Source: a virus
Taxonomy: Duplodnaviria > Caudoviricetes
Length of the DNA: 64,000 bases
Virus record (IMG/VR): IMGVR_UViG_3300031949_001696
Reading direction: 5' to 3' (one strand)
The position numbers were made by a program, and so were the translations under genes. Position 1 is the first letter of the stretch. The number at the start of each line of letters is the position of its first letter. The notes under the pieces are model-generated. The model did not search any database. It saw only the letters and a list, made by a program, of their open reading frames with translations, and had not been told where the DNA came from. This document shows, one piece after another, positions 1-64,000 of the stretch.

Positions 1-215
1 GGATCGAGTAGGTCGGCGTGGAACCGCAGGGATGCTGCAACTGATTTTTCGACTGCCGTCGTGATGTCCTGCTGCACCTTGTCGTGTTGTGCGCAGCAGT
101 TTTCGGCGTCGACTTTGTTATCGAACGTGGCGATGTAGATCTTCTTGTTGTTCCGCTGTGCGTACGCCTGCCAAACGACACGATCCTTGCGCTTGTGGGG
201 CCTGACCATGCTCAT
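1..215 (-). CDS. 5' part of a gene with an AP2/arm-binding-like DNA-binding N-terminus (runs off the window start)
   Basis: ATG at 215 overlaps the upstream stop. MSMVRPHKRKDRVVWQAYAQRNNKKIYIATFDNKVDA resembles the AP2 pattern W-x-A...KKIYLG-x-F...EA. Not in the ORF track because it is truncated. Confidence 0.5.
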   Translation of the reverse strand, partial: MSMVRPHKRKDRVVWQAYAQRNNKKIYIATFDNKVDAENCCAQHDKVQQDITTAVEKSVAASLRFHADLLD

Positions 216-625
216 GGAGCCTTCCTCCGCGCGCGGCGCACCGCTGCGAGCATCTCGCCGCACTCCTGTGTCCATACTTTGTGGACGAGCACGTAGTGAT
301 CAGCTTTTTCGGGCCATACGAAGCCGTAACCGAAGAGATCGCGTGAGCCGAGTTCCTCGTCACAGATCCGGCAGTTCGCGCGACCCATGTAGCCCATCAG
401 CACGTCGCCACCCATCGGGTTCATGGTCGTGCGGAGCTGGAGCGCGCGTCCCAGCTCCTCGCGATCGGCCCACGGGACGTCATCGCGAATGTGGTCTTTG
501 GGTTGGCCGTGTTTGCGCCCGCCGGGAACGACATTGAGCAAGTCGAGCAGTGGCTGGAGCTCTCCGGCCAGCTCATCCCAGAACAGCAGCCTCTTGCCCG
601 CGTCGGGTCCAGGCGCGCGCATCAT
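212..625 (-). CDS. hypothetical protein, paralog of 51157-51510
   Basis: Shares MGxANCRIC...LG...DL...GFVWPEKAxHYV..H.VWT.EC with 51157-51510. Confidence 0.8.
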   Translation of the reverse strand: MMRAPGPDAGKRLLFWDELAGELQPLLDLLNVVPGGRKHGQPKDHIRDDVPWADREELGRALQLRTTMNPMGGDVLMGYMGRANCRICDEELGSRDLFGYGFVWPEKADHYVLVHKVWTQECGEMLAAVRRARRKAP

Positions 626-785
626 CGCTCTGCCTTTTCCTTCATCTGCTCGACGTGGATGACCCACGCGCGCTCGGCCTCCTCCAGGGCGAAGAGCGTG
701 TCACGCGGGTTCTTGGGATCGCGCGCGGCCACGAAGCCGTGTACGAAGCCCTCGTGTCGCAGGAGATCCTTCTGGTGGTGGTTGC

Positions 786-1031
786 TCACGGATGCACTGC
801 TTGGTGGGGCGTTTCGTTATTCGTGTCGATCTGCTCGAAGGGAACGCAGAACGCGATGTCGCCCTCGACCATCACGTCGGCGTGCCCGTATGGGGCCGAG
901 CACTCCTTGACCGTGAAGCGCCCAGAGCATTTGATGCGTAGGAGCGTGCCTCCTGGGCCATGGACCCAGATCGTGTTGCCGCCTTCGTCGAACTCTAGGC
1001 CGACGGCTTCGAACTGGACACGCGCACTCAC
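786..1031 (-). CDS. hypothetical protein
   Basis: Codon pattern and overlap coupling with neighbours. Confidence 0.6.
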   Translation of the reverse strand: MSARVQFEAVGLEFDEGGNTIWVHGPGGTLLRIKCSGRFTVKECSAPYGHADVMVEGDIAFCVPFEQIDTNNETPHQAVHP

Positions 1032-1666
1032 CGTTGCACCGCCCGTCGGATCGCAGCGAGATCAGCCTCCAGCATGCCGACACCGCGGAACGAGGCGAGC
1101 GTGAAGTTGTTCTCCTTGATCAGGTGCACGACCATCTGACCGTCGTGGTGGCAGCGCCAGATCGTGGCGAGCGCGATGCCGAAGCCGCGCATGAACGCCG
1201 CGTCTTCGGGGGAGAGCTTCTTTACCTTCGGTGCTTTCTTCGCGGTCTTCTTGTAACGTCTCCGCGGGTTCATCTCTCGCTCCAGGTCGACCAGGTGCGC
1301 GTCGATGCCGCGTGCCTTGATGTCCGCGATCGCCGCACCGATCGAGGACTTCGCGATCAGCCCATCGAAGTCTCTTCGGGTGGCGTTTAGGGAATCTTCG
1401 CGGCGGTACCGTCGCACGTGGACCTCGATTGCGCGCTGGGTATCGTCGAGCATCGCGTAGCAGTCGCTCGACCAGCCGCATGAGCAGCGCGCGCGATGGC
1501 CGCCATGCGGCATGTACGTACCGTGCTCGTGGTGGATCTCGATGACGTGCTCCGATCCCAGCGCCCCCACGCGCACGTCGCGGCGCACTGCGGTGCTCGG
1601 CGATTTGCAGGCGGGGCATTCGCTGTCGATCGGTGTGGTCATGGTTTCTCCTTCGTCATCCGTCAA
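1028..1666 (-). CDS. hypothetical protein with CxxC and CxCGW zinc-binding motifs
   Basis: ECPACK and RCSCGW motifs; coupled to neighbours; start may be 1642. Confidence 0.6.
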   Translation of the reverse strand: MTDDEGETMTTPIDSECPACKSPSTAVRRDVRVGALGSEHVIEIHHEHGTYMPHGGHRARCSCGWSSDCYAMLDDTQRAIEVHVRRYRREDSLNATRRDFDGLIAKSSIGAAIADIKARGIDAHLVDLEREMNPRRRYKKTAKKAPKVKKLSPEDAAFMRGFGIALATIWRCHHDGQMVVHLIKENNFTLASFRGVGMLEADLAAIRRAVQR

Positions 1667-2153
1667 CGCCTCTTCAACGCGAATCTAAGAAAGCGCGCGC
1701 CCTCTTCGTATCCCTTTTGGTATTCCGCTGAGGCTTCCGTGGGCGGCTCACCCATTTGCGCATCCATTTTCCCTCGTTCGAATCGAGCTTGCTGGATTCG
1801 CGCGGCCCGCGCTTCGTCGTCGGAGGGCTTTGCCTCTTGATTAGTCGGCACCTGGGGTTCTCTTTCCATTTTGTTCGACACTGGGAGGCCGACGATCGAT
1901 GTACTTGCGTCCGCAGCGCAGGCAGCGTCCGTAGCCGTTCCACAGCCGATCGCGCAGCTCGCAGTCGCACAGATCTTCCTTCGCAGGTTCGGTCACGTGC
2001 GCTCCTTGTGTTGGGCAGCTGCCTTGTCCAGCGCGTACGCCAACATCAGGCTCAGGTGCTTCGCGACGGCGAGCCAGCGCTCGTCAGTGATGAGCCGGTG
2101 CAGCTCCGCGAAGTGCGCGTGCCACGTCCAGCCGAGGAGGGTCGGCTCGGGCT

Positions 2154-2294
2154 TCATTGGTTGTTGGATGCTCGAGATTTCGGCCTTGAGCATCGTGTTC
2201 CACTGCTCGGGGATGACGTCAGTGATTGCTTGATCTTGTCGCGGACCTTATCGACGTACGTGGCGGGATCGAACTTGGTGACCTCAGTGCTCAT
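2154..2294 (-). pseudogene. frameshifted, truncated gene fragment
   Basis: MSTEVTKFDPATYVDKVRDKIKQSL continues sensibly only in another frame (DVIPEQWNTMLKAEISS) after ~2220. Confidence 0.5.
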
Positions 2295-3000
2295 GTTGCG
2301 CCTTTCGTTTCGGTGGACGGATCGGTCGTCTTCGTTGCTGCGCGCTCGGCGGCTTTCTGCCGTGACGGGTGATAGCCCGCGGCGTGGTAGCCGTAGTTCT
2401 TGCCTTTGCAGGCCCAGCCGACCCACGCGTAGCACGTGGGGCATTCGACGTCGGTGGCGTGAACGCGTGTGGTGCTCATGGGATCACGACCTCCCCGTTT
2501 TGAGCGGACGTGGACCTCGCGGGGTGAGCACGATGTGCGCGACGCTTGCTCCGTCGGCCCGCGAGACGGTTTCGGCCGCGTCCAGGACCTCGTTGAACCG
2601 ACGATCAGCCTCGGCGCGATTCTCGGGCTTCATCGCGCAGCCAAAGCAGATCAGCGCACCGTCCGGGCCGTACGGGCGCAGCTCGGTTTCCCCCCGCGGA
2701 TCCTCTCGGTCCGGCAGCTCGGGCCGACCGCACGCGCAGCAGACGCTCGCGGCACTCACTGCGGCAAGCTCCCACGGTAGCGCACGTCTGCGGGCGCGGT
2801 CGTGCCGTCCGCATAGAGGATCTCGGCCAGGACAGGGTAGTGCTCGGTGCCCGCGAAGCTCGGGATCTCGATCTTCGCGAGCGATCGGGCTTCGTCGAGC
2901 GTCACCGTCCGCGACCACACCACGCCGGTCTTGCCGCTGAGGAGCTGGAGCGTGATCGGGAACTTCTCCGGCGGGTAGTCATGTCGCGCGATCGGCTTGG

Positions 3001-3312
3001 TCACGGAACACTCCTCGCGGCGTCGACGGCGTCGAAGAGATGCGCATATAGACGCGCGCCGTCACGCATGTCGAAGCCGGGTCGGTTTGGATCGCGCACC
3101 GCGCACGCGGCTTCGTACACCGCGAGCAGCGCGGGGAGCGCGTTCACGGCGGCGACTGCCAGGCGGGAATCGTCGTCGAACTCCATGCCACCGATGTTGT
3201 ACTTCGTCGTCTGCGCGCCGATGCCTTTGCCCATGCGGTCGTCGTGAAGACACCACGGTGGCTGGTGCATCGCCTTCTCCAGTAGGGCGCGAAGTGCAGG
3301 GACGTCGATCAC
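3001..3312 (-). CDS. Ead/Ea22-like phage protein, paralog of 57009-57617
   Basis: PPW...LAVAAVNALP...AVYEAA...LFDAVDAAR shared with 57009-57617. Confidence 0.6.
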   Translation of the reverse strand: MIDVPALRALLEKAMHQPPWCLHDDRMGKGIGAQTTKYNIGGMEFDDDSRLAVAAVNALPALLAVYEAACAVRDPNRPGFDMRDGARLYAHLFDAVDAARSVP

Positions 3313-4202
3313 GAGGTCTTCCCTCGCATCATGGTGACGACGTCGACCGGGCGCACTGCGGCGCGTGGCGCTTCGCCGTCTTCCTTGAAGTAATGGTAGG
3401 GCAGCGCGTTCCATTCCATTTCCCGCACAGTGATGAGCTTGGTGTCGTCGTCACGCATGGCGTAAGCGCACATGACATCGCTGACGGGTCTGCCGTCCAC
3501 GACGTCGCGAAAGAACGCCGTGGGCATGAGGTAGCGTTTTTCCGTCGCGCGATCAGTCCAGACTTTCATGCGCAGTCGCAGAGTGCTCATCGCAACATCT
3601 CTCGCTGGTATCGTGCTCGGCTTCGTGAGGTCGCCGATGGCCACCGAGCGCATGTCATGGGGGCCTTCGTGCCCGACCGGCAGTGAGCACAACATCCAGC
3701 CGTCGGCGCTGGTGATCGGACACGCCGCGTTGGTCACGACTTTGGTCCTTCCGGCGGCATCACTCGTCGATGTGCGGTCGATCCGGGCGCGTCCGCGGGG
3801 CAGCTACAACACATGACGTAGCCAGGCGCTGGATTCGGGTGTCTCTTGCCGTAGCCGCATACCCACGTGTCGTTGCTCGCCGCGCTGTCGGTCACGAGTC
3901 GGCCTCCTTGCGATCTGCGGCTCTCAGCACGGGAGCATCGTCGCTCGCCGGTCTGACGTCGATGGAGGTACGCTCCTCCAGCTTCATCTCCAGATCTTCG
4001 ACGACCTTGCGGAGTCGCTCGCAGTCGCGCCGAGTTGCGGCGCTACAAGCGATCACGAGAGGGGCACGCGTCTGCGGAGGCAGTCCCTGATCGGTCATGT
4101 TGGCGATCACGCGCGCGTACGACACGAGGTCGACCTGCCGCTCGGCGAGGTCCTTCTGGGCTGCGGTGAGCTTCCGTTTGTGTTGGCGGTGGCGCGCGCT
4201 CA

Positions 4203-4922
4203 TCAAGTGCTCCTCGTCGAATCGCGGGACTCCGCTACTTGCGCTTCCTGCGCTTCCTCAGCATCGATTTCGGCCCAGATCGACACGAACTGCGCGCTCG
4301 TCAGGTACCGCTTTGCTTTCTGAACGAAGAGTTCTTCGCGCGCTCTCGACGACGAGTGCCGATGCTGCTGACCCTTCAGCTCTGTGAGCTTCCGCTGCAA
4401 CGCGAGGGATGTCGTTTGAAGATCGGCTAGGTGCTGCTCGCGTTGGCGATACACGGCCGGCGGCTCGTAGATGCCGCGAGTCGCCGCGTTTGCCTTCGCC
4501 CGGCCGATCTGCACCTTGAGTTGGCGGATCTCGTTGTCGACTTTGTCTTTCATCAGGACGATTTCTGATCGTTGCTTCTCGAAGGTGGTAGCGGTGGGTG
4601 CGAGGTGGATCTGGACGTGCCGCGCAGCTTCCGCCTCGCGTTGCTGCTGTGCACGCTGGGACTTGTCGTCGTTCTCGCTTTGCTTGACGTTGCGCCACCA
4701 GCGGTTGCGGTCGCCCTCCCGGGTGTCGTGCGGCACGTCGTGCTCGTCGAGCGCGTCGCTCACGGCGTCGAGGTCGAACGGCGTCGCCAGCGTGGGCAGC
4801 CACAGCGTTTGGCCATCCGGCACGTAGATCAAAATCGTCTGCGGGTGTTCGGGGAACAGCGTGATCCGCAGGGGGCGAGGATCGAACGCACACGGCATCG
4901 GCGGCTTCGTCGGCATCGTCAT
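4203..4922 (-). CDS. hypothetical coiled-coil protein
   Basis: ATG at 4922 overlaps the upstream stop; Q/E/K/R-rich C-terminal half. Confidence 0.65.
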   Translation of the reverse strand: MTMPTKPPMPCAFDPRPLRITLFPEHPQTILIYVPDGQTLWLPTLATPFDLDAVSDALDEHDVPHDTREGDRNRWWRNVKQSENDDKSQRAQQQREAEAARHVQIHLAPTATTFEKQRSEIVLMKDKVDNEIRQLKVQIGRAKANAATRGIYEPPAVYRQREQHLADLQTTSLALQRKLTELKGQQHRHSSSRAREELFVQKAKRYLTSAQFVSIWAEIDAEEAQEAQVAESRDSTRST

Positions 4923-5395
4923 CGGGGCGACCTCGTGCGCTTCGTCGGCATCAGCTTCGAGCGCTTGGGCAGCGGGATCTTGTTCGCCTTCATCATCGCG
5001 GTGAACGTCGGGAACAGCTTCGGACCTTTCTTGTCCTCGACTTCCTCGAACGTGACGGCTCCCCGCATGACGAGGATGCGCACGCCGATCGCGTCGAACC
5101 CCATCACGCGGATCCAGCCTTGACAGGGAATGTTGGACAGGACAGGTAATTTCGGCGAAGCTTGTGAAGCGATGGTTGCTCGATCGCTTGATGATCGAGA
5201 CATGTTCGTGCCGTCGTCTTTGCTGCTGCGCTGAATGTTGGCGAAGTGGCAAAGCATGCTGTGCAGACCGTCGTCCTGGCAGTTTTGCCAGACATCGACG
5301 AAATGCTGCGGGTCCCAGTAGTCGCGCGGAGCGTCGATGCGCCACGGGCAGTTCGAGCACGGCCGCCGGAGCTTCGTGGTAGCTGCCTCGGTCAC
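4919..5395 (-). CDS. DUF6283-like Cys/His phage protein with an atypical internal segment
   Basis: PCxxCPWR...MLCH...CQGW motif; a Ser-rich 35-aa stretch lies between CH and CQGW. Confidence 0.55.
   Translation of the reverse strand: MTEAATTKLRRPCSNCPWRIDAPRDYWDPQHFVDVWQNCQDDGLHSMLCHFANIQRSSKDDGTNMSRSSSDRATIASQASPKLPVLSNIPCQGWIRVMGFDAIGVRILVMRGAVTFEEVEDKKGPKLFPTFTAMMKANKIPLPKRSKLMPTKRTRSPR
5166..5201 (+). repeat. solitary CRISPR-repeat homologue, same family as the 61.6-64 kb array
   Basis: TTGCTCGATCGCTTGATGATCGAGAC matches the array repeat 3' end TTGCTCGGTTGGTTGACGACCGAGAC at 21/26 positions; the 8-bp stem and 5-nt loop are kept by compensatory changes. Confidence 0.75.
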
Positions 5396-5754
5396 GTGCC
5401 GACCTTCCGCAGCTCGGCGATGCGCGCGCTGCCCCGCTGGTCGCGACGCCCGATGAAGTCGCCTTGCAGCTTGATCGCAGTCTCCGCAATACCGCACGCC
5501 TCGTCGCGTGCCGCGGTCATCGCAGCGAGACTCTTCAGCAGTAGGTCGATCTTCGTCCAGATGTCGCCGTGCCCCGGCACCATCTGGTGGAGGTCGTCGT
5601 AGCCGCGCTGTTTCGCGTCGATGTCGCCGAGCAAAACGAGGACTGTCATCGGGCCCGCGGCGTCGGCGAAGACTTCACGCGCGTTCGAGTTGACCAGTGC
5701 CGCCGCGGCGAGCGTGCGGAGCTTCTCGATCAATGCTCGTTGTTCCGCTGTCAT
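5392..5754 (-). CDS. hypothetical protein sharing a C-terminal module with 5751-6017
   Basis: MTAARDEAC.IA...RIAELRKVG in both. Confidence 0.65.
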   Translation of the reverse strand: MTAEQRALIEKLRTLAAAALVNSNAREVFADAAGPMTVLVLLGDIDAKQRGYDDLHQMVPGHGDIWTKIDLLLKSLAAMTAARDEACGIAETAIKLQGDFIGRRDQRGSARIAELRKVGT

Positions 5755-6017
5755 GGAGCCCCCACCTTTCGCAGCTCGGCGATGCGCTTGAGCTTGTGTC
5801 CTGCGACGGCGGAGTGCGATTCGGCGATCGCTGCGATGGCACATGCCTCGTCACGCGCCGCGGTCATCTCGTCGAGCGCGCGGCGCAGCTCTCGCTCCAG
5901 CAGGTAGTTGTGGTCGAGGCTCGCGAAGTTGTGGCGACCGCCGTGGCCGGCGTAATAACGGCACTTGCGGTCGCTGATCTGGTCGTACGTCGAGCACATC
6001 TCGGGTTCAGTGGTCAC
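5751..6017 (-). CDS. hypothetical protein (C...C...GH.G.H N-terminus plus the shared C-terminal module)
   Basis: See 5392-5754. Confidence 0.6.
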   Translation of the reverse strand: MTTEPEMCSTYDQISDRKCRYYAGHGGRHNFASLDHNYLLERELRRALDEMTAARDEACAIAAIAESHSAVAGHKLKRIAELRKVGAP

Positions 6018-6045
6018 AAAAACCTCCGATCGGTAAGATGTGGGC

Positions 6046-6666
6046 ATGGGCAAGACCGCCGCGCAGCTCGACCGGGAGATCGCAAAAGCGTTGGCGCGGC
6101 CGAAGTCTCTTCGGGTGGCGTTCAGGAAGTCGCGCAGGGGGCACGCCACCGTAGCGTGGGAACCGCGGGACGAGTCTGGTGACGCGTGGGATGTCGCGAG
6201 AGACGCGATCCTGGAGCACGACACCAAGCGCGCAGCCGACATCTGGCGGAGTATCCGTAAGGAGTACGGCGTGGAAGCAACTCGTCCGCCTTCGTTCGAT
6301 AAGGCGTTGGCCGAAGTACCGGCCGACGTACGGCAGAGATTCGAAGACGCGATCGGTGTGCAAACGGCAGCCAAGCACGTCAAAGCGATTCTCGACGCGA
6401 TTTACCGGTCGAAAGATCCTGATGCGCTGCTCACCGCGGTGAGTGCGGCCACCAAGCACGTGACCGCGATGAAGCGCGTCGCGCGAAAATTTGGAGGCGT
6501 CAGCCGACTGCTTGATTCGAGCGGCGCGTTCGATCCCCAGATGAGCGATCTGAACAACATGCTTGTCGGCGCCAAGGAAATGGTGCGGAGGATCAAGATT
6601 CAGCGCAAGACGGGGCGCTTGCCGAAGGCGACGAGCAGGACCGCTTGGCGTACGCGCGGAATGTGA
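6046..6666 (+). CDS. basic hypothetical protein, counter-oriented, apparently leaderless
   Basis: 207-codon ORF MGKTAAQLDREIAKAL...; TAAGAT at 6034-6039, then 6 nt, then ATG. Confidence 0.75.
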   Translation: MGKTAAQLDREIAKALARPKSLRVAFRKSRRGHATVAWEPRDESGDAWDVARDAILEHDTKRAADIWRSIRKEYGVEATRPPSFDKALAEVPADVRQRFEDAIGVQTAAKHVKAILDAIYRSKDPDALLTAVSAATKHVTAMKRVARKFGGVSRLLDSSGAFDPQMSDLNNMLVGAKEMVRRIKIQRKTGRLPKATSRTAWRTRGM

Positions 6667-6677
6667 GAGCTTCCAAG

Positions 6678-7265
6678 TCACGGATAGTGTCCCTCGATCC
6701 GTACTAGTTCGTTCGCGAAGATCCGCTCGCCGATGCAGTTGTCGCAGACAGGACTCGCGGGGGCCGTCGGCGCATTCTTCACGAAGCGGTACAAGGCGCA
6801 GTCGTAGCCGGACGATCCGTAGTGGCCCTTCACGAGCCACTCGCCGACCGTGATCGACGGTGGCTGTTCGTGCCGGTTCGGGGCGCTCTCAAATTTCTTG
6901 GCCGTCTCTTCGGTGGCTTGAAAGACCGAAGCAGTGCAGTCGGCACCCTGCGTTCGCGTCTCGAAGGGAACGACGGCACGGTGCCGATTGCCGCACCAGG
7001 CGCAGACGACGGGGCGCGGAAACTGCGGTGATACGCCGATGAGGTCGTCGACGGCGACGCCAATGCGCTCGCGTACGGCCTCGAACGTCGCGTCGACCGC
7101 GTTCCACTTGAGTGGTAGTGGAGGCACGCTGTCGCGCAGGTCGCCGGCAATCTCGCTCGCCCCGTCGCCCAGGCGCTGGATCTCCTCCAGCAGCCGATGG
7201 TGCTGGGGCTCCGTCAGTTTCGATCCGTCGATCATCACGAGGTAGATCATGATCAATCCGATCAT
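6678..7265 (-). CDS. hypothetical Cys-rich protein
   Basis: CAWC and VCDNC motifs; coupled to neighbours. Confidence 0.6.
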   Translation of the reverse strand: MIGLIMIYLVMIDGSKLTEPQHHRLLEEIQRLGDGASEIAGDLRDSVPPLPLKWNAVDATFEAVRERIGVAVDDLIGVSPQFPRPVVCAWCGNRHRAVVPFETRTQGADCTASVFQATEETAKKFESAPNRHEQPPSITVGEWLVKGHYGSSGYDCALYRFVKNAPTAPASPVCDNCIGERIFANELVRIEGHYP

Positions 7266-7615
7266 GCGTCGCGGAGGGTGCGCACGAGCGCGGTCGCGAA
7301 CTCCGTGGCGAGAAGCGAGTCGTCGGCGAGCACGAGTTTGCCGAGCGCGTCGCCGCATAGCTTCTCGATCCGCTCTCGGATGGGACCGGGGGCTCGAACT
7401 TGTTCGAACACGACCTCGCGCGCGACCTGCTGGATCGCGTCGTTGAACGCGTCTCGTAGCGGACTCGTGCGCGCGCCGTAGACGCCGTGACCCGAGGGTT
7501 TCTCTTCCAAGAGCGCGGCGATCGCGTTCTTGATCAGGTGCTCGCGCTTCTGGTCATCGAGCGACTTGTACATCGCCTCGATCACGCGCGCCTTCATCGC
7601 GGTGTCGTCCGTCAT
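7262..7615 (-). CDS. hypothetical protein
   Basis: Codon pattern and coupling. Confidence 0.6.
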   Translation of the reverse strand: MTDDTAMKARVIEAMYKSLDDQKREHLIKNAIAALLEEKPSGHGVYGARTSPLRDAFNDAIQQVAREVVFEQVRAPGPIRERIEKLCGDALGKLVLADDSLLATEFATALVRTLRDA

Positions 7616-8470
7616 TACAGAAGCCTCCGAAATTCCGTCGTGGTGTGAATCCAGCCATCGTCGCATTCGATTTGCACGACGATCGCGTTGTCATCGCCGA
7701 TTCCGACGGTGACGATCCGGCCGATCAGCTTCCGTGTTTCATCGTGCAACGGCCCCTGTTTCTCGACGAGGGCCTCGACGCGTGTACCGATCAGCTCGGT
7801 GACGACGCGCGGACGGATGGAGCTGTCTCCAGTCATACAGCCTCCTTGCTGCCGCGCGCGATCGCGTCGGCCGTGGGCATGGGATCGTCGAGGTAGCCGC
7901 TGCCGTCGCAGCGCGCAGGGGGCAACGACGCGATCCACCAGCAGCTCTTCTCCTTCGAGTCTGGCGGCTCGAAGCAAAAGCCGATCCGGCGGTGCTCGTA
8001 CACCAGCTCGACGTGGGTCTCCCCGCCGGCCAGCGTGGTGTAGTGGAGATCGAGGAGCTTCACGGGGCTTCCTCGGTGTTGAAGTCGAAGCCGTGCAGCT
8101 CCGCGAACGTGTCGTCCCAGAAGCGCGTGACGATCTCGTGGGGCGTCGGTTTCTTGGTCGTCGTTAACCGGATGCCGATACCGTCGAGCTCGCGCACGGT
8201 GTGCCAGCGCCAGAACGTGCGCGTCGCACCGTCACGAGAGACACGGAATTTGACGGCCCAGGTGCCGGGATTGTTCGTGGCTTGGTCCTGGTGGGGTTTC
8301 ACGTCGACGATTCTGACGGTGATCATGTGCTCTTCTCCTTGTGCGCTCCGCGCTCCTCTCGTTTTCAGTTGGCGCATCGGTGCTCCTGACATTCTTGGGA
8401 ACTCGCGAAGTACGTCAGGCACGTCTGGCAGACGCGACGGTCGAAGCATGCTTATCCGGTTGTCGCCCAA

Positions 8471-8833
8471 TCACTTGGCAACCCGTCGATCAATAACCAC
8501 GGTCGCACCGCAGCGCTGGCAGTAGTTCTCACCGTCGCGCACGCTGCATTCGCCGCGCTCCTGGCACGACTTGAAGCACCCGCGCACGAAACCTTGAAGG
8601 AAGGCCAGATTGAGGCGCTTGCACTCCTCCTTGTATCTAGCCCAGTCGCTCTGCATTCCTACGACGGAGCCCCACGGTCCACGGAGCACAGGGCCGCCGG
8701 TCATCGACTGCTCACCGACGTCGAATGCCTCCATCTCGATTCGCTCAAGCTTTCGTTCGCCGCTCAAGACGAGATGCACGACTGCGTTGTTCCATTCGGT
8801 CTCGATGGCCGGCTTTGTGTGGTTATCGGTCAC
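8471..8833 (-). CDS. cassette passenger, hypothetical protein
   Basis: Preceded by CCCAAGGAG; lower-GC codons; stop abuts the terminal repeat. Confidence 0.65.
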   Translation of the reverse strand: MTDNHTKPAIETEWNNAVVHLVLSGERKLERIEMEAFDVGEQSMTGGPVLRGPWGSVVGMQSDWARYKEECKRLNLAFLQGFVRGCFKSCQERGECSVRDGENYCQRCGATVVIDRRVAK

Positions 8834-8863
8834 TTGCAAGCTCCTTGGGTTAGCACCCATCGA

Positions 8864-9142
8864 TCATCCCGCCTTACGCCGAAGCGTGAACATTCCAGGT
8901 CTAAGCTGGACGCGCTCATAGTCCGGGTTCAGGTATTCGACGCACTTTCCACCACACGGCGGGCATAGCGTTTCATCCTGCGTTCTGGAGCTGATAAGCT
9001 CATCCGCGTTATACGAGGACGAGTGGAGGTAGCCGAATGTCTGCGTGCAGCAGCAACATTTTCCAACGCCTCCCCACCAGCCACCTTGCGGAAGTTGACT
9101 CCCGCCAATTGGGCGACCATGCGGGCATGCCACGACGCTCAT
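8864..9142 (-). CDS. cassette passenger, Cys-rich hypothetical protein
   Basis: CCCAAGGAG-N4-ATG; lower-GC codons. Confidence 0.6.
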   Translation of the reverse strand: MSVVACPHGRPIGGSQLPQGGWWGGVGKCCCCTQTFGYLHSSSYNADELISSRTQDETLCPPCGGKCVEYLNPDYERVQLRPGMFTLRRKAG

Positions 9143-9235
9143 GCGGCTCCTTGGGTGATAAGCGGAAGTTGACTCCCGCCAATTGGGCGACCATGCGGGC
9201 ATGCCACGACGCTCATGCGGCTCCTTGGGTGATAA
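9088..9235. repeat. exact 74-bp tandem duplication
   Basis: 9088-9161 equals 9162-9235; covers the inner TIR, RBS and gene start. Confidence 0.95.
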
Positions 9236-10187
9236 CCGGACAGTCATGGGTCGAAGCACGCGTTGCACATCTCGAAGCGCACCGTGCCGTCCTTGCGACG
9301 CACGGTCGCGCGTTCGTCAGCCAGGGCGCAGGTGCATGCACATTGTACAGCGCTCATCGATCTGCCCCCTTCGCGGCGGATCGCCGCGCTGCCAGCTCGT
9401 CGAGCGCGCGGACGAGCAGCGTGTCTCCCGACGTCGTCGAAGCGCGCAGGAAGCCCAGCTCGGCGTCGGTGAGGAAGTCCGTGTCCGCGTTCTCCGCGTG
9501 CTGGACGATCTCGGTCTTCGCGGCCTCCGATCGCGGCCGACCGTCGTCCTGGTCGCAGCCGTGCCCGCGATGCCAGTCGCGCCAGTGGCCCACGAACCAT
9601 GGCGGCGTGTGATCGGTGCAGGACTTGGACACCGCTTGCTCCGTCATCGAGGCCCCCTGACCACGGCTGCGTGGTTTTTCGCTCGGTCTTCTCGTCGTCG
9701 TCGCAAAAGATACGCGACGGCGCCGCTGCACGGCGGGCAGAGGTGTCCGTGAGCGTGCTGCGTGCAACCTGACTCCTCGGGCTCGGGCTCCGGTGCCCCG
9801 AAGATCATGCCAACAACAGAGGTGATGGCGGAGTCGACGACATGTTGTCGGCTCATCGAAAATTCGACGACATAGAGGATCTCCGCGCCACAGCCGACGC
9901 ACGCACTCTTGAGGCGTATTCCGTCCGCGTTCACGTCGACGACGGGTTGATCAGTTTTCAGCATGTAGTTGTCATCCGCGGTGCGCCAATTCCTTAGCAG
10001 CCATTACGTGCGTTCAGGATCTCGGCGCAGCGGGCGCGCGCGGCAAGCTTGGACTGCGATGGAAACGGCCGCCGTTCCCCGAGCGCGACTGAGATCGTGG
10101 TGTAGGTCAAGCCATGAAACGGCAACACTCGCCGCAGCTCGCGAAGCTGATCATCGGTGATCGTATCGGCGGTCAGCATTTGATCTC

Positions 10188-10214
10188 CCTTGGGTGTCAA
10201 TCGGATAAGCACGG
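10188..10214 (-). repeat. orphan cassette left end
   Basis: AACTAA|CCGTGCTTATCCGATTGACACCCAAGG, 25/27 identical to 46848-46874 and preceded by the same AACTAA. Confidence 0.8.
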
Positions 10215-10712
10215 TTAGTTCCAATCACTCACCAGCCACCAGGCTGCCTTCTGACCGTCGATCTTGATGCCCATCGCCGCGCAGAATTCGGCGAGCGCGG
10301 CGTCCCAGGCGGGATCCACGGCCAGCGAAGTGATTTCGTTCATGTCGCCACGGTTGCTGATCGTTCGCGACGCCTGCACGGCCACGTAGGGCATTGGGCA
10401 CTCGCCCGAGCAGTGCGTGTCGATCAAGCACGTGGCCTCTTCGACGAGCTTTCGCTTCGCGGCCCAGTACGCCGTGTGCTGGTCGATGATCGCCTGCTCT
10501 TCGGCGCTGTAGTCCGTTGGCGTCGAGTTCCAGCCGTTCTCGCGCGTGGGCGTGACCATGCGTGCGGGGAACGGTGTGCTCGGCGGCAGGCAGCCCTTCG
10601 TGCGGGCGTAGCGTCCCTCCCAGTCGTCGTCGGGATCGATCTCCCACGGGCGTGAGGTCTCGTCGTCCCAGCAGTAGCCGTAGAACAGGATCGCGTCGGT
10701 TGACGTACCCAT
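10215..10712 (-). CDS. hypothetical protein
   Basis: Strong codon pattern; RBS GGAGG before ATG 10712. Confidence 0.75.
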   Translation of the reverse strand: MGTSTDAILFYGYCWDDETSRPWEIDPDDDWEGRYARTKGCLPPSTPFPARMVTPTRENGWNSTPTDYSAEEQAIIDQHTAYWAAKRKLVEEATCLIDTHCSGECPMPYVAVQASRTISNRGDMNEITSLAVDPAWDAALAEFCAAMGIKIDGQKAAWWLVSDWN

Positions 10713-10913
10713 ATCAGAGCCTCCTCTCCACCAGATCAACACCGAGCTCGTCCGGGACCTCGCCTGCCATGTGCAGCGGCTCCTCGAACTCGATCGCGCG
10801 CATACTGCACCGACCGATAGGTTCGCCGAACGCCTTGATCGTGTAGAGCTGTCCACGCCAGCTCACGCGATCGCCGACGTGGATCGCGCGGCCCGCACTG
10901 TCCTGCGGATCTC

Positions 10914-11522
10914 TCATAGTGATGATTTCTCCGTCGATGGTGGCGGCGGCACTTCGACGATGCGGAAGCCGCCCTCTTCGGGGATCAGCGCCACGTACTT
11001 TTTCGCCTTGATGATGGGGCCCGGATCGGTGCCGAGCGGCAAGAACGGCCATGTCTGCGTCACGACCAGCGCCGACCGCGCGAAACCATCGACATCGAGG
11101 TCGCACCATCCGACGACCTCGGGTCGGCATGGTCCGCCGAGAGCAGAGATCAGGGCGCGGTATGCGTCGTGGCCCTGTCCTTCCATCCCATAGCAGACGA
11201 CACCGTGGCAGCCGTGCGCCGCGGTCTTGAGCGGTAGCTTGGGCCGCTTCTCCTCGACGAAGCCGCGCCCCGCGGCGACGGCCTGCCGGGCCCAGGCCGG
11301 TTCGATCGGCTCCGTCGAGACGACTGAACCCGGACCGAACAGCCGTTTCATCAGCTCTGCCGTCGCGCCGTTTGGTGGATCGCCCTCGGGCCACAGCAGC
11401 ATCTCGACGAATGCGACGATCTGGAGCCCGAAGGCTTCGCGTGTTCCCGCCCACATCTCTGGCCGTGCCTCCATGCGCGCGAAGCGGTCGAAGATGTGAC
11501 GCTCTGTTTGATCGTGGGTCAC
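10914..11522 (-). CDS. hypothetical protein
   Basis: Codon pattern and coupling. Confidence 0.65.
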   Translation of the reverse strand: MTHDQTERHIFDRFARMEARPEMWAGTREAFGLQIVAFVEMLLWPEGDPPNGATAELMKRLFGPGSVVSTEPIEPAWARQAVAAGRGFVEEKRPKLPLKTAAHGCHGVVCYGMEGQGHDAYRALISALGGPCRPEVVGWCDLDVDGFARSALVVTQTWPFLPLGTDPGPIIKAKKYVALIPEEGGFRIVEVPPPPSTEKSSL

Positions 11523-11787
11523 GGAATCTTCACCCCTGGTAGTTCCGCGAGACGTTCGCGCAAGGCGCGCAGGCGCGGGGCGTCCTCGGTCTCGTACTCA
11601 CGCCCCTTGTCGGAGGTGATCTCGTCGAGCGCGTCGATGATGGCGCAGACGTCGGCGGCCGACAGCGCGGCGCGATAGACAAAAGGTCGGGATTCGCGCC
11701 GGGTCCTGCCCTCCTCGTCCGGTCTCCACGACGGGCGTGTCTGGGCTTGTGCCCAGCCGCGGTCGTCGATCATGACGTCGGGTGACT

Positions 11788-12117
11788 TCAAGGGATGCTC
11801 AGATCCGGCAAGGTTTCGATCGAATTCATCCAGGCTCGAACCGCGTCCTCTTCGATGAAGACGAGGGCCGCGATCTGTGTGCTGGGGACGCGCATTTGCG
11901 CCGTGGCGCGGTACGTCTCTTGGTCGCCGCTCGCGATCACGGCGCATACGTCGAGATCGACAAACGTCGGCGAGTGTGCGTTTTCGCGGAAGTCGTACAC
12001 GTGTGCGTAGGCCGCGGCGATCTTCCGCGACGCGCACGGTGTCGTCGGAAGTCGCGGCAAGGGCTCCGGGCCGTTGAACGTGACGAGAGCCAGGCGGCTG
12101 TTCTTGTCGCCGATCAT
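11788..12117 (-). CDS. hypothetical protein
   Basis: Codon pattern and coupling. Confidence 0.6.
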   Translation of the reverse strand: MIGDKNSRLALVTFNGPEPLPRLPTTPCASRKIAAAYAHVYDFRENAHSPTFVDLDVCAVIASGDQETYRATAQMRVPSTQIAALVFIEEDAVRAWMNSIETLPDLSIP

Positions 12118-12657
12118 GTCTTGGGCCTCTTGGTCCTAGCCGCGACGAGCGCTCGCGACTTGTCGCCGAGACGGCGCTTGTCGGCACGACGATCGGTATC
12201 GGTGCGACGATCGGTCTTGCCTGTTGCACGTCCTTTGATAGGTGCACTGCTTTGAAGCTGGACCTCGGGCTTGTGCGTGCCGATGTGCTCCTCGATACCC
12301 CACGCAGCGTTGTCGACGACGGACTCGGCGACGTCGATCGCTTCCTGGCGCGACCCCGCGTCCACGTGCACACGCGCCACCTGCTGCACGTCGCGGCGGA
12401 GCGTGACCTCGTACGTTGCCGGCTTCTTCACGAGATTCCGTTCTCGCGCAGCATGAGCATCACGCCTTCGTAGAGCTTGATCTTCTTGAGCGCGGCGAAG
12501 TTGGGCCCTTGAGACAGGCACACCATTTCGACGAGCGCACGCAGGATGGCGAGGAGCACCGGCGTTGGGTGCGTGCTGGCGAGCCGCGCGACCTCTGCCT
12601 CGAGATCGCGCAGCTTCGCGTCCTGTGCGGCGACGCGCGCCCTGGCTTCGACGTTGT

Positions 12658-12924
12658 TCATGGGGCTTCCTCGTAGTCGCGGGTGAACAGATTGTTCTCC
12701 ATCACGATGAACTCGCCGTCGGAGTAGAGGATCCACTCGCCCGGCTCGACGCGATTGTGATCGCCGTCGGAGCGGGTCTGTAGATCGGGAAGAAGCGCGA
12801 TGGGGCCACGTGTCTCGAACATCGCGTCGTGCTTCTCGAACCACGTGGCGAACGCCTCGCGATTCGCGTCGGTATCTGTCCAGCGCATGGCTTCGACGGT
12901 GCGCTTGCAGCGATACGTCTTCAC
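12658..12924 (-). CDS. conserved phage protein, related to the N-terminus of 17871-18356
   Basis: Y..K...EA..W...G[ED]WI......F...YEE pattern in both. Confidence 0.7.
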   Translation of the reverse strand: MKTYRCKRTVEAMRWTDTDANREAFATWFEKHDAMFETRGPIALLPDLQTRSDGDHNRVEPGEWILYSDGEFIVMENNLFTRDYEEAP

Positions 12925-13451
12925 GCAGGCTCCGTGGCAGCGATGTCTTTCACGAGCGTCACGCTCTTCTGCTTACGTGGTGCGTCCGAGGCGTTGCACA
13001 GATGGAGACGCAGGCTCTCGGCAGCATCGTTTCCGACGGTGATCGGTTTGTCGAGGCGATACAGACACTGCTCTCCGCCCGTCTCGATCGCGGCATCGAT
13101 CAGCCGCGTTTCGAGTGGAACTCGACCGCCGAGGACACTGGTGATTTGAACGAGGACAAAGCCCTCGACGAGGACCTCGCGGAATGTGACCGGTCCCTGC
13201 GGGACGAATTCGGTTACGTACGCGTCACCGGGAGCGACGTCCGGGAGCGGTGGCCTGGCCGTGAGTGCGAATCCCGCGTCCCAGTCCGACACGACGAGCA
13301 CGCGAACGCACTCCGGATCAGACGCAGCATCCACGTCGACCTCCACTCGTGATCCGGCGCCGGGTCGCGTATAGATCGGCCAGGCGCTCGGTGTCAGCGA
13401 CGGAGCGGTCGCGTATCGGCGCGCTCTCGATCGTGGTGATCTCCTCGTCAA
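12921..13451 (-). CDS. hypothetical beta-rich protein (true start probably ~13345)
   Basis: Last minus-strand gene before the strand switch. Confidence 0.5.
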   Translation of the reverse strand: MTRRSPRSRARRYATAPSLTPSAWPIYTRPGAGSRVEVDVDAASDPECVRVLVVSDWDAGFALTARPPLPDVAPGDAYVTEFVPQGPVTFREVLVEGFVLVQITSVLGGRVPLETRLIDAAIETGGEQCLYRLDKPITVGNDAAESLRLHLCNASDAPRKQKSVTLVKDIAATEPA

Positions 13452-13525
13452 TCTTGTGGAGAGGCGCGGTGGCGAGATCTCTTGGTAGCCAACGGTTCAT
13501 GAGCGAAGCAGATCGGTAACACGTC

Positions 13526-13560
13526 TTGACTGTATAGACAATGTCTTGTAGCTGTCGAGG
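13526..13560 (+). promoter_or_regulatory. sigma70-like promoter with operator palindrome at the strand switch
   Basis: TTGACT-17-TAGCTG-N6-GTG; AGACAATGTCT palindrome in the spacer. Confidence 0.55.
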
Positions 13561-13788
13561 GTGTCTTCCAGGCGAGATCTCCATGATGCTCCGGTCATGT
13601 TTCGAGCACGCAAGCGCGAATTTGCTTTGTGGAAGCGAGCGGCGCGGCGTGCGGATGAGTCGTTTTCCTTGTGGGCGCGGAAGATGCTCAACCTTGCAGC
13701 TACTCCCGCTTCCGCTCCCGTTTCACCGACGGTGACTGGCGATCAGATCGAACTTCCATTCTCAAAGGCGAAGAAGAAGTCCTTATGA
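13561..13788 (+). CDS. ribbon-helix-helix-like regulator
   Basis: VMFRARKREFALWKRAARRADESFSLWARKMLN; paralogous to 36446, 51609 and the C-terminus of 13785. Confidence 0.65.
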   Translation: MSSRRDLHDAPVMFRARKREFALWKRAARRADESFSLWARKMLNLAATPASAPVSPTVTGDQIELPFSKAKKKSL

Positions 13789-14291
13789 AGAGCTGGATCT
13801 ACTTCGCACGCTACGGCGAAACAGGACCGATCAAGATCGGGAGGGCCGACGATCCTCATCGACGCGTCCAAGATCTCAACGTTGCGACGCCTGTCCAACT
13901 GGTCTTGCTTGGGTCAATGTTCAGTGAACACGCCGACGCTGAGGAAGATGAAATTCATCAACGGCTTGCCGTTCACCACGTGAGAGGTGAGTGGTTTGAG
14001 GCGACGGCAGTCCTTGCAGAGATGGACAGGTCGGGTTCGCGCTTGCTCTCGCCGGATCAAGTAGTGACGTATGAATTTGAAAGTGCTTGGGCGCGAAGCG
14101 TGAACCTCAATATTCGAGTAAAGCCTGAAGAAATCACCCAGTGGCGAGCTGCGGCGCACGCACAGAACAAGCCGTTGTCCGCATGGGTACGCGACCTGCT
14201 GAACCCAATGGTTGAAGCCAAGGCTGAAGTCAGAGCTGAAGTCGAAGCCGATGTTGATTCTGATGACGTCGACGCTGGAACAATAACGTGA
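13785..14291 (+). CDS. GIY-YIG (T5orf172-like) domain fused to an RHH domain
   Basis: WIYF...IKIG...P..R...L...E..IH..L......GEWF; C-terminal LNIRV..EE...WRAAA....LSAWVR..LN. Confidence 0.8.
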   Translation: MKSWIYFARYGETGPIKIGRADDPHRRVQDLNVATPVQLVLLGSMFSEHADAEEDEIHQRLAVHHVRGEWFEATAVLAEMDRSGSRLLSPDQVVTYEFESAWARSVNLNIRVKPEEITQWRAAAHAQNKPLSAWVRDLLNPMVEAKAEVRAEVEADVDSDDVDAGTIT

Positions 14292-14460
14292 AGGGTGCCC
14301 CGCTCACCGTCCCGGAGGCCCACGCGGTCCTTAGTGCTGACGAGGCGCTCTCTTCGATGCCGAACGTTTGGCCGGACGTTGCCTGGCGCGAGGCGTGGAT
14401 CAAGCTCGTCGAAAGTGCGACTGATCGGATCGCTGCGTTCGAGGGCACACGGAGGCCGTC

Positions 14461-14778
14461 ATGATGATGTCCGTCCTCGCGTGCCGCGAAGGATCGACCT
14501 GGGTCGTGCAGGCGATCGAGCAGGACGTCGCCTCTCAGGGAGAATCGCTGCTCGGCGCGCTCATCGACCTCGGCCGCATGTTCGATGCGCGAGATCTCTT
14601 GCTCGCCTCCGAGGACAACGTCGCTCCGCATCCACGGGCACCTGCCGAGTACGAGAGCGCGCTGAATGAAGGCCACTACGTTGGTATTTTGCCGCTCGGA
14701 TCTGTCCGCGTCGCACAGGTCTATCTCGGGATCTCACCCTTCATCACGCGGAGCATCTCCGCGCGGAGGCCCTCGTGA
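14461..14778 (+). CDS. HicB-like protein
   Basis: EGSTWVVQAIEQDVASQGESLLGAL resembles the HicB N-terminal fold. Confidence 0.45.
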   Translation: MMMSVLACREGSTWVVQAIEQDVASQGESLLGALIDLGRMFDARDLLLASEDNVAPHPRAPAEYESALNEGHYVGILPLGSVRVAQVYLGISPFITRSISARRPS

Positions 14779-16895
14779 GCTGCTTCCAATGCGATCTGGA
14801 CATCTCGCATGTCTGCTATGCGGGCATGCCGAACGCCCGGTGGGGCTGGAACGACGAGGCGGTCGCCGCGCTTGAGGGGGCGCAGCGCCACGGTTTCATG
14901 CTGCCCGCGGAGCAGCTCCGCGCGCAGCGGCAGTCGGTGGCGAAGAAGCGGAGGACACGGTGACGGCCAAGAAGCCCCTGAAAAAAGAAGCGAAGAAATC
15001 GACGAGCAAGCGAGGTGCTGTCGAAACATCCGGGTTTGTCCAGATCCAGAGGCCGATCAACCTCCACCTCAACCTCAATCTCCGGTGCGCTCGTGATGTG
15101 CGCTCTTCCCTGGAGAGAGCGCTCGCCGGGCTAGCGCGTGACGGCGAGCCCCTGATCGCCACGCCCGCGCCCGGTCACTCCGGCGCGATGCAGCTCCGGC
15201 TCGACGCTTGTGACTTGAATGATTCGATCTATCTGTATCTGAGCCGGACACAAGCGAAGAGGCTCGTCGCCCGTCTCACAGCGCTGGAACTGAGCGTGTC
15301 GCGGTGACGGCCAAGGAGACCGTGAACAAGAAGACCAAGACGATGCTCGTCGAGCGCGATCGCACGCACTACGCGCGATCGTACGGCGATCCCGAGCGCG
15401 TTCGCGTCGAGGAGCCGCTCGCGGTCGATCTGGAATTGCCGTCGTCGTACGTCCGGGATCTGCTCGCCGCGCTCCGGCGCGTGCTCGCGGCGGGGGACGA
15501 GTTCGATCAGGCATTGATCGCGGTCGACGTGCCGATGCGCCTCTACCTCCGGCCCTTGCAGGTCGAGCAGCTCGTCGAGAGGCTCGCGGAGGTCACGCGA
15601 TGATTGTCATCGGCTGCGATTGCGGATGGAAGTCGGACGCTCCGAGTCGTCGTCAGGCCGAGGTCGCGATCGACGAGCATCGGCGCCTTCACTGCACACG
15701 GGAGCGGATCTGTACGATCTGTGCGGACGTCGCGCTCGGGGCGATGCGCGAGCTGGACGTGGGCAAGCCGGCCGTTTTCGTATGCGATGACTGCCACGAC
15801 GAGCATCCACGCAGCGGACGCTACGGCTTCGACGACGCCGGTGCGCCGAGCCGGGTTTCCGACGGGCGGACACCCAGGAGGGGGCCGTGAAGATCATCCG
15901 CGTCGACAACTTCGATCGAGAGCGTCTGGGTCTTTCGGATGATGTGCTGATCGCCGAGAGCGTTTCCGAGCATTACGTCGAGACGATGGTGTGGGCTTTG
16001 AACGCGAAGTTCTGTCCGAATCCAAACGACGAGTATCACTTCAAGGCGGTACCCGACAACTACGAGCTGCGGAAGTACGTGCCGTGAAGCTCCAGGCTCG
16101 CTGGATTGGCCCGCCGCCGCGGGTCGGCGACTACCTCATGTCCGAGGTCCGGCCGCGCTACGCGTACCGCATCGAGCGGGTGACCCTCGCGTTCCCGAAC
16201 GTCCACTGGGATCAGAAGGCCAAGGCGGAAGTCCGCCTGTTGAAGATCGTTGTCGATCGGATCGTGGCGAGTGGCGTTCCGCGCGACGCGCGGATCCATC
16301 CCTGGAAGTGGGATCGTCGCGAGGCGCGGGCGGCTTCGCAGAGGAGGCAGGCGTGACTCTCAAAGCAAGCGACGTGCTGTCGGCAAATTTCCGCGCATCC
16401 CGCGACCACGCGACGATCAAGGCGAACCGCGAGCTATTGCGAGCAGCGGCTGTCGAGGCGCACGCGACCCTCGCGATGGTGCAAGCGCTATCGCAGACGA
16501 ATCACGCATTGTGTGATCACGAAGGCTCCCGCGGCTACACCGATCGTAGTGGCGTTGCATGCACCGATTGCCCGCACTGCGGGGGTGATTAAATGAAGAA
16601 GATCCTGACCTGCGCCGAGCTAAAGGCGACATGCGACAAGCTCACGCCAGAGCAGCTCGTGCAGCCCGTCGTGTGGAGCGGCGACGAACGTGGCGGACAC
16701 GTGCGACACGTATGGATCTCCGAGGAAGATTGGATCGGAGAGCCGCGTGATCCCGAGACGTGGGTGCCGCGCAGCCACGTCTGTAGTGCAGTCGACGCTG
16801 ACGACTACAAGGATGCACGTGTGTGTCTGCCCGCGGGCACCGTTCACTTGTTGGTGGACTAGGCAGGGCTCAAACATGCTCCAAACACAAAGAAG

Positions 16896-16931
16896 ATCGT
16901 GCTCGCTTTTCGCGGGTACGTGGATTGAAAC
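16896..16931 (+). repeat. solitary type I-C-like CRISPR repeat
   Basis: ATCGTGCTCGCTTTTCGCGGGTACGTGGATTGAAAC: 9-bp hairpin followed by the I-C tail TGGATTGAAAC; intergenic. Confidence 0.8.
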
Positions 16932-16934
16932 ACC

Positions 16935-17357
16935 ATGAAGGCAAAGACGAAACAACGCACCACCAAGATCCGCGTTTTGGACGAGATCTGGCGCGTGCCG
17001 CGTGGCTTCGGCGCGGTGTACCGCCGCGTGCTCAAGGACCACTTCGCGCTGATCGCGGCCGGTGAACCCGGCAAGCTCATTTCCGAGGTGATCGATCTGC
17101 TCACGCTGGTCGGCTACGACGCGACCCGCGAGCAAGTCGCCGACTGGGATCTTCGCAAGCGTGTCGAGGCGGTGATCTACGCGGCGAACGAGTACGCGCG
17201 CGCATCGGACAACCCCGTACAGCGTTATCCGCGGCCGAGCTGGCTACCCGATCAGCCGTGGCAGGGACCGCCCGCGGACACGAGCCATATCAGGGCCGAT
17301 CTGCGCGGCGTGTTCGCCGGGCCGAGCGGGACACCGATCGCGGAGGCGTCGCGATGA
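16935..17357 (+). CDS. hypothetical protein directly after the solitary repeat
   Basis: ATG 3 nt after GAAAC; good codon pattern. Confidence 0.7.
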   Translation: MKAKTKQRTTKIRVLDEIWRVPRGFGAVYRRVLKDHFALIAAGEPGKLISEVIDLLTLVGYDATREQVADWDLRKRVEAVIYAANEYARASDNPVQRYPRPSWLPDQPWQGPPADTSHIRADLRGVFAGPSGTPIAEASR

Positions 17358-17870
17358 CTCTGAAGAATTTCACAGATCCGTCGATGACGGTGGATGCCTA
17401 TCCCGCGATGCGCGTGGGTGATCGACAGATCGAGGTCCGTGGCGAGCATCTGTTCGTCGTCACGGCCACGAAAGAGCTGGGCTGCGACACGGGCCGTCGC
17501 CGTTATCGCGTGATCTGTCGTTCATGCGACGTCGTCGTTCACCCCGCGACGACGGGACCGCGGCAGAACATGAAATCCCATCTGCGCGAGGTCGCTGAAT
17601 TCGGCGTCGCAGAGCCGTATCCCGGGGAGCAGTCGTATCCCCACGAGAAGATCGACACCCCATCCGAGGACAAGTCTTGAAGATCAAAATCAAGGTTGAT
17701 GGGGGAGTCGCTGAACTCGCCGACGATCAGATCGTCGAAGAATTCACATGGCACAACATGCGGGACTCTAATCACTGCCGCATGGTTCGGCGAAAGATCT
17801 TCGAGGAGGTGCTCGTGCTCGCACGAGCTGGTCAAGCGGATCCGAAGGTGTCTGATGAAGGAAGGTCGTC

Positions 17871-18356
17871 GTGACAAAGCACTACGCGAAGAAACGTGAA
17901 TCGATCCGCACCGTGCAGTGGACGGGCGAGATGACTTCCGACGTGGCGGAGCTGGTCGGCCAGCGCAAGGTCCACGTCGAGGGCGATCGCCAGCTGGTGC
18001 TGGGCGCCGGCTGGTTCGCACGTGTCGGCGACTGGATCTATTCGACCTCTGGCGAGGATCTGTCCGTGATCAGCGACGAGGTGTTCCGCAACGTCTACGA
18101 GGAGGTCGACGAGACAGGGCGAGTGCTGCCGCCGACGAACGACGAGCACGAGGCTGCGGGCAAAGAGTTCGTACAGAAGCTCGATGACCTACTCGCCGCG
18201 GGTCTGCGTCTCACGCGCGAGGAGCATCGGGCCATCTTTCGCGACCGCGATCAGCTCGTGCGGTGCCTCCGTAGGCTGCTCGAAGATCATGCGTGGGTCG
18301 CCGCGCGGCGCGAGCAGGCGCGGATCCGCGAGAAGATCGCGAAGGAGTTGTGGTGA
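17871..18356 (+). CDS. conserved phage protein, related to 12658-12924
   Basis: Shared motif; RBS present. Confidence 0.7.
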   Translation: MTKHYAKKRESIRTVQWTGEMTSDVAELVGQRKVHVEGDRQLVLGAGWFARVGDWIYSTSGEDLSVISDEVFRNVYEEVDETGRVLPPTNDEHEAAGKEFVQKLDDLLAAGLRLTREEHRAIFRDRDQLVRCLRRLLEDHAWVAARREQARIREKIAKELW

Positions 18357-20742
18357 AGCAGACGCTGTGGCTCCCCGAGTGCAATCACTGCGGACGGCCG
18401 AAGGCGCCGCGCGGTCACGTTCCAGTCAAGGACTCCGAGGCCAAGGACTACTGCGCGCGCAGCTGTCTCGGGTACGAGGAGTGGCCTCATCCCAGCGAGC
18501 TGCGTGAGTGGCACGCTGCTAAGAAGCCGGATGCCGATGACGAGAGACCGTCTCTCCATCAGGCACGGCTCGGGCCGTGGGCACCCGAGGAGTTGAAGGT
18601 GCAGCTCGCCGCTATCGTCGACAGGCTCAAGGATAAGCGCTCCGTCTCGCCGCTCGATGTCATGCTCGAGCTGCTCAGCGGCGAGCTAGACGCTTTCGTC
18701 CTGTTCGCTCGGATGGGTCATCTCGATCCGCCGCGCGAGGACGGCAAGATCCCGATCGGAATCCTTCAGCGCAGGAGCGAAGATCCGGAGATCGACGCGC
18801 GGATCCGCGACACCGCGAAGACGTGGGCGGCGAAGCAGGAGAGTCGGTCGTGAGCACCTCTGCTCTTCGCACGTGTCCTGACTGTGGTCGGAGGTTCGCG
18901 ATGCTCTACATCTGCGAGCGTTGCGGTCGCTGCGACGAGCGAGATCTGCCGCGTGACGCCGACGCCGATCGTGCGGGATCATGCTGCAACGGCACGTGTG
19001 CCGCGCGCGACTGGCGTGCCGACGCGAATGCCGTCGCTCCACACATCACCGAGCAGCTGTGGATTCCCGACGTCCGCGAGGACGGCATTTACCTGATCGG
19101 CGCCGACGATCGCAGCGTCGTTCTGAAGATGGGCCGTCCCGATCGTGACAGCGATCTCCTCACGGCCGGCTACATCGCGGGACTCCAGGTGCGGCGACGG
19201 AAGGAAATGCCGTGAGCCTTCCGCCGCCGAAGTGCAAACAGCCCGACGCAATACTTCCGTCGCTCCCCTGCGATCGTCCGCCGCCTTGCGAGATTCACAA
19301 CAAGGAAGAAGCGGCGGCTGCGGCAGTCCGCAACGAGACCAATGATCTTCTCCAAAAGATCGTAGCGCGGCTCGACGAGCTGGTGCAGCTCCAGCGCAGC
19401 GCGATTCAACCAAAACCCCAACGACGAAAGAAGGCTGTGCGTGCTGCCTGAAGATCGCGTCCACGAGGCTGTGGCGAGTGCAGAGCCGGCGACTTTCCCC
19501 ACGTTCAATCGAGAGGCGCTCGCCGCGTTGCAAACGCGTGAGGTGCCGCGCGTGCGCGCGGCCGACTACTTCGATAAGAAGCCCGACGAGTCGCGCACTT
19601 CCGAAGAAGAGGCCGCGGCCGAACAGGAGATGGCTCGCTGGGACGCGTACCTGGCGAGGTTCGCCAAGCTCACCGACGCGCGGTGCCTGTGTTGCGGCAG
19701 CTCTCTGCGCTGTCCGCTCGGGCTGGGACTCATGGGCGGCTTCGAGTGGGGCCTCACGCACGGCGAGGGGCACTGCGCGAATTGCGGCTATCCGATGCGC
19801 GCGCATCACCGCGTGGAGGGCCTCGGCAAGATCCACAACCTGTTTCTGCCCTACCACCCGAGCGAGCTGTCGTTCGAGCCCAAAGAAGATCTGCGATGAC
19901 GGCGAAGTTCCACCCACTCACCGACGACGCGCTCGCCGGCCTCAGAGGCAGCGAGGTTCTGCTTGCAAACTATTACCGCGAGCTGCGCGAGCGCTATGTC
20001 GCCGAGATCGAAGAGCGGACCAAGCGAGATCGATCGGCGATCCTGCGCATGGCCGGCAACATCGCCGGGGGGTTCTGCGCGGATCCCGAGTTCGAGGCCG
20101 AGACATGGGAAGACATCGCCGTGAAAGCCGTGGCCATCGCGCGAGCGATCGTGGTCGAGGTGGATCGATGACTCTCAAATGCCCCAGGTGCGGTAGGGAG
20201 CTGGAGGTCGTGCGAAGTACGGCGGTGATCCCGCCCCACACCAAACCTCCGCGCTCCGGGTTCTTGGACAACGGGGCGATGGAGATCGACGGAGAGATCA
20301 TCGTGGTTACGCTCTACAAGACATGCCGGCTGAGCGGCGCTGAGTTCAGGAGGGTGCCGTGAAGAAGCTACCGAAGACGTTTCGAGGCGCCGTCGTCGCG
20401 CGCGGCCTGGGCATGAAGTCAGCACAGCTCGACACCCTGATCGAGAAGAAGGCGCTCGATCAGTTCGACGCGACCAAGGACACCTACCTCGTGGTCGAAG
20501 ACAAGGCGCTGGAGGACGACTTCGGTGTCGTGGTTCGCTGCTTCATGAGCGAGGCCGAGGCGCTTCGCTACGCGCGCGCGATGGCGTGCGGCAACGTCGA
20601 CCACCGTGTGCTTCGAGTCATCGCGCAGACGCTCGTACTACTGCGGCAAGATCGCCGGCTGGGTGGCGACCGATGGAAGTAGTCTCGCGGCGGTGTGCGA
20701 GAGACATGGCGAGCAGTTCCACATCAAGAGAGAGGCGTGATC

Positions 20743-21513
20743 ATGACCAAGGAGCAGAAGCCCAAGAAGTCCGTGCGCGAGTACCTCGAAGGGCTCGTCT
20801 GGGATAAGAAGCCGCGCCTCGAGCGTTGGCTGATCGACTACGCGGGGGCCTCCGACACGCCGCGTGTCCGTGCGATCTCTCGTGCCGTGCTGATCGGAGC
20901 GGTCCGTCGAGTGCGGCATCCGGGCTGTAAGATCGACGAGATGTTGATCCTGGAGGGTCCGCAGGGCGGCGGGAAGTCGGCAGCGCTCCGCGTGATGGCC
21001 ATCGACGACGACTGGTTCACCGACGACTTCCCCGTCGACGTGGACTCCGGGAAGCTCGTCGAGGTGACCGCGGGCAAGTGGATCGTCGAGTTGTCCGAGC
21101 TGAAGGGCATGAGCGCAGGTGACGTCGCCGCGCTCAAGGCGCAGCTGTCGACGCAGCAGGACACCGCCCGGCGTCAGCCGTACGCGCGGGCGGGCGAGAC
21201 CGTCCCACGCCAGTTCGTGATCGTCGGGACGACCGCCGCGACGGAGTACCTTCGTGACACGGGCAACCGGCGGTTCTGGCCGATCCGCGTCGAGCGCTTC
21301 GACCTCGATCGCCTTCGGATCGATCGCGACCAGATCTGGGCCGAGGCCGTGGTCGCCGAGGCCGCGGGCGAGCCGATGCGCATCGACGCGCGCACCGAGC
21401 TCGTGCTGGCGGCGCGTGAACAGCTCGCGCGCACCGATCCGACGGACGGCCATCTCCACGCGAATTATCTCGCGCAGATGATCCTCCTGTTCTTAGGGGA
21501 GACGACGACGTGA
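20743..21513 (+). CDS. VapE/VirE-family P-loop ATPase domain protein
   Basis: LILEGPQGGGKS Walker A, WFTD, WIVELSEL, R.PY.R, PRQFVIVGTT, YLRDTGNRRFWP. Confidence 0.9.
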   Translation: MTKEQKPKKSVREYLEGLVWDKKPRLERWLIDYAGASDTPRVRAISRAVLIGAVRRVRHPGCKIDEMLILEGPQGGGKSAALRVMAIDDDWFTDDFPVDVDSGKLVEVTAGKWIVELSELKGMSAGDVAALKAQLSTQQDTARRQPYARAGETVPRQFVIVGTTAATEYLRDTGNRRFWPIRVERFDLDRLRIDRDQIWAEAVVAEAAGEPMRIDARTELVLAAREQLARTDPTDGHLHANYLAQMILLFLGETTT

Positions 21514-23042
21514 CGAAGAGAAACCCGCTCGATCCGCACGTCCAGTTCGCCAAGGCACTCGGCGCGCGGATCATCTGCCGCACGTGCACGCCGTTCGCGC
21601 GCGCACGCTTCACGGAGAGCAGAGATCAGATGGCGCATCCACAGTGCGAGGACGTCGAATGCGGATGCAGCTGTCGTGATCAAGTGAGGAGGAGCTGATG
21701 GCGAAGAAGAAGATATGGAGCGTGTTCTACGTGCGGGGACAGGCGTAACCGTGTCGCTCGATCGATTCGACGATGAGTGCCCGGGCTGCCGTCCCATGAT
21801 GGTGGACACGAGAACCGCGCGCCCGTTTGCGGATGATTCTGTCGAGATGATGACGGTGAACCGGCTCTGGAACGAAACTACGGCCGACGAGCGCCGCGCG
21901 TGGCATCGCTTCACGTGCCAGAACTCGCGATCACTCGTCGACGTGCAGATCGCCAAGACGTTCGCGGACCGCCTAGAGGCGGCGTTCGCCGCCGCGGCGA
22001 AGAAGAAGGAGCGTCAGCGATGATGGGCCTCTTTGAGAGCATGCGCGTCGGCGACGCCATCGAGGCGCACGGCGCGAAGTGGTTTCGCATCAAGTCCCTG
22101 CGTGACGACCTCGAGAACGGACACCGGTTGTATCTCGCGGCGAAGATCGGGGACCCGTTGCCGGCGGCAACGTTCGTCGTCGCCGAAGAGATCGAGGCTG
22201 CGGAGCTGGGGCGGCTTCGGACCGCCGAAGCCAAGCATCAGGCGGACATCGCCAAAATCAGGAGTGGATCGCGATGAGGGACTGGATCTTTAGCGTTCGC
22301 TACTGGGAACCGCGGCTACACAAGGCACCGGCCGTCTATCGATGGGCAGTTGTCGGACCTGAGCGTGCCTCGACGGTGGAAGCAGCACTCCATCTCGCGA
22401 AGGTTCCCGAGGAGATCCGTGCCGAGATCCGTGCGGACGCCGTCGTACGTGATTTCGTCGAAGGCAGACTCGATCCGGATCGGACCGGCTACCACGTGCC
22501 GTCGGATCCGAAATCATCGTCAGGATGGCTCGTCTGCATCGGGCCGGTGCACGAGGTGCTTCGATGATCGCGCCGGCGACGATGGACGCGCTCGCCGACG
22601 TCGCTCGGGCGCTCGGCTTCGAGCTGCGCCGCGCGGCGCAGGCGGTTCCCGTCGGCGTCGATTTCGACCGTGCCCGAGAGCAGACGCAGTTCGCGCTCTT
22701 GCACGACGGCGAGGTCGCGTTCGACGGGACCGCGCGCGAATGCTCCGCGTTCTTGATCGGCTGGCGCGATCTCCGAACGAGTGTGCTCGGCGCGGCGCGC
22801 GCGCTCGAGACAACGAAGATCATGCCGGAGATGCGTGCCAGTACGATGTGCCCGGTGAGCGACAAGGCAGGACAGCGGTGCCTCCTACGCGTGGGGCATG
22901 ACGGGCAGAAGCACGCGACGCTCGTGTACTGGGAGGGCAGCTTACGCGGCGGTGCGACGAAAGAGACTTGTCAGCAGTGTGGCTCCAAAGCTCTCGGAGC
23001 CGTGATTTGTCGGCGATGCGGCTACAAAATCGAGGAGGTCTG

Positions 23043-23456
23043 ATGATCTCGCCGACGAAGGATCCTGCGCTCGACGTCGAGCGGAACCTCCCGCGCGACC
23101 TGCGCCAGAAGATGATTGTCGAATGGGCGATCGCGGCGTTCGGCCGTGAAGAGGCGACCGGCCTCCCACAGCGGGGGCTCCGGCTTCTCGAAGAAGCGAT
23201 CGAGGCGTTCCAGGCGGCCGGCGGTGATGAGGCGATCGCCCACAAGCTCGTCTCGTTCGTGTTCGCCCGCCCTGCTGGGACGGTCGGCCAGGAGCTGGGC
23301 GGCGTGGCGGTGACGGTGCTCGCCCTGGCGGCGGCCGCGGGCCTGTCGGCCGACGAGGAGGAGTGTCGCGAGGTCCACCGCGTGCTCAATAAGCCTCTGC
23401 GCGAGTTTTCCGATCGTAATGCGAGCAAGAACGCCGCAGGGTTCAAGATCCCATGA
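23043..23456 (+). CDS. MazG-like NTP pyrophosphohydrolase
   Basis: RLLEEAIE...QELGGV acidic motifs in an all-alpha protein. Confidence 0.6.
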   Translation: MISPTKDPALDVERNLPRDLRQKMIVEWAIAAFGREEATGLPQRGLRLLEEAIEAFQAAGGDEAIAHKLVSFVFARPAGTVGQELGGVAVTVLALAAAAGLSADEEECREVHRVLNKPLREFSDRNASKNAAGFKIP

Positions 23457-23639
23457 AGCTGGAGGTTACATGGACGCGCTCCTGATCCTCGTGATCTGCG
23501 GCGTCGCGCTGGCACGGCATCGCCGACGCCATCGTCAGCACGAGCCACGCCTCGTGCACCTGCTCGGAAGCGGAGGTCGTGTCCACGGACCAACGTGCGG
23601 CTGCGAGGCGTGCCTCGAGAATTACGCGGAGACACCGGC

Positions 23640-24410
23640 ATGAAGCGAGAACCGCATCCAGCGAAACCGGCAGAAGAGGAAACCATGATGGAAGCCGTGA
23701 AATCATTCGGTTCAGAATTCGTAGGTCGAGCAACGCTCGCGGAGCATCTCAAGAACGAAGATCCTGCGAAGGCGTTACTCGCGTACATGCGTACTGCCGT
23801 CGACGCATTTCTGGTCGATTCAGGTGGGCCGCAGAACGCGGTCGAAGGCTGGGAAGTGTTCGCGCGTTGGATCAAGGAGCACTGCGAACGGCATGACTGC
23901 GACCTGACGCAGCCTGCCGAACTGGCCCTATTACGATTTGCCGCGCACGCCGAGAAGTGCATCTACCAAAACGATCGCTCACGGGCCCTCACTGATCTAC
24001 GCGTCGTGGAGCCCTGGATCGACGAGTTTTTTATCGAAGACGCGCGGGCTGCCGGCCGCGCCGACGCCATCGCAAGTTGCGAGGCCGTGGAACGTGCACA
24101 TCAGCTCTTCGAGTTGACGGACTTACGCTCCGAGGTCGCGCGCCTTCGGTCGGAGAACGCAGAGCTGCGCGCAGCGCTTGAGCAGATGAAGCTTGGCGGC
24201 ATGAGTTGCTCGTCGAATCAGCCGAGATACCAGATCGGTGACCGCGTGCGCGTGGACCGCGGTTGGGATCGCGAGGTCATCGTCGTCATCACGATCGATA
24301 CCATCCGAGCGAACCACGGTGGCCCAGGTGCGCATCGCTACTGGGGAACTGACGCTCGTGGTGGCGCGCACGGAGCGTACGAGGATCAGATCCGCGGGAT
24401 AGCGTCATGA
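23640..24410 (+). CDS. mosaic hypothetical protein
   Basis: Contains the 158-bp module shared with 35002-35871. Confidence 0.65.
   Translation: MKREPHPAKPAEEETMMEAVKSFGSEFVGRATLAEHLKNEDPAKALLAYMRTAVDAFLVDSGGPQNAVEGWEVFARWIKEHCERHDCDLTQPAELALLRFAAHAEKCIYQNDRSRALTDLRVVEPWIDEFFIEDARAAGRADAIASCEAVERAHQLFELTDLRSEVARLRSENAELRAALEQMKLGGMSCSSNQPRYQIGDRVRVDRGWDREVIVVITIDTIRANHGGPGAHRYWGTDARGGAHGAYEDQIRGIAS
24034..24191 (+). repeat. 158-bp dispersed repeat, copy 1 (copy 2 at 35156-35313)
   Basis: Near-identical DNA encoding EDARAAGRADAIASCEAVERAHQL.ELTDLRSEVARLRSEN.ELR.ALEQMK. Confidence 0.95.
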
Positions 24411-26764
24411 CGAAAGGGAGATCCGATGGCCGAACTCGATGAAGCGACCCAGAAGGTGGTCGAGGACTTCGACGCGCTCGCGAAGCAGCGCTGTGCGGAG
24501 CTGCTCGGCGATTCGAGCGCAGAGTTGCCCCACCGCGCGGCGCTCGAGCGGGCGTTCTGTCTCGGCTATAAGGCGGGCGCCGTCGACACCAACGTGGCGG
24601 CGAAGCAGGCGCAGCATCTGCTCAAGGAAAGGGCCATGCTCGACGTGAAAATCCCCGTACAGACGGAGCGGCTCGATCAAAATGTCATCTCGCCAGTTAC
24701 GCCGATGACTGTGCGCAAGTACGACGGCGGCGACGTCGAATTCGATCTCGACGTGCCTTCGTTGGATGCGCCCCAGTGGTCGAACGCTCGTCGGGTACGA
24801 ATCCATCTCAACGGTGTTGCTGCTGTCCGTTCCCTTCGGGAGATTCTGTGACGAATGCTCCGCGCCGGATTTCTGACCGCGAGAGGTCGATCTGCATCGA
24901 CGGCTACATCATGCCGACGGACTCTCCCAACGTACCGACGCTGATCGCGATGCCCGGCATCGACGACCTGTTCGTCTTCGTGTTCTCGACGGAAGAGAAG
25001 CTCGTCGCGGCGATGGGGGTCCTCGGGATCGAGTACGCGGGGGTGGCGCACGTCCCCGACGGCATCGAGCTATTCGGCGAGATCGCGGCCATGAACGCGC
25101 GTGGTGAGCGACCGTACCGGCTCCGTCTCGCCGTCGACGCCTACAAGGCCGATAACGGACGTATACGCTTCACCGAGCCAGCAGTTCAGGAAGTTCATTC
25201 GACGGTGCCGCACGCCGAGGGCTGCCAAGTTTCGTCCAAGAACGGAATCCCCGTGTCGATGTGTGTCAGCGACTGTCCCGCGCTGGCCGAGTTCATCGCG
25301 GCGTCGAAGGAGGGCTGATAATGGAGGCCGCTAAGAAACAGCAGGACGTCTTCGTCGTCGAGCGCTACTTCGATAACGGCGTCGGTTGGGTCATCGGAGC
25401 GTTTTCATCCATCGATGACGCACAGGCATTCAGCGATCTCTGCGTCGTGACTTGCCGCAGTCCGCACGAGGTCGAGATCACGCGATGCGCGCCGACGCCG
25501 CGTGAGACCTGGCGGCGGTTCGCGGACGATCGTGGTTGGTCGACCAGCGCGTGGGAGCATCGCGGGATCGGAGAATCCCGATGAAGGAGACGCCGCAGTC
25601 AGCGATCGAAACAGAGGTCGTCGATCTTCGGCGCCGTCTCACGGCGCTGGAGGAGCGCGTCCGGCTCGACGCGCACGCACACGCGTTTCTGCGCGGGGAG
25701 CAGCGCGTGTGCGAGGGGGACTACTGCGTGATCAACGGCTTTCCGACACGGGTGTCGCGCATTTCCAGCGAGGGCAAGTGGACCTACTTCAACGGGAACA
25801 ACGTGATCGAACCGTTTCGCGTTCCGCCGTCGGACGACATCCAGCGACTCCACACGCGGGCCGAAGTTGCCGAGATCGTTGCGAAGGCGCGCCAGGAAGC
25901 GCCGTGGGGGCTCACGCGTGACGACGTCGACGCGCTCGTTGATGGTTTGGACTACGCGATCCTCGGGCGCGCGACGTCCCTCGTGACCGTAGATCGTGAA
26001 GATCGGTGGAAGGCTCTTCGCAATCGACTCGCCAGTCTGTCGAGAGATCCGAAAAAGGATCAGCCGTGAGGCCGAAGATCGGCTGCCGCGTGATCTTCTG
26101 CGAGCCCGTGCACGGCTCGGCCTCTGTGGGAATCGTGAAGCGATACGCCTGCGATGCCGGCGGCACCTATGCCGAGGTCGACTTTCACGGCGCGCGTCTA
26201 CGCATTCACCCGTCGCAGCTTCGCATCGAGGAAAGCGCGAAGGACAAGGGACCTCGATGATGTCGCCGCAGTGCGTCCATCGCGTGTCCATCGCGAAGGA
26301 GGGCCAGATCTTCTGGTCCTCTCCGTGGGTCTCGGAAGATCGTGCCGAGGCCATTCGGCGAAAAAATCAGCGCCTCATCGATCAACAGGGCTGGCAGCAC
26401 GTCGTCAGCGTCGAGAGCAAAGGCATGCCTACCACCAAAGTCGAACAGATCAGGGATCAGCTGCGTTCGTTGGAGTCAGCAGTCGCAGCGCTGCCCAAAG
26501 ACACGGACGATCAGCGCACGGCAGTGCACAGAATCCGTACGATGATCGGAGATCAACTCGCAGAACTCACCTGGTGGAGATCGACCTGCGACACGTGCGG
26601 GGCGTACCTCGGCGACAAGGCGTGCGATCACGGACCGAGGCCGGCGTGATGAAGACGGTGTGGTTCAAGACGAGTCGCCACGTGAACCTTGTACCGGCGA
26701 CGCAGCACACCCAGGCACTGATCGCCACCATCGACGCGGCGATCGCCGCCGAGAGAACGTCCCG

Positions 26765-27244
26765 ATGATGTCTCCTGAGGGACAGCAGCTGCTCGCACGC
26801 TACGCGGACCGAGGTTGGTTCAACGCTGCGGGCGATACCAGACTTCGAGAGGACGCCTCTCGATTGGAATCGGTGCCGCCGCGGCCTGCGTACCTGCTTT
26901 TCGCGAGCGGCATGCTGGTTTTTCCGTCGTGCGAAGTACAGGTCACGACCAGGTGCAATTACCGGCCGTTTCGCGGTCGGCGGTTGGTCGTCGCCGCTGA
27001 CGCCAGGCGCTTCGATCTGATCGATCTGAAGATCAGGTACCGGTCACAGTTCCGCAGGGACGAGTCTCTGCCGCTGCGCTCTTGTGTTGACGAAGCGATG
27101 CCGGAGCTGATCCAGTGGCCGCTGGACATTTGCGGCGCGGGTGCCGACATCAGCGTGCGCGCGATCATTCCCGCGCGGGTTGACGGGGAGGAAGAGGCTC
27201 TCGGCGCGACGTTCGAGATGATCCTGCTCGGAGAGGTGATTTAG
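26765..27244 (+). CDS. hypothetical beta-sandwich-like protein
   Basis: PFRGRRLVV...FDLIDLKI...SQ...G.DISV pattern. Confidence 0.6.
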   Translation: MMSPEGQQLLARYADRGWFNAAGDTRLREDASRLESVPPRPAYLLFASGMLVFPSCEVQVTTRCNYRPFRGRRLVVAADARRFDLIDLKIRYRSQFRRDESLPLRSCVDEAMPELIQWPLDICGAGADISVRAIIPARVDGEEEALGATFEMILLGEVI

Positions 27245-27381
27245 TGAAGACGCTTCGTCGCTTCTTCTGCTGGCTCGTCGGCCACGCTTGGGACGAGGGC
27301 TGCCCGCGGGGCTGGTCTGGGATCGTCGATCACCAGTGCCAACGCTGTCAGCTCACCACGTTCACGCAGTTTCACTTTTAG
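27244..27381 (+). CDS. 45-aa zinc-binding protein, paralog of 60094-60291
   Basis: RRFFCWLVGHAWDEG...GWSG...CQRC..TT.TQF.F; below the ORF-track cutoff. Confidence 0.75.
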   Translation: MKTLRRFFCWLVGHAWDEGCPRGWSGIVDHQCQRCQLTTFTQFHF

Positions 27382-28940
27382 AGGAGCCATAGCTGAGATG
27401 AGCATGCGCAAGTGTTCCACGATCAAGTGCCCTCACTACGTGCGCGAGGGTCTGCGCCGCTTCGGGGCCGGCGTCGATGGCCAGGAGCTGGCCGACGGGC
27501 GGTTCTGCTGGCGGTGTCGCGCGCGGCACGCCGCCTCTGAACGCCGAGATGTACGTCGAGACGCGCGCCGAGATGCGCGGAAGGAGATCCCGTGAGCGAG
27601 ACGCCCCCTTCCTTTCAACCAGAGCCTTGTACGGGTTTCTACGTGGGCTACGACCTGGAGGGCGGAAGCTCGTACCGGAAGCCGTGCTGGAGGCGCTGTG
27701 GCTGCGGGCTGCCGGGATGTCCGTCTCTCGATCCTGCACTGCCGCCCGTGCCGATCGCGCACGTCCGCTCGCAAGAAGATCAGCCCTACGGATCCGAGAG
27801 GCGCTGCTGCAACCACTGCGGCGTCATGCTCTGGGGGTCGTCGTCGCCGCCGTATGTCGACAACTGGACCGATTGGCGTGAGCGGCCGGACAGATGTGCG
27901 CTGACCGAGCTAGAGAGGAAGGCTGCGTTGGAGCGGAGGGCGGGCGCGTGAGTGTCGAAGTCATCGCAATTCGCCGTCCGATCGCTCGTCGATCCGGCGA
28001 CCTGCCATGTCGGCCGCGCGCCGACGACACCGCGTGGGCAGTCATGATTCGCGTCGGTGCACGTACGTTTACGTCGGACTGCCAGGATCGCGAAGAGGCG
28101 ATCGCGGCGGCGACTGTCATCAACGCTGAGCTGTCACAACACTACGTGGATCAGCGGGGGCGAGGATGATCGACGTCGTCAGTAACCTCGTCGGTGAGAT
28201 CGTCGAGATCTACGAGTGGGACGACTATCGCGATTCGGGCGGATACAGTCTGCGGAGTCGTGGCACCGTCCGCGCGGTCTACGTCGCCGACAAGAAGCTC
28301 ATGGTCCTCGTCGAGCATAACCTCCTCGGCTACGATTCGTATTCGTTCAGCGATAGAGCCAAGGACGGGGGTTTCGAAATGTACTCGCTCCACGAAGGCC
28401 GCGTGCGCGCCGTGCAGCGCTGCCGGCACTGCGCGTCGTGGGACCAGAAAGCTCTCCTCGTTCAAGCGGGCCCGGGTTTCCGCGACGACGTCTGGGCGCA
28501 CAAGGATGGTGAGGGCTGCAAGGAAACTCGATGATCGTCCCGGGGCCGCCGATCCGCGACGTCACGCTCCGCGAAATGCTGGAGGCGATGTCGTCGTACC
28601 GGGACGACGAGACGTTCCGATGGTTTCAGACGTCCGTTCTGAACAGCCGCGGCGAGCCGACCGCGACCGACACGTTGCGCGTCTCAATAGGACAAGCGCG
28701 CCGTGAAGTGCTGGGGTGTCCGTGAGCGAGCTGTTCAAGCCTGGTCACACGGGTTCGTGCTCGCACATGCGAACGTATCGTGGCAAGGACGCTCCACTTC
28801 GGTGGGGATCAGCGCGCACCGAAGTCTGCCGTGACTGTGCCTCGTTTCGTCTGCGAACCCATCACGACGAGATCCGCGGTGATTGGACGTCTGGCGATCA
28901 GTACGCTGACGCTGTAGCGGAACAGGAGCTGGACTAGATG

Positions 28941-29186
28941 CTAGTTCTCGCGCCGTGCACGTTGGATGTCCTCCCACGTAGCCGGATCGATCGGCTGGAT
29001 GAGCACCGATCGCGCGTACGATTTCGCGGCGACAGTCCAGCTGACCCAGCCGGCACCGAACGTGAGCGTGGCCGGGGCATGAAAGCGACCGGGACACTCG
29101 TCGCCGTGATCGGCGATGCCACCGAGCGGCGAAAGCTCGACGAAGGCGTGGCACTTCTGGCAGAAGCCGCATTCGCACTGGTTCAC
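28941..29186 (-). CDS. counter-oriented hypothetical protein, apparently leaderless
   Basis: TACACT (29198-29193), 6 nt, GTG. Confidence 0.6.
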   Translation of the reverse strand: MNQCECGFCQKCHAFVELSPLGGIADHGDECPGRFHAPATLTFGAGWVSWTVAAKSYARSVLIQPIDPATWEDIQRARREN

Positions 29187-29206
29187 GGGCGCAGTGTAGC
29201 GCGGAG

Positions 29207-29542
29207 ATGCGCGGCGTGATCGCGTTCTGCACCAAGTGCGGGGTGTACGTCGACGTTGACGGCTCCATCTCGGAATGTCCGCTCTGCCATTTCGACACCG
29301 TGATGCGGGTTCCGACCACCGTGCACGAGGCGACGACGCTCGTCGTACGCAAGCTCAAGGATCTCCACCTCGAGATCGCGAAGGAGTACGGGATTCCGGC
29401 CGACGTGATCGCCGCCACGCAATTCGGGCTCGGCGTCACGATGATGTTCGAGTGTGGCTCCAGCGAGGCTGATCTCATCGGATCGGTCCAGCGCCTCGTG
29501 GGCGACTTGATGGAGACACCCGAGAAGCGAGGAGCATCATGA
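29207..29542 (+). CDS. hypothetical protein, paralog of 31007-31234
   Basis: KDL...A...G.PA.V.A....LG.TMM.E.G.SE shared. Confidence 0.7.
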   Translation: MRGVIAFCTKCGVYVDVDGSISECPLCHFDTVMRVPTTVHEATTLVVRKLKDLHLEIAKEYGIPADVIAATQFGLGVTMMFECGSSEADLIGSVQRLVGDLMETPEKRGAS

Positions 29543-30302
29543 GGGAGGGGACGAGGAAACTCGACGCGTGGTTTCGCGGACGGCTGCGCTTCCTCGCCGC
29601 GCGTCAGCGAGTCCCAGCTCCGTGCTTCTCGCGGTACATCCGCCACAACACATGGCATTTTTGTGATTTCGATCAACGTGATTTGAAATTCGACGATGAT
29701 CGATGGATCGAGGTGACATGGTGACGTCTGAAGACAAGCTCGTCGTGGCGGCCAAGCGCTATCACCAGGCACGCGAGCGGCTGCGACAGACGCCGCGTAC
29801 CAGTTGGGCCGCGGCTATGGCGCGAGAGTCGCTTCAGGAGGATCTGGAGCAAGCCGCGCGCGAGTTGCACGAGGCGGCCGACGCGTACGGAGTGAGCCAC
29901 CCGTGATCGACGTCGAGGCATGGCAGCGCGAAGTTATCCTCGGCAACGTGGAGAAGGATCCGTACTACGCGCCGTACTGTCTGCGCTGCTCGGGGCTCGT
30001 CCGTATGAAAGCCGTCGAGCGACATTACTGGCGGTGCCGTTGCGGCGCGCAGTGCGACCTTCGAGCCCTGCCCGGAAGAGACTACCGCCCGAGGTCGCAG
30101 TGAGCTGTCCGAGACAGATCCTGCTACCGAGCGTGGATGCTCCGGCGTGCGACTTGTGCGGCGGCATCTTGCTGCGGGCCGGTGCCACGGACACCCTGGT
30201 GAGCTACAGGTGCGCTGACTGCGGCATCCCGACCACGGTGTATAGGAGCGATCCCAGCGTGCGCTGGCACGACATCCCCCCGGGTATCGAAGGAGCGAAA
30301 CC

Positions 30303-31010
30303 ATGAACGAGCTGTCGCGCGGATGTCCTTGTCTGCACACGACGCCGTGCCACGAGCGCTGCACGTGTGTGTCACCGCTGTCGTCGAGCGGCTGCCGTCG
30401 CTGCTGCTCGTACGGCTCTGCGGAGCAGCAAGCGGCGATGGCGGCGCACCTGGCCGGGCTCGAAGATCTCGCACGCCGCATGGGTGACGACCTCTACGCG
30501 CGGATGCAAGAGCCTGGCTTCGAAGACGCTCTCAAGCAAGCGTTCGCCGCGACTCCTGCCGAGATCGGTCGGGCTGCCGTCGAGGCAGCGCATCGGCCTA
30601 TCCACGAGCTGCGCGAGGTTCTCGATAGGACCGTCGAGCACGCGAGCGACCTCGCCGCCGCGCTCGACGAGCTGGCACAGTTCCGCGCGAAAGAGAGGCT
30701 TCGCGCCGACTCGGCTCCGCCCGCGGATACCGACGACTTGCCGCCGGACGCCGCGACCGGGCTCTACCTCGATCGTCCGTTCGACGCGGACGATCTGTCG
30801 TGGATCAAGATGGCGTGGGACGCGTACCACGCTAGCGAAGGTCCCGCTCGACCGGGCCAGCTCATGCTCGTCTTCGAGGCGATCCGTCGCGACGAGCGCG
30901 CGACTGCCGAGTTCTTGTGGGTCATGAACACGACCGTCTTGCCGCTCCTTCGTCGACTGCGACTCAAGGAGCATCCCCATTTCGCCAAGCTCGGAGCGGT
31001 CGACCAATGA
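30303..31010 (+). CDS. hypothetical protein with a Cys-rich N-terminus
   Basis: RBS GGAG; codon pattern. Confidence 0.65.
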   Translation: MNELSRGCPCLHTTPCHERCTCVSPLSSSGCRRCCSYGSAEQQAAMAAHLAGLEDLARRMGDDLYARMQEPGFEDALKQAFAATPAEIGRAAVEAAHRPIHELREVLDRTVEHASDLAAALDELAQFRAKERLRADSAPPADTDDLPPDAATGLYLDRPFDADDLSWIKMAWDAYHASEGPARPGQLMLVFEAIRRDERATAEFLWVMNTTVLPLLRRLRLKEHPHFAKLGAVDQ

Positions 31011-31234
31011 GAACTGCAAGCCAGATGATCACGATCGCCACGCGCGCTGCGAAGGATTTGTACTCGGATCACGCGCGAAAGTGGGGATTCCCCGCCTCCG
31101 TGCTTGCCGACGCGGCGTGCGATCTCGGTATCACGATGATGCTCGAGACCGGCCGCAGCGAGGAGCAGATCGTCGAGATCGTTCGCCGCATCGCGCAGGA
31201 CGTGGCTACCAAAAAGCAAGGGTGGACACGATGA
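31007..31234 (+). CDS. hypothetical protein, paralog of 29207-29542
   Basis: See paralog. Confidence 0.7.
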   Translation: MRTASQMITIATRAAKDLYSDHARKWGFPASVLADAACDLGITMMLETGRSEEQIVEIVRRIAQDVATKKQGWTR

Positions 31235-31397
31235 CTAGCTCCATGGAGCAGCCCGAGTGTCGCGCGTGCGATGCGGGCTTGCCACTGGTCTGGTGCGTCC
31301 AGAGTCGCAAGATGGTGCATCTTCGGGGACTCGGGACGTTCACGTGTGAACGCCTCGCCGTGCGCGAGCTACGTGCGAAGGTCGGAGCCGACCGGCG

Positions 31398-32027
31398 GTG
31401 AGTGACAATGATCTAGTTACCACGCTCGGCCTCCTGGCTAACGACTGCGAGACCGACGATCGCCGCATGACGGGGGGTCCGTGGACGTATAACGATGACG
31501 ACACGGAGATGCGCGCCGGCCCCGAGCTCGTGCTGGCCGGCGGTTCCGTCGGGTACGAGAACGCGCGCATGATCGTCGAGGAGAACGACGGTCTCGCGAT
31601 CGCCGCCGCTCGCAATCGGCTCCCTGATCTGGTGAAGGCGCTCCGGGAAGCCGCTCGCCAGATCGAGGTCCTGCGCTCCGATCGCGATGGCTATCAGGAC
31701 GGCTTGATCGTCGCGAACAACGCGGCCGAGCGCCGCGGCGTGAAGCGCGACGAGCTGGCGATCGACCACGCGCATCTCCAGCGCCTGTACAAGGAGAGTC
31801 GCGAGTACGTCGCTACACTTGTGCGCGAACGCGACGACCTCGTGGAGTGGAACAAGCGACGGGTCGACGAGGTGAACCTGTCCGACGCGCGCGTCGAGCA
31901 GCTAGAAGCGACGCTGGCCGAGGCGCTGGACATCGTGACGTCCGTGGTTTGTCCTGGTATTGCGCACCTCGTGCGCGTGCCGGAGCTTCGCGCCGTGCTC
32001 GAGAAGAAAGAGCCGCGCTCGAAATGA
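31398..32027 (+). CDS. Ead/Ea22-like coiled-coil phage protein
   Basis: TGGPW...D...IAAARN.LP.L followed by coiled coil. Confidence 0.55.
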   Translation: MSDNDLVTTLGLLANDCETDDRRMTGGPWTYNDDDTEMRAGPELVLAGGSVGYENARMIVEENDGLAIAAARNRLPDLVKALREAARQIEVLRSDRDGYQDGLIVANNAAERRGVKRDELAIDHAHLQRLYKESREYVATLVRERDDLVEWNKRRVDEVNLSDARVEQLEATLAEALDIVTSVVCPGIAHLVRVPELRAVLEKKEPRSK

Positions 32028-32947
32028 CACTGACCTGGGAACCCATGACGATGGCCGCGTGCGACGGTGCACACGCGCCGCCGATCTGCGGCGCTATGTG
32101 CCGCGCCGTACGCAGCCCCTTCGAACTTGCGCGTCTCTTCTTGAAAGGGCTTGAGCTTTCAACAGCGAGAAGCGAGAACGGCCTCGTCGAATGGGTGAAT
32201 CAGTGCGCGGATCACCTCGCGCGGGGTGACGACGGTAACTACTGGTGCCATGAACTTGGATATCCCAGGAAGGCGCCGTTGTCGTGACCACCGAGACTGT
32301 GTCGACGGCAGACGATGAGGATCCACCGCCGAAGAAGCCGCCGAAGTTCTGCCCCTGGTGCGGCGCGGAGGTCGCCAAGCGCTGGGTACCGAGCAAGATT
32401 CGATCTCTTCACGACAGGATCGGCGCGCGCGTCGCATACGTCTGCTTCGCGTGCAAGATCGGCGTGCGCGCGTTCGCGTTCCCGTCGCGGCCTCTGTCCA
32501 CGACCAAGAAAGCCGCGCGCACGGAGGCGCAGCGCGATTACGACGAGCTGGAAGCGAGCGGGTTCTCCGACAAGTATTCGCGCGAGCAGTACGCGAAGGG
32601 GAAGTGTTCGTGCTCGCGGCCGTATCGGCAACCGTACGGAGTGTCGGTCCCGTGCCCGATCCACAACCCACTGCGAGAGAAACGCGCATGAACGAGGACG
32701 AGATCCACTGGTGCTGCAAGAGCTGCGGGCGTCCCGTGATCGATCGCGATCCGTACGCTCTCGATCGTCGCATCTCGCCGTTCGCGACGATCGGCGACCT
32801 CATGGGTGGGGCACCCGTGCCGTCCGTCTGGCGCTTGCTCGCACGTCGCCGATGGATCCAGCGCCTGGAAGAGCGGATCGCGCGAGAGCTGCGAAGGCAT
32901 CGCGACTTCGAGATCGAAATCGGTATCCACCAAGAGGAGCACGTGGC

Positions 32948-33217
32948 ATGAGCATCGAGTCGATCCTGGCGTTCAAGCTGCGTGTGCCGTGCGTCGAATG
33001 TGCCGATGCCGTCGAGTCGCCGCTGCCGATCGAGCGCGACCCCTTCGCGCGGCTCTTGGCCAAGAAGGGCTGGTACTTGTCCGTCTTGACCGAGCCAGGG
33101 CAGGGCGCAAACGTGCCCATCGTGTTCGGCGCGCTCTGCCCACGCTGCGCGAAGCGGGTCTATCCGCCCGAGGTGCTGAAGGCCGCGGAAGAAGCGCGGG
33201 AGCGGCTGCTGTCGTGA
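32948..33217 (+). CDS. zinc-binding protein, paralog of 41026-41349
   Basis: CVEC...E.PLPI...GW...ALCP.CA...YPPEV. Confidence 0.8.
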   Translation: MSIESILAFKLRVPCVECADAVESPLPIERDPFARLLAKKGWYLSVLTEPGQGANVPIVFGALCPRCAKRVYPPEVLKAAEEARERLLS

Positions 33218-35001
33218 GCGGCGAGATCTCTTGCGGGGCGGGTATCGAACTACCCAGTTCCGTCGTGGCGCGAGTCCAGCTACAACGAGGAGACCTGTCA
33301 TAACCGCAGCGCAACTGTTTTTGATGTCCAAGGAGCCCCAATTGAGTGAAGTGTCGACGCAAGAGGAATCAGATCAGCGCGCTCAAGAGGCATGGGCAAC
33401 CGTGCCTGCTGACCTCGAACGACTAGCCGAACAATGTTGCGACGAGTACCACGGCGAGATCGGGACATTTCAAAACTTCTCCGACGATCGCCGTCGCTGG
33501 CGTGAGTTCGCGAAGTTTATTTGGGGACTCGGTGCTCGGCCGCACCTCGAAGGCTAGGCAGGGGTGACTCGATGAGCGCAGATCCCGACGTGCTTGGACA
33601 ACTCGTGCGCGCCACGTTCGCCGATCAGTGGTGGTACTCGCCGCAGATGCCCATCGACGAGGTGCTGATTCGCGCTCGCACGCGGCTTCGGCATGATCAT
33701 GAGGAGAAGTGTAGCGTCGTCGTGGAGAACTTACGTCAGCTGCGCGCCGATCGCGGCTTCACGCTTTCTGAGTCGCGCGCGATCCTCGTCGCCGACGAGG
33801 CACTCGGCGTCTCCTACGACGCCCGCCTATCTTCCGGCCACGTGCTCGGTATCGAGGAGCGCGAGGCGTGGGTAAAGCTCGTCGAGTTAGCACAGGTGCG
33901 CGTCACCGCGCACGCACGTCTAGCCCAGCCCACGAGGCCGATGATCAACGGCCGGGCACACTGCATGATGGGACCGCCAGGTTACCGCTGTTCATGTGGC
34001 ACTACGTTTGATGACTATTACGGCTTGGCAGAACATGTGCGGCGGACGATCGATTGTCCACGCTGCGGCGCGTCACCTGCCGACCTGGGTGACGGCGAGG
34101 GCTGCCGCTGGACGTGCGGTCACTGGATCGCCGCGCGCGATCCATTGGCGACGCTGCGCGGTGGAGACTCGGCGTGATGCGAAAGCTACGCTTGGTCCCG
34201 CGTCCCGCCGTCCTCGAACTCGGCGGCCTCTCCTTGGATCCGGGGTTCTCGGGGAGCGTGACGGCTCTCGCCCCTGGTAAGATGCGCGTGGTCGAGGCCC
34301 GCATCGCGGCCGATTTTCAGCATTCCAGTGTCGGGCAGTGGGTGCGTCGTCGGGTTCCCGGCGCGCGGCGACTCCTCGGCGGCTACGACGCTTACCAGCG
34401 CAAGCACGCGACTGCGCGAGCCCGCATCGATTACGTCTCCGTTGACTCGCAGAGCTGCCTGCCGGACTGCTGCGACGAGCTGCCGATCGCCATCAGAGGA
34501 CGCGAGATCTCGGTGAGCGTGACCAACACCGGAACGCGATCGCTCGTCGCGCGCGTTATCGTCGAGGTGGAGGGACCGTGGTGACTGAGCCGCGGAAACA
34601 AAAATGGGTCCGTGCGAAGTCGATGGGCATCGGCCGGTACGTGCGTTGTCCGTACTGTCCCGATCTCCGCGAGATCGCTCTCAACGAGAGCATGCCCTGG
34701 TGCGCGTCGTGCGGCTGCGAGTACCGCATCACGCCGCTCGGCGCGACGTTCGATCCGGCGCTGAAGACACCACGCTACGCGTGGGGCAAGGCGCTCAACT
34801 TGTCCGGCGGCATGCGGATTGGAAAGGCAAGCAGATCGTGAGCCGGCCCCGTCACCTGACCCGCGCGGAGTTCTGCCGCGATCGCGATCGCGATCGTCCG
34901 ACGCGGCGCCTGCCAGGACGCGGCTGACGAAGGTCGCGCCCTACTACCACCCGAACGTCGATCGGCCGGTGAACGCATCCGGTTAGCGCCCAAGGAGTAA
35001 C

Positions 35002-35871
35002 TTGATGAAGAGCAAGTGTGAGATTCCAGCGATGACGCTGCCGCCGTGCGACCTCGAATGGGGCCACGACGGTGACATGCACGCCAACGGTGGCGATGGG
35101 TTCTACGCCGAGCAACATCTCGACGAGCATCGCCATCGACAAGACGAACGAGCACTCGAAGACGCGCGGGCTGCCGGCCGCGCCGACGCCATCGCAAGTT
35201 GCGAGGCCGTGGAACGTGCACATCAGCTCGTCGAGTTGACGGATTTACGCTCCGAGGTCGCGCGCCTTCGGTCGGAGAACGGTGAGCTGCGCGTAGCGCT
35301 TGAACAGATGAAGAAGGTGAAGTCACTCCTGGATTTCTGGCCACCACCGGCCGATCTACCCAGCGCCGAGGAGTCCGTCGGCATCTGGTACGAACTCGAA
35401 TGTGCGTTGGAAGGTAAGAACGGCTACGGCGGCGACGTCGCCGAGATCTACGCCTACCGGCTCCTGTCGGGAGGCGCCACGGCCATCCGCGATATGATGA
35501 CGACTCCGTCAACGGAAGAAGAGGCGCGCGTGGCCGAGATGCACGTGGCATGCGTGGCGGCGAAAAATCTGACGTGGCTCGTACGCCGCTTCGTCGAGCT
35601 GCACGCTGGAGTCGAGATCGGAATCGAGACCGATCCGCGGCAGTTCCACATGATCGATCCGCGCGCGGAGGAGTTCCCTCCGTTCTCGCATCGTGTACAT
35701 GTACGCGTGTCGCGCAGAGCCCAGGTCCGACGTGCACTCGCGGGTGAGCTGCGCGCTATGTGGGAAGGCGCGAAGGGCACACGCGCGATGCTGCCGGAGG
35801 CCGACTTCGCGCGGTGGTCTTTCGCGACCAAGGACTTGCTCGCCGTGCTCGACGACGAGACGAGTCTATGA
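35002..35871 (+). CDS. mosaic hypothetical protein preceded by a degenerate cassette end
   Basis: ATCCGGTTAGCGCCCAAGGAG at 34977-34997; contains the 158-bp shared module. Confidence 0.7.
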   Translation: MMKSKCEIPAMTLPPCDLEWGHDGDMHANGGDGFYAEQHLDEHRHRQDERALEDARAAGRADAIASCEAVERAHQLVELTDLRSEVARLRSENGELRVALEQMKKVKSLLDFWPPPADLPSAEESVGIWYELECALEGKNGYGGDVAEIYAYRLLSGGATAIRDMMTTPSTEEEARVAEMHVACVAAKNLTWLVRRFVELHAGVEIGIETDPRQFHMIDPRAEEFPPFSHRVHVRVSRRAQVRRALAGELRAMWEGAKGTRAMLPEADFARWSFATKDLLAVLDDETSL

Positions 35872-36167
35872 AGAAGCGCGCGTGCCTCGACTGCGGCAAG
35901 CCGATGATGAAGACGCAGGGCGACCACGCCTACGGCTACGATCACGGCAAGAAGATCCTGCTGCGCGGGATCACCATCCAGCGGTGCGCCTGCGGCTACT
36001 ACGAGGTCGAGATCCCGCGGATCGATCCGCTGCACGAGACCATCGCGGAAGCGCTGAACGTGCTGCGAGTCCCGCGCGAGAAGTTGAGCTTCTTCTTCGA
36101 GCGCGGTCCCAAGGGTGTCGAAGATGGCGCGTGGGGCGTGGCGCTTCATTCGGGCGGTGTGCCGTGA
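35868..36167 (+). CDS. YgiT/MqsA-like zinc-finger protein lacking the HTH
   Basis: CLDCG..M......Y......I.L.GI....CACG...EIPRI..LH..IA. Confidence 0.6.
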   Translation: MKKRACLDCGKPMMKTQGDHAYGYDHGKKILLRGITIQRCACGYYEVEIPRIDPLHETIAEALNVLRVPREKLSFFFERGPKGVEDGAWGVALHSGGVP

Positions 36168-36409
36168 CCCGCCGCAGCAGCGCCGGCAGCAAGGTCATCA
36201 AGATGAGCGTGAACTTCTCGGCGGATGTAGTGGAGGTTCTCAAGGGCAAGATCCTCGTCGAAGACAAGAGGGGATGAGTCCGGCAACTGGTCTTCAGATA
36301 AACGAGTCGCGAGTGGGTGTCATGGCAACCGTTTGCTTAGGCCGTTTCCCCCGTCGTCACCGTAACGACGTCGGCATGCCCGGGAGTGATCCCGTCTGCC
36401 GGTACTGAC

Positions 36410-36445
36410 TTGACAGGTGTAGCCACAAAGTGGCACCGTCCGTCG
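36410..36445 (+). promoter_or_regulatory. promoter with operator palindrome
   Basis: TTGACA-18-CACCGT-N6-GTG; GCCAC-AAA-GTGGC inverted repeat. Confidence 0.5.
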
Positions 36446-36604
36446 GTGGTCAAGAAAGACGTCACCGTACGAATGCGTGTAGCGGCTTCCGAGGCGAAGC
36501 GCTGGAAAGCGGCGGCGCGCCGGGCCAAGCGCTCGCTGAGCGATTGGATGCGGTTGATGCTGTCGGATGCTGCGGATCCACAAGAGGAGCAGCGGACGCC
36601 ATGA
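36446..36604 (+). CDS. RHH-like regulator
   Basis: VRMRV...E.KRWKAAARRAKRSLSDWMRLML. Confidence 0.7.
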   Translation: MVKKDVTVRMRVAASEAKRWKAAARRAKRSLSDWMRLMLSDAADPQEEQRTP

Positions 36605-37369
36605 GCGATGGATCGACCGAGCCGACCGAGCCGACCGAGCCGACCAAGGCCGAGCAGCTACGCGACCTCGACGCGTACCTCGCCGAGTCGGGCTTCGTTC
36701 GCATCGGCCGCGTCGATGACGCTATCCGGCGCGCGCTCTTCCTCAAGGAGGAAGACGGCGCGTTCGAGCTGCGCGTGGGACGCGAAGGCGATGACAGCTG
36801 TGTTCGTGTGACGCGCGACAATCCGCAGTTCAAGGAGCTGAGCGAGGTGAGGGGGCGCGCGCGATACGCGGCAGAGTGGGAAGATCCGCGCTGCCTCGCG
36901 CTCGACTACGCAGTGCAGATCGCGGCGCTTCAAGCGGCCCTTCGCGAGACGCTCGACGCGATCGACAAGGGTTGCGACATGCAGTACGGCGACTGCATCG
37001 GGCCGATGTCGTCGGATCGCGCAGACGAGTTGCGGAGGCTCCTGTCGTGACCGACGACCTCGTTCGCCGCGGCCTCGACCTCGAACGGTTCGCGCAGGAC
37101 CTGCGCGTCGCGCACTGCGCGCGGGGCGCGGCAGATCATCCGTGCGTCGGCACCTGTACGATCACGCCGACCGGCGTCGAGCTTCAGTGCAAGATTTGCG
37201 GGAACGGCTCCGAGCCGATCGCACCGTCCGAGACGCTCGACGAGGTGAGGGTCGCCAAGGCCGTGCTCGCCGGGCTCGGCGTCGACTGGAGCACGCTCGC
37301 TCCGAGCGCGCAGCGCACGATCTACTCCATGGTGAAAGCGACCGACCTCGTGAGGCGCCGAGGGATGCC

Positions 37370-38008
37370 GTGAGCAAGAAGAAGAAGGAGGAGGCTGCTG
37401 TACGGGCAGCACTTGCTGCGGCAGCTCGCGCCGTGCTCCACGTCGAAGCCGTGGCGGCCGAGCCCGAGCGAACGCTACGCATGCAGGCACTCGACCGCAC
37501 CAAGGGCAAGCGCGTCGAGCGCGAGGAAGCGATCGCCATCCTCGCCGACTTCTACGAAGAGCGCGGTCAGTCGTCGCGCGCCGCACTGTGGCGCGAGCAA
37601 CTCTTGCCCAGTTCCGAGCGGCGGCGCCACGTGCTGGATGAAGTCCCCGATCTCCTGACGCGTCCGCATCTGCCACAAGCGGCCGATTGCCGCCGCAATC
37701 AGATGATTTGGTTACTCCGCACGCAGGGCTTGAGTTCTCGGAAGACCGCCGCCGCGTTCGGCCTTTCCTCGACGCGTGTGGAACAGATCGTCGCGGTCGA
37801 AGATCGCCGCATCGGGATGCACGCCAGGAACGAACAGCTGCGACCGACCTTGAAGGCCACCGAGCGGCTCGTGGCCGCCGACGCGCTTCCCGGCGATCGC
37901 CCGACGCGGTACGGCTACCAGGAGCCTTGGTTCGAACTCGGCGCCGAGCTGCCCCAGGACTGGCCGGCCGTCTGCGATCTTGAACGAGACAAGCGGCGCG
38001 GAAAATAG
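37370..38008 (+). CDS. HTH (sigma region-4-like) protein, paralog of 52534-53034
   Basis: ILADFYE..GQ.SRAALWR shared; RRNQMIWLLRTQGLSSRKTAAAFGLSSTRVEQI resembles an HTH. Confidence 0.65.
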   Translation: MSKKKKEEAAVRAALAAAARAVLHVEAVAAEPERTLRMQALDRTKGKRVEREEAIAILADFYEERGQSSRAALWREQLLPSSERRRHVLDEVPDLLTRPHLPQAADCRRNQMIWLLRTQGLSSRKTAAAFGLSSTRVEQIVAVEDRRIGMHARNEQLRPTLKATERLVAADALPGDRPTRYGYQEPWFELGAELPQDWPAVCDLERDKRRGK

Positions 38009-38083
38009 GCGTGATGCAAATTCTCCACTTCACGCAATTGCTCAGGCATCTCGCTGATGTGCGGCAGCACCACAGCTGCACAT

Positions 38084-38637
38084 CTGTACGCGCCCGCCGA
38101 TCGTCCTCTGTACAGGGGGCCAAACCGGAGGTCTACACGGGAGAGATACACGCGCAGCCCGGCCGCTCGCTCACCTCCGAGACGTTACTCGTCGCTAGAC
38201 CTGTACATTTCCACCGATCGTCCTCTGTACAGGGGACAGAATGGGATACCGGTTTCGCATTCTGTCCCTTTCAGCAACACGCCTTCTCGCCTGTACAGGC
38301 GGAAACGTCAGCGTGTCGCAGCGGCTCGAAATGCAACCGATTCTCCCTGTACAGTGGGCAGATCGGGGGCTCTGTGCAGGCTGCACACCGAAAGTACCCA
38401 CGACAAGACCACTGTACAGGGGAGAAGAAGTCGGCTTTCGGCCTAGTTATTCCCCTCAGAGTTGAGCCGACTTGGCCTGTACAGAGGACAAATTGGGCTT
38501 CAGAAGCCCTGTTTTGTCCACGACAAGACCACTGTACAGGGGAGAAGAAGTCGGCTTTCGGCCTAGTTATTCCCCTCGGAGTTGAGCCGACTTGGCCTGT
38601 ACAGAGGACAAATTGGGCTTCAGAGGCCCTGTTTTGT
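38084..38637. repeat. non-coding array of CTGTACAG palindromes including a 120-bp tandem duplication
   Basis: CTGTACAG at 38108, 38225, 38291, 38347, 38412, 38477, 38532, 38597; 38398-38517 matches 38518-38637 with 2 differences. Confidence 0.9.
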
Positions 38638-41025
38638 TACTCGACAAAAGCCGCCATTTTAGTGTCGCACGTGATTTCGAATCCTAGGAGGGGTGATGTC
38701 GGATAGCCTTCGCATCCCCGACGGCTGGTCGCTGGAGCCGATGAGCGGCAGGCGCGACGTCTCTGTCCTGACGGCGCCGCAGATCGGCGCCGCGACGATC
38801 GACTTCCGTCTGCGCGGCTTCCGCGGCGGAGCGTTTGTGCTCTCCGGCAAGTTCCTCGGCGAGAAGCTGACTCGGAGCGGCAACGTGCGAAAGCCGTACG
38901 AGGGCCGCGGCTGGAAGCAGACCCTCGTCGACGATGCGGCCGCGTGGCTCCAGGAGGTAGCGCGATGAAGCCTACGCAGATAGCTCGCGGAACCTGCGAG
39001 TGCTGCGGTGTCCCGGTCATCGGAGCACGCGCTGACGCGCGCGCGTGGGCGCACTGCGTCTGTGTCGGATGTCTTCCGCCGCCACCACGATTGCCGATCG
39101 TTTCGTTCGGCACGCGTCGAGGTGTCGCATGAAGCACACGTGCGCGACCAGTGGACGCTCCAGCTGTGAGCTGTGCCTGTTGCTCGAAGTCGACTTGTGG
39201 GACGCGATCAACCGCTACGCGATCGCCGTCGGTGGTGATCCGCGCAAGCACGTCCACGGCAACGTGCCACGCATGCAGGCCGTCGCCGACGTTGGCAAGA
39301 TCGTCGCGAAGGTGTCTTCCCAGCAGCAGATCGATGATCTCGTGGTGGAGGACCTCGTGAAGGGGAGTAACGCAGCGGCAGCGCGTGCCTGTGAGCTGCA
39401 AGCAGCTAACGAGACACTGAAACAAGAAAACGCGAGGCTCGTGGCAGATCTCAATCTCGCCGGGCCCGACAGTGCGTGCTGTCGAGCACGTCATCGGACC
39501 GAGGAAGAGCGGGACAAGCTTACCGCCGATGTCGGACGGCTACGCTCTGCCTTGCGCGAGGCGCGTGTATTTCTTCGCGGCGTCGCGCTCCGTCCCGAGC
39601 TGGGACAAGGGGCCAAGGACCTACTCGACGAGGCCGACGCGATCGATCGCGTGCTCAACGGGGAGAGCGTGCTCAACAGGGAGATGTGGTGAAAGAGCCC
39701 GAGATCAAGGTGGTCAAAGATCCTGCCGTCTCGGGTTATGCCCACGCGTACGTGCTGGTCAAGCCGTGGACGGTCTTCGTCGATCGCCAGCAGCTGCTCG
39801 ACAAGAGTGGTGGTCCTCGGCGCTTCTCGACGGAGCGCGCTGCGATGGCTGCGGCGAGGAGGTCGATCGCGTGAGCGAGACACGACAGAAGGAGATCGTG
39901 ACCTGGGTCGCGGTTCCCGATGATGGAGTGCCTGGCCACACGGTAACGTGGCACGCCACGCGTGAACCCGTTCGGCTCGACGGGTGGTCCAGCATTGTTT
40001 CGCCGACGATGATCTCGACGCTCTGTCGCGAGACGCTCGCCCGGCATCAGATCTCGCGGGCGTCGCAACTCTCGCCGGAAATCTACGCGAACGATCGTCG
40101 TTGTACGGGATGTGTCGTGCTCACCGTCGACGATTCCGACGACAAGAAGAAGCTCGCCACGCTGATCGTACAGATCGGCGACGACCGGCAGACCCTCATG
40201 GTCGATGTCATCCGGCAGACGCTCCGCATGTTCGCCGACGGCGCCGCGCAGCTCGTCGAGCACTACGAGCACGACGCGAGGGCGCGCGAGTGGGTCGACT
40301 TGGTCAAGCGCGCGGCGGCGGATCTGCGTGCCGCCGAAGCGCGCGTCCAGATCCAGCAGCTGACGCTGCACGGCGGGGTGCCGTCGTGACGACCAAGACG
40401 AGGAAGCTGACGACTCCCGAGTCCGCCGCCGCGCTCGGGTGCCGTCACGTCTGCCAGTGGTGTGCCCCGCACTTCCTTGCCAGGCTCGAAGGCCGATCGT
40501 CTGACCACACGCGGTGCGACGACTTCGAGTGCGGTTGCCACTGTCAAGATCGCACGAAGGTGAACTAGGAGGAGATGAGACGATGCTCGACCGAGAACAA
40601 GATCATGTCGCGGCCGGCTGGGACGGCGCGTTCCGCTGGATCGAAGCTGGCAACGTGCGCCTGGCGGAAGACGACAAGAGCGCCTTCGTGACGATCCAAG
40701 CGCGTCCCGATCCGACGCTCCTCTCGGAAGGATTCCCCTCGGAAGGAATTGCTTCGATGGCGATCGAGACGCGGCTGTCCGCCACCGAGCTCCTCGGACT
40801 GGTTCGCCATCTGGCGGCGTGGTTCGACGACGATCCGACCGACACGATCCAGCAGATCGAGACCTGTGCGACGTACGTCCAGACCGAGCTGGAGGCGTGG
40901 AACGCGCGCGCGCGGATCGACGAGGAGCACCCACCGTACGACAAGCTGACCAACGCGCTCGACACGCTGATCGGCAAGTGCCGCGACCTTCGCGAGGCCC
41001 TCGGCAAGTTCACCGAAGGCGAAAA

Positions 41026-41349
41026 GTGAGCGTGGCGCCCATGAATCCTGATCCGAACTCGGTTCCCGCGCCGATCGAACCCACGTTCGCGCTGCTCGTG
41101 ATGTGTGTCGAGTGCGGTCAGGGCATCGAGGCGCCGCTGCCGATCGACTACCGCTCGTTCGTGTATTTCTTGGCCACGCACGGCTGGTTCCCGGCCGCGC
41201 TGTCGCCGCCTGATCAGGGACCTGAAGTCCCGATCCTCTGCGCCGCGCTGTGTCCGAGCTGCGCGCAGCAGAAATATCCACCCGAGGTCTTTCAAGTCGC
41301 TGAGGAGCGTCGACAGAAGATGCTGCAAGGCATGCAGGAAGTGCGATGA
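41026..41349 (+). CDS. zinc-binding protein, paralog of 32948-33217
   Basis: See paralog. Confidence 0.8.
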   Translation: MSVAPMNPDPNSVPAPIEPTFALLVMCVECGQGIEAPLPIDYRSFVYFLATHGWFPAALSPPDQGPEVPILCAALCPSCAQQKYPPEVFQVAEERRQKMLQGMQEVR

Positions 41350-43141
41350 GGAAGGGCGATGAGTAGCAACGAAGAAACTGCCGCGAGTCAAGTCGTCCAG
41401 CACCTGCGCGACGTATACGGGCCAACAATGCCGTACGACGGCTTGCCCGAGGGCACCACGGTTGGAACGACGTTTCAGTTCGCGGGACTCTCGATCGGCT
41501 ACAACCGCGAGCACCTGCTATTGCCCGACGAGGACAAGCTCGCCGACCTCCTGCGTGAAGCAGCGACCAAGTGCCGCTCGATCACGGAGGCCGAGAAGCG
41601 CGAGCACGCGGCCGAACTTGCCGACGAGCGCGAAGGCTAACGAGCATGGCTTTCACCAAGGAGCAGCCCAAGGTGGGCGCTACGATCATGCACTGCGGTC
41701 ACCTCGACCGCGGCGCGATGCACTGGTTTCAATACGAAAAGCCGATTGGTTTTTCGCGACCTGATCAGACCCGCGGGACGGCCGAGTGGTTCGCGGCGTG
41801 CGAGCCGTGCTTCATCAAGCACGGCAAGAAAGTCGCGAGCATCGTCCGTGGCGATGCCATCTGGACCGGCGGCGCGACCATCGAGAAAGAGGAGAGCTAG
41901 ATCATGCCCAGTGCCATCGACCAGCGGCGGCTACGCGACGGAGCGCACGCGCTCGACGTCTCTAGCCGGGTGCCCGTGACGATCGACGAAGCGCGCAGCC
42001 AGTTAGAGATCGTCCACGCAGGTCTCGCGGCGCTTCAATCTCTCGACGATCTGGGCGAAGAAGCGAACGCGCGCGCAGAGTGCGATCAGCAGGTGCTGTG
42101 GAAACGCTACGAGGAGCTGAAGAAGCATCTCAAGCGCCTCGAAGGGAAGGAGATCTCGTGAGCAGTGATCAAGAGCAGGGGCTGCGGATCCTCGACAACG
42201 CGCTGTGGCGCATCGCGCGCCGCGGCGACTGTGAATACTACGACGACGAGAAGAGCCGTCCCAAGCCGTGCGATTGCCCGCGGTGCGTGGCGACCGCCGC
42301 GCTCGAAGCCGCCAAGAACTGGCGCTTTCACGGCTCGCACCACGAGCGGGTGCAGAGTGGTAATTGGCCACGCGAGACCAAGATGCAGGCAGCGTGGATG
42401 AAGCTTGCCAGCGGGCACGGCCGCGATTCGGATCAGTTGCTCGCACAGATCCTCAAGGACGATCGCGTGCCGAGCGTGCGTGACTGGTACGTCGCGACGA
42501 GCGTCATCCAGTGGCTCGCCACCAACGTCGGGATGACCGTGCTCGAAGCCGCGGGCTTCAAGTACCAGCAGTGGGAGCAGGACATGGCCGACGGCCCATT
42601 GTTCAACCGCCGCCAGGAGCGCGAGGACAACGACAAGAAGCGCGCGGAGGCCAAGCCGTGACCGCCGCCTCCGATGATCGCGAGCTGCGCGACGACAAGG
42701 GCCAGCTCTGCGTGAAGCGCGGCACGAATTTCAAGTACCAGTACCTCTACGACGACCATCTACCGTGCCGCGTGGACCGGTCGACCACTGCCGGCGGCTG
42801 CTCCGCGTGCGGCGCGACGCTCTCGGAGGACCACGCCGCGCGGGGGGTTACCATGTGCGTAGTCTGCGTGGTGCGTACGCTGCGGGAGGCGCGATGACTT
42901 CGATCCTCGAACCGGATCCGCTGCCCGGCACCGTCGAACGTCTCGAACGCGCGCTGGTGGCGGCCTACACAGACGTCGAGGTCCTGACGGCCGATCGCGA
43001 TCGGCTGTCCAAGCTCTCTGACTCGATGTTCGAGAAGGGATACGACCAGGCGGTTCGCGAGATCCGCGATCACTTCAAGAAGCTGCGACAGCCCGACGTC
43101 GTGACCGAAGTCGAGAAGATCTGGCTCAAGGAGAAGCACGC

Positions 43142-43633
43142 ATGAATGACCGAACCCCCTTCCCGAAGTTCATGGACGATCGAACGCCCTACCCGAAGTA
43201 TCAGAGTTGTCCGTGCGGCTCCGGGCAGAAGTACAAGTTCTGCTGCTACACGAAGGGCTTTCACTACTATCTCGATGATGTCGACGAAGTATCTAGAGCC
43301 GTGCCGATGTCCAAAGAGACCAGTGAGCTGCTCGCCCAGCACCGTGCGAACGTCGAGAAGAAGCTCGGTCGTCCGGTGCGCCCCGACGACCCCGTCTTCC
43401 CCGAACTCGTGACTCTCAGTCCAGAGGACCTCAAGAAACAGATGATCGCTGATTTTCGGAAGGTTGGGATTCGTTCTGAGCTGATCTACGCCTTCGAGAA
43501 GACCGGCCTGATGGTGACCGATCAGAACAAACACCTCATCCCAGACATCGATCTCGCGGCGTGGAGCGCCGCTGTCGAGGAGTATTACGAGTATTACGAG
43601 CTGCATCCCGAAGACGATCCGAGGACCACGTGA
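43142..43633 (+). CDS. SEC-C motif protein
   Basis: CPCGSGQKYKFCC. Confidence 0.85.
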   Translation: MNDRTPFPKFMDDRTPYPKYQSCPCGSGQKYKFCCYTKGFHYYLDDVDEVSRAVPMSKETSELLAQHRANVEKKLGRPVRPDDPVFPELVTLSPEDLKKQMIADFRKVGIRSELIYAFEKTGLMVTDQNKHLIPDIDLAAWSAAVEEYYEYYELHPEDDPRTT

Positions 43634-46600
43634 CAACCGCCGCCCACTATCACGTGTGGTGTCTGTCGTGGGACGACGAGGAGGAGTACGGATCCGACGT
43701 CGTCGGCTACGACATCTTCTGCCACGACTTCAAGACCGAGAAGCGCGGCATCGTCTACGTCCCGAGCACCACGCTCTACGACGCGAAGGCTGCGGCGGAG
43801 GCATACGCCGACTACGCGTATAGACAACGCGACGGCTGGGAGTCGACCTGGCCGCTCGTGTTCCGCGTCCGTGGCTCGGATGGACAGGTCACAGACTTCG
43901 ATGTCGACTGCCAGCACGTCCCCGAGTTTTCTGCGTCGCCGCTCGAACGACCTGCCGACCTGTGCGCCGACTCATGCGAGCGCTGCGATGCTACGTGCCG
44001 ACAAGTCGAGGACGCCGTGCGTCGGGTCCCGTGCCCGAAGCACGGCACCACGCGCTGGCAGCGCGAGCTCGACGCGATCGCTGCGGGAGAGGCTCTGTGA
44101 AGCTGACGAAGGACATGACGAGGGGAGAGCGTGCGAAGACGGTACTCTTGCTCCGCTGCGCTGCCGAGGTCGCTGTCACGGGTGATCACGTCCTCGGGCC
44201 CAGTCGGCACACCGCACCGCGCCTGGGTCTCGACAAGCACGTGTGCGCTCTCGCGACTCGGGCCGTGAGGTACGTCGCGAGGGAGACGGGACGAGATCCC
44301 GACGCCGCAAACGATCTCGACGAGTACGTCAGCGTCGTGCTCGAAGCGGCGCAGTGCATCGAGGAGAGATCGTGGCCATGAAGAAGTCGAAGAAGATGAA
44401 GCCACGCCCCCTCGCGCCCAAGCAGCGCGAGGTGCTCGCTCGCTCCGCCGTCGGCGAAGATCGCCAGCTGCCCGCGCGCTACGATCCGGGACCGCCGCCG
44501 TTCATGCGACCGGCGATGCGCTGGTTCGTGCCGCCCGGGCTCGTGGTCCCTAGTGGATCGGTCGAGTATCAGGCTGCGCGAGCGCTAGCCGCGCGAGGGC
44601 TGCTCAAGCTTGGCAGTGTTCCGCCGTCGCCCGAGCTGCCGTACGGTCAGGGTGGGTACCTCATCACGAAGAAAGGAAAGTCGGCACTTCGATGAAGAGC
44701 TTACAGATCGACGGCAAAGTCATGGGCGTCATCCACGCCAAGAAGACCGAGGGTCAGTCGAGGATCTGGCTGACCGCGAAACCCGACGCGACGTGGTGGA
44801 TCGTGGTCGAGGGACCTGATCAGCGGATCCGCGAAGTAGGCTTCGTTCGACCTCCGCAGGAAGCGCGCGCTCGGGACACCTACGCTTCCTTGAGCAAGCC
44901 GCACGTGCTCGAAGCATTCCTGGAGGGGAAGGATTCTTGATGACCACTCCGCGCGAGTTCATTGACGATGAGTTCTCGTTCACCGTCTGGCCGAAGGACG
45001 GATCGGACGACGACGCGCTCGACGTTCACGCGCTAACTCCGAACCAGGCCGCCGAGCTGCGAGCGAAGACCGACTACACCGGCGATCCCGACTGGCGGGC
45101 CAGCTACTGCGTCCGCAACAACTTCACGGGGACGCTCTACGTGATCGACGTCGGTGTCGTTCCGCAGCCCTCGTTCGTGGCGCTCCTCGCGCGCGAGGTG
45201 CCCATACCGGCCGCTACCCACGTGCTGTGGGGAGGCCACGTCTTGTGCGAGGACAAGCGACTGCGCGGCGTCCCACGCGACTGGCCCCAAGATCAGCGCT
45301 GGATCTCGCTCCAGGATGTCGCCGACGGAACCGAGGTTCCAGCAAATCTTCAGTGCGAAGCGTGCTTCGCCAAGGCGCCCGGGCTCGTGGCCGGCATCCG
45401 CCAGATCGGAGTGAAGGCTCGATGAAGAAGGTCGCGAGGACCGCACGACTCGTCGTCGTCGAGAACTGTGTCGGCTGTCCGTTCTCGTACGAGTGCGACA
45501 ACGAATGGACGTGCACGACCGCGGAAGACGACGATGGTCATTACAAGACGATCATGCGTACGCAGAAGCGCCGCGGCGGACCGTGGCTGCCGCCACCGAA
45601 GTGGTGTCCCCTGCGCGCCGAGATCGTCGTCGTTACTCTCGGAGAAAAGGCAAGATCATGAAAACCGTCGACGTCGAGTGCTCCTGCTACGGCTGCACGA
45701 TCAAGCGCCAGCGCTTGGGCATCGTTCCGCCCGATCGCTCCGCCGAGCCGTGTCAACCACCGGGCGCATGCGCGAGCCACGGCCAGTGCTGGACCCACAG
45801 TGAGTGGGTCGATGAGGCGCGCTGTGATCCTCCGAACGCGTGCGTCACTGGATCGCACTGCGCGACGCATGCTGCACGCAAAGAGGTGTCGTGACCGAGT
45901 CGTACTCGCTACTCGACGACAACGACGGTCGTTGTGAGCAATGCAACGACCCGAAGACTGTCGAGCAAGTCCAACAGACGTATCCGATCAAGCCGCGGGG
46001 TGATTTGCAATGGGGGACGCTGTGGCTCTGTCCGCTTTGTCTGGCCAAGGCCAAGCTCCGCGATCAGGACAAGAATATCCCGGCGATCGCGAGCGCGACG
46101 CGGGGTGAGACCAAGCCACTTGTCCTCCAGGATGCAGGCTGGCGCGATGTCGCCGCCGACTTTCTCCGAATTGGCCGACTCAGCGAGGCCGTCGATCTCA
46201 TCCACCGCCACCTGAGCGATGGTTGGCTTAAGCTCGTGCCCGGAGACTTCATCTCTTTCGACGAGCAGGGCGTCTCTACGACGTTGAGAAACGACGGCCA
46301 GGTTACGGCGCGCATCAAGCTCGTCGTTCTTCATGACCTTCGGGACCCGATCACAGATGCGATTGCGGAAAGCAGGCCGCGTTATGAGTAATCCATTCTC
46401 CTGGTACCGCATGCTGTACTGGCGGTTCCGCTGGCACGTCTTCCCGCGTCGGCGCTACACCACGCGCTGTCAATACTGCGCCGCGATCACCGGCCGCACG
46501 ATGCACGTGTGGGCGACCGAAGACGTGTGCGCGAGCTGCGCCGCACCACTTCTGGAAATGGAGAGCGTGAACGGATGACCTACGATCAAATGCTCGACCA

Positions 46601-46847
46601 CTGCAAGAAGCTGCTCGCGGCGAATCAGCACGCGTACATCGATCCAGACACGCTCGCGATGGCCAAGTTCATCGTCGACACGCTCGGGGTGGTGTTCCCG
46701 TGCGGCTTCCCTGAGCCTCGCGTCGGAACCGCGCCTGACGGCAGCACGAACGTGATGATCGAGGACATCGTGTTCGGCACGCGTGACGAGGCTCTCGGTA
46801 TCGCCGTAGCGATCATTCGCCATGCTCTTGAGCTACCAGAGAACTAA

Positions 46848-47134
46848 CCATGCTTATCCGGTTGACACCCAAGGACTGCAATGAAGACCAGATGGCAAGA
46901 CGGCAAGCGCTTCACCGTCCATGTTGAAGACTACAACGGGCATCGTTTTGAAGCGGTCGCCCGTGTTGTCGACGCTTTCAAGATCGGCAACGCAATCCGC
47001 GCGCAGTTGGAACTAGAGACTCCGTGCCCGCATGGAAACTGCTTCATCGGACGTGTGCGCGTAATGTCGCGACCCTCGCAGAGAGCGCATCCCATTCGAG
47101 TGCTTCGTAACGGGTGACAAACGGATAGGCACGG
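46848..47134 (+). mobile_element. non-autonomous TIR gene cassette, 287 bp, one passenger gene
   Basis: CCATGCTTATCCGGTTGACACCC...GGGTGACAAACGGATAGGCACGG; AACTAA at 46842-46847 and 47135-47140. Confidence 0.85.
46881..47117 (+). CDS. cassette passenger, hypothetical protein
   Basis: RBS AAGGA comes from the left end; stop TGA lies in the right TIR; lower-GC codons. Confidence 0.7.
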   Translation: MKTRWQDGKRFTVHVEDYNGHRFEAVARVVDAFKIGNAIRAQLELETPCPHGNCFIGRVRVMSRPSQRAHPIRVLRNG

Positions 47135-47164
47135 AACTAACTATCCACGACAAGGAGATCCGAC

Positions 47165-47491
47165 ATGCAGGAATTATCGCTCACCGTTCCGATCACGCTC
47201 TTTGGCGCCGCACAGCTCTTGCGCGACCGCGGCTGGACGACCCGTCAGATGGAGCATCCCGATGGGCGCATGTGCCTGGTCGGCGCGATCCAGCGCTACG
47301 TGGCGGAGAGCGGCATCAGCGATCCAGTTGTTGCGGATAATCTTGCCACCGACGCGGTCAACGCGGTCACTCGGATCCTCTGGGTGATCCGGTGCGACAA
47401 GCCTCATCCGACAGCATGGAACGATCGGTACTGTACTTCGGTCGAGGACGCGATCGACGTCCTTGAACGCGCGGCGCGGGTGGTGGCGTGA
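47165..47491 (+). CDS. DUF6197-like phage protein
   Basis: AA.LL..RGW......GRMCLVGAI...WND......I.VL..AA. Confidence 0.6.
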   Translation: MQELSLTVPITLFGAAQLLRDRGWTTRQMEHPDGRMCLVGAIQRYVAESGISDPVVADNLATDAVNAVTRILWVIRCDKPHPTAWNDRYCTSVEDAIDVLERAARVVA

Positions 47492-49143
47492 ACGCCGACG
47501 TCCGCCGCTCGTCCCAGGTCCTCGCGGCGCTCAACCACGCCGCGTACACCTTTCGTTCGTTCACGGCCGCGGACTGGCAAGACATGGCCAAGGAGTGTCA
47601 GCGCCAGGCCGACGAGCGTACGTGCGTTGACTGCGGCAAAGATGTTCTCACGGCGCGCCATGCCGTGAAAACGCAGTTGGAGACGCGTGAGCACCGGCGG
47701 CGCGATGATCGGTGGTCGTGTCGATGAGCGGCCCGAGCAAGAAAGCATTGGTCGGGCACCACCTGACGGAGGCGATCCGGCATCTCTACGCCGCCGCGGA
47801 GTTCGTGCGCGAGCTGGTCGATGACGATCCGAACGATCTGGCGATGACCCTCGTGCGCGCGGCCGAGACCGCTCGCGATGTCCGCGGCGAAGTCGAAGGA
47901 AGCTCGAAGTGAACATCCACGAAGAAGCCTTCCTCGCCGATCTGCGCCGCGCGCTCGCGGAGCGGACCGACTTGACCGAGCAGGAGCGCTATCTGATCAC
48001 GAACCAGATCGCCTTCGTCGAGGAAGGGACGATCGGACTGACAGGTCCTGATACGGCGAACGATTTCATCGAGCGCTACAGGAACCACTACCCCTGAGGT
48101 TTTTATGCCCCGCACGAAGAAGAGTAAGGAACTCACCGAGACACCACCGAGCTGCTCCGTCTGCGACGAGCGGCTCGCGGATGGATCGCTGTACGTGAGC
48201 TTCAGTCCGTTTGCCGAGCAGCGCGAGAGCTTGCGACCCCGCAAGTACGACGATCCGCCCGCGATGAATCGCGGCTGGTCGCTGCACCTGCCGATCTGCG
48301 GGCCATGCGTCCGCGCGTCGGTGTCAGTGTGCGTCAAGATGGAGCTGAAAAACGAGAAGGGAACGTGGGCCCACATATCGAGCGAGGTCCCGCGATGAGT
48401 GCTGATCCCGAGGAAAGGAAGCGCCTCTTAGCCAACGCAGGGATTGGCCCTTTGCCGATCGAGCGCATCGCCGAGATCGCCGCGCTACGTGGCTCGCAAG
48501 GCCGTGTTGTCTCGGCGTCGGAGATCGACGCGATGGCCTTCGAGCTTCTCGACGCTCGAGATGCGGCGAAGCGCGGCGAAGGCGGCTCGATACCGATGCG
48601 GCTGCCCTGTCCTGAATGCGGCACGTTGCATATCGATGAGGGCGAGTTCGCGACGAAAAGTCACCATACGCATGCATGTCAAAACTGCGGGATGGTTTGG
48701 CGACCTGCGGTCGTCCCGACCGTCGGCGTCCGCTTTCTCCCCGGTTTCAAGAGCGAGGTCTAGATGACTTTCAAGATCGACCTGCGGCCCGGGACGAAGC
48801 TCTCGGAGCACTTCACCAATCGTCGTGACTGCTACAAGGTCGTCGAGGTCGACAACGTCCTCGGCTACGTCGTGTCGGGCGGAGGGCGCGATAGCGCCGC
48901 GCACATCTATCCATTGTATCACGCCGACATTCACATCAAGGCCGGGAAGACGTGGCGTCTCGTGTCGTCGTACGAGCAGGGAGATCGATTCAACGCCTTC
49001 ACGTTCCACACCGACTACGAAGGCTGCACGTTCGCCTCGATTGCTTCCCAGGCGATCCGGGCACTCGAAGACCGGCGTCACGTACGCGAGCTCTCGAAGA
49101 AAGCCGCGGCAGCGAAGCGTCCTCGACGAAAGGCGCGCGGGTG

Positions 49144-49737
49144 ATGAGCGCTTCAGCGATCATCGAACAACAGGCCGAGATGCTTCCGTTCGTCGCGGCT
49201 AAGCAGATGGCAGTCGCCGCGTTCGAGCGCGAATATCTTTCACGCGCGCTGACGCTGGCGAACGGATCGGTGACCGACGCTGCTCGCATGACAGGTCTCG
49301 ATCGTGCGAATCTTCGGAAACTGCTCATTCGCAATGGCCTCCGCGCGCCTGGACGAAACACGCGAGAGTTCGCGAAGAAGGCCGCGAAAGCGTCCTCGAC
49401 GAAAGGCACGCAAGCAATGACGGTATTGAACCGGTCGCGAAGGGCGCGCGAGAGCGCCGGGCTCGGCGTCGGCCAGGCCGCGCGTCTGCTCGGCGTGACG
49501 ATCGACCAGCTCCGCCGTGTCGAAGAGAACGACAGCGCGTACGCGGACGCGTATCCCCCGCGACTCGCGGATCTGTACGGCGTGAACGTCGACTGGCTCT
49601 CCGGTCGCAGCGAGTTGCGTGACTACGAACCCTTGCGGAATCTTCAAGGTGCGGACGAGTTGTCGTTCTGCGATCGCGACATGCTCGCCGAGCTGTACGC
49701 TTCACTGCCTCGAAAGGGCAAAGGCTTGGGGCGCTGA
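49144..49737 (+). CDS. Fis-type HTH joined to an XRE HTH (probably two genes fused by a frameshift)
   Basis: PF..AK..AV.AFEREYL..AL....GSVT.AAR..GLDR.NL.KLL, then RRARESAG......A..LG...LADLYGVNVDWL. Confidence 0.75.
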   Translation: MSASAIIEQQAEMLPFVAAKQMAVAAFEREYLSRALTLANGSVTDAARMTGLDRANLRKLLIRNGLRAPGRNTREFAKKAAKASSTKGTQAMTVLNRSRRARESAGLGVGQAARLLGVTIDQLRRVEENDSAYADAYPPRLADLYGVNVDWLSGRSELRDYEPLRNLQGADELSFCDRDMLAELYASLPRKGKGLGR

Positions 49738-50138
49738 GCCGCAATTCGGGAGGTATGCATGACCGAACCTGTGAAGAGTCCCGTTCCCTTGCAAGCCGTC
49801 GTGACCGTGATGTGCGATGTGCTCGCTGAACTTCAAATGGATGACCAGGCACGCGCTCTCGAAGCTGTGCGGATCACGCTTGGAATCTTCCCGAGACATC
49901 GAGTTGGACTTGCACCGGAGACGAGCGGACCCAGATCGGCCTTCGAGAGGATGTCGGAAATTAGGGAGCTTCCCCTAGCGAACGCTGGCGTTCGAGGCGC
50001 TGAAGATTCCCAGATGGAAATCGTCGCTGAATTTTGCCGGTCGCTGCGTCCTGAACAGGTGCAGGTGCTCACGCAGACATTAGATATGGCCCAGAAAATC
50101 ATGTTCATGGAGATCGTAAACTTTTTGAGGCCGCCCAC

Positions 50139-50861
50139 ATGAACCGTATCGTCGACGTCTTCGGCTCCTTTCACGTGCTGTTGCCGGTCATCCATCCGGT
50201 CAGCCGCGACGTGGCACTCACGAGCATTCGTACGGTTCACGACGCCGGTGTGAAGGGCGTGTGGCTGATCGATCAAGGCATGCGCGAGCGCGATGTTCTC
50301 GCGCTCGTACGCGAAGTCCGCACGCTCTATCCGGCGCTGTGGATCGGCGTGAACCTCTTGTCACGCATGCCCGCCGCCGCGCTCAAGACGGCGCTCGCGG
50401 CGGACGTTCGCGTCGACGGCATCTGGTCCGACGACGCCGGTATGGACGCGCGCGAAGCGCCGTCGTACCCACGGGCAGAGGCGATGCTCGGTTGGCGCCG
50501 CGAGGCGTGCTGGGAAGGTCTCTACTTCGGCGGTGTCGCGTTCAAGTACCAGCGCGAAGTAGCGCCTGAGGACCTCGGACCCGCGGCCACCGCCGCCGCG
50601 CCGTACGTCGACGTGCTCTGTACGAGCGGCCCGGGCACGGGACACGCGGCCGGCATCGAGAAGATCCGGGCACTGCGCACGGGGCTCGGCGATCACGCGA
50701 TGGCCCTCGCTTCTGGGGTCACTGCCGAGAACGTGCGCAGCTACATGCCGTACGTGCAGGCGTTTCTCGTCGGCACGGGGCTCGAGTCGCGGCTCGGCGT
50801 GATCGATCCTGGCAAGCTCGAAGTGCTGACGCGCGCGATGAGCACGTTCACGGTCTCGTGA
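50139..50861 (+). CDS. BtpA/SgcQ-family TIM-barrel protein
   Basis: PVIH, IGVNLL, FGGVAFKYQ, DV.CTSGPGTG, LASGVTAENV, FLVGT. Confidence 0.75.
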   Translation: MNRIVDVFGSFHVLLPVIHPVSRDVALTSIRTVHDAGVKGVWLIDQGMRERDVLALVREVRTLYPALWIGVNLLSRMPAAALKTALAADVRVDGIWSDDAGMDAREAPSYPRAEAMLGWRREACWEGLYFGGVAFKYQREVAPEDLGPAATAAAPYVDVLCTSGPGTGHAAGIEKIRALRTGLGDHAMALASGVTAENVRSYMPYVQAFLVGTGLESRLGVIDPGKLEVLTRAMSTFTVS

Positions 50862-51132
50862 TCGACGAGGAGCCGTCTCGTCGCCCCGTCAGGAGCATCC
50901 CGCCCAAGAATGCGATCGAGTCTCCGACGTGGTTGCGCATCGACGTGTCTCGATGCTCGACGGGGAAGATCTTGCCTTCCACCATCTCGTAGAGTGTGTG
51001 GACGGCCATGCCGGTCCAGAAGCGGCGCGGGAAGACGGCGCCCCACAGCGCGCCGGTCGTGATGTGGAGGATGGTCCACTCGTTGAAGAACTGCGGGCCG
51101 GGCGTCTCGTGAAACCAAGGCAGCTTCTTCAT
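50848..51132 (-). CDS. small membrane protein with putative metal-binding H/E/N/D residues, apparently leaderless
   Basis: WTILH..TG...H..YE..E...N..GD; TATGAT-N6-ATG. Confidence 0.65.
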   Translation of the reverse strand: MKKLPWFHETPGPQFFNEWTILHITTGALWGAVFPRRFWTGMAVHTLYEMVEGKIFPVEHRDTSMRNHVGDSIAFLGGMLLTGRRDGSSSITRP

Positions 51133-51156
51133 GATGCGATCATAGCGCGAAGGTCG

Positions 51157-51510
51157 TCACCGCTGTGCAAGTGCCCGTTGCAAGAGCAGCGAGCACTCTG
51201 GTGTCCAGACGCCGTGCTCCCGGACGTAGTGCTCGGCCTTCTCAGGCCACACGAACCCGAACGCGGTGAGATCTCCTGTTCCGAGCTGGGCGCCGCAGAT
51301 CCGGCAGTTCGCCCAGCCCATCGCGCCGGTGCCTGGGTGCGCGTCCTGACCGTTCTGGAGAAGAAACGCGACTTGCTGGCGAGCTAGGTCAGGCACGTCG
51401 CGCCGGACGTGATCGTGCGGCCTCTCGCCAGGGGCGCCGCCCCAATACAGCATGCGGCGCAGATGCGGCGACGCTGGATAAGCCGGGTAAGCCGGATCAG
51501 ACGTTTTCAT
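51157..51510 (-). CDS. hypothetical protein, paralog of 212-625, apparently leaderless
   Basis: Shared motif; TATGAT-N6-ATG. Confidence 0.8.
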   Translation of the reverse strand: MKTSDPAYPAYPASPHLRRMLYWGGAPGERPHDHVRRDVPDLARQQVAFLLQNGQDAHPGTGAMGWANCRICGAQLGTGDLTAFGFVWPEKAEHYVREHGVWTPECSLLLQRALAQR

Positions 51511-51608
51511 GGACGGATCATAGCGTGGCAGCGGGAGTCGAGATCTCGCCGAGCGGCCATGAACAAACAGGCTGGACAGAATGTGAACACACGGTGTACA
51601 CAAGTCAC

Positions 51609-51794
51609 GTGGCCCGCCAGCGCTCGACGGCAGATCTTCACATTCGACTTCCACCTAGAGAGTTACGGGCCTGGAAGGCGGCGGCGCGTCGCAATAACGA
51701 GACGCTGACCGAGTGGATGCGCTCTCAACTCAACTCGGTTGCAGCGTCTTCAACCGCGTTGGCCGCCGCCGCAAATCCAGAGAGCGCGCGGTGA
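51609..51794 (+). CDS. RHH-like regulator
   Basis: LHIRL...E..AWKAAARR....LTEWMR..LN; upstream TGGACA-18-TACACA-N6-GTG. Confidence 0.7.
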   Translation: MARQRSTADLHIRLPPRELRAWKAAARRNNETLTEWMRSQLNSVAASSTALAAAANPESAR

Positions 51795-52041
51795 CCCGCT
51801 ACACCTTCGAGGAGGTGTGCGCCGCGCTCCACGAGTATTGGGGGCTGGCGCTTCACCGTGGCAGCCGCGACAGAGCCGACGGTCCTCGTGACGGTCGTTG
51901 GGACACCTATCACAGCACGACCGGATTCATCGTCGGTGGTCAACTACCTCGCCGCGGCTATGGCCACCAGCGGTATCGATCTCTCGTCGACGTGGTGGAC
52001 GCCTGGGAATTGGAGAAAGTTCTCATGGAAGTGCGCTGCTG

Positions 52042-52284
52042 ATGGCCACGCCACTCTACGAGGCCGACAAGTACACGTATCGCGTGCTGTGGTCCGAGGA
52101 GGATCATCAGTACGTCGGCGTGTGCACGGAGTTTCCGTCGCTGAGTCATTTGGACAACGGACACGACGACGCGCTCGCCGGCATCGTCGCGCTCGTTCGC
52201 GACGTGCTCGCGGACATCGTTGCGAAGAAAAACGAGCCCCCTGTGCCGCTCGCGATCCAGCGTTTCAAGAAGGACGCTCGATGA
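52042..52284 (+). CDS. hicB: HicB-family antitoxin N-terminal domain, orphan
   Basis: YTYRVLWSEEDHQYVGVCTEFPSLS....AL.GI..LV.DV.AD. Confidence 0.75.
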   Translation: MATPLYEADKYTYRVLWSEEDHQYVGVCTEFPSLSHLDNGHDDALAGIVALVRDVLADIVAKKNEPPVPLAIQRFKKDAR

Positions 52285-52533
52285 CGCGCCTTCTGACAAG
52301 AGAAGCGTCGCCAGGAGACGGCGAAAGACTGATGTGCACACGCGCCGTCGATCTCTCGCGCGAGCTGGTGGGTGTCCGCTGGCATCCGCGGCCTCAGCAG
52401 GAGACGTCGTGGGGCATCGTGTGCGCCTTTCTTGGCGTGCCGTGCGAGTTCGGCCGCGACTGCACGTACCCGGGACTCGGCTGGCGCTGCGGTCATCTGA
52501 GGGCTCGATGAAGGTCGGCGTGAAAGGTCGGAA

Positions 52534-53034
52534 GTGATGACCGCGCAGGATTACCAGTACGAGCAATACCTTCGCGCGCAGACGCGCGAGAAGGGTGCGA
52601 GGGACGCTGCTCAAATTCTGGCGGACTTCTACGAGCAGCTCGGGCAGCCGTCGCGGGCGGCGCTGTGGCGAGGGGCTACACGCGTGTACGCGCGGCGAAA
52701 AGTCCCCGCTGATCTGGTTGTCCAGGATCCGCAGTGGCAGCGCAAGGTGATGATGTGGCTCTTGGGTCATGTCACGAGCTACGCGAACGTCTCTCGCGCC
52801 TTCCGGTCGACCTACCTAGGCCACGATGTCGAGCAGAAGATCTGCTCGACCGCGAACGACGAGCGTCATCATCCAACGATGGCTGCAACGCTCCGCCTAC
52901 AAGCAGCCGGCGCGCTGCCCAAACCGTACGTGCAAGGCTCCTTTACGCTCGGTGAGTGCCCACCAGATCACTGGCCACACACGCGACTTCCACGCGACTG
53001 GCGGGCCCGCGATCAGAGGGAGTGGGCACGATGA
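52534..53034 (+). CDS. paralog of 37370-38008
   Basis: ILADFYEQLGQPSRAALWR...PT..AT.RL.AA.ALP. Confidence 0.7.
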   Translation: MMTAQDYQYEQYLRAQTREKGARDAAQILADFYEQLGQPSRAALWRGATRVYARRKVPADLVVQDPQWQRKVMMWLLGHVTSYANVSRAFRSTYLGHDVEQKICSTANDERHHPTMAATLRLQAAGALPKPYVQGSFTLGECPPDHWPHTRLPRDWRARDQREWAR

Positions 53035-56000
53035 AGAAGACACATTGGCTGTACGGACGCGGTCCCGACAAGATTCTCGACTTCAAGAAAGAGATCGACG
53101 AGGAGAGTGATTGCTCGAAGTGTATCCATCGCGAGGTGTGCAGCTTCGACATGAGCAAGCGATGCGAGAACTATACGTGGGGGACGTCCGAACATGCGTC
53201 GACGAGCTGTCACAGCTGCTCGCGTAGGTTCACGCGTTTCGACGAGCACAAGGTTCCCTGCTTCACGTGTCCTTGGTTCGAGGCGCGAAAAGAGGATGCG
53301 GTGGCCAAAGACGGTGCACAGTGACAGAGCAGGTGTTGCTCCGTGAGCGGCTCGCCGCCATCGCTCGTCGCGGTCGTGTTCCGCTCGCCAGGGTCGTCGA
53401 GGAGCACTTCGAACGATCCGCGATCCGCGAGTATCTCGGCGAGCTGCCGCGCGAAGAGGCGGAGGCCGCGGCGGTGGACGACACGCGCGACGTGCTGGGG
53501 GTGCCTCGGTGAGCGATCAGCCACAGCCCCAGGTGGAGCTGGTCGGGCGTCAGTTCCGCCTGCGCCGCGATCACCACCCCAAGACGCGCGGACGCATCGC
53601 TGTCGTCCTGGATGTCCGCCCATCGCGTAGCACGGGCTGCGGTGTCCGCCTGACGTATCGCTACGAGGACTCTCCTCCGAAGGCGACGCGCCGAGTCTCG
53701 CAGCGCTGGTTTCTGGAGAGCTTCACGCCGATCGTTGAAACAATCGACGAAACGCCCGTGGAGGCACAGTGACTGCCCGTGGTCCCGGATCGAAGACGGT
53801 GCCGCGCCCACGCAGCAAGAAGAGCGAGCTGGACGGGCCCATGCGCGACGTGGTCTACATCTTCGAGGGCGAGGGCAATCGCGGCGGCGGACACTGGCGT
53901 CTCGTCCTCGAGTGCGGGCACTTCGTCGCACGCAAGCGCTACGTGCCTCGGAAGGACACGGCGCTGGTGCACATGATGTTCCGGCCCTTGTCCGAGAAGC
54001 TCGCGCCCAAGCGCGTGCAGTGCCACTACTGCGGATCTGGTTCTCCGAAGCAAGATCCGTGGATCATGGTCAAGGCGCTCGGTGGAGAGGTACCGTGAAG
54101 ATCTTGACAGAGCTGACGCCGTCCGGTGACCTCGTAATTAAGAACTACTACGGCGGCATCACCCAGGATGTGCTGCGTGTCGAGCATTTCCTCGTCGGTG
54201 ATCTCATCCAATCCCTACGCTCGACGCTGTCGGATCGTTATCAGGAATCGATCGAGCACACGAAGCTCGCGCTCGCGTCGTCCCTGCGCCCCGATGTCCT
54301 GGCGACCGTCCGGGACGCGTTCTTGAGCGGTAATGACGTCGAGGCCCTCGCGTTGCTCTCGCACGAGCTGGGGCTCGTCAAAGTCGCATCGCCGCACCCG
54401 GAGTACCGACCGCTCCAGGTCGGTGATCCCGTCGTCGTGATCGCCTACGGCAGGATCCGCAGCTTGGCTGCCGTCGTGAACATCGACGACACGACCCTCT
54501 GTCGCGCACCCTATGTCATCGGACTGTTCAGCGGTGGCCTCGGATACGACGGTCCCAACTGGGATCCTGGTGCCGACGCGTCGGACTACCGCAGCTTCGA
54601 CGCGATGGCCGACGAGGTTCGCTACTGCGATCCACCAGCGCACCTCGAAGAGCGCGCCCGTAAGGACGACGAGGAGGATCCGCGACCATGAAGATTGGGG
54701 TCTATGTCACCGTCGATCATTTCGGCAAGGCGCCGCTGGCCTCACGCCCGCTCTGTCAGGGCTGCACGCCACCTTCCGTCGACGGGCGATCGGAGTCCGC
54801 GATCGTCCCTGAGCGTGCCGAGTACCAGGTCGTCGGCGCCTCGGGCACCCTCGCGCTCTGCCGCGACTGCGCGATCCACGCGATCAAGTCGCTCGCCGCG
54901 CGCTTCATGCTGTTCGACCCGAGCGCGACGCGCGATCTCATGAGCTTCTTCGCGGCCGAAGCGGGCAAGAAGCGACCCGCTGCCCGCAAGAAGCGACGCG
55001 CGCCCAAGCGCGTGATCGACGTCGCCGCGCCGCTCCTCCTGGAAGAGAAGAAAAGGTCCTCGTGACCATGGACCTCGCCGTCCTCCGCGATCGCCTACGC
55101 GCGGAGCTGTCCCAGCTCACGTACGAGATGGTGGAGCTGATGCACCCAGAGACCCGTGCTCAGCACGCCGCGCTGTCGATCGAGTCGTCCGAGCGCGTGA
55201 AGGACCACGTCTATCGGATGACGATCGCGGTCATCGACGGCGAGGTCAACTTCTTCGTGCACGTGCACGGCGCCAGCAAGGACTTCACCACGCAGGGAAC
55301 GCAGCGCTTTCGCAAGGTATGCACGAGTCTCGACGAGGTGTTCACCATCGTGCGCAGCTGCTGGACGGGAAGGGCGCCCTCGTGAACCTCCCGGCCGCTC
55401 TCCGCAAGGCGCTCGCCGTCGTCCGCGACGAGAAGCGCGCGGCGTACCTTCAGAGTTCCTCATCGCGCTACCGGTTGATCCCGGAGCAGCACCACCGGTT
55501 CGGAGTCGACGACAGCCTTTGCGACAAGTGGAGCCGCGCGTGATGCCCAAGATTTTCGCGCGCAGGTGCCACGCGACGTGGCTGCTCGTGAACGGACGTG
55601 CTGCGCTGGGCACGATCGGACTTGCGGTGCTCACTTTCGGTGGCCGGAAGTGAGCTGCCCGCGCGGCCCGCGCACCATTATCACCGAGAGAGATGTGCAC
55701 CGCATGGCCCAACGCTACCGGATCGCCATGAAGAAGACGAACAGACAACTCGACGCGGAGAGCCCGATGACACTACCGAAGAAAGAAGCGGAAGCTGCGA
55801 CGGCCGATGACCTCTCGCTCGAGCAGCTAACGGACCTGGTGGGCGAGGCAAGTGGCTGGAACGACCGCGCGAACATCACGTTCCGGCGCGAAATCGATCG
55901 GTCCAGGGTGCCGCACCGATCCTACGTCGCGGTGAGCGTCGAGATCTGCGGCGGCAAGGCGTCGGTGAGTGCGGGCGGTGCTGATCATCGTAAGGCGCTC

Positions 56001-56126
56001 GTCGCGCTACTCCAGAACATCGAGATGCACCATCGCGAGATCGCGCGCTGGCACAAGCAGCGCTGCGTACGGACGCGAGAAATTCTCGACGCCCACGGCA
56101 TCTACCACGTGAAGGAGGATCTGTAG

Positions 56127-56477
56127 ATGCGCGCGGACGTGGACGGAAGGCCGATTCGAAGAAGCCCGCACGATGGCACCTGCGTCGACGCACGGGGCTG
56201 GGTGACCTACTCCGACGACATGACCTGGAGCATCCCGCGTCTCGACATGCCGTGCCCGCTGCGTCGCGGGCTGCCGTGGTCACCCGCGGAAGATCACGCG
56301 CTGCTTCGCCGCACCCGCCAGCTTGCCGAGGATCCGTGCGTCCGCGACGCCGCAGGCGTGCTCGCAAAGGAGCATCAGCGAACCACGTGCTCGATCGCGA
56401 TGCGGCTCAACTCGCTGCGCGTGGGACTCCGGCTCGCCGCGATTGGCAAGCTCGCCGAGGGCATTGGCCATGGATGA
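56127..56477 (+). CDS. Myb/SANT-like HTH protein
   Basis: PWSPAED..L...A....RT..SI..RL. Confidence 0.5.
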   Translation: MRADVDGRPIRRSPHDGTCVDARGWVTYSDDMTWSIPRLDMPCPLRRGLPWSPAEDHALLRRTRQLAEDPCVRDAAGVLAKEHQRTTCSIAMRLNSLRVGLRLAAIGKLAEGIGHG

Positions 56478-57008
56478 CAACAGAAGACCGCGGCGGTGCG
56501 AGTGCCCACACTGCGTCGTGCGTAAGCGGGTGGTCGACGGCAAGCTCGAAGAGCACGCCATCACCGTCGTGCAGATCGCGGACGACCAGCGATCGACGTG
56601 CTCGCTGACGTACCGTTGCCCCGCGAGCGGCGCGGAAGTCAGCGAATGGAAGGACATTGGCCGTGGATGGTGATCTGGACAGCGTGCCCGAAGAGCACGA
56701 ACGCGAAGATCCCGAGCTGACCGCCGTTGAGCGGGAGGCGCTCCTGGCCTTCCTGCGCGAGACCAACCTGACCTCGTGCGACTTCTGCGGTGACAGTGGA
56801 TGCAGCGATCCCGACTGCTGGCGCTGCCACTCACCCGTCGGACCGGAGAACCTGCGCGCTCTAGCCAAGAACCTCGCGACCGCCGCGATGCTGTGCAGGT
56901 CCTGGCAACTCGGTTGGACCGCAGGTTCAGATCCGCGCATGGACGACGGCGCGCCGGAGTGGCGCCCCGGCTGCGGGACGGAGGCGTCGTGAAGACAGGA
57001 GATGGCTC

Positions 57009-57617
57009 ATGACCGTCGATATCGCCAAGTTGCACGCGTTGTTGGATGCCGTGCCGTGCGCAGAAGGTTGGACGTACGGCGGCGTAAGCGGAATCATTGA
57101 GACGTCGCAACGCGCGAACAATGGCGACATCTATGGCCGAACGTGCTTCGTGCCGGATGATCAAGACCAGCGTGAATACGACGATCGCGCCACCGAGTCC
57201 GTAATCGCGGAAGCCGCGCTCGCCGTGGCCGCCGTCAACGCGTTGCCGGAGCTGTCGGCGGAAGTGGAAGTCTGGCGTGCCGCGATCAAGGCAGCCCGCA
57301 CGGCGCTGTCGTCTAACGGGCACTGCGGCGAGGGCAGCCTTGCCGAGATGATCGCGCGAGCGCTCACCGAGGCAAGGCAAGCCGGTCGCGACGAGATGCA
57401 CGAAGTCGCGCGCGCGCTGATGGATGCTGATCGCGCGTTCGACGGCGCGCTGACGCGTGACTGGACCGGCGCCATCGCGGAGAGAGTTCGCCCCCTCGTA
57501 GCGGTGTACGAGGCAGCCAGTGCGCACGTCGACAAGTTTCGGCACACGCACGATCCCCTTCAAGGCGCGGCACAGCTGTTCGATGCCGTCGATGCCGCTC
57601 GAAAGACAGGCGCATGA
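57009..57617 (+). CDS. Ead/Ea22-like protein, paralog of 3001-3312
   Basis: See paralog. Confidence 0.6.
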   Translation: MTVDIAKLHALLDAVPCAEGWTYGGVSGIIETSQRANNGDIYGRTCFVPDDQDQREYDDRATESVIAEAALAVAAVNALPELSAEVEVWRAAIKAARTALSSNGHCGEGSLAEMIARALTEARQAGRDEMHEVARALMDADRAFDGALTRDWTGAIAERVRPLVAVYEAASAHVDKFRHTHDPLQGAAQLFDAVDAARKTGA

Positions 57618-57702
57618 GCGGCATCTTCATCGTCGACTTGAGATGCAACTGCGGTTGGACGAAGGTGCTCAGCTTTCATCGCAACGGCGACACGCCTGCG
57701 CA

Positions 57703-57737
57703 GTTTCAATCACGCATCAACAGCAGCAGGGCGCGAT
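57703..57737 (-). repeat. degenerate solitary type I-C-like repeat
   Basis: ATCGCGCCCTGCTGCTGTTGATGCGTGATTGAAAC; both ends are I-C-like, the stem is weak. Confidence 0.45.
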
Positions 57738-58001
57738 TGTACGATTGCACGTGGGCACCATGAAACGACCGATCCACGAAAGCCACCGAATGGGCAGGTC
57801 GTTTTCGGACGTGCGTGCCCCCGCCGGCACGCCGCGCTTCTACAGCGTGCGTCGCTGCATCGGCTGCGAGGGAGAGGAGATCGAGCACGCCGCGGGGCAG
57901 TTCACCGACGACGACCTGGTGCGACCGTGCTCGGTGCCACCGTCAGAGGGGAAGGCTAAGATCCGTTCCACTCCGAAGTCCAAGCGCCGGAGGTCCCGCA
58001 C

Positions 58002-58418
58002 GTGAGCATCCTCAAGACGCCCTTCTACACGCTCGACGAGGCCGGCGATCCGGTCCCGTGCGAGGACATGCTGACGTGGGCCACCTGGTTCGCGAAAAAT
58101 CACGAGGCCCGTGTTGTCGTGAAGACAGAGCTTGCCTCCGGCACCACCGTGTCGACGGTTTTTCTCGGCATTGATCATGGTTTCCGCGACGGCGATCCGG
58201 TGCTCTGGGAGACGATGATGTTCGGCGGCGCCTACGACCTCGCGTGCGATCGCTATCGGTCGCGAAAGGACGCTCTCGTCGGCCACGAGATGTGGGTCCT
58301 GGTTGCCAAGGGCGAGATGACGCCGATCGACGCCCGACAGCTCAAGGCCGGTTTTCCGACGTTGCAGCCCGGCGGTCAGGTTCAGGACCTGAAGAAGCAG
58401 AAGAAGGAGCAGGCGTGA
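58002..58418 (+). CDS. conserved phage hypothetical protein
   Basis: VSTVFLGIDH...WETMMFGG...RY.....A..GH. Confidence 0.75.
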   Translation: MSILKTPFYTLDEAGDPVPCEDMLTWATWFAKNHEARVVVKTELASGTTVSTVFLGIDHGFRDGDPVLWETMMFGGAYDLACDRYRSRKDALVGHEMWVLVAKGEMTPIDARQLKAGFPTLQPGGQVQDLKKQKKEQA

Positions 58419-59470
58419 GCGCCGTGAAGCTACTCCCCATGAGCACCGATCCCCGCGGCGGCTGGCCACTCCGCGGCGACGGTCGCCAAACGCCTCCGTC
58501 GGAACCCGGCGAGGCCGTGCTCGTCGAGTCGGCGTTCGCCGGTCCGAAAGCATTCACCGGCCTCCGCGTCGGACCAGATCACCGCCTCTGGGAACTCGGA
58601 CCCGGCGGGCTCACCCGCGTCACGACGGCTGGTATCTGGCGCGTCGACGAGGTCACGATCGACGGGGGCGTGATCGAGCACGTCGTCGCCACCCTGGAGG
58701 CCGAGGCTTTCGTCTGTGCGGATCGGAGTGTGCTCGTGGTGCACGGTGCGTTCGGCGTCGGCTCTCGCGTCGCGATCCGGGCCACGAATATCGGCGGCAC
58801 CGCCGCGTACTTCTACGCCACGTGGGAGCTGGAGGACGTCGACGCGGATCGAGCCGTGGCCGAGACGGAAGGCGAAGTGATGAATTCGCCACTCGTCCGT
58901 CTCTTCACGCCGGAGCAGGCCCATCCGTATGAGGGGATGATCATCTGCCGCGATCACCTGAGGCAGGTCCTCCCCGGCGACGGGCCTCCGTTCATCCTGG
59001 AAGAGATCGCCGTGGATCAGGCCGCGTTCTGGAACCACCGCTGCCTCATGTGCGAAGTCGAACCGGCTCCGGGACGGTTGTGCGAGAACGAGGACTGTCG
59101 TCGGCCGCTGCACCCCGAGTGGCCCGCGGTCTACTGCTGCAACGACTGCGCCCTAGAGGACGCGTGATAGAGCCATGCACGCCGAGGCCATTCCCGAACC
59201 CATCGACGACGACTGCGCGCTCGTGCCCGTGCGCTGGACGTCCGAGGAGCTGCATCGAGAGAAGGATCGCCGCTTGGCCGCCGATCTCGTGGCGCTCGGC
59301 CGGCGTCCCCGCTGGTGGCGCTTCCGGGCGCGGCGGTGCTACGACCGATCGGCACGACGGCTCAGGAAGGCGCGCATGTACGAGCTTCAAGTGATCCTCG
59401 CTGCGCAGGATCCGAGACTCCGCGCAGAAATGGTGGTCTATGTCGGGTGGATCCTGTCGAGGAGGGACCG

Positions 59471-60097
59471 ATGAAGGTCAAGCGCGCATGGAGACCACCG
59501 CGCGACCTCGACACCGCGTGCCACAAGCTCTGCGTCGAGCTGAACAAGCTGCCTGGGATCACGACGGACTCGAGCTGCGAGGGGCACGGCAGGCAGCCGC
59601 CGTGCATCTGGTTGCACGCCGCGTCGATCCGCGCGCTCGAACCGATCGCGCGCGCGGTCGATCCTCGCTACTACGGACAGCCCAAGAATCCGTGGCGCCT
59701 TGAGCTGACCGAGAGCGACTACTGCCACGATCGCGTGATGTTCCTTCTGACCTGCGAGGGCATTCCTCGCAGACGACAGAAACACCTCGATTTACTCGCA
59801 CGCTGCCTCGCAGACGCGACGCTCGTGCTCGATCGCTGGACGAAGGAGCACTGGTGCAGCACGTTGTGGTGGGATCCGAGCTGTCGTGAGAGCGGCTACG
59901 CGGACGTCCCCGCGGCACCCCGGCGCCGTCGCATGCCGCTCGGTCAGCTCATGATCTTCGGCGCGAAGATCACGCGCCGTCGCGCGGGTCAGTGGGACGT
60001 ACGGCGCGGCAAGACCGTCGAGACCTTCCGTACGCGAAAGGCGGCGTTTCAGCATGCGCACGGCGGTATTTCACGCATCTCGACAGAGGACCGATGA
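59471..60097 (+). CDS. hypothetical protein (LN..PGI.T.SSCEGH motif)
   Basis: Motif; RBS GGAGG. Confidence 0.6.
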   Translation: MKVKRAWRPPRDLDTACHKLCVELNKLPGITTDSSCEGHGRQPPCIWLHAASIRALEPIARAVDPRYYGQPKNPWRLELTESDYCHDRVMFLLTCEGIPRRRQKHLDLLARCLADATLVLDRWTKEHWCSTLWWDPSCRESGYADVPAAPRRRRMPLGQLMIFGAKITRRRAGQWDVRRGKTVETFRTRKAAFQHAHGGISRISTEDR

Positions 60098-60291
60098 AGG
60101 CTAGCGACTACGAGATCGAAACGGGCCGCCGCGATCAATCCGGGCCTCACGAGATCTCCTTGATCCGCCGCTTCCTCTGCTGGCTGCGCGGCCACGCGTG
60201 GGACAAAGGCCACGCGCATGGCTGGTCTGGTTACGTCACCTACCGGTGTCAGCGCTGTCGGCGCACCACGTGGACGCAGTTCGACTTCTAG
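60094..60291 (+). CDS. zinc-binding protein, paralog of 27244-27381
   Basis: See paralog. Confidence 0.75.
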   Translation: MKASDYEIETGRRDQSGPHEISLIRRFLCWLRGHAWDKGHAHGWSGYVTYRCQRCRRTTWTQFDF

Positions 60292-60622
60292 GAAGGAGCA
60301 TCACCATGAGTCTCTTCTGCACCGCTTGTGGCTGCTCGTACGGGACCCCGCGCGAGGCTGGCGAAGCCTGCGGCGATCTCTCGTGCTGGTCGAGGATCGC
60401 CTGTGCAGGTGTCCTGCGCGATGTTCCCTACGACGATGACGTGCGGAGGTTGCAAGAAACAGCACTCGCTCGAGACATCGAAGGCGAGCTGCTCGCGAGC
60501 GTTTTGGCCGGCAAGCGAGGTCTCGATGATGTCGCACTGCACCGCGCTAGAACCGAGGCCGCTGAGAGGGCCCGAGAACTCGCGGCAGAGCGCGCTCGCA
60601 GGATCGCGAAAGCGGAGGGACG

Positions 60623-60859
60623 ATGAGCGACGAAGCCCCCCACGAGAGCAGCCCCAAAGCCGCACGTCCCACGCACTACAAGATCGTGTGTCTCTCGATT
60701 TACACGACCGATCTGAGCGAGCTCGACCGTAAGGTCGATGCACTGAAGCAGCTCGGATGGTCGAGGGCGAACCGTTCGCACCTGATCCGGATCGCGCTGT
60801 CTCGGTTGACCGACGACGAGCTGGACGCGATCGCCGACGAGCAGCGAGGGTGCCATTGA
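60623..60859 (+). CDS. CopG/RHH-like regulator
   Basis: IVCLSIY..DL.ELD..V..LK..G...ANRSHLIRIAL. Confidence 0.7.
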   Translation: MSDEAPHESSPKAARPTHYKIVCLSIYTTDLSELDRKVDALKQLGWSRANRSHLIRIALSRLTDDELDAIADEQRGCH

Positions 60860-61579
60860 AGGAGAGCTGCGACTGTCCCCACTGCGGAGAGCCGTGCGAT
60901 CGCGAGGAGGTCGACGTCGGTGTTGGCGTGATCCACGGCCCGTGGGGCTGTGCGGGTTGCGGATGGTCGAGCGACGAGGTGTATGACTGTCGTGACGGCG
61001 TCCGCCGCGACGGTGATGACCGAGTGTTCGATCAGTACGGGGTCTCCCACCACATCGACCGGATCGGCGGCAAGGCAGTGCTCGCCGGAATCAACGTCAA
61101 CGACCGCGGAGTAGGTCGAGAAAAGGACACGCCATGATGGACATGATGGTCGCGGTGCTGGGAATCCTGCTGTTCTTATCGTTCGTGTGGGCGCTGAGCG
61201 AACGCGCCCGCTGTCAACTGCTCGCCGAGGATCGAGACTTTTGGCATCGGCTCTATCGTGACACTGACGAGCAGAAGCGCCGCCTGTTCGAGCGCATGCT
61301 GGAGGTCGATCACGACTGCCCAAGAGCGACGCGGTCGTGACCGACGCCGAGTGGGAAGCGCGGCGCAAGCGCGCGATCTTTGCCGCGTTCCAGACGGGCC
61401 GACCGGTGTTCGCCGATTCCGACGGGGAGATGCGCTTCGCCGATGGGGATCACGAGCGGCTTGCCGAAGGCGCCGGCATGCCCAAGACTGCCGTCCCTCA
61501 GCAGGCGACAGTTTCGTCCACCTGGCGGTCGCGGGTGAAAAGCTGGTTCGGAGGTAGGTCGTGAAACCAGCATCGTACG

Positions 61580-64000
61580 ATTTCGGTCGTTAGCAGGCAT
61601 GTTCACGTTTTTTGCCGACGTGTCGATCCCAGCCCACGTCTCCGTCTCGGCCGTCAACCAAACCGAGCAAGTAGTCTCGGCCGTCAACCAACCGAGCAAG
61701 CACGATCACACGCCGACGAAACGCAACAACGGCGACGTGAGGCAGTCTCGGCCGTCAACCGACCGAGCAAGTACGATCACGTAGGCTGTCGGCGTGTCGG
61801 CGTGCAGCTCGGCGAGCTGCAACCGTCTCGGTCGTCAACCAACCGAGCAAGCACGATCACCTCAACCACGATCGCGTCAGCCGCGACGCGACGACGCGAC
61901 GCTAGTCTCGGTCGGTCGTCAACCAACCGAGCAAGTATCACCCGCCAAGGATCTGGCTGACCTCGCGCTCTGTTGGGAGTCTCGGTCGTCAACCAACCGA
62001 GCAAGCACGATCACTTTTCACTTTGGTCCTTGATCAATCACGAAGCTCTTTGTCAGAGTCTCGGTCGTCAACCAACCGAGCAAGCACGATCACACCAGGC
62101 TCCAGGCTCGGTGATCAACCTCAGCGAGCGCTCCACGTCTCGGTTGTCAACCAACCGAGCAAGTACGATCACAAGGGGCATGCGCCGCTCTCGCTCGAGC
62201 TGCTCAAGGTCTCGGTCGTCAACCAACCGAGCAAGTACGATCACAAGGGGCATGCGCCGCTCTCGCTCGAGCTGCTCAAGGTCTCGGTCGTCAACCAACC
62301 GAGCAAGTACGATCACCGTCTACCCTCGGTGCGTTGCTGCGCGACTTGCCGGTCTCGGTCGTCAACCAACCGAGCAAGTACGATCACATGACGTAACTGT
62401 GGACCCAACAACCTAGTCCGGGTCTCGGCCGTCAACCAACCGAGCAAGTACGATCACATCGCTCGTCGGGTGCTAACCTCCTAGCAAAGGGGAGTCTCGG
62501 TCGTCAACCAACCGAGCAAGTACGATCACACGATCCTCAAGGGCGACAACCGCGCCATGACGAAGTCTCGGTCGTCAACCAACCGAGCAAGTACGATCAC
62601 AGACCGAGGCTTCGTTGCAATTGCGGCGTGACCTCCGGTCTCGGTCGTCAAGTACGATCACCCATGTACCGCCCGCACGAGCACGGTGACGGCGAGGAGT
62701 TTTTCCACGTCTCGGTCGTCAACCAACCGAGCAAGTACGATCACGTTCCGTACGCGCTCTTGCGGTCAGCGGTGTCACTGTCTCGGTCGTCAACCAACCG
62801 AGCAAGTACGATCACGAGACCACTGCGTTTCCGCTCGTCGAGGATGCTTTCGTCTCGGTTGTCAACCAACCGAGCAAGTACGATCACTTTTGGTTTCCTC
62901 GTCACAGACTGCGTAGACACTGTCTCGGTCGTCAACCAACCGAGCAAGTACGATCACGCGCAGCGGTGGGGCGGGAAGCTGCCGTACGACGAGTCTCGGT
63001 CGTCAACCAACCGAGCAAGTACGATTACATGGGGCATGCGCCGCTCACAGCTGCGCGCGCTCGTCGAAGCGAAGAACTACGCCCTGTCTCGGTCGTCAAC
63101 CAACCGAGCAAGTACGATCACACAGGAGTCGGCCCAGTGTAGACCCTGGCGGATGGTCGTCTCGGTCGTCAACCAACCGAGCAAGTACGATCACACGCTC
63201 GCGAGCGCGTCAATCGCCGCCGAATGCGTGCAGGGTCTCGGTCGTCAACCAACCGAGCAAGTACGATCACGTGCCGCCTGATACGGGGCCCGCTCGTCGC
63301 GCTTGTCTCGGTCGTCAACCAACCGAGCAAGTACGATCACCCAAGTCCGCCACCTCCAACTGCCGCACGAGGTCCACGTCTCGGTCGTCAACCAACCGAG
63401 CAAGTACGATCACCAGCATCGTGGGCGTCGACGGCGCGACCGCTCACTGGTCTCGGTCGTCAACCAACCGAGCAAGTACGATCACGCTGGACTTGCGCGA
63501 TCCCGCCGTTCGTGTCCGCGAGTCTCGGTCGTCAACCAACCGAGCAAGTACGATCACCTGGCGGGCAGAGACACCTCTGCCTTGGAGGTCTGGTCTCGGT
63601 CGTCAACCAACCGAGCAAGTACGATCACCGCCGATGCCAAGCGCGCGAGCGACAGAACTCGTCGTGTCTCAGTCGTCAACCAACCGAGCAAGTACGATCA
63701 CCGCGCTCTGCCTGCTGCTGCGCAAGCGAATGACTGTGTCTCGGTCGTCAACCAACCGAGCAAGTACGATCACCTGGCGTCGGTCGGTGCCGCCGCCGAG
63801 GAACCGATCGAGTCTCGGTCGTCAACCAACCGAGCAAGTACGATCACTGCGCGAATACCAAACGCGCATGCACGCCCTGTGTGTGTCTCGGTCGTCAACC
63901 AACCGAGCAAGTACGATCACGCGTCGGTGCCTCGGGCGACGATCCGCGGCTCACCTTGTCTCGGTCGTCAACCAACCGAGCAAGTACGATCACCCGGGTG
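61580..64000 (-). CRISPR. CRISPR array, repeat GTGATCGTACTTGCTCGGTTGGTTGACGACCGAGAC (36 nt), continuing past the window end
   Basis: 33 clear repeat copies from 61644 to 63993 plus a very degenerate one at 61580-61606; spacers mostly 34-47 nt; degenerate copies cluster at low coordinates (trailer end). Confidence 0.98.

Follow-up and report, generated by a model that had tools for sequence, protein, structure and literature searches.

A solitary copy of a Cas12m-type CRISPR repeat, followed by a spacer-like segment, lies antisense within a protein-coding gene of the DUF6283 family in a soil phage. The copy matches a recognizable CRISPR repeat family, sits in a recent insertion that preserves the reading frame, and is followed by 44 nt homologous to the conserved core of the same gene family that hosts it. 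The best explanation for this arrangement, which is advanced tentatively and from the sequence, is that a Cas12m repeat-spacer unit was copied in frame into the phage's DUF6283 gene, where it would constitute a putative guide against rival alleles. The stretch of DNA that was analyzed, referred to here as the window, is 64,000 nt long. Its relevant features are as follows.

4919-5395, minus strand: DUF6283 gene hosting the insertion (Pfam PF19800, 1.5e-13; 209 homologues, about 60-76% identical)
5162-5245, no strand assigned: in-frame insertion in the MLCH-PCQGW loop, from protein alignment and relatives' contigs (~84 nt, net +78 nt)
5164-5201, plus strand: solitary CRISPR repeat of the Cas12m (type V-M) family, from the covariance models R1 and R2, sister arrays, and fold
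5202-5245, plus strand: spacer-like tail, a diverged antisense copy of the DUF6283 core F-V-D-I-W-R-N-C-Q-D-D-G-L-N
5261-5302, minus strand: FVDVWQNCQDDGLH, the conserved core of the gene itself and the tail's cognate site, 15 nt away (25/42 identity)
61674-64000, minus strand: Cas12m-type CRISPR array of 31 repeats, running off the window end, with its trailer at the low-coordinate end

The Lone Repeat and Its Array

The structured core of the lone repeat, at 5176-5201(+), consists of TTG, CTCGATCG, CTTGA, TGATCGAG, and AC, which form an 8-bp stem and a 5-nt loop. This hairpin is present in the minimum-free-energy fold, and all eight stem pairs are standard pairs. The repeat of the window's own array is 36 nt long; worn copies at the low-coordinate end indicate that its crRNA sense is the minus strand, on which it reads TTG, CTCGGTTG, GTTGA, CGACCGAG, AC. 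The two cores are identical at 21/26 positions, with 8/8 stem pairs kept. From the array to the lone copy, three stem pairs change: G-C to A-U, U-G to C-G, and G-C to G-U. A sequence-only reading of this stretch had described the same TTG, stem, loop, and AC with every pair preserved, and the sequence is as it claimed. The array is labeled Cas12m-type from near-identical repeats in two metagenome loci, L048 and L030, its own effector being outside the window. Its spacers measure 34-44 nt, so the size of the insertion fits one array unit.

The match at 5176-5201 to the array repeat is beyond chance. The runner-up ungapped match to the array core in the remaining 61.6 kb, both strands, is 18/26. 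Decoy patterns of two kinds, composition-matched (shuffled) and hairpin-preserving, gave 0.001-0.002 matches with five or fewer mismatches per window; the equally good hits from shuffled sequence that the sequence-only reading had named as the danger to its claim did not materialize. Two covariance models were used for the scan that the same reading had proposed. R1 was built from the window's own array repeats and scores 5176-5201(+) at 22.4 bits (E=5e-4), with a runner-up of 9.9 bits. R2 is a family model built from 85 metagenome repeats with no window sequence included; it scores the same segment at 24.8 bits (E=2.7e-6) over model positions 11-36, against a runner-up of 13.3 bits in 61.6 kb, which fits the unstructured 5' third of the model and is put down to chance. 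With both models the lone repeat is the sole match above noise in 1-61640, some 56 kb from the array and with no other repeat within 100 bp, and its description as a solitary copy holds. One loop base is the only departure of its scaffold from the family-conserved positions of R2.

The repeat-like part extends over 38 nt (5164-5201). Over its 5' third (5164-5175) it is divergent: few positions match, and the alignment needs an indel of 2-3 nt. The lone copy at 5164-5201 does not qualify as a full-length 36-nt repeat that includes this third. Two weak R2 matches elsewhere, at 1964-1996(-) and 2265-2282(+), were judged to be chance; they cover the unstructured 5' third only, and one lies on a gene start. 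A search for the exact repeat in IMG/VR gave no match, nor did a comparison of window positions 1-12000 with GenBank phages.

Repeat Family and Cas12m Association

A degenerate core pattern was scanned once over the JGI metagenomes (241 million records) and returned 50 loci. About 12 of these are real arrays or array ends of the window's repeat family, and the rest are single matches in conserved coding DNA. Identical 23-mers that fit the core pattern occur once each in L016, L017, L018, L022, L026, L046, and others; the codon-like variation upstream of them indicates a conserved protein-coding gene and not CRISPR. Such single 23-mer matches in coding DNA are a caution for pattern scans.

The closest relatives of the lone repeat lie outside the window. 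Three arrays (L061, L040, and L023) carry the stem CTCGATCG / CGATCGAG and differ from the lone copy at 2/26 positions, and a lone copy at L030:2739-2766 differs at 1/26, while the window's own array differs at 5/26. Among 61 distinct family repeats, pair 5, which is A-U in the lone copy, is GC in 35, AU in 15, and GU in 11; the lone copy's states at the other two changed pairs also occur among the 61. The sequence-only reading had offered selection on RNA structure or origin from a sister array as explanations for the covariation. The second of these is supported by the stems of L061, L040, and L023, and because the stem states are standing variants of the family, compensatory change in place need not be invoked. 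Judged by sequence comparison, the covariation of the lone repeat is inherited, and the repeat is a true family member from a sister branch, an A-U stem variant.

The family can be linked to an effector. In L048, a 694-aa open reading frame beside the array matches PDB entry 23vw at 9e-60 and Cas12m2 (8hhl) at 1e-17. In L030, a 715-aa protein beside the array is 67% identical to the L048 protein. Because Cas12m homologues adjoin arrays of this family, the repeat family is assigned to type V-M. Effectors of the phage clade are 694-715 aa long in relatives and have a D-E-D RuvC triad.

A Recent In-Frame Insertion in a DUF6283 Gene

The gene that carries the lone repeat antisense, as the sequence-only reading had recognized, belongs to DUF6283 by its Pfam match. 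Its likely start is the GTG at 5395, and the open frame continues to 5497. A pattern search for more DUF6283 loci gave a single distant one in IMG/VR, species genomes yielded none, and an AlphaFold2 model of the protein (mean pLDDT 50) was unusable.

Between the invariant MLCH and PCQGW motifs, 108/120 homologues have a stretch of 13 residues; the window's gene has 38. This site is the only length-variable loop of the gene, and other indels occur there too. Two contigs from relatives bridge the site, both exactly 78 nt shorter than the window. One joins 5135 to 5246 via 32 nt that correspond to the K-S-N-V-L-P-K-N-E-H-R linker, which is the usual form. The other joins 5119 to 5268 via 70 nt, with 1/46 and 5/62 nt differences in the flanks. 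The flanks of the insertion-free close relatives, whose contigs come from other soil and sediment runs, are 92-98% identical to those of the window. Because the insertion is missing both in homologues and in close relatives, it is recent and lineage-specific. The best parse keeps a native linker, A-S-P-K-L-P-V-L-S-N, and places the insertion at ~5162-5245 (84 nt), with a left boundary uncertain by about 12 nt.

A direct repeat of 9 bp, GAATGTTGG, at 5128-5136 and 5233-5241 (+), which encodes (S/A)-N-I on the gene strand, was considered as the boundary of a 105-bp unit. This candidate was rejected, since the relatives differ by 78 nt and not 105, and excision of 105 bp would leave a 4-residue linker that is present in no homologue.

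The Spacer-Like Tail

The segment that follows the hairpin is 44 nt long (5202-5245), longer than the ~31-40 nt that the sequence-only reading had allotted to a possible spacer. In the gene frame it reads FANIQRSSKDDGTN(M), and 11/14 of its residues are found in family alleles. The tail aligns with the antisense core of six foreign alleles at 26-31/42 positions, ungapped, in register, and in frame. The best identities are with L064 (31/42), L001 (29/42), and L002 (28/42), compared with 25/42 for the window's own core. In a full-length ungapped test, which is the decisive one, 0/20,000 random 42-mers from the window reached 31/42 with any allele, offset, or strand; a local-alignment test of the tail against random window 44-mers gave 47/3000, which is moderately significant. 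Taken together, the identity of the repeat and the homology of the tail indicate that the insertion comprises one repeat and one anti-DUF6283 spacer.

The tail is diverged from every allele seen. At the positions of the invariant Cys and of the near-invariant Trp and Asp, one or two base changes per codon have altered the residue, and because the Cys and Trp codons are lost, the tail matches no functional allele seen. Exact searches with its first 20-22 nt found no match in genome collections, viral collections, or the window. The tail with its left flank, compared with the window, the retrieved loci, and array spacers, gave short chance matches only, and none of the window's own array spacers match DUF6283. 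The search of the tail that the sequence-only reading had suggested therefore returned no exact target and no match elsewhere in the window, but it did return homology to foreign DUF6283 cores. On the 5' side of the cognate site, 6/6 alleles examined read ...CATG(N).

These results bear on whether the repeat could be a look-alike produced by chance or by coding constraint. Palindromes of the CGATCG type are common in GC-rich coding DNA, single 23-mer matches turned up in unrelated conserved genes among the 241 million metagenome records, and very many windows were read in the scan, all of which would favor such a coincidence. Against it stand the E-value of the independent family model (2.7e-6) together with the decoy expectation (0.001-0.002), the status of the segment as an insertion that homologues and close relatives lack, and the second, independent signal in the adjoining 44 nt. 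The chance reading is already close to refuted, and we regard it as exceedingly improbable.

Proposed Origin and Guide Function

In the origin that we tentatively favor, the unit would come from a Cas12m array holding a spacer against the DUF6283 genes of rival phages, the family being conserved among these phages; such an array is the simplest source of a repeat joined to a gene-derived 44-mer. The donor may be the phage's second array, which lies outside the window, or an array of another element, and not the array 56 kb away. The unit may have entered the homologous gene by recombination aided by the similarity between spacer and gene, and a loop tolerant of length changes would have received the insertion. 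The source of its 44-nt tail would be a foreign DUF6283 allele, whose conserved core the tail copies in antisense. At the right junction, only a GTG is common to the start of the next repeat and the His codon.

On the plus strand, the repeat scaffold precedes the guide-like segment, as it does in a type V crRNA gene. In the crRNA of Cas12m, the repeat scaffold takes up 36 nt and the guide after it 20 nt, with a 17-bp heteroduplex, and in the Cas12m2 crRNA the 5' seven nucleotides are disordered while the stem is read via its backbone (PMC10442227). Because the 5' end is disordered, the lost 5' part of the lone repeat may not matter for binding, which fits the retention of its 3' 26 nt. Cas12m needs no tracrRNA, and its own pre-crRNA is trimmed by the protein (PMC11013384). 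If the plus strand is transcribed, these published properties predict a functional guide: Cas12m would bind the hairpin and trim away what lies upstream in the RNA, leaving the tail's first 17-20 nt to bind rival alleles of DUF6283. Mismatches and a one-codon offset would spare the core of the phage itself. Characterized Cas12m proteins prefer a T/C-rich PAM (PMC11013384). The CATG(N) at the known alleles differs from this preference, which may not be the PAM of this clade.

The unit runs antisense to the leftward operon around it. A consensus scan for sigma-70-type promoters and terminators on both strands of 4600-5900 found none. A perfect TTGACA occurs at 5120-5125 (+), 39 nt upstream of the lone repeat, and arises from rare TGT CAA codons for a conserved Cys-Gln. 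The only -10-like hexamer after it is GGTAAT at a 19-nt spacing, which fails the consensus scan. Of the stand-alone guide suggested by the sequence-only reading, then, the layout of a repeat followed by a spacer-length segment from a phage gene family stands, and a plus-strand promoter and an exact target were not found in these searches. Because no promoter, exact target, or suitable PAM was found, the guide function is one that we infer, as we do the donor array, transcription, Cas12m binding, and targeting.

The same evidence makes it quite possible that the unit is an inert scar, an array-derived by-product of recombination between array and gene that has survived in frame in a tolerant loop and gives rise to no consequential RNA. 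The region at 4600-5900 with neither promoter nor terminator, the position antisense in an operon, the failure to find a target, and the unsuitable PAM context in known alleles are all as expected for a scar, and the MLCH-PCQGW loop accepts other indels too. Moreover, because the insertion is recent, its intact hairpin may only mean that there has been too little time for decay, and intactness needs no selection. Two observations argue in the other direction: the scaffold is perfect at the family-conserved positions bar one loop base, and an independent insertion of another CRISPR type in other alleles (see below) shares its orientation and stands in the same relation to the core, which is easier to explain with selection.

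An RNA decoy of the Racr kind would also use the hairpin. In that case the transcribed lone repeat would sequester a rival's or host's Cas12m of the A-U-stem type, and the tail would be irrelevant. A sister branch is closer to the lone repeat than the phage's own array is, lone phage repeats are known to act as RNA anti-CRISPRs (PMC10651486), and this phage also has an intergenic type I-C-like lone repeat at 16898-16931. However, a decoy does not need a tail derived from the hosting gene family, no promoter was found at 4600-5900, and the lone repeats of this kind in the literature lie between genes and have promoters of their own (PMC10651486). We consider a decoy unlikely.

Equally unlikely is a role in cis, in which Cas12m hairpins embedded in coding loops would regulate at the RNA level and the tail would stem from unequal recombination of DUF6283 alleles. 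The precedent is the cas12m gene of L030, which has two repeat-like hairpins in lineage-specific in-frame insertions. In the window, by contrast, the hairpin is antisense to the messenger and hence absent from the gene's RNA, its G-U pair becomes an A-C mismatch on the messenger strand, and there is only one copy in 61.6 kb. The L030 hairpins lie in sense orientation at 1831-1857 and 2739-2766 (+) of the gene at 1087-3234, each within its own such insertion; after the one at 2739-2766 comes a tandem copy of the adjoining codons (LPEIDG twice). These hairpins could serve self-regulation of the cas12m messenger.

Type I-C-Like Repeats in the Same Loop

A different in-frame insertion of 75-81 nt occupies the same loop in five DUF6283 homologues (P0001, P0003, P0004, P0008, and P0018). 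The alleles with this I-C-like insertion are located as follows.

L001:1778-2233, DUF6283 allele with I-C-like insertion
L002:2352-2846, DUF6283 allele with I-C-like insertion
L003:1852-2322, DUF6283 allele with I-C-like insertion
L064:1078-1530, DUF6283 allele with I-C-like insertion
L065:868-1356, DUF6283 allele with I-C-like insertion

Read antisense, the insertion consists of ~38 nt, then a hairpin, then the tail (G/C)GG(A/G)TTGAAAC. The stems differ among the alleles and the tail is kept. This repeat tail runs straight into the antisense of K-S and M-L-C-H, and the orientation is that of the Cas12m-type insertion. The motif GTGGATTGAAAC at a spacing of 66-70 nt marks arrays in more than 120 species. 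A covariance model of 58 repeats from real arrays scores the L002 insertion at 19.1 bits (E=0.018), with weaker matches in L003 and L065. A 20-mer of the insertion, searched in genome and viral collections, gave unrelated coding matches only and no array, and the Rfam CRISPR-DR families matched neither the Cas12m-type nor the I-C-like insertion. An apparent 42-residue insertion in a further homologue, P0002 (L063), was rejected as an independent type because part of the core recurs, in another frame, within its 688-nt contig; this contig carries the same kind of I-C-like tail.

In alleles that lack the insertion, a TTC formed by the K-S-N codons lies immediately 5' of the point at which the repeat tail ends in the others, and TTC is the type I-C PAM (bioRxiv 10.1101/2022.06.15.496202, PMC8406640). 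The I-C-like insertion is therefore suggestive of a remnant of the kind that would be expected had a phage protospacer recombined with a spacer of a host array, an event that would remove the PAM.

The top match of the I-C-like model (21.2 bits, E=0.005) is in the window itself, at 16898-16931 (+). This intergenic lone repeat has the type I-C form, a hairpin and then TGGATTGAAAC, with 3 nt between its end and an ATG. It bears no relation to the window's own array, and Rfam gives it a weak tail match only (CRISPR-DR9, E=4.8). By its sequence and position, it is a candidate RNA anti-CRISPR.

Relation to Known Systems

The lone repeat resembles the type V-M repeats and crRNAs of MmCas12m2 and GoCas12m, with their 36-nt repeat and a 3' scaffold that ends just before the guide (PMC10442227, PMC11013384); the known systems have no tracrRNA, and the window's repeat family adjoins Cas12m homologues. 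Unlike a type V-M array, the copy is single, 56 kb from the array, from another branch of the family, and inside a protein-coding gene. The effectors of the phage clade (694-715 aa in relatives, with the D-E-D RuvC triad) also differ from characterized Cas12m proteins in being larger.

Virus-borne mini-CRISPR arrays, described by Faure 2019 and Medvedeva 2019, are reportedly used in conflicts between related viruses. The window's unit is similar to the mini-arrays, as reviewed in PMC11656645, in being a minimal viral unit with a putative spacer that would derive from a gene of related viruses. It differs in comprising one repeat instead of repeat-spacer-repeat, in being intragenic, in frame, and antisense, and in that it would use the phage's own kind of effector and not the host's. 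It also sits in a homologue of its own putative target, and no exact or near-exact target was found.

Solitary repeat units, or Racrs, are likewise lone phage repeats that mimic array repeats in sequence and fold (PMC10651486). Their survey masked open reading frames and deemed intragenic matches probable false positives (PMC10651486), so cases such as the window's intragenic unit were excluded by design. Unlike a Racr, the window's repeat carries a meaningful spacer and has no promoter that we could find; it is not intergenic and does not lie just downstream of a promoter, as a Racr does. CreR and crlRNA also combine a stand-alone repeat with a guide-like segment (bioRxiv 10.1101/2023.03.03.530964). 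They are located within or beside cas loci and pair partially with cas or defense promoters, whereas the window's unit is far from the array (56 kb), and its tail matches a phage gene family of unknown structure and nothing elsewhere in the window, beyond which the cas promoter lies.

The general process behind such a transfer has a possible precedent. Recombination between phage and CRISPR via spacer-protospacer identity, yielding phage-array hybrids that move CRISPR loci, is said to have been described in Varble 2019. A process of this kind would explain array DNA beside spacer-matched sequence. The window differs in having an in-frame unit fixed inside a phage gene, and the I-C-like insertion is the better fit.

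Lone repeats and mini-arrays on viruses are thus known already, and the gene-derived spacer is the special feature of the window's unit. In the literature searched, we found no in-frame intragenic repeat-spacer unit whose spacer stems from the family of the gene that hosts it. It is conceivable, though rather doubtful, that the Cas12m-type and I-C-like insertions reflect one general process, in which repeat-spacer units leave arrays and enter homologues of spacer-matched genes, yielding in one case a loop-borne guide against rival alleles and in the other an I-C repeat that replaces the PAM. If this is true, the DUF6283 loop is a recurrent site of spacer-directed insertion, and surveys restricted to intergenic regions have missed a CRISPR-driven form of gene evolution. 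If it is general, DNA is exchanged between arrays and their targets, guide-RNA genes or self-marking repeats can lie hidden in protein loops, and phage Cas12m systems serve in conflicts between related phages. With ~100 nt and one Cas12m, the unit is a small test object for the question of whether a type V repeat on its own can give rise to a functional guide.

Other Cas12m-Type Repeats

In L019, a 9-kb soil contig, a full and a partial Cas12m-type repeat abut each other at 3724-3790 (-), with no spacer and away from any array. The window's own array is irregular at 61861-61978, 62601-62708, 62173-62280, and 63029-63085. Broken repeats lie inside two long "spacers". The neighboring spacers at 62173-62208 and 62245-62280 are identical, and a third spacer has the same 3' end. 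These irregularities suggest duplication rather than acquisition as the mode by which this array has grown.

Follow-up and report, generated by a model that had tools for sequence, protein, structure and literature searches.

Genomic context of the insertion

In the window, i.e., the whole 64-kb stretch of phage DNA that was analysed, two small minus-strand genes lie within a unit of 804 bp (8446–9249) that is bounded by inverted ends and flanked on both sides by GTCGAA. Inspection of the sequence and a repeat search place the left copy of this target-site duplication at 8440–8445 and the right copy at 9250–9255. The two ends are inverted copies of each other, with 19 of the outermost 25 nt identical in the alignment. 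In a position-weight scan, the gene-distal terminal inverted repeat (8446–8470, plus strand) scored 36.7 bits, and the gene-proximal one (9221–9249, minus strand), which continues into the Shine-Dalgarno sequence CCCAAGGAG, scored 36.1 bits. These scores of 36–37 bits are far beyond chance, as the maximum across 10 shuffles was 8–14 bits. The core pattern of the end occurs six times in the window, compared with an expected 0.96. The G+C content is 59.3% in the unit versus 64.0% across ~7 kb of flanks. The direct repeat reaches 13 nt with one mismatch (GGTCGAAGCAYGC), because the right flank is similar to the tip of the end.

The insertion of this unit has split a small cysteine-rich phage gene. 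Deleting 8446–9255 in silico joins 9256–9357 to 8365–8445 on the minus strand, which restores a single cysteine-rich ORF of 60 codons that ends in ...CQTCLTYFASSQECQEHRCAN and a stop codon. The 5′ part of the interrupted gene (9244–9357, minus strand) is now a 37-aa ORF, with its TGA stop codon given by the cassette end, and is called as a 37-aa gene in an ENA contig of the same genome. The 3′ part (8365–8445, minus strand; FD RRVCQTC...RCAN, followed by the stop codon) is separated from its start.

A repeat search also revealed a perfect 74-nt tandem duplication inside the unit (9088–9235, with copies at 9088–9161 and 9162–9235), which copies the end's inner part together with the Shine-Dalgarno sequence and the first 18 codons of the first cargo gene. 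Its upstream copy creates a 25-codon ORF (9139–9216) whose stop codon overlaps the ATG of that gene. The ENA contig (k141_3279761), which is an independent assembly, does not contain the duplication and is otherwise identical, so that the unit measures 730 bp there. In the probable source run, contig coverage is interrupted from 9117, which lies within the 74-nt repeat, to 10148. A freshwater run of 2025 yielded a 151-nt contig that is identical to the window and spans the left junction (8337–8487), which means that the insertion is also present in that run. Four public runs contained no contigs joining across the unit (region 7000–10500); as contigs cannot reveal rare variants, this is no evidence against mobility.

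No empty site was found for the unit, as no relatives were found. Positions 7800–10000 had no megablast match among 50,697 GenBank phages, an exact 30-mer from the window was absent from IMG/VR and the genes flanking the unit had no relatives in IMG/VR. When 5.8 billion proteins were searched with word seeds, the only match to the interrupted gene's 5′ half among those of 22–70 residues was that same sequence. Ten long ORFs that were chosen ignoring codon bias, and that are probably in wrong frames, had no match in PHROGs.

Cargo genes of the unit

Cargo gene 1 (8864–9142, minus strand) encodes a cysteine-rich protein of 92 aa. Cargo gene 2 (8471–8860, minus strand) encodes 120 aa when counted from a GTG at 8833, or 129 aa from an ATG at 8860. 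The Shine-Dalgarno sequence (9221–9229, minus strand) directly adjoins the conserved end, with an ATG 4 nt further on, and the stop codon of cargo gene 2 (8471–8473) adjoins the distal end. We found no promoter-like sites in or near the unit, and terminator-like sites were only as numerous as chance predicts.

Three homologues of cargo 1 (64–76% identity) and 14 aligned homologues of cargo 2 (43–100% identity) were identified. The relatives of both proteins are ordinary operon genes in other phage-like contigs, where they lack such ends. In cargo 2, the motif TGGPVLRGPWG is conserved and four cysteines are invariant. Its structure was predicted confidently (AlphaFold2 mean pLDDT 87.4), and a Foldseek search with this model returned no PDB match at E ≤ 0.001. 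The protein atlas yielded no functional lead for cargo 2, and neither cargo protein was assigned to a Pfam family.

A relic of an end with its Shine-Dalgarno sequence (GGTGCTAACCCAAGGAGC; 8840–8857, minus strand), which the repeat search placed in repeat family D2, lies just upstream of cargo gene 2. The sequence CCCAAGGAG itself occurs four times in the 64 kb, where 0.17 occurrences are expected, and three of these four are within the unit. The relic end between the two cargo genes suggests that the unit was built by the fusion of two single-gene cassettes. As its ends have diverged to 19/25, the present unit may have lost its mobility.

The original prediction for this locus, which was made from the sequence alone, holds up in its observations. 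The 804-bp unit with imperfect ~25-bp inverted ends between GTCGAA copies was recovered, as were its two passengers without a transposase and the open frame (60 codons) that its excision restores. The proposal that the end supplies the ribosome-binding site of the passenger agrees with the continuation of the end into CCCAAGGAG, and the last passenger stop codon does abut an end.

The ends belong to an IS1595 lineage

The original prediction did not recognise the end from any IS family. The 24-nt core of the distal end matches IS1595/ISAcr1-like ends in an ungapped alignment. We scanned bacteria for the end pattern, using one genome per species. The matches listed came from more than 120 contigs of bacteria, chiefly Proteobacteria, and included 54 inverted pairs of the 24-nt end. 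Twenty of these 54 listed pairs spanned 1,053–1,949 bp, with a longest frame of 246–463 codons in 18 of them and of 223 and 243 codons in the other two. Identical 6-bp flanks with 75% A+T were seen at 44 of the 54 pairs among the matches listed (16/20 full-length and 28/34 short), and the same end, again among the matches listed, also bounds many MITEs of 100–400 bp.

Bacterial elements of 1.05–1.2 kb share their ends with the cassette and have 6-bp duplications. The ORFs of the two that were scanned, L042 and L026, contain PF12762 DDE_Tnp_IS1595 (E-values 7.6e-30 and 7.8e-36) and PF12760 Zn_ribbon_IS1595. RefSeq plasmid relatives of the L042 protein (50–60% identity) carry the annotation 'IS1595-like element ISAcr1 family transposase', and the ends of ISAcr1 on A. 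cryptum pACRY03 read CCTTGCCTATCCGGTTG...CCCA. The cassette ends align without gaps to those of L042, L026 and ISAcr1, with 11 invariant and four nearly invariant columns among the first 24. Two further bacterial elements with such ends, L066 (1,416 bp) and L084 (1,393 bp), combine a transposase gene with an ORF of 86–87 aa. The cassette ends also fit nnnGcnTATC, which we take to be the ISfinder consensus of the ISSod11 subgroup of IS1595 and which we treat as a lead only.

An IS1595 IS proper has one gene for a transposase, which contains Zn_ribbon_IS1595 and DDE_Tnp_IS1595 domains, and 8-bp TSDs usually border members of the family (PMC8101967). Unlike this norm, the cassette lineage makes a 6-bp duplication, and so do the transposase-bearing copies with such ends. 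No IS1595 transposase was detected in the unit, either by tblastn with an IS1595 transposase or by Pfam searches of both cargo proteins, which makes it an IS derivative rather than an IS proper. The tblastn search was also negative for the rest of the 64-kb window, which is part of a 268-kb contig, and a Pfam scan of twenty long ORFs from the window turned up no transposase, recombinase or integrase families. PF12762 was likewise absent from all five cassette-bearing IMG/VR records, two of which are 100% complete (188 kb and 127 kb). An autonomous phage copy was thus found neither in the window nor in these five records.

Further cassettes in this genome and in other phage-like contigs

The system does have further members, as had been anticipated. 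A second complete cassette (46842–47140 with its flanks, plus strand) comprises 287 bp (46848–47134) between AACTAA duplications, and the gene upstream has its stop codon in the left copy. It carries one cargo gene of 78 aa (46881–47117), which has its stop codon within the distal end. A copy of this cassette with 95.4% identity over 262 bp, including the distal end, is found in metagenome contigs L160 and L161, where the flanks are unrelated to those in the window. This recurrence in another context reveals that cargo and end travel as a unit. A tblastx HSP upstream of the L160 copy was rejected as spurious, as its frame agrees with neither of the neighbouring genes.

A third cassette (9960–10220, minus strand) has decayed. 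Its proximal end (10188–10214) is intact with an AACTAA flank, and its cargo gene encodes 61 aa (9994–10179), but the distal end has eroded to about ATCCG...CCAA (~9966–9990), followed by AACTAC, and scores below the scan threshold. A relic at 34969–34997 (plus strand), upstream of a 288-aa ORF, retains an end's inner part and its Shine-Dalgarno sequence (CATCCGGTTAGCGCCCAAGGAG). Its outer 8 nt are gone and no partner end was found for it. The fourth cassette of this genome (L158:14173–14487) has no clean duplication. In total, this genome contains at least four cassettes. Elsewhere, a single 111-kb contig carries three within 6 kb.

In phage-like contigs, 11 distinct cassettes each have their own perfect 6-bp duplication, all of them different. 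The cassettes are 227–804 bp long. In the alignment, AAGGAG follows CCCA (CCCA/AGGAG) at 10 of 12 gene-proximal ends and at one of 11 distal ends (L001, CCCAAGGAAG). The arrangement predicted for the unit, in which the end supplies the ribosome-binding site, thus applies to these 10 gene-proximal ends. The start codon lies 4–10 nt past the end-borne Shine-Dalgarno sequence, and in all 13 cassettes the cargo ORFs span the units exactly, from the Shine-Dalgarno sequence to the distal end. None of the 13 contained a transposase remnant detectable by tblastn. As there was no tblastx match among 19 cassettes, every cargo is different. Pfam found no family for the four cargo proteins of the window, and among ten sister-cassette cargoes it identified only one MT-A70 methyltransferase and two sub-threshold matches. 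The cassettes form a real family with unrelated small phage-type cargo genes.

Probable origin and mobilisation of the cassette

We conclude that 8446–9249 is very probably a mobile insertion cassette (MIC), i.e., a non-autonomous ISAcr1-like derivative of the IS1595 family with IS ends, cargo and no transposase. As it lacks a transposase of its own, the unit must presumably be mobilised in trans by host IS copies. The DDE transposase (Zn-ribbon plus DDE_Tnp_IS1595) would come from full-length IS copies that the bacterial host carries, and would bind both cassette ends and insert the cassette by staggered 6-bp cleavage. This may have happened in the course of infection, or in a previous host or phage. 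Expression of the cargo would rely on read-through from the phage operon. A preference of the lineage for A/T-rich hexamers could bring cassettes to places in G+C-rich phages where a stop codon meets an RBS, 46842–47140 being an example, whereas unit 8446–9249 landed within a gene rather than at such a junction.

We also considered that this site received a full-length ISAcr1-like IS, or a MITE, whose interior was later replaced by phage genes through illegitimate recombination, in which case the two-gene unit never moved as a cassette. This seems unlikely. Such a history would be compatible with the diverged ends (19/25), with the relic end between the cargo genes, with the plain phage operon homologues of both of these genes and with the finding that searches with the cargo proteins revealed no second copy of the two-gene unit in the collections. 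However, an interior that decayed in place is at odds with the complete lack of transposase remnants in the 13 cassettes and with cargo ORFs that fit all units exactly from the Shine-Dalgarno sequence to the distal end. The sister cassette at 46848–47134, which recurs at 95% identity in another context, illustrates that cargo and end do travel.

It is very improbable that the cassettes represent a new, dedicated system with its own recombinase, whose likeness to IS ends is convergent or ancestral. A 24-nt ungapped match to the ends of transposase-bearing IS1595 elements, together with an equal duplication length, argues against this. Nor does any cassette have a candidate recombinase linked to it, and the twenty scanned long ORFs of the window match no transposase or recombinase family in Pfam, even though the uniform promoterless design that starts with a Shine-Dalgarno sequence and the recurrence of cassettes in large phage-like contigs encoding no IS1595 transposase would suit such a system. 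That the repeats are immobile regulatory sequences associated with gene starts, the genes having been gained by recombination at the 13-nt repeat, is hardly credible: the direct repeat here is longer than 6 nt and the proximal end always lies just 5′ of a start codon, but eleven cassettes with exact 6-bp duplications of unrelated sequence already contradict this reading, the distal end is inverted and placed after stop codons, and in bacteria such ends delimit MITEs as well as transposase genes.

With the MIC as the preferred explanation, the interpretation given in the original prediction stands in part: there is an insertion family with cargo, but the system is not new, as a named IS lineage has these ends. 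The original prediction had itself stated that ends matching a known IS would make this an ordinary MITE or MIC, and such a match is what we found. The alternative of a tyrosine recombinase, raised at the same time, is unsupported.

To our knowledge, virulent-type phage genomes rarely contain insertion sequences or elements derived from them, and our literature searches yielded no description of phage-borne MICs, or of MITEs with passengers like these cassettes. The route by which large phages acquire many small accessory genes is poorly understood. The locus provides a gene disruption caught in the act, by what is in all likelihood a transposase-less IS1595 cassette, and the cassette set brings ready-to-translate small genes into phage operons. 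This indicates one testable route of accessory-gene flux, in which host transposases work on phage-borne cassettes. More tentatively, single-gene cassettes derived from IS1595 might form a lineage adapted to phages, through which host transposases shuffle accessory genes among large environmental phages. If so, the end-borne Shine-Dalgarno sequence would make insertions operon-compatible, stop codons in the distal end would aid this compatibility and the A/T-rich 6-bp target would direct insertion to stop/RBS junctions of G+C-rich genomes.

Comparison with known systems

Integron cassettes have one attC site, are moved by the tyrosine recombinase IntI and produce no target duplication, whereas two inverted ends and a target duplication are the mark of a DDE transposase. 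Like integron cassettes, the cassettes described here are promoterless single-gene units that are expressed from outside and can be stacked. Unlike them, unit 8446–9249 is bounded by a pair of inverted ends with a 6-bp duplication rather than carrying a single attC, and no integrase was found by Pfam in the twenty ORFs scanned.

Siguier et al. (2009) reportedly described IS1595-family elements with passenger genes as 'transporter IS'. These share with our unit the IS1595 family and the passenger genes within the ends, L066 and L084 being bacterial examples, but they keep the transposase that is lacking from 8446–9249. In their 24-nt terminal inverted repeats, the ISAcr1-like IS carry the core (C)CWTGCYTATCCGGTTG..CCCA that is also present in the unit, and they share with it the 6-bp duplication and the A/T-rich target. 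The unit differs from them in its size (804 bp, not 1.05–1.2 kb), in having two unrelated cargo genes and no transposase gene, and in that the inner part of its proximal end is a full Shine-Dalgarno sequence.

MPME1 and MPME2 are ultra-small mobile elements of mycobacteriophages; MPME1 has an identical sequence of 439 bp in phages Hope and BPs, and MPMEs add 6 bp of unknown origin beside IR-L (PMC3029335). As in our cassettes, these are small mobile units with short inverted ends and no recognisable transposase that interrupt phage genes. In contrast to ~439-bp identical copies with a 6-bp addition at IR-L, the cassettes vary from 227 to 804 bp, have a different cargo in each copy and IS1595 ends, and their 6-bp repeat is a true direct repeat on each side, so that they are not MPMEs.

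The first MIC to be described was MIC231 from Bacillus cereus (Chen et al. 1999, cited in PMC6542083), and MICs depend on an active transposase (PMC6542083). Like MICs, the unit has IS-type inverted ends around passenger genes and no transposase, and would depend on one in trans. It differs from MIC231 in its parent (IS1595 rather than IS231/IS4) and in residing in large phage-like genomes of environmental metagenomes, and units of its type carry one or two tiny promoterless genes that are translated from a Shine-Dalgarno sequence in the end. With IS-type ends, unrelated passengers and no transposase, 8446–9249 has the make-up of a MIC and is no new class of mobile element.

A transposase-less insertion splits a small cysteine-rich gene

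The hexamer GTCGAA at 8440-8445 is repeated at 9250-9255 and encloses an 804-bp unit (8446-9249) whose termini are imperfect inverted copies (19/25 identical), in a region where all genes lie on the minus strand. As in the original prediction, the unit holds two genes of lower G+C content (59.3% for the unit versus 64.0% for its flanks), and its excision restores an open frame: in-silico removal of 8446-9255 joins 9256-9357 to 8365-8445 in a single 60-codon ORF with four Cys pairs. At present, the split gene encodes 37 aa and its reading stops at a TGA within the cassette end. Read 5' to 3' on the minus strand, the unit starts with the proximal, gene-start end (9221-9249), which leads into CCCAAGGAG. 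This is followed by cargo 1 (8864-9142), a 92-aa Cys-rich ORF with its ATG 4 nt past CCCAAGGAG, a short spacer with a second CCCAAGGAG and a partial end copy (8840-8857), and cargo 2 (8471-8860), an ORF of 120-129 aa whose stop, as foreseen, adjoins the distal end (8446-8470). The internal relic end and the rarity of CCCAAGGAG, with only four occurrences in the 64 kb, of which three lie within the unit, suggest that two single-gene cassettes fused to form the unit. A consensus scan in and beside the unit found no promoter-like sites, and terminator-like sites at chance level only.

Two features were absent from the original prediction. One is a perfect 74-nt tandem duplication at 9088-9235, which is missing in the otherwise identical ENA contig k141_3279761 and may be a true polymorphism or an assembly difference. 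As a result of the duplication, cargo 1 is preceded by a 25-codon ORF that ends in an overlap with its start (ATGA). Logan contigs from the probable source run break within the duplicated stretch, at 9117. The other is the length of the flanking direct repeat, which reaches 13 nt with one mismatch (8439-8451 and 9249-9261; GGTCGAAGCAYGC) because the right flank of the target (GCACGC) resembles the inverted-repeat tip (GCATGC). This likeness may be coincidence, or the transposase may favour targets that resemble the ends.

In an ENA soil-metagenome assembly, a 268-kb contig matches the window, which is likely phage-like. The window contains ~120 small genes, mostly of unknown function, including one with a VapE/D5-type primase-helicase domain.

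Most related cassettes carry a Shine-Dalgarno sequence in the proximal end

A second complete cassette (46848-47134, 287 bp) is flanked by an AACTAA duplication and carries one 78-aa gene. It falls precisely at a stop codon and precedes the ribosome-binding site of the next gene, a position that may be explained by an A/T-rich target. In a third, the intact proximal end (10188-10214) heads a 61-aa gene and the distal end has decayed; a relic of an inner end lies at 34969-34997. A fourth cassette, of 315 bp, is found on k141_3279761 (L158:14173-14487), ~2.5 kb before the window start; its cargo is Cys-rich and 85 aa long, and its Shine-Dalgarno sequence reads CAAGGAGG. Unlike in the other cassettes, its 6-bp flanks are unequal (TACCAA vs ATCAAA).

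Scanning the genome and metagenomes with a profile of the end, as had been proposed with the original prediction, yielded further copies. In a position-weight scan, real ends scored 30-44 bits versus at most 14 bits for shuffled sequence, and pattern scans of IMG/VR and JGI metagenomes found additional inverted pairs, spanning 227-785 bp and located on large contigs of high G+C content. Together with the two complete window copies, 11 distinct cassettes have a perfect 6-bp duplication, different in each. Three single-gene cassettes cluster within 6 kb of a 111-kb contig from a JGI metagenome (L153:4052-9813). They measure 308, 265 and 288 bp and have separate perfect duplications, AGCGAA, GTGACT and CTGCGA.

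The predicted supply of a ribosome-binding site by the end is real and general: AGGAG follows the conserved CCCA in 10 of 12 gene-proximal ends, and the start codon lies 4-10 nt further on. Distal ends diverge straight after CCCA in 10 of 11 cases, often with the cargo stop within them.

Cargo genes

No two cassette cargoes are alike. Only one matches a Pfam family, the MT-A70 methyltransferases (E 4.9e-28). This 197-aa N6-adenine methyltransferase gene, on a JGI metagenome contig (L154:194-822), is headed by a proximal end that belongs to this cassette family and includes the Shine-Dalgarno sequence; no distal end was detected at this locus. Fourteen proteins from phage-like contigs (P0002-P0015) make up a small conserved family to which cargo 2 belongs, and in which the TGGPVLRGPWG motif and four Cys are invariant. 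The AlphaFold2 model of cargo 2 is confident (pLDDT 87.4) and matched no PDB fold, and the protein matched no Pfam family. Cargo 1 has three homologues. Elsewhere, homologues of both are ordinary genes of tightly packed operons, beside gp32-like, RecA, DnaB, HNH and lysozyme genes, and no cassette-type ends were found near them in other contigs. The cassette thus carries phage-type genes.

The ends derive from a known insertion sequence

In a scan of one genome per prokaryote species, the end pattern was present in at least 120 contigs among the matches listed, mostly from Alpha-, Beta-, Gamma- and Deltaproteobacteria; many of these matches sit at contig ends, as is typical of repeated elements. 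The listed loci contain 54 inverted pairs, 44 of them with equal 6-bp flanks (75% A+T). Twenty span 1,053-1,949 bp, with longest open frames of 223-463 codons (above 245 in 18), and 34 are MITE- or MIC-like units of 103-917 bp. Two of the long ORFs match DDE_Tnp_IS1595 (E 7.6e-30 and 7.8e-36) and Zn_ribbon_IS1595 in Pfam, providing the transposase-enclosing copies that the original prediction had suggested looking for. Their plasmid relatives are named 'IS1595-like element ISAcr1 family transposase' in RefSeq. In the ISAcr1 copy on Acidiphilium cryptum pACRY03, both sides end CCTTGCCTATCCGGTTG...CCCA, and the IS and cassette ends align without gaps throughout. The claim of a new gene-cassette system is thus not borne out, as the ends match those of a known IS (IS1595, ISAcr1-like), which, by the original prediction's own refutation test, makes the unit an ordinary MITE or MIC. 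As CCCAAGGAC already occurs at both ends of some autonomous copies (e.g., bacterial contig L042), the Shine-Dalgarno sequence represents a slight modification of this IS end.

Two full-length bacterial elements with the same ends (L066:2149-3564 and L084:3714-5106) have an extra ORF of 86-87 aa upstream of the transposase, and are therefore IS copies with a passenger. A transposase-less bacterial unit of 917 bp (L044:904-1820) contains a 236-aa ORF that, judged by eye, encodes a putative HAD-type phosphatase.

The unit was correctly predicted to have no transposase: tblastn and a Pfam search of 20 long ORFs found no IS1595 transposase in the window. No transposase remnant was present in 13 cassettes, and PF12762 had no match in five cassette-bearing IMG/VR records, two of them complete genomes (188 kb and 127 kb). 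In the simplest reading, full-length IS copies in the host would mobilise the cassettes in trans.

The 78-aa cargo at 46848-47134 has a 97%-identical protein elsewhere, and two independent metagenome contigs (L160:115-376 and L161:203-464) hold 262 bp that is 95.4% identical to 46872-47133 within unrelated flanks. Both copies keep the distal end and only ~11 nt of the proximal end, and are therefore decaying cassettes; from their sequences, cargo and ends appear to have travelled together. No second copy of 8446-9249 was present in the collections searched, and no empty site for it was found because this genome has no sequenced relatives.

Comparison with known mobile units

The unit is not an integron cassette, as it has no attC site and there is no integrase among the long window ORFs scanned. 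Nor is it an MPME: the MPME1 copies compared are identical and 439 bp long, and an extra 6 bp appears at one end when an MPME inserts (PMC3029335). Our literature search found no description of IS1595-derived single-gene cassettes with a Shine-Dalgarno sequence in phages. Of more interest is the possibility that the cassettes make up a gene-shuffling lineage adapted to phages. The 8446-9249 unit resembles a mobile insertion cassette in how it works and can be classed as one; the concept goes back to MIC231 (cited in PMC6542083), and the parent of the unit is an ISAcr1-like IS1595 element. Members of the IS1595 family have a single transposase with both domains and duplications that are 'usually' 8 bp (PMC8101967), whereas in the lineage described here, autonomous and non-autonomous copies alike duplicate 6 bp.

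Follow-up and report, generated by a model that had tools for sequence, protein, structure and literature searches.

The principle of an RNA decoy directed against host CRISPR has already been described. Viral solitary repeat units (SRUs) act as Racrs, and the validated RacrIC1 follows a small acr gene at a distance of 11 nt and is bicistronic with it (PMC10651486). Thousands of such units are catalogued in the SRUFinder table, and in the part of the table consulted here those labelled I-C are very numerous (PMC10651486). Viral crlRNAs have been shown for type I-F, where the pseudo-spacers are mostly 17 to 21 nt long, and predicted for type I-C (bioRxiv 10.1101/2024.10.29.618823). Cas5d, for its part, reportedly reads the base of the repeat stem together with the 3′ overhang and cleaves at the stem base, giving an 11-nt 5′ tag (PMC5965381).

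The unit considered here is a single type I-C-like repeat lying between two small phage genes (Table 1), in a stretch of 64,000 nt (IMG/VR record IMGVR_UViG_3300031949_001696) that was analysed as a whole and is called the window below. Its carrier is a 268-kb soil phage, a huge phage with CRISPR arrays of its own that are of a different repeat type.

A type I-C-like repeat in an operon of small phage genes

The window, with a GC content of ∼63-64%, matches a 267,828-bp soil-metagenome contig in ENA (L003; source soil metagenome, ERZ27256953 / SRR9005073), whose small genes are tightly packed and mostly without a Pfam match. Of the sequencing runs listed for this DNA, none is of RNA, and the only one that contains it in full may be the source sample. 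A further 10.5-kb match, identical around the repeat unit, was found in one Logan assembly, which may stem from the same sample; BLAST of window positions 14 to 20 kb against phage GenBank gave no match. Two discrepancies between the window and L003 were seen: 178 nt that L003 has and the window lacks at window position ∼20636 (20631-20636), where the Logan contig also ends, and a 74-nt tandem repeat near 9165 (9088-9240) with an apparent difference in copy number. These differences are assembly or strain heterogeneity.

The repeat unit sits in a plus-strand operon of small genes, most of which overlap their neighbours by 4 nt and have a GGAGG-type ribosome-binding site ahead of them. Since a scan revealed no sigma-70-like promoter or terminator flanking the unit, the operon transcript most likely includes it, and it would thus be cotranscribed with these early genes. 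No k-mer longer than 7 nt is common to the 72-nt gap that houses the unit and the other gaps of the operon.

The upstream gene, P0002, belongs to a family with homologues in 17 phage clusters (57-84% identity), characterized by the invariant motif PVVWSGDERGG...EEDWIGE and a C terminus reading ...PAGTVHL(L/M)VD*. Its members turn up in many uncultured phages, repeatedly in early or accessory regions. Despite a well-defined AlphaFold model (pLDDT 88.7), P0002 matched nothing in Pfam, PHROG, PDB sequences or PDB folds, and the ESM Atlas gave unnamed viral clusters only; matching no solved structure or family, it is not a known Acr. The product of the downstream gene, P0001, likewise falls into no Pfam or PHROG family, and a search of IMG/VR gave no relatives; a homologue in the phage contig L005 is 89% identical and uses the same ATG start. 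P0001 lacks the GGAGG ribosome-binding site of its operon neighbours.

Table 1. Features of the repeat locus and the window's own CRISPR array, in window coordinates
Feature	Position	Strand	Basis or remark
Upstream gene P0002, 89 aa	16593-16862	+	TAG stop at 16860-16862
Linker, 33 nt, 48% GC	16863-16895	+	putative tail, 16866-16875; 20-mer, 16876-16895
Possible 20-codon mini-ORF through the repeat	16876-16938	+	translation, junction table
Solitary type I-C-like repeat unit, 36 nt	16896-16931	+	covariance model, fold, identity to array repeats
Parts of the unit after its first 2 nt: 5′ arm; loop; 3′ arm; handle	16898-16906; 16907-16911; 16912-16920; 16921-16931	+	
Predicted Cas5d cleavage site at the 3′ stem base	16920-16921	+	inferred from the published rule
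Downstream gene P0001, 140 aa	16935-17357	+	starts at ATG 16935
Window's own CRISPR array	61644-64000	+	different 36-nt repeat; tandem-repeat table, sequence

Sequence and structure of the unit

An initial sequence-only reading of this DNA had described, with correct positions, the TAG stop of P0002, a presumed repeat tail, a 20-mer and a hairpin repeat with the exact 11-nt handle TGGATTGAAAC, which ends at 16931, 3 nt ahead of the ATG at 16935. It was equally right that the unit is unrelated to the window's own array, whose 36-nt repeat is a different sequence. The exact 12-mer GTGGATTGAAAC has one occurrence in the window.

A covariance model built from the repeats of 13 I-C arrays and run over the 64 kb on both strands gave the unit 25.4 bits (E = 8.3e-5), the sole significant match in the window, with the next match at 13.5 bits. 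Because the arrays had been found via a 20-mer taken from the unit, the model leans slightly towards it. As an independent estimate, the Markov probability of the 11-nt handle was multiplied by the frequency of hairpins of at least 7 bp ending at a given base, which puts the chance expectation for the handle preceded by such a stem at 1e-4 per window. The closest array repeat, found in a Betaproteobacteria MAG (L019) and two metagenome arrays (L037, L039), is identical at 29 of 32 positions, the unit having in addition a 4-nt insertion at the stem top or loop. Cas8c/Csd1, the signature of type I-C, is encoded in four of the five genomes with such repeats, the fifth being a 1.8-Mb MAG. Rfam returned nothing at gathering score for the whole window, and a permissive local scan gave only a weak match to CRISPR-DR9 (13.7 bits, E = 4.8). 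Judged by its sequence, the unit is in all likelihood a genuine descendant of an I-C repeat.

The array repeats of all 13 arrays follow the same plan with a 7-bp stem, as compared to 9 bp in the unit. The fold of the unit has the canonical I-C layout and an energy of −13.9 kcal/mol (z = −3.26); the array repeats range from −11 to −12.8 kcal/mol, and the antisense strand of the unit reaches −6.6 kcal/mol. Apart from the apical insertion, the unit differs from the array repeats at its first base and by two transitions in the 3′ arm, and as both transitions give G.U pairs, only the sense RNA folds well. That two of two stem changes preserve pairing is mild evidence for an RNA transcribed in the same sense as the operon. 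No change affects the stem base (C-G, G-C, U-A) or any part of the 3′ overhang, and hence the parts that Cas5d recognises have been retained.

The unit thus shows the repeat sequence and secondary structure of a defined subtype, as expected of an SRU. No full or partial repeat lies within 100 bp, where flank alignments are at random level and the model has no second match, and the unit is intergenic on a virus, in a 72-nt gap between genes that are conserved in relatives. Nor is it a CRISPR array or mini-array, which would have at least two repeats with spacers; in the parts of the window examined, short of a dedicated cas search, no I-C cas gene was noticed. To pass the published SRUFinder thresholds, a unit must match a known repeat with a coverage of 90% or more and a score of 41.1 bits or more; the best BLAST score of the unit, as compared with the 13 repeats only and not the full repeat library, is 40.1 bits at 62% coverage. 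Diverged units may therefore fall below published detection thresholds, and some RNA anti-CRISPR candidates are probably missing from the catalogue.

A putative insertion at a handle-like junction

Comparison with related phages shed light on the origin of the unit. In all eight relatives with readable gene maps, the next gene begins 2 to 9 nt past the stop codon of the P0002 homologue, as compared to 72 nt in the window, and none of the six relatives with readable DNA has an I-C-like repeat. The gap has a GC content of 51%, versus 63-64% for the window, which places it at the 2.5th percentile of 72-nt windows. Given the short, repeat-free gaps of the relatives, the 72-nt gap is most simply read as a lineage-specific insertion. 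The closest relatives, L005 and L010, carry the same downstream gene, and their junction reads GTGGATTGA(A/G)CATG; the codons for the conserved C-terminal Val-Asp, together with the TGA stop, already spell 9 to 10 bases of the I-C handle. In the window, handle-like junction sequence is found at the right end of the insert only, with a new GTGGAC-TAG at the left.

The sequence comparison is thus most simply explained by a recent insertion of the unit at a junction that was already handle-like, a point missing from the sequence-only reading. Parsimony favours a gain on this branch, although the unit might conceivably have been gained in the common ancestor and lost again via the GTGGA direct repeat. 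Microhomology may have guided the capture of the repeat. We also considered capture of a complete repeat-spacer unit by double crossover in a host array and rejected it, as the only handle-like bases at the left junction belong to codons required by the protein. With sister phages showing the empty site, the locus provides a clean, comparatively dated case of a phage apparently gaining a CRISPR-repeat mimic, and the handle-like target site hints at how such units get captured.

The neighbourhood also includes a variable accessory island of small early genes, located between conserved flanking genes (window 14960-16356, L005:1333-2756). It holds five small genes in the window; its counterpart in L005 has a 100-aa and a 376-aa gene. 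In three relatives, precomputed Pfam annotation places an AcrVA2-like gene one to four genes upstream of the P0002 homologue, the one in L005 being the 376-aa gene; this label was not reproduced with a local Pfam copy or a PDB search.

A candidate RNA decoy and alternative explanations

Our best reading of the unit is that of a Racr-type solitary repeat, an RNA decoy against host I-C, and we would give it an even chance of being correct. The sequence-only reading had offered three options (a decoy, a short guide for repression, or Cas5d-dependent processing of the downstream mRNA), among which the decoy appears to be the best supported: the parts read by Cas5d are kept, and the unit is solitary, intergenic, in sense orientation and borne by a phage. 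A plausible sequence of events would be as follows. In this phage lineage, an I-C-derived repeat would have inserted at the junction of two early genes that are coupled in translation. It would now be transcribed within the plus-strand operon RNA and is predicted to form the I-C repeat hairpin there, with the 11-nt handle on its 3′ side. In a host that, presumably, has a type I-C system, Cas5d would bind the unit and probably cut after G16920. The unit might then nucleate unproductive assemblies of Cas5, Cas7 and Cas8c, drawing Cas proteins off real crRNAs. The predicted cut would leave the 11-nt handle plus ACC before the AUG, i.e., a 14-nt leader. If Cas5d does cut, processing of the downstream mRNA, the third of the options above, would follow physically.

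Several observations weigh against the decoy. The unit is found in one phage lineage only, so there is neither conservation nor covariation across genomes. At 25 bits, it scores below the other solitary I-C repeats found (41-55 bits; the range given for L001, L013, L017 and L027 on the I-C model is 20-55 bits), it would fail the SRUFinder cut-offs when compared with the 13 repeats, and it has no flanking promoter or terminator. The upstream protein is no known Acr, and the AcrVA2-like label in the relatives was not reproduced. In JGI metagenome contigs, no I-C array with the 36-nt, 9-bp-stem variant was found; a broader pattern retrieved arrays and other solitary units there, not this unit. 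A loop-tolerant repeat pattern of the TCGTGCTC type was not found in IMG/VR. Finally, 422 I-C spacers from the fetched arrays had no protospacer in the window, the best match being 17 of 34 nt.

Some of the same observations would suit a neutral scar, in which illegitimate recombination with a host array or a mobile element at the GTGGATTGA microhomology left a harmless sequence with no role. The native L005/L010 junction, GTGGATTGA(A/G)C, offers a site for such recombination, and a scar would agree with the occurrence in a single lineage, the lack of a promoter of its own and a divergence exceeding that of other solitary I-C repeats. It would not by itself lead one to expect that no base of the 11-nt handle or of the stem base has changed, that both stem substitutions keep pairing, and this in the sense strand only, or that the insertion leaves the flanking genes whole and keeps the ATGA coupling arrangement. 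We therefore regard a neutral scar as rather unlikely, if a serious rival.

A different role is implied by the 20-mer ahead of the repeat. In a Cracr-type crRNA-like RNA, a handle at 16865-16875, the 20-nt pseudo-spacer and the hairpin would guide the host's own I-C Cascade to repress a target, for which a cas promoter or the promoter of a CRISPR-guarding toxin would be candidates. The 20-nt spacing fits, a complete hairpin, which Cas5d could hold, is present on the 3′ side, and viral crlRNAs have been described, with I-C ones predicted (bioRxiv 10.1101/2024.10.29.618823). The upstream side does not follow suit. The 10-mer GGGCTCAAAC (16866-16875), which the sequence-only reading took for a decayed repeat tail, agrees with the handle at 7 of 10 positions (7 of 11 for the full handle), and 0.13 such 10-mers are expected per 72 nt, which is chance level. 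No hairpin precedes it, the model shows no second or partial repeat, and 32% of random 100-nt chunks align to the repeat at least as well as its left flank does. Nothing thus marks the tail as meaningful, and the pseudo-repeat/pseudo-spacer/pseudo-repeat architecture of crlRNAs is lacking.

Nor did the 20-mer reveal a target. When it was searched against I-C loci (the sequence-only reading had proposed cas promoters), TTC-anchored seed matches in ∼226 kb equalled those of shuffled guides, and neither these loci nor four complete cas loci nor the window yielded a PAM-anchored target above the shuffled level. Equally, no match of at least 9 PAM-proximal bases, as used to define Cracrs, stood out from shuffled guides in the loci reached, which may not be those of the host. 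The same loci and the window hold no TTC-anchored target above shuffled guides for the 34 nt after the repeat, and neither the 20-mer nor the 33-nt linker has a match in the window or the fetched loci. An 18-mer of handle and pseudo-spacer had one chance match in IMG/VR, in an AT-rich, unrelated phage and with no adjoining repeat; the 20-mer lies beside a repeat on no other viral contig. The suggested short guide for repression is thus supported neither by its upstream handle nor by a target in the loci reached, and we consider a Cracr-type RNA improbable.

A slightly smaller chance is given to an RNA element that acts independently of Cas, its hairpin and mini-ORF serving mRNA stability or coupling, with the I-C likeness reflecting no more than the origin of the DNA. 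P0001 has no GGAGG, and because its counterparts in the relatives start 2 nt past the upstream stop codon, the insertion would have broken translational coupling. The mini-ORF (ATG at 16876 to TGA at 16938) overlaps the P0001 ATG at 16935 as ATGA, the arrangement seen at most junctions of the operon; it could restore coupling to P0001, or be a product of chance. By a rough estimate, such an arrangement arises by chance in 4-10% of cases, it is without comparative support, and a perfect 11-nt I-C handle would go unexplained by an element of this kind.

It is more doubtful still that the unit works as a switch sensing Cas5d or Cascade, whereby cleavage and Cas loading 3 nt before the AUG would alter translation of the 140-aa protein under active I-C. 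What speaks for this is geometry: on a 14-nt leader, Cas7 would polymerise over the start codon. Against it, the downstream sequence did not come in with the repeat, being ancestral. Of the other solitary I-C repeats, L038 is the one next to an ATG, and no ORF of at least 40 aa starts from that ATG. Lower again in our estimation is a version in which Cas cleavage and loading compete with the 20-codon coupling ORF, so that the locus would be a riboswitch-like CRISPR sensor rather than a simple decoy; if true, translation of the 140-aa protein would track active type I-C immunity in the cell. As for a chance resemblance to an I-C repeat, this is very unlikely.

Other solitary and paired I-C repeats

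Other solitary I-C repeats were met in viral, genomic and metagenome contigs (L001:2870-2900, minus strand; L013; L017; L027; L038; L042; L043; and L044, variously viral, MAG or metagenome). The L001 repeat lies between two large genes, just before a Shine-Dalgarno sequence and a GTG, and the L044 repeat has a long loop like that of the unit studied here. A separate case is L002:3123-3191 (IMGVR_UViG_3300001592_000756), where a full I-C repeat is located inside a 411-aa ORF that looks terminase-like by sequence alone. On either side of this repeat, 18 nt of phage sequence are present as an exact direct duplication, and the added unit of 51 nt is in frame, the repeat reading ...VAPHAGTWIET... 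in translation. Another I-C repeat, also solitary, lies 4 kb downstream (7244-7276). The L002 repeat could be the product of recombination with a host array, or an assembly artefact.

In addition, L025:948-1037, L040 and L041 have two-repeat I-C mini-arrays with spacers of ∼27 nt (L025) or ∼33-38 nt (L040 and L041). The spacer of L040 nearly repeats the sequence after the second repeat, and the first repeat of L041 is degenerate. These three loci are candidates for crlRNA- or Cracr-like units.

Comparison with known systems

Four described systems bear comparison with the unit. Like the mini-arrays borne by viruses (PMC10651486), it is of CRISPR origin and sits on a virus that lacks cas genes of the corresponding type; unlike them, it has no second repeat and no spacer matching a rival virus. 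To the canonical I-C repeats of L019, L037 and L039 it is tied by 29 of 32 positions, the fold and the 11-nt handle, from which it departs as a single copy with a 4-nt loop insertion and without spacers, leader or adjacent cas genes. With the Cracrs or viral crlRNAs of Liu et al., it shares a hairpin preceded by a stretch of ∼20 nt, the size class of pseudo-spacers; it lacks a credible upstream pseudo-repeat and, in the I-C loci examined, a PAM-proximal target of at least 9 nt.

The closest counterparts are RacrIC1 and the other viral SRUs. The unit differs from these in its 9-bp stem, which includes two G.U pairs, in an apical part that is longer by 4 nt, in the next ORF following after 3 nt, in an upstream ORF that is no known Acr, and in scoring below the SRUFinder cut-offs against the 13 repeats; moreover, its carrier is a 268-kb phage with different CRISPR arrays of its own. 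In common with them, it is a single I-C repeat mimic, phage-borne, intergenic and in sense orientation, with a hairpin and a complete handle (PMC10651486), and it comes directly after a small ORF with which it is apparently cotranscribed, having no promoter of its own. The unit thus leaves the known principle unchanged and, if our reading holds, adds a new example to it.

Follow-up and report, generated by a model that had tools for sequence, protein, structure and literature searches.

A small unit between two phage genes

The window, meaning the whole 64,000-nucleotide stretch of DNA analysed here, is part of a contig of about 333 kb from a giant phage with a G+C content of 63%. Between a 90-aa gene of no family and a DUF6197 gene of this phage lies a compact unit composed of paired terminal inverted repeats, an 8-bp target-site duplication and one open reading frame (ORF) (Table 1). 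The first-pass annotation had described a complete mobile unit with one passenger gene at this place, with borders at 46842-47140, a length of 287 bp and a perfect duplication of AACTAA. The mobile unit itself stands, but its size is 285 bp (46849-47133), and AACTAA, although perfectly repeated, is only the core of a duplication of 8 bp, GAACTAAC.

Table 1. Coordinates of the unit, its flanking genes and the related elements in the window
Feature	Position	Strand	Description
Upstream phage gene	46575-46847	+	90 aa, no family; TAA stop inside left duplication copy
Left target-site duplication copy	46841-46848	n/a	8 bp, GAACTAAC
Cassette	46849-47133		285 bp, 22-bp terminal inverted repeats, one 78-aa gene
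Left terminal inverted repeat	46849-46870	+	22 nt; 22/22 against family consensus CRTGCYTATCCGNTTGWCACCC
AAGGA, Shine-Dalgarno-like	46871-46875	+	abuts left repeat; ATG 5 nt on
Passenger gene	46881-47117	+	78 aa; small family, no named function
Right terminal inverted repeat	47112-47133	-	22 nt; 22/22 against consensus
Right target-site duplication copy	47134-47141	n/a	8 bp, GAACTAAC
Downstream phage gene, DUF6197	47165-47491	+	PF19698, E 1.2e-16; own AAGGAG and ATG intact
Sister cassette	8447-9248	-	802 bp; duplication GGTCGAAG; two unrelated small ORFs
Third element	9968-10213	-	intact repeat 10192-10213; 61-aa ORF 9994-10179

The passenger ORF covers 83% of the element, and its translation signals are supplied by the two ends, as had been noted from the sequence: AAGGA abuts the left repeat, and the TGA stop (47115-47117) lies inside the right one. 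When the element and one copy of the duplication are deleted in silico, the remaining sequence reads stop, 10 nt, AAGGAG, 7 nt and the ATG of the DUF6197 gene, in agreement with the earlier claim that removal gives back a normal stop-RBS-start junction. The left and right repeats are complementary at 18 of 22 positions (23 nt at 83% in a repeat search); since they differ at the other 4, this copy may no longer be mobile. Promoter-like and terminator-like sites were absent from 45800-48200. Because the passenger is co-directional with its neighbours, with a ribosome-binding site after the left repeat and a stop in the right repeat, it could be translated without a promoter of its own. A blastn search of 46300-47700 against 50,697 deposited phage genomes returned no match.

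How often such ends would arise by chance was assessed with 200 first-order Markov shuffles of the window, in which an end-like site was defined as one matching at 17 or more of 22 positions. Six such sites are present in the window against a mean of 0.7 per shuffle, one of the six, at 28679, looking itself like chance, and two repeat pairs with a matching 8-bp flank are present against none in the 200 shuffles. Similarly, the word CACCCAAGGAG, with one mismatch allowed, occurs six times against 0.65 expected. In some actinophages, start-associated sequences are found before genes, and the end words might likewise be conserved translation or transcription control sequences preceding phage genes, with the flanking direct repeat being a matter of chance. 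CACCCAAGGAG-like words do stand directly before start codons at several places, and words of this type also lie 5' of the start codon in several other phage cassettes. However, the word is also found inverted after the gene, with flanks matching at 8 of 8 positions, an arrangement never produced by the shuffles. Moreover, as described below, in unrelated bacteria these 22-nt ends flank transposase genes and also delimit short forms with no coding content, and the similarity to a second copy, at locus L197, stops exactly at the repeat tip. Control sequences are thus an extremely improbable explanation.

Two further elements in the window carry ends of this kind. A comparison of repeats and duplications agrees with the first-pass annotation that the element placed at 8446-9249 has ends of the same family, together with an unrelated passenger and target. 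Within this sister cassette, 9088-9235 is a perfect 74-bp tandem duplication (9088-9161 and 9162-9235), by which the beginning of the inner ORF is doubled along with the CACCCAAGGAG word and a portion of the right repeat. The intact repeat of the third element is flanked by GAACTAAC (10214-10221), which overlaps the stop codon of the preceding gene; its far end, at about 9968-9990, reads as decayed. In addition, a solitary end-like word lies at 34976-35008 (13/16 to the inner repeat), followed by CCCAAGGAG and an ATG 7 nt on; no partner end was found for it, and it may represent either the remains of an old cassette or a chance resemblance. Elsewhere in the window, ten ORFs of 271-428 aa (1756-2937, 4206-5489 and 53735-54688 among them) gave no Pfam match at E 0.001, which may reflect either the choice of the wrong strand in GC-rich DNA or a very novel gene content.

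The flanking genes have relatives, and these relatives have other neighbours. Homologues of the upstream gene, at 65-76% identity, end in PEET, PETS, P or PEAA before the stop, versus PEN in the window; in the four relatives of this gene other genes follow, never DUF6197, and a scan of viral contigs with it gave one weak match only. Relatives of the DUF6197 gene (L207-L210, 80-83% identity) are in turn preceded by other genes. The expectation that the 46575-46847 gene would be found directly before the DUF6197 gene was not borne out at any of the four upstream-gene relatives or the six downstream-gene loci (three distinct homologues), and none of them combines both flanks with an empty site. 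Contigs of four sequencing runs compared with 45800-48200 contained neither a joint across the element nor an empty site, a result that, coming from contigs and not reads, is silent either way. In the run that is probably the source, contigs are broken at the repeat; several of them agree through the left repeat as far as 46874-46875 and differ beyond it, which would be expected of a sample containing a number of cassettes that have this end in common. Near one homologue of the 90-aa gene, an IS1595-type end (18/22) is present one gene upstream (L203, 279-300), which indicates that phages related to the window phage also carry such ends.

Ends and targets of the IS1595 type

Public collections were scanned with a 20-nt end word containing three degenerate positions. 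The word is present in 75 viral-contig stretches and in at least 120 bacterial-genome stretches; among the matches listed, the bacterial carriers are mostly Alpha- and Betaproteobacteria, with some Myxococcota, Acidobacteriota and others. Complete elements were called by pairing the ends according to orientation and requiring flanks identical at 7 or more of 8 positions. At least 102 were recovered among the end-word matches listed, 2 in the window and 100 elsewhere, and at least 92 distinct ones among these matches have perfect 8-bp duplications. The outer two positions of the 8-mer vary among these at least 92 distinct elements, yet match from side to side within each; the duplication is therefore 8 bp long, and the repeat begins at CRTGC.

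Elements of 1064-1170 bp with these ends encode one protein, which combines Zn_ribbon_IS1595 and DDE_Tnp_IS1595 domains and matches PF12760, PF12762 and NF033547 ('IS1595 family transposase'). Since this transposase is encoded by full-length elements whose ends match those of the 285-bp unit, the unit's ends are, on sequence comparison, those of the IS1595 insertion-sequence family, for which a duplication of 8 bp is typical. The family ends read CRTGCYTATCC and the full copies measure 1064-1170 bp, features which we take to resemble the ISSod11 subgroup (motif nnnGcnTATC, 8-bp duplications and a length of 1.0-1.1 kb in the ISfinder table). Shorter bacterial forms, of 101-378 bp, are non-coding or deletion remnants, and in the 272-bp remnants of Paracoccaceae the similarity to the transposase is still visible. 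Viral contigs contain forms without a transposase and others, of 1.5-2.6 kb, in which the transposase is accompanied by extra genes; transposase-bearing forms with a left repeat identical to that of the window cassette occur among them, L005 being an example.

The 285-bp element has no similarity to an IS1595 transposase by tblastn. As it contains no transposase, the unit is to be regarded as a non-autonomous derivative, not as an insertion sequence. The 64-kb window, out of a contig of about 333 kb, likewise contains no IS1595 transposase or TnpB detectable by tblastn with two IS1595 transposases and one TnpB, nothing falling below E 0.19; the cassette is therefore presumed to have been mobilised in trans.

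Taken together, the at least 92 duplications give a roughly palindromic target profile, G-W-W-Y-R-W-W-C. Scored against it, GAACTAAC falls among the best 0.4% of the window's 8-mers and the duplication of the 8447-9248 cassette, GGTCGAAG, among the best 1.4%, so that the recurrence of AACTAA at the flanks is explained by target-site preference. GAACTAAC occurs three times in the 64 kb, namely as the two copies at this cassette and as the flank of the third element (10214-10221). Both target sites in the window overlap the stop codon (AAC TAA) of the preceding gene. Since AT-rich targets are rare in a phage of 63% G+C and those used here overlap stop codons, the preference may explain why the insertions lie between genes. 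In relatives of the DUF6197 gene without an insertion, GAACCAAC or GAACCAAT stands uninterrupted, separated by about 10 nt from AAGGAGATCYGACATG as in the window and with no adjoining repeat; the 8-mer is thus kept in these relatives, and the right copy of the duplication is native to the region upstream of DUF6197.

One contig from a freshwater-sediment run, 89% identical over the start of the DUF6197 gene, has at this GAACTAAC a directly adjoining IS1595-like right end of another sequence (…AACCGGACAAGCAAG; 47134-47148; 30 nt shown). This may reflect an old insertion common to the two, or a hot spot that was struck twice.

The passenger gene and related cassettes

The passenger belongs to a small family, comprising five homologues and, in addition, three loci, with identities of 43-97%. 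Word-based and exhaustive searches yielded P0001 (97%), P0002 (57%), P0008 (58%) and P0011 (43%), and a metagenome scan added loci at 76%, 56% and 63%, while a scan of viral contigs with the passenger alignment gave no match. The alignment of five sequences has 20 invariant columns. Compared with the copy at L197, the window gene shows 8 synonymous and 3 non-synonymous changes, and all three of the latter fall in the C-terminal tail. Judged by these comparisons, the passenger is a real gene under selection.

This bears directly on the reading of the unit as a plain non-coding miniature inverted-repeat transposable element (MITE), that is, a decayed insertion sequence with an accidental inner ORF. 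A length of 285 bp is typical of MITEs, and the 272-bp forms of Paracoccaceae demonstrate that deletion remnants retaining transposase similarity do arise with these ends. The present element, however, has no such similarity, its ORF has homologues at 43-76% identity both in and out of cassettes with the 20 columns invariant, and synonymous changes predominate against the nearest copy. An accidental ORF in a MITE is accordingly very unlikely.

The passenger matched no Pfam, PHROG or NCBIfam family, and the best Atlas feature score, 0.80, is within the chance range. Large repeat proteins (SprB, fn3 proteins and others) that appeared as relatives in the exhaustive search were rejected as artefacts of summing over repeats. 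The protein is predicted, with low confidence (pLDDT 63), to fold as a small beta barrel; Foldseek of this model against the PDB gave no convincing match (best E 0.17). The Atlas shape matches to PilZ, ROF, WYL and similar small barrels, with TM 0.4-0.6 on a model of pLDDT 63, were set aside as not interpretable. As a guess, it is perhaps an accessory or counter-defence protein, because the few nameable passengers in sister phage cassettes, described below, are nucleic-acid-modifying enzymes.

The first-pass annotation had held that a passenger confined to this locus, and lacking these ends in relatives, would speak against a mobile cassette; this is not the case. A complete cassette of 307 bp is present at L214, at an unrelated site, with both repeats at 20/22 and a perfect duplication of its own, GTTGATCG; its passenger is 56% identical to the window copy and 76% to P0002, and a TAA lying in the right repeat terminates its ORF. 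At L197/L198, passenger DNA about 96% identical to that of the window lies between different genes, and the two sequences remain similar precisely up to the right repeat's tip, beyond which the flanks are unrelated. On the left side of this copy the repeat is missing and the similarity begins at AGGACTGCAATG. The passenger thus occurs with the same ends elsewhere, and the cassette is evidently present at other loci. At L199/L215, L205, L206 and L213, the homologue lacks repeats and sits in an operon like any other gene. Possible decayed remnants of a left repeat in L197 and of repeats in L199 were considered but dropped, as the resemblance was too weak. Cassette-borne and repeat-less passengers are interleaved, which could result either from repeated decay of the ends after insertion or from repeated capture.

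The unit has many counterparts in other phages. Among the viral-contig loci, 32 distinct transposase-less units of 207-1191 bp were found (30 if two near-identical pairs are merged). Most of them contain one ORF, with 27-58 nt separating its start from one tip and 5-68 nt its end from the other, and in most the ORF covers 74-95% of the unit. An AGGAG-like word often comes right after CACCC, and the TGA of the repeat, 16 nt from the tip, serves as the stop codon in four other phage cassettes too, while others use a TAR word nearer to the tip. A Pfam search of 20 passengers left 17 without a family; the three that could be named are a D12-class (Dam-like) adenine methyltransferase, a SpoU methylase and a Mom-family protein. 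A test comparing the direction of the cassette with that of its neighbours, based on the longest open frame in the flanks, was discarded, as it misclassified even this window.

Two of the viral contigs deserve separate mention. At L057 (4200-5335; IMGVR_UViG_3300050119_000104), a 351-aa TnpB-type gene (OrfB_IS605 and Cas12f1-like TNB) lies between exact-match IS1595-type ends, and this contig also has two mini-elements of 235 bp (L064) besides several additional ends. At L069 (3546-4580) and L186 (2899-3806), cassettes adjoin in pairs, with one 8-mer (GAAAGAAC and CGTTGATC, respectively) standing before, between and after them; the threefold occurrence of a single 8-mer suggests repeated insertion at one target and hence small cassette arrays.

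These observations also allow the possibility to be weighed that giant phages possess a gene-cassette system of their own, integron-like or with its own recombinase, in which the ends are recombination sites. The three units of the window have unrelated passengers, the stacked units of L069 and L186 share one flank word each, and the gene-filling layout with built-in translation signals recurs, all of which would fit such a system. In many bacteria and phages, however, these ends flank IS1595 transposase genes of the ordinary type. Each complete unit, moreover, has two inverted ends and a perfect 8-bp duplication, which are marks of DDE transposition, not of site-specific recombination, and no recombinase gene appears to be linked to the units of the window. 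A separate system is highly improbable on this evidence, and the novelty implied by the first-pass annotation, which had taken the repeated pattern for a system, does not survive the assignment of the ends to the known IS1595 family.

Probable mobile insertion cassettes in phages and known systems

The 285-bp unit is very probably a non-autonomous IS1595-family derivative, namely a mobile insertion cassette formed by two 22-bp repeats and one passenger. A transposase of the IS1595 type (DDE type with an N-terminal zinc ribbon), supplied from elsewhere in the phage or by the host, would bind the repeats and insert the unit at a target of 8 bp that is AT-rich and roughly palindromic (G-W-W-Y-R-W-W-C); the 8 target base pairs would become duplicated when the staggered cut is repaired. 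The passenger, having no promoter of its own, would then be translated from the polycistronic read-through mRNA of the operon, while the downstream DUF6197 gene would keep its start signals after the insertion. Expression of the passenger, and any benefit from it, are likewise inferred.

As a mobile unit the cassette is genuine, but it belongs to a kind already known and does not constitute a new system. In this giant phage the cassettes hitch-hike on a transposon family that is already known, which leaves one candidate fewer for a 'new system'. Nevertheless, the recurring architecture hints at a gene-exchange pool. It might be that environmental phages, giant ones included, maintain a phage-adapted pool of IS1595-ended single-gene cassettes, with a ribosome-binding site at one repeat, stop codons in two frames in the other and AT-rich targets, which in the window are gene ends. 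Such a pool would permit the plug-in exchange of small accessory genes, possibly for counter-defence, and its architecture would have been selected, not be a by-product of small size. This broader proposal is tentative and, in our estimate, rather unlikely; if true, it would mean that an integron-like role is run on a transposase. The cassette ends flag small genes of no named function as being under active exchange, and shared ends together with a partner transposase could help to tie such phages to their hosts. Among the top-ranked matches of a literature search, no paper was found that links IS1595 to giant phages.

In integrons, a gene cassette has a single attC at one end and is inserted by the integron integrase without target duplication. 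The window unit is different in having two inverted ends and an 8-bp duplication.

The insertion sequences of the IS1595 family (Siguier, Gagnevin and Chandler 2009, as cited in PMC3129680) are like the cassette in their terminal repeats, their 8-bp duplication and their target preference. They differ from it in that the cassette lacks a transposase gene, is 285 bp long and carries an unrelated gene of 78 aa.

MITEs are treated as non-coding in a survey that found them in 0.01% of viral sequences and reported their presence in phage genomes (PMC11602168). The window unit shares with them its small size, its terminal inverted repeats, its target duplication, its lack of a transposase and its occurrence in a phage genome, but it is coding, and one end-word scan sufficed to find 32 gene-carrying relatives in viral contigs. 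Gene-carrying IS1595 mini-cassettes therefore appear to be common in uncultivated phages, in contrast to the rare, non-coding viral MITEs (PMC11602168).

The MPME1 and MPME2 elements of mycobacteriophages are 439-440 bp long and have inverted repeats and one small, constant ORF; on insertion, 6 bp of unknown origin are added at the left repeat and no target duplication is made (PMC3029335). As with the window unit, they are very small, possess inverted repeats and one small ORF, and insert between or into phage genes. The window unit, in contrast, has 285 bp, a true 8-bp duplication, IS1595 ends and passengers that are interchangeable.

The counterpart in architecture is the mobile insertion cassette (MIC), in which IS ends surround passenger genes without a transposase, as in MIC231 of Bacillus cereus (De Palmenaer et al. 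2004; described in PMC3129680 and PMC3281130). MICs are presumed there to be moved in trans by the cognate insertion sequence, and IS1595 'transporter IS' that carry passenger genes are described as well, both being well-established notions (PMC3129680, PMC3281130). The design, with IS ends enclosing a passenger in the absence of a transposase, is exactly that of the window cassette. In the same accounts, MIC231 has IS231 (IS4-family) ends and resides in bacterial genomes, whereas the window cassette has IS1595-type ends and resides in a giant phage; compared with MIC231 as described there, it is reduced to one gene, whose translation signals are placed against and inside the repeats.

Follow-up and report, generated by a model that had tools for sequence, protein, structure and literature searches.

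The window analysed here, a stretch of 64,000 nt, is part of a 267,828-bp soil mobile element (ENA ERZ27256953). Most of its proteins have no Pfam or PHROG match, and the window alone does not decide between a virus and a plasmid. Megablast of 12-22 kb of it against phage and plasmid collections returned no match, and a check for stop-codon recoding gave no clear signal in the window. At its right-hand end lies a CRISPR array built on a 36-nt unit (GTCTCGGTCGTCAACCAACCGAGCAAGTACGATCAC on the plus strand), the first copy of which starts at 61644 and the last of which ends at 63993, 7 nt of a further spacer remaining before base 64000. The features concerned are the following.

5166..5201, plus strand: lone member of the array's repeat family, with the stem CTCGATCG/TGATCGAG (21.5 bits, E 0.0046 with the covariance model described below)
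61565..61643, no strand assigned: trailer flank, between the last plus-strand gene (61337-61564) and the array
61644..64000, minus strand: CRISPR array of 33 repeat units and 31 complete spacers, continuing past the window end
61644..61673, minus strand: terminal decayed repeat of 30 nt, with a 1-nt insertion and without its 5' end (model match 9.1 bits)
61674..62172, minus strand: oldest, trailer-proximal part of the array, with variant repeats and spacers of 43-48 nt
61905..61944, minus strand: degenerate repeat, altered by a 4-nt duplication and a short deletion (model match 14.3 bits)
62173..62280, minus strand: exact spacer duplication (62173-62208 equals 62245-62280, with a repeat between the copies)
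62638..62661, minus strand: truncated repeat, with a 12-nt internal deletion that removes one hairpin strand
63029..63085, minus strand: over-long spacer of 57 nt, whose 18 terminal low-coordinate nt match the duplicated spacer at 17 positions
63958..63993, minus strand: consensus repeat, consisting of the 5' segment GTGATCGTACTTG, the hairpin CTCGGTTG/CGACCGAG with loop GTTGA, and a 3' AC beside the spacer

Thirty of the 33 units are near-perfect and three are damaged; 21 match the consensus exactly, nine have one or two substitutions, and in five of these the difference from the consensus is a single base. A 23-nt core pattern of the repeat has 29 matches, against none expected from shuffled sequences. 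The complete spacers (n=31) are mostly 34-38 nt long with a mean GC content of 0.645, and the five closest to the low-coordinate end measure 43-48 nt. This end is the old (trailer) end of the array and repeat variants cluster there: a GTGC variant is found in the copies at 61674, 61825, 61979 and 62058, and no spacer separates the terminal remnant from the adjoining repeat. The decayed copies that the initial annotation had placed at a low-coordinate trailer are thus present, as the remnant at 61644, the GTGC variants, the lengthened spacers and the copy with indels at 61905-61944. No promoter-like site, terminator-like site or leader motif was found in the trailer flank. A related metagenome array (L026) has as its main repeat exactly the sequence of the copy at 61745, so that the array consensus itself looks derived.

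Read on the minus strand, the repeat is GTGATCGTACTTG-CTCGGTTG-GTTGA-CGACCGAG-AC. The corresponding RNA forms a 3' hairpin of 8 bp at -13.2 kcal/mol, a value equalled by 3 of 200 shuffled sequences, and the plus-strand fold reaches -7.8 kcal/mol with an internal mismatch. All 72 stem cells form standard pairs on the minus strand versus 61 (84.7%) on the plus strand, where the remainder are mismatches of the A-C type. Each stem substitution listed in the initial annotation exists and stays paired on the minus strand, as had been stated: the variant GGCCG at 61644, 61674, 61745 and 62422, GGTTG at 62137 and 62852, and CTCAG at 63666, with an extra T-to-C change in the copy at 61745. The copy at 61644 had been listed among the substitutions; GGCCG is indeed there, together with the insertion and the loss of the 5' end noted above. 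The strand-informative changes inside the array amount to 4-5 independent events, with a chance probability of roughly 0.03-0.06. These events being few, the test was widened to related repeats from metagenomes.

A degenerate pattern of the 3' part of the repeat retrieved 30 loci from JGI metagenomes, about a dozen of them clear relatives and several of these arrays. Together with the window copies, 12 related metagenome loci gave a set of 41 distinct repeats, in which 97% of the stem cells are paired and compensatory changes on both sides occur at five of the eight stem pairs. One pair that had been left free in the search pattern is G-C in 23 repeats, A-U in 11 and G-U in 7, with no mismatch. 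On four of five pairing measures none of 500 shuffles reached the observed value, and on the fifth 14 of 500 did. About 34 G-U cells would become A-C on the opposite strand, compared with at most 10 unpaired cells on the crRNA strand. Consequently, since the G-U cells of the family pair only on the minus strand, this is the crRNA sense, in agreement with the initial annotation. The orientation is secure only when the family-wide and the covariance-model evidence are added to that from the array.

The covariance model, with a terminal helix of 5 bp, was constructed from 11 repeats only, namely eight experimentally used Cas12m crRNA repeats (PMC11013384 Table S5) and three that neighbour Cas12m-like genes, in Virus Rctr197k and in an IMG/VR contig. 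All eight published repeats end in GAC, with a short helix followed by AC, as in the example GCUCAG...CUGAGAC (PMC11013384 Table S5). Applied unfiltered to the whole window, the model had as its 31 best matches 30 repeats of the array and the lone repeat at 5166-5201. Intact array repeats score 16.8-21.9 bits, at least 19 in all but one (E 0.004-0.016), and the best unrelated match in the window scores 15 bits. The array was matched on the minus strand only, with model positions 1-36 falling exactly on the repeat boundaries. E-values per array repeat are about 0.004-0.07, and the near-identical copies count as one or two independent tests; these modest values gain weight because the register is exact and the strand exclusive. 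A lone type I-C-like repeat at 16896 received no model score. Rfam, including its CRISPR-DR families, contains no match for the repeat. The array repeat thus belongs to the Cas12m repeat family, which classifies it as type V, as the initial annotation had proposed.

The lone repeat at 5166-5201 sits within a gene on the opposite strand (4203-5489) and shows compensatory stem changes. No exact copy of the 36-nt repeat occurs in IMG/VR, in GTDB genomes or in JGI metagenomes, and two looser patterns had no match in IMG/VR. The 24 GTDB matches to a loose pattern were rejected as chance; they are single sites whose upstream 10 nt are unlike the 5' part of the repeat.

A search for cas genes among the window proteins found none in the window. 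The candidate effector, P0131 (766 aa), was retrieved by a homology search seeded with the protein of a related metagenome locus, L017. All 110 indexed words of P0131 recur in a stretch whose start lies 1211 nt beyond the window. Against PDB, its four matches at E<=0.001 are all Cas12m entries, among them Cas12m 23vw (E 1.7e-51) and Cas12m2 (3e-16). Its best PADLOC family, at 9e-73, is Cas12u1, the former name of Cas12m. The protein is unbroken, its zinc-ribbon cysteines are kept and the motifs AIDLSW, with the predicted RuvC aspartate D414, ILIEGG and WDQDANA correspond to a RuvC domain of the D-E-D type. Judged from its sequence, P0131 is a Cas12m (V-U1) homologue and the predicted effector of the array, encoded just past the window end. 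The 1211-nt gap fits about 16 additional repeat-spacer units plus a leader; the window would then hold the trailer-side two thirds of the array, with about 16 more units expected beyond it. The probable strand of P0131 and its distance to the first repeat rest on relatives and on one Logan contig.

Two related loci document the arrangement expected beyond base 64000. L017 contains a complete 715-aa ORF (Cas12m profile E 2e-145) whose five PDB matches at E<=0.001 are all of the Cas12m family, the Cas12m entries being matched at 6e-54 to 1e-14. Its stop codon is followed by a 65-nt leader and a repeat identical to that of the window at 32 of 36 positions. In L029, the C-terminus of a Cas12m-like protein shares 66% identity with P0131; it precedes 62 nt of leader and four repeats that belong to the same family. 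The orientation is ...GAGAC in both loci, and the leader motif TTGACAACTGAATAGT(T/A)GAC is common to the two. When the related loci were searched with a Cas12m profile, matches were obtained in L017, L028 and L029. The gene-then-array, co-directional layout is also found in M. silvanus pMESIL02, Virus Rctr197k and an IMG/VR contig (L005). In a soil sequencing run, a 15-kb contig breaks within the array, and a short Logan contig joins the GATCAC side of the repeat to the leader motif TGACAACTGAATAGTTGA of L017 and L029, present in reverse complement. This is the side predicted to carry the leader if transcription enters the minus strand from beyond 64000.

Both the leader and the RuvC/TnpB-derived effector that the initial annotation had located past the window end are therefore matched by concrete sequences, and its wording 'Cas12j/Cas12m-like' can be narrowed to Cas12m, no Cas12j entry being among the PDB matches of P0131 at the above threshold. 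The same annotation had imagined a compact, uncharacterised Cas12. Compact does not apply to a protein about 150 aa longer than the characterised Cas12m, and uncharacterised was overstated for a family that has been characterised, although it does describe the clade of P0131 itself.

A variant 92% identical to P0131 (P0243) is present on a 7.2-kb contig of the same ENA sample, with an RNA ligase gene and a 54-aa gene as neighbours. The latter is divergent from the effector gene at a distance of 41 bp, and the contig ends about 330 nt past the effector stop. The clade that comprises P0131 and the L017 effector (630-820 aa) is widespread in soil metagenomes, on contigs of up to 461 kb, many members lying on contigs of 180-460 kb. 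It was not recovered by a search seeded with distant Cas12m proteins, and in an exhaustive profile search it is absent among the best 150 of 3,506 strong matches.

Building on the array, its strand, its hairpin, its membership of the Cas12m repeat family and the identity of the neighbouring protein, all of which are directly established, we estimate at about 85% the probability that this is a type V-M (Cas12m, formerly V-U1) array, transcribed from the minus strand with its leader beyond 64000, that guides P0131. The array would be transcribed from right to left, from a short leader situated immediately downstream of the effector gene. Cas12m works without a tracrRNA and processes its own pre-crRNA by a cut within the repeat (PMC11013384, PMC10442227); by analogy, the pre-crRNA would be cut inside the repeats, upstream of the hairpin, and likewise without a tracrRNA. 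Each crRNA would then consist of a 5' repeat handle ending in the 8-bp hairpin and AC, followed by the spacer. Loaded with such guides, P0131 would be expected to bind matching double-stranded DNA adjacent to a PAM.

All eight Cas12m variants tested bind PAM-flanked DNA without cutting it, thereby blocking transcription, and four of them have D-E-D (PMC11013384). By analogy P0131 would probably also bind DNA without cutting, and the most likely outcome would be a block on transcription or replication of the target, as in characterised Cas12m; with its D-E-D triad intact, cleavage by P0131 is possible. Competition with other mobile elements has been proposed for plasmid V-M systems and for phage-borne CRISPR (for the latter, PMC7162821), and such competition, or superinfection exclusion, would be the likely use of the present system.

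The spacers yielded no target in phage and plasmid collections, in the window, in the related loci or in a seed search of IMG/VR, in which two 20-nt spacer seeds were absent; no PAM could be derived for this reason. Phage and plasmid matches at E 0.06-0.7, including one to Gordonia phage Easley, were rejected as chance since they straddle repeat-spacer junctions or sit in the repeat. There is no self-target in the window, where the best gapped match, that of the spacer at 62173 to 18647-18677, is reached by 4 of 100 shuffles, and no cross-targeting was detected between the array and the related loci. No RNA run is listed among the public sequencing runs carrying the sequence.

This absence of targets could be taken to mean that the array, although of Cas12m origin, is a silent or decaying relic and that whatever Cas12m activity the element has rests on its other array or on lone repeats. 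The damage in the middle of the array (the truncated repeat at 62638, the duplicated spacer and the 57-nt spacer) and the fact that V-M loci are devoid of adaptation genes (10.64898/2026.09.14.751636) point in the same direction. However, 21 of the 33 copies still equal the consensus and five more are one base off, decay is confined to the distal end, as is usual in arrays that stay in use, the hairpin is maintained by compensatory change across the repeat family, and P0131 is unbroken over its 766 aa, with RuvC motifs and zinc-ribbon cysteines intact. We therefore consider a relic improbable.

It is less probable still, to the point of being a minor concern, that the array serves another type V effector such as Cas12j (Cas-phi), its resemblance to Cas12m reflecting a shared habit of 3' hairpin and GAC. 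Huge phages are the home of Cas12j (PMC7162821), an effector of about 770 aa falls within the Cas12j size range, and an 8-bp hairpin without a pseudoknot is unlike the solved Cas12m handles. P0131 nevertheless points to Cas12m, by its PDB matches as well as by the PADLOC family that fits it best, and genes of the Cas12m type lie directly upstream of the same repeat family in L017 and L029. Finally, a class 1 (type I) array, or a plus-strand reading in which the minus-strand hairpin is incidental, hardly deserves credence: many type I repeats have a hairpin near one end and the element does carry the type I-C-like repeat, but plus-strand pairing is poorer in the array and across the family, the Cas12m model matches the array on the minus strand only, Rfam holds no CRISPR-DR match, no class 1 gene was found among the window proteins scanned, the related loci (scanned with the Cas12m profile only) contain Cas12m-like genes, and the leader motif adjoins the repeat on the side where minus-strand transcription would place it.

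A type V-M array guiding P0131 agrees in several respects with the characterised V-M systems MmCas12m2, GoCas12m and MsCas12m (PMC10442227, PMC11013384). These share with the window array a 36-nt repeat of the form ...G-CUC..-loop-..GAG-AC and spacers of 34-38 nt. Their array directly follows a single effector gene and runs in the same direction, as in L017 and L029, and they use no tracrRNA; in the 61.6 kb searched here (window positions 1-61600) there is no anti-repeat longer than 11 nt. P0131 is moreover homologous to the solved Cas12m structures.

The differences concern the crRNA handle, the effector and the carrier. The terminal helix of the window repeat has 8 bp and a 5-nt loop, whereas characterised Cas12m have 5-6 bp and a loop of 8-11 nt. 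In the solved Cas12m crRNAs, the loop of the terminal helix is paired with a GCC-type segment from further upstream, and the resulting pseudoknot stacks on the helix (PMC10442227, PMC11013384). In contrast, inspection by eye revealed no upstream complement to the invariant GTTGA loop of the window repeat, which instead has eight nested covarying pairs. The longer helix may take the place of the coaxially stacked stem, and the handle of the window crRNA may be bound differently from the solved ones. The additional length of P0131 is accompanied by insertions and by motifs of the D-E-D type. Its array, with 33 units and the further units expected beyond the window, is long in comparison with those of characterised V-M systems; it is carried by a soil element of 268 kb, the latter by plasmids or chromosomes.

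Closer parallels in terms of carrier are provided by Virus Rctr197k (KX853510) and the myxophage MV-1 (10.64898/2026.09.14.751636), large phage genomes in which a Cas12m-like gene has its array immediately behind it. Their repeats end in CUGAGAC, like those of the window system, but their effectors are of ordinary size (610-622 aa, against 766 aa for P0131). The Rctr197k repeat has a 6-bp stem and a 9-nt loop that varies between copies, unlike the invariant loop of the window repeat, and the MV-1 array contains only eight spacers. The Rctr197k gene is 31% identical to MsCas12m over 98% of its length, and it is not among the relatives of the L017 effector down to E 1e-10.

For huge phages, type V-U systems have been on record since 2020 (Al-Shayeb et al. 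2020, PMC7162821). Like the window system, these V-U and Cas12j systems pair a class 2 type V effector with an array in a viral genome of very large size; acquisition genes are not expected and use against competitors is presumed. The present system differs from the huge-phage Cas12j systems in its Cas12m-like effector and its soil habitat. V-M has been described as a type enriched on plasmids that also occurs in some prophages. The window array is consequently a further example of a known system, huge-phage V-U and plasmid or prophage V-M having already been published. Within that known kind, its crRNA handle is possibly simplified and its effector enlarged. Virus-borne Cas12m is barely documented, the cases found being a 2026 preprint that claims the first phage Cas12m (10.64898/2026.09.14.751636) and GenBank Virus Rctr197k, which carries its Cas12m-like gene unannotated.

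The results settle how a long CRISPR array on a very large soil mobile element is read and to which family it belongs, and tie it to a concrete effector sequence that is open to expression and testing. A simpler hairpin handle together with a larger effector of the D-E-D type would offer a natural contrast to the compact, non-cutting Cas12m employed in base editing. The spacers, once matched to their targets, would reveal the opponents of large soil elements. A broader scenario, which we advance as speculative and regard as somewhat unlikely, is that of a virus-specific clade of enlarged (630-820 aa) D-E-D-type Cas12m on 180-460-kb soil contigs. In this clade the plain 8-bp hairpin would replace the pseudoknotted handle, long arrays without adaptation genes of their own would presumably borrow the Cas1-Cas2 of the host, and single repeats would be re-used as regulatory or guide elements inside the viruses' own genes, including the effector gene. 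If this were true, the enlarged Cas12m clade would serve huge soil viruses as a self-contained weapon and regulator, and not as a silencer of the plasmid type.

Repeats and repeat-like sequences of the window's CRISPR family, a 36-nt Cas12m-type repeat, also occur within coding sequences. They were scored with a covariance model built from 11 Cas12m-associated repeats (the Cas12m repeat model) in L017, a related JGI metagenome locus encoding a complete 715-aa Cas12m-like effector; L028 is another such locus.

L017:2731-2766, plus strand: repeat-like sequence (25.6 bits, Cas12m repeat model), sense, within the cas12m CDS.
L017:1822-1857, plus strand: repeat-like sequence (21.1 bits, same model), sense, within the cas12m CDS.
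L028, within 1-1617, minus strand: N-terminus of a Cas12m-like gene, with a family repeat antisense inside this coding region.
Window 5166-5201, plus strand: lone repeat of the same family as the window array, antisense within gene 4203-5489.

Read by eye in the cas12m frame, the repeat at L017:2731-2766 yields the peptide NAKLARSVDDRD, directly after the RuvC-II Glu. The same peptide is present in P0243, a 92%-identical variant of P0131 (the 766-aa Cas12m-like effector encoded beyond the window end), and P0131 itself has a Gly-rich segment at this position. The effector gene seems to have incorporated a CRISPR repeat into its coding sequence. The L028 N-terminus adjoins genes homologous, at 70-73% nucleotide identity, to those located at 58.9-59.45 kb of the window. 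The lone repeat of the window displays compensatory stem changes, CTCGATCG/TGATCGAG.

Further copies lie upstream of cas12m in L017, and a conserved motif precedes the arrays, including that of L029, another related locus.

L017:700-1050 region, minus strand: small gene divergent from cas12m, with repeat copies beyond its end.
L017:3270-3299; L029:778-807; soil sequencing run X1, loose end at window 62321: conserved leader motif TTGACAACTGAATAGT(T/A)GAC.

The small gene looks like an RHH gene. Just beyond its end, placed by eye, the L017 minus strand carries a 24-nt copy of the window repeat hairpin, followed after about 95 nt by a full repeat identical to the window consensus at 34/36 positions; the two copies may form a mini-array, or else act as a cr-like regulatory unit. 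The leader motif is located 5-6 nt ahead of the first repeat and contains two GTTGAC/TTGACA half-sites; it is a candidate promoter -35 box or regulator binding site.

Within the window array, the two distinct spacers at 62173-62208 and 63029-63085 have 17/18 nt in common at their low-coordinate ends (A[A/T]GGGGCATGCGCCGCTC, PAM-distal in crRNA sense), and may derive from homologous targets. Two other window features concern the array flank and a primase-like gene.

Window 61134-61643, plus strand: operon toward the array, ending at 61564, head-on to the minus-strand array.
Window 20344-21513, plus strand: 107-aa ORF, then a VapE-like primase/helicase ORF of 272 aa (matching Pfam PF05272 at E 6e-63).

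Since no terminator-like site was found between the operon end and the array, antisense read-through of operon transcription into the array is possible. The 107-aa ORF lies directly ahead of the VapE-like ORF and in frame with it, the two being divided by a single TAG stop only; read-through of this TAG would give one 389-aa frame.

An intact member of the effector family resides in a 197-kb phage record.

Virus Rctr197k (KX853510), 2968-6384: intact Cas12m-like gene, 622 aa, then a CRISPR array.

The sole annotation of this gene is 'similar to transposase', and the stem of its repeat is constant while the loop differs from copy to copy. By protein homology search, many contigs of 180-461 kb carry a member of the enlarged clade to which P0131 belongs, and two members sit on contigs of identical length, 410,486 bp. 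A protein profile search recovered 3,506 representatives of the Cas12m-like family at 50% identity with E<1e-30; the family is far bigger than the 134 published variants.
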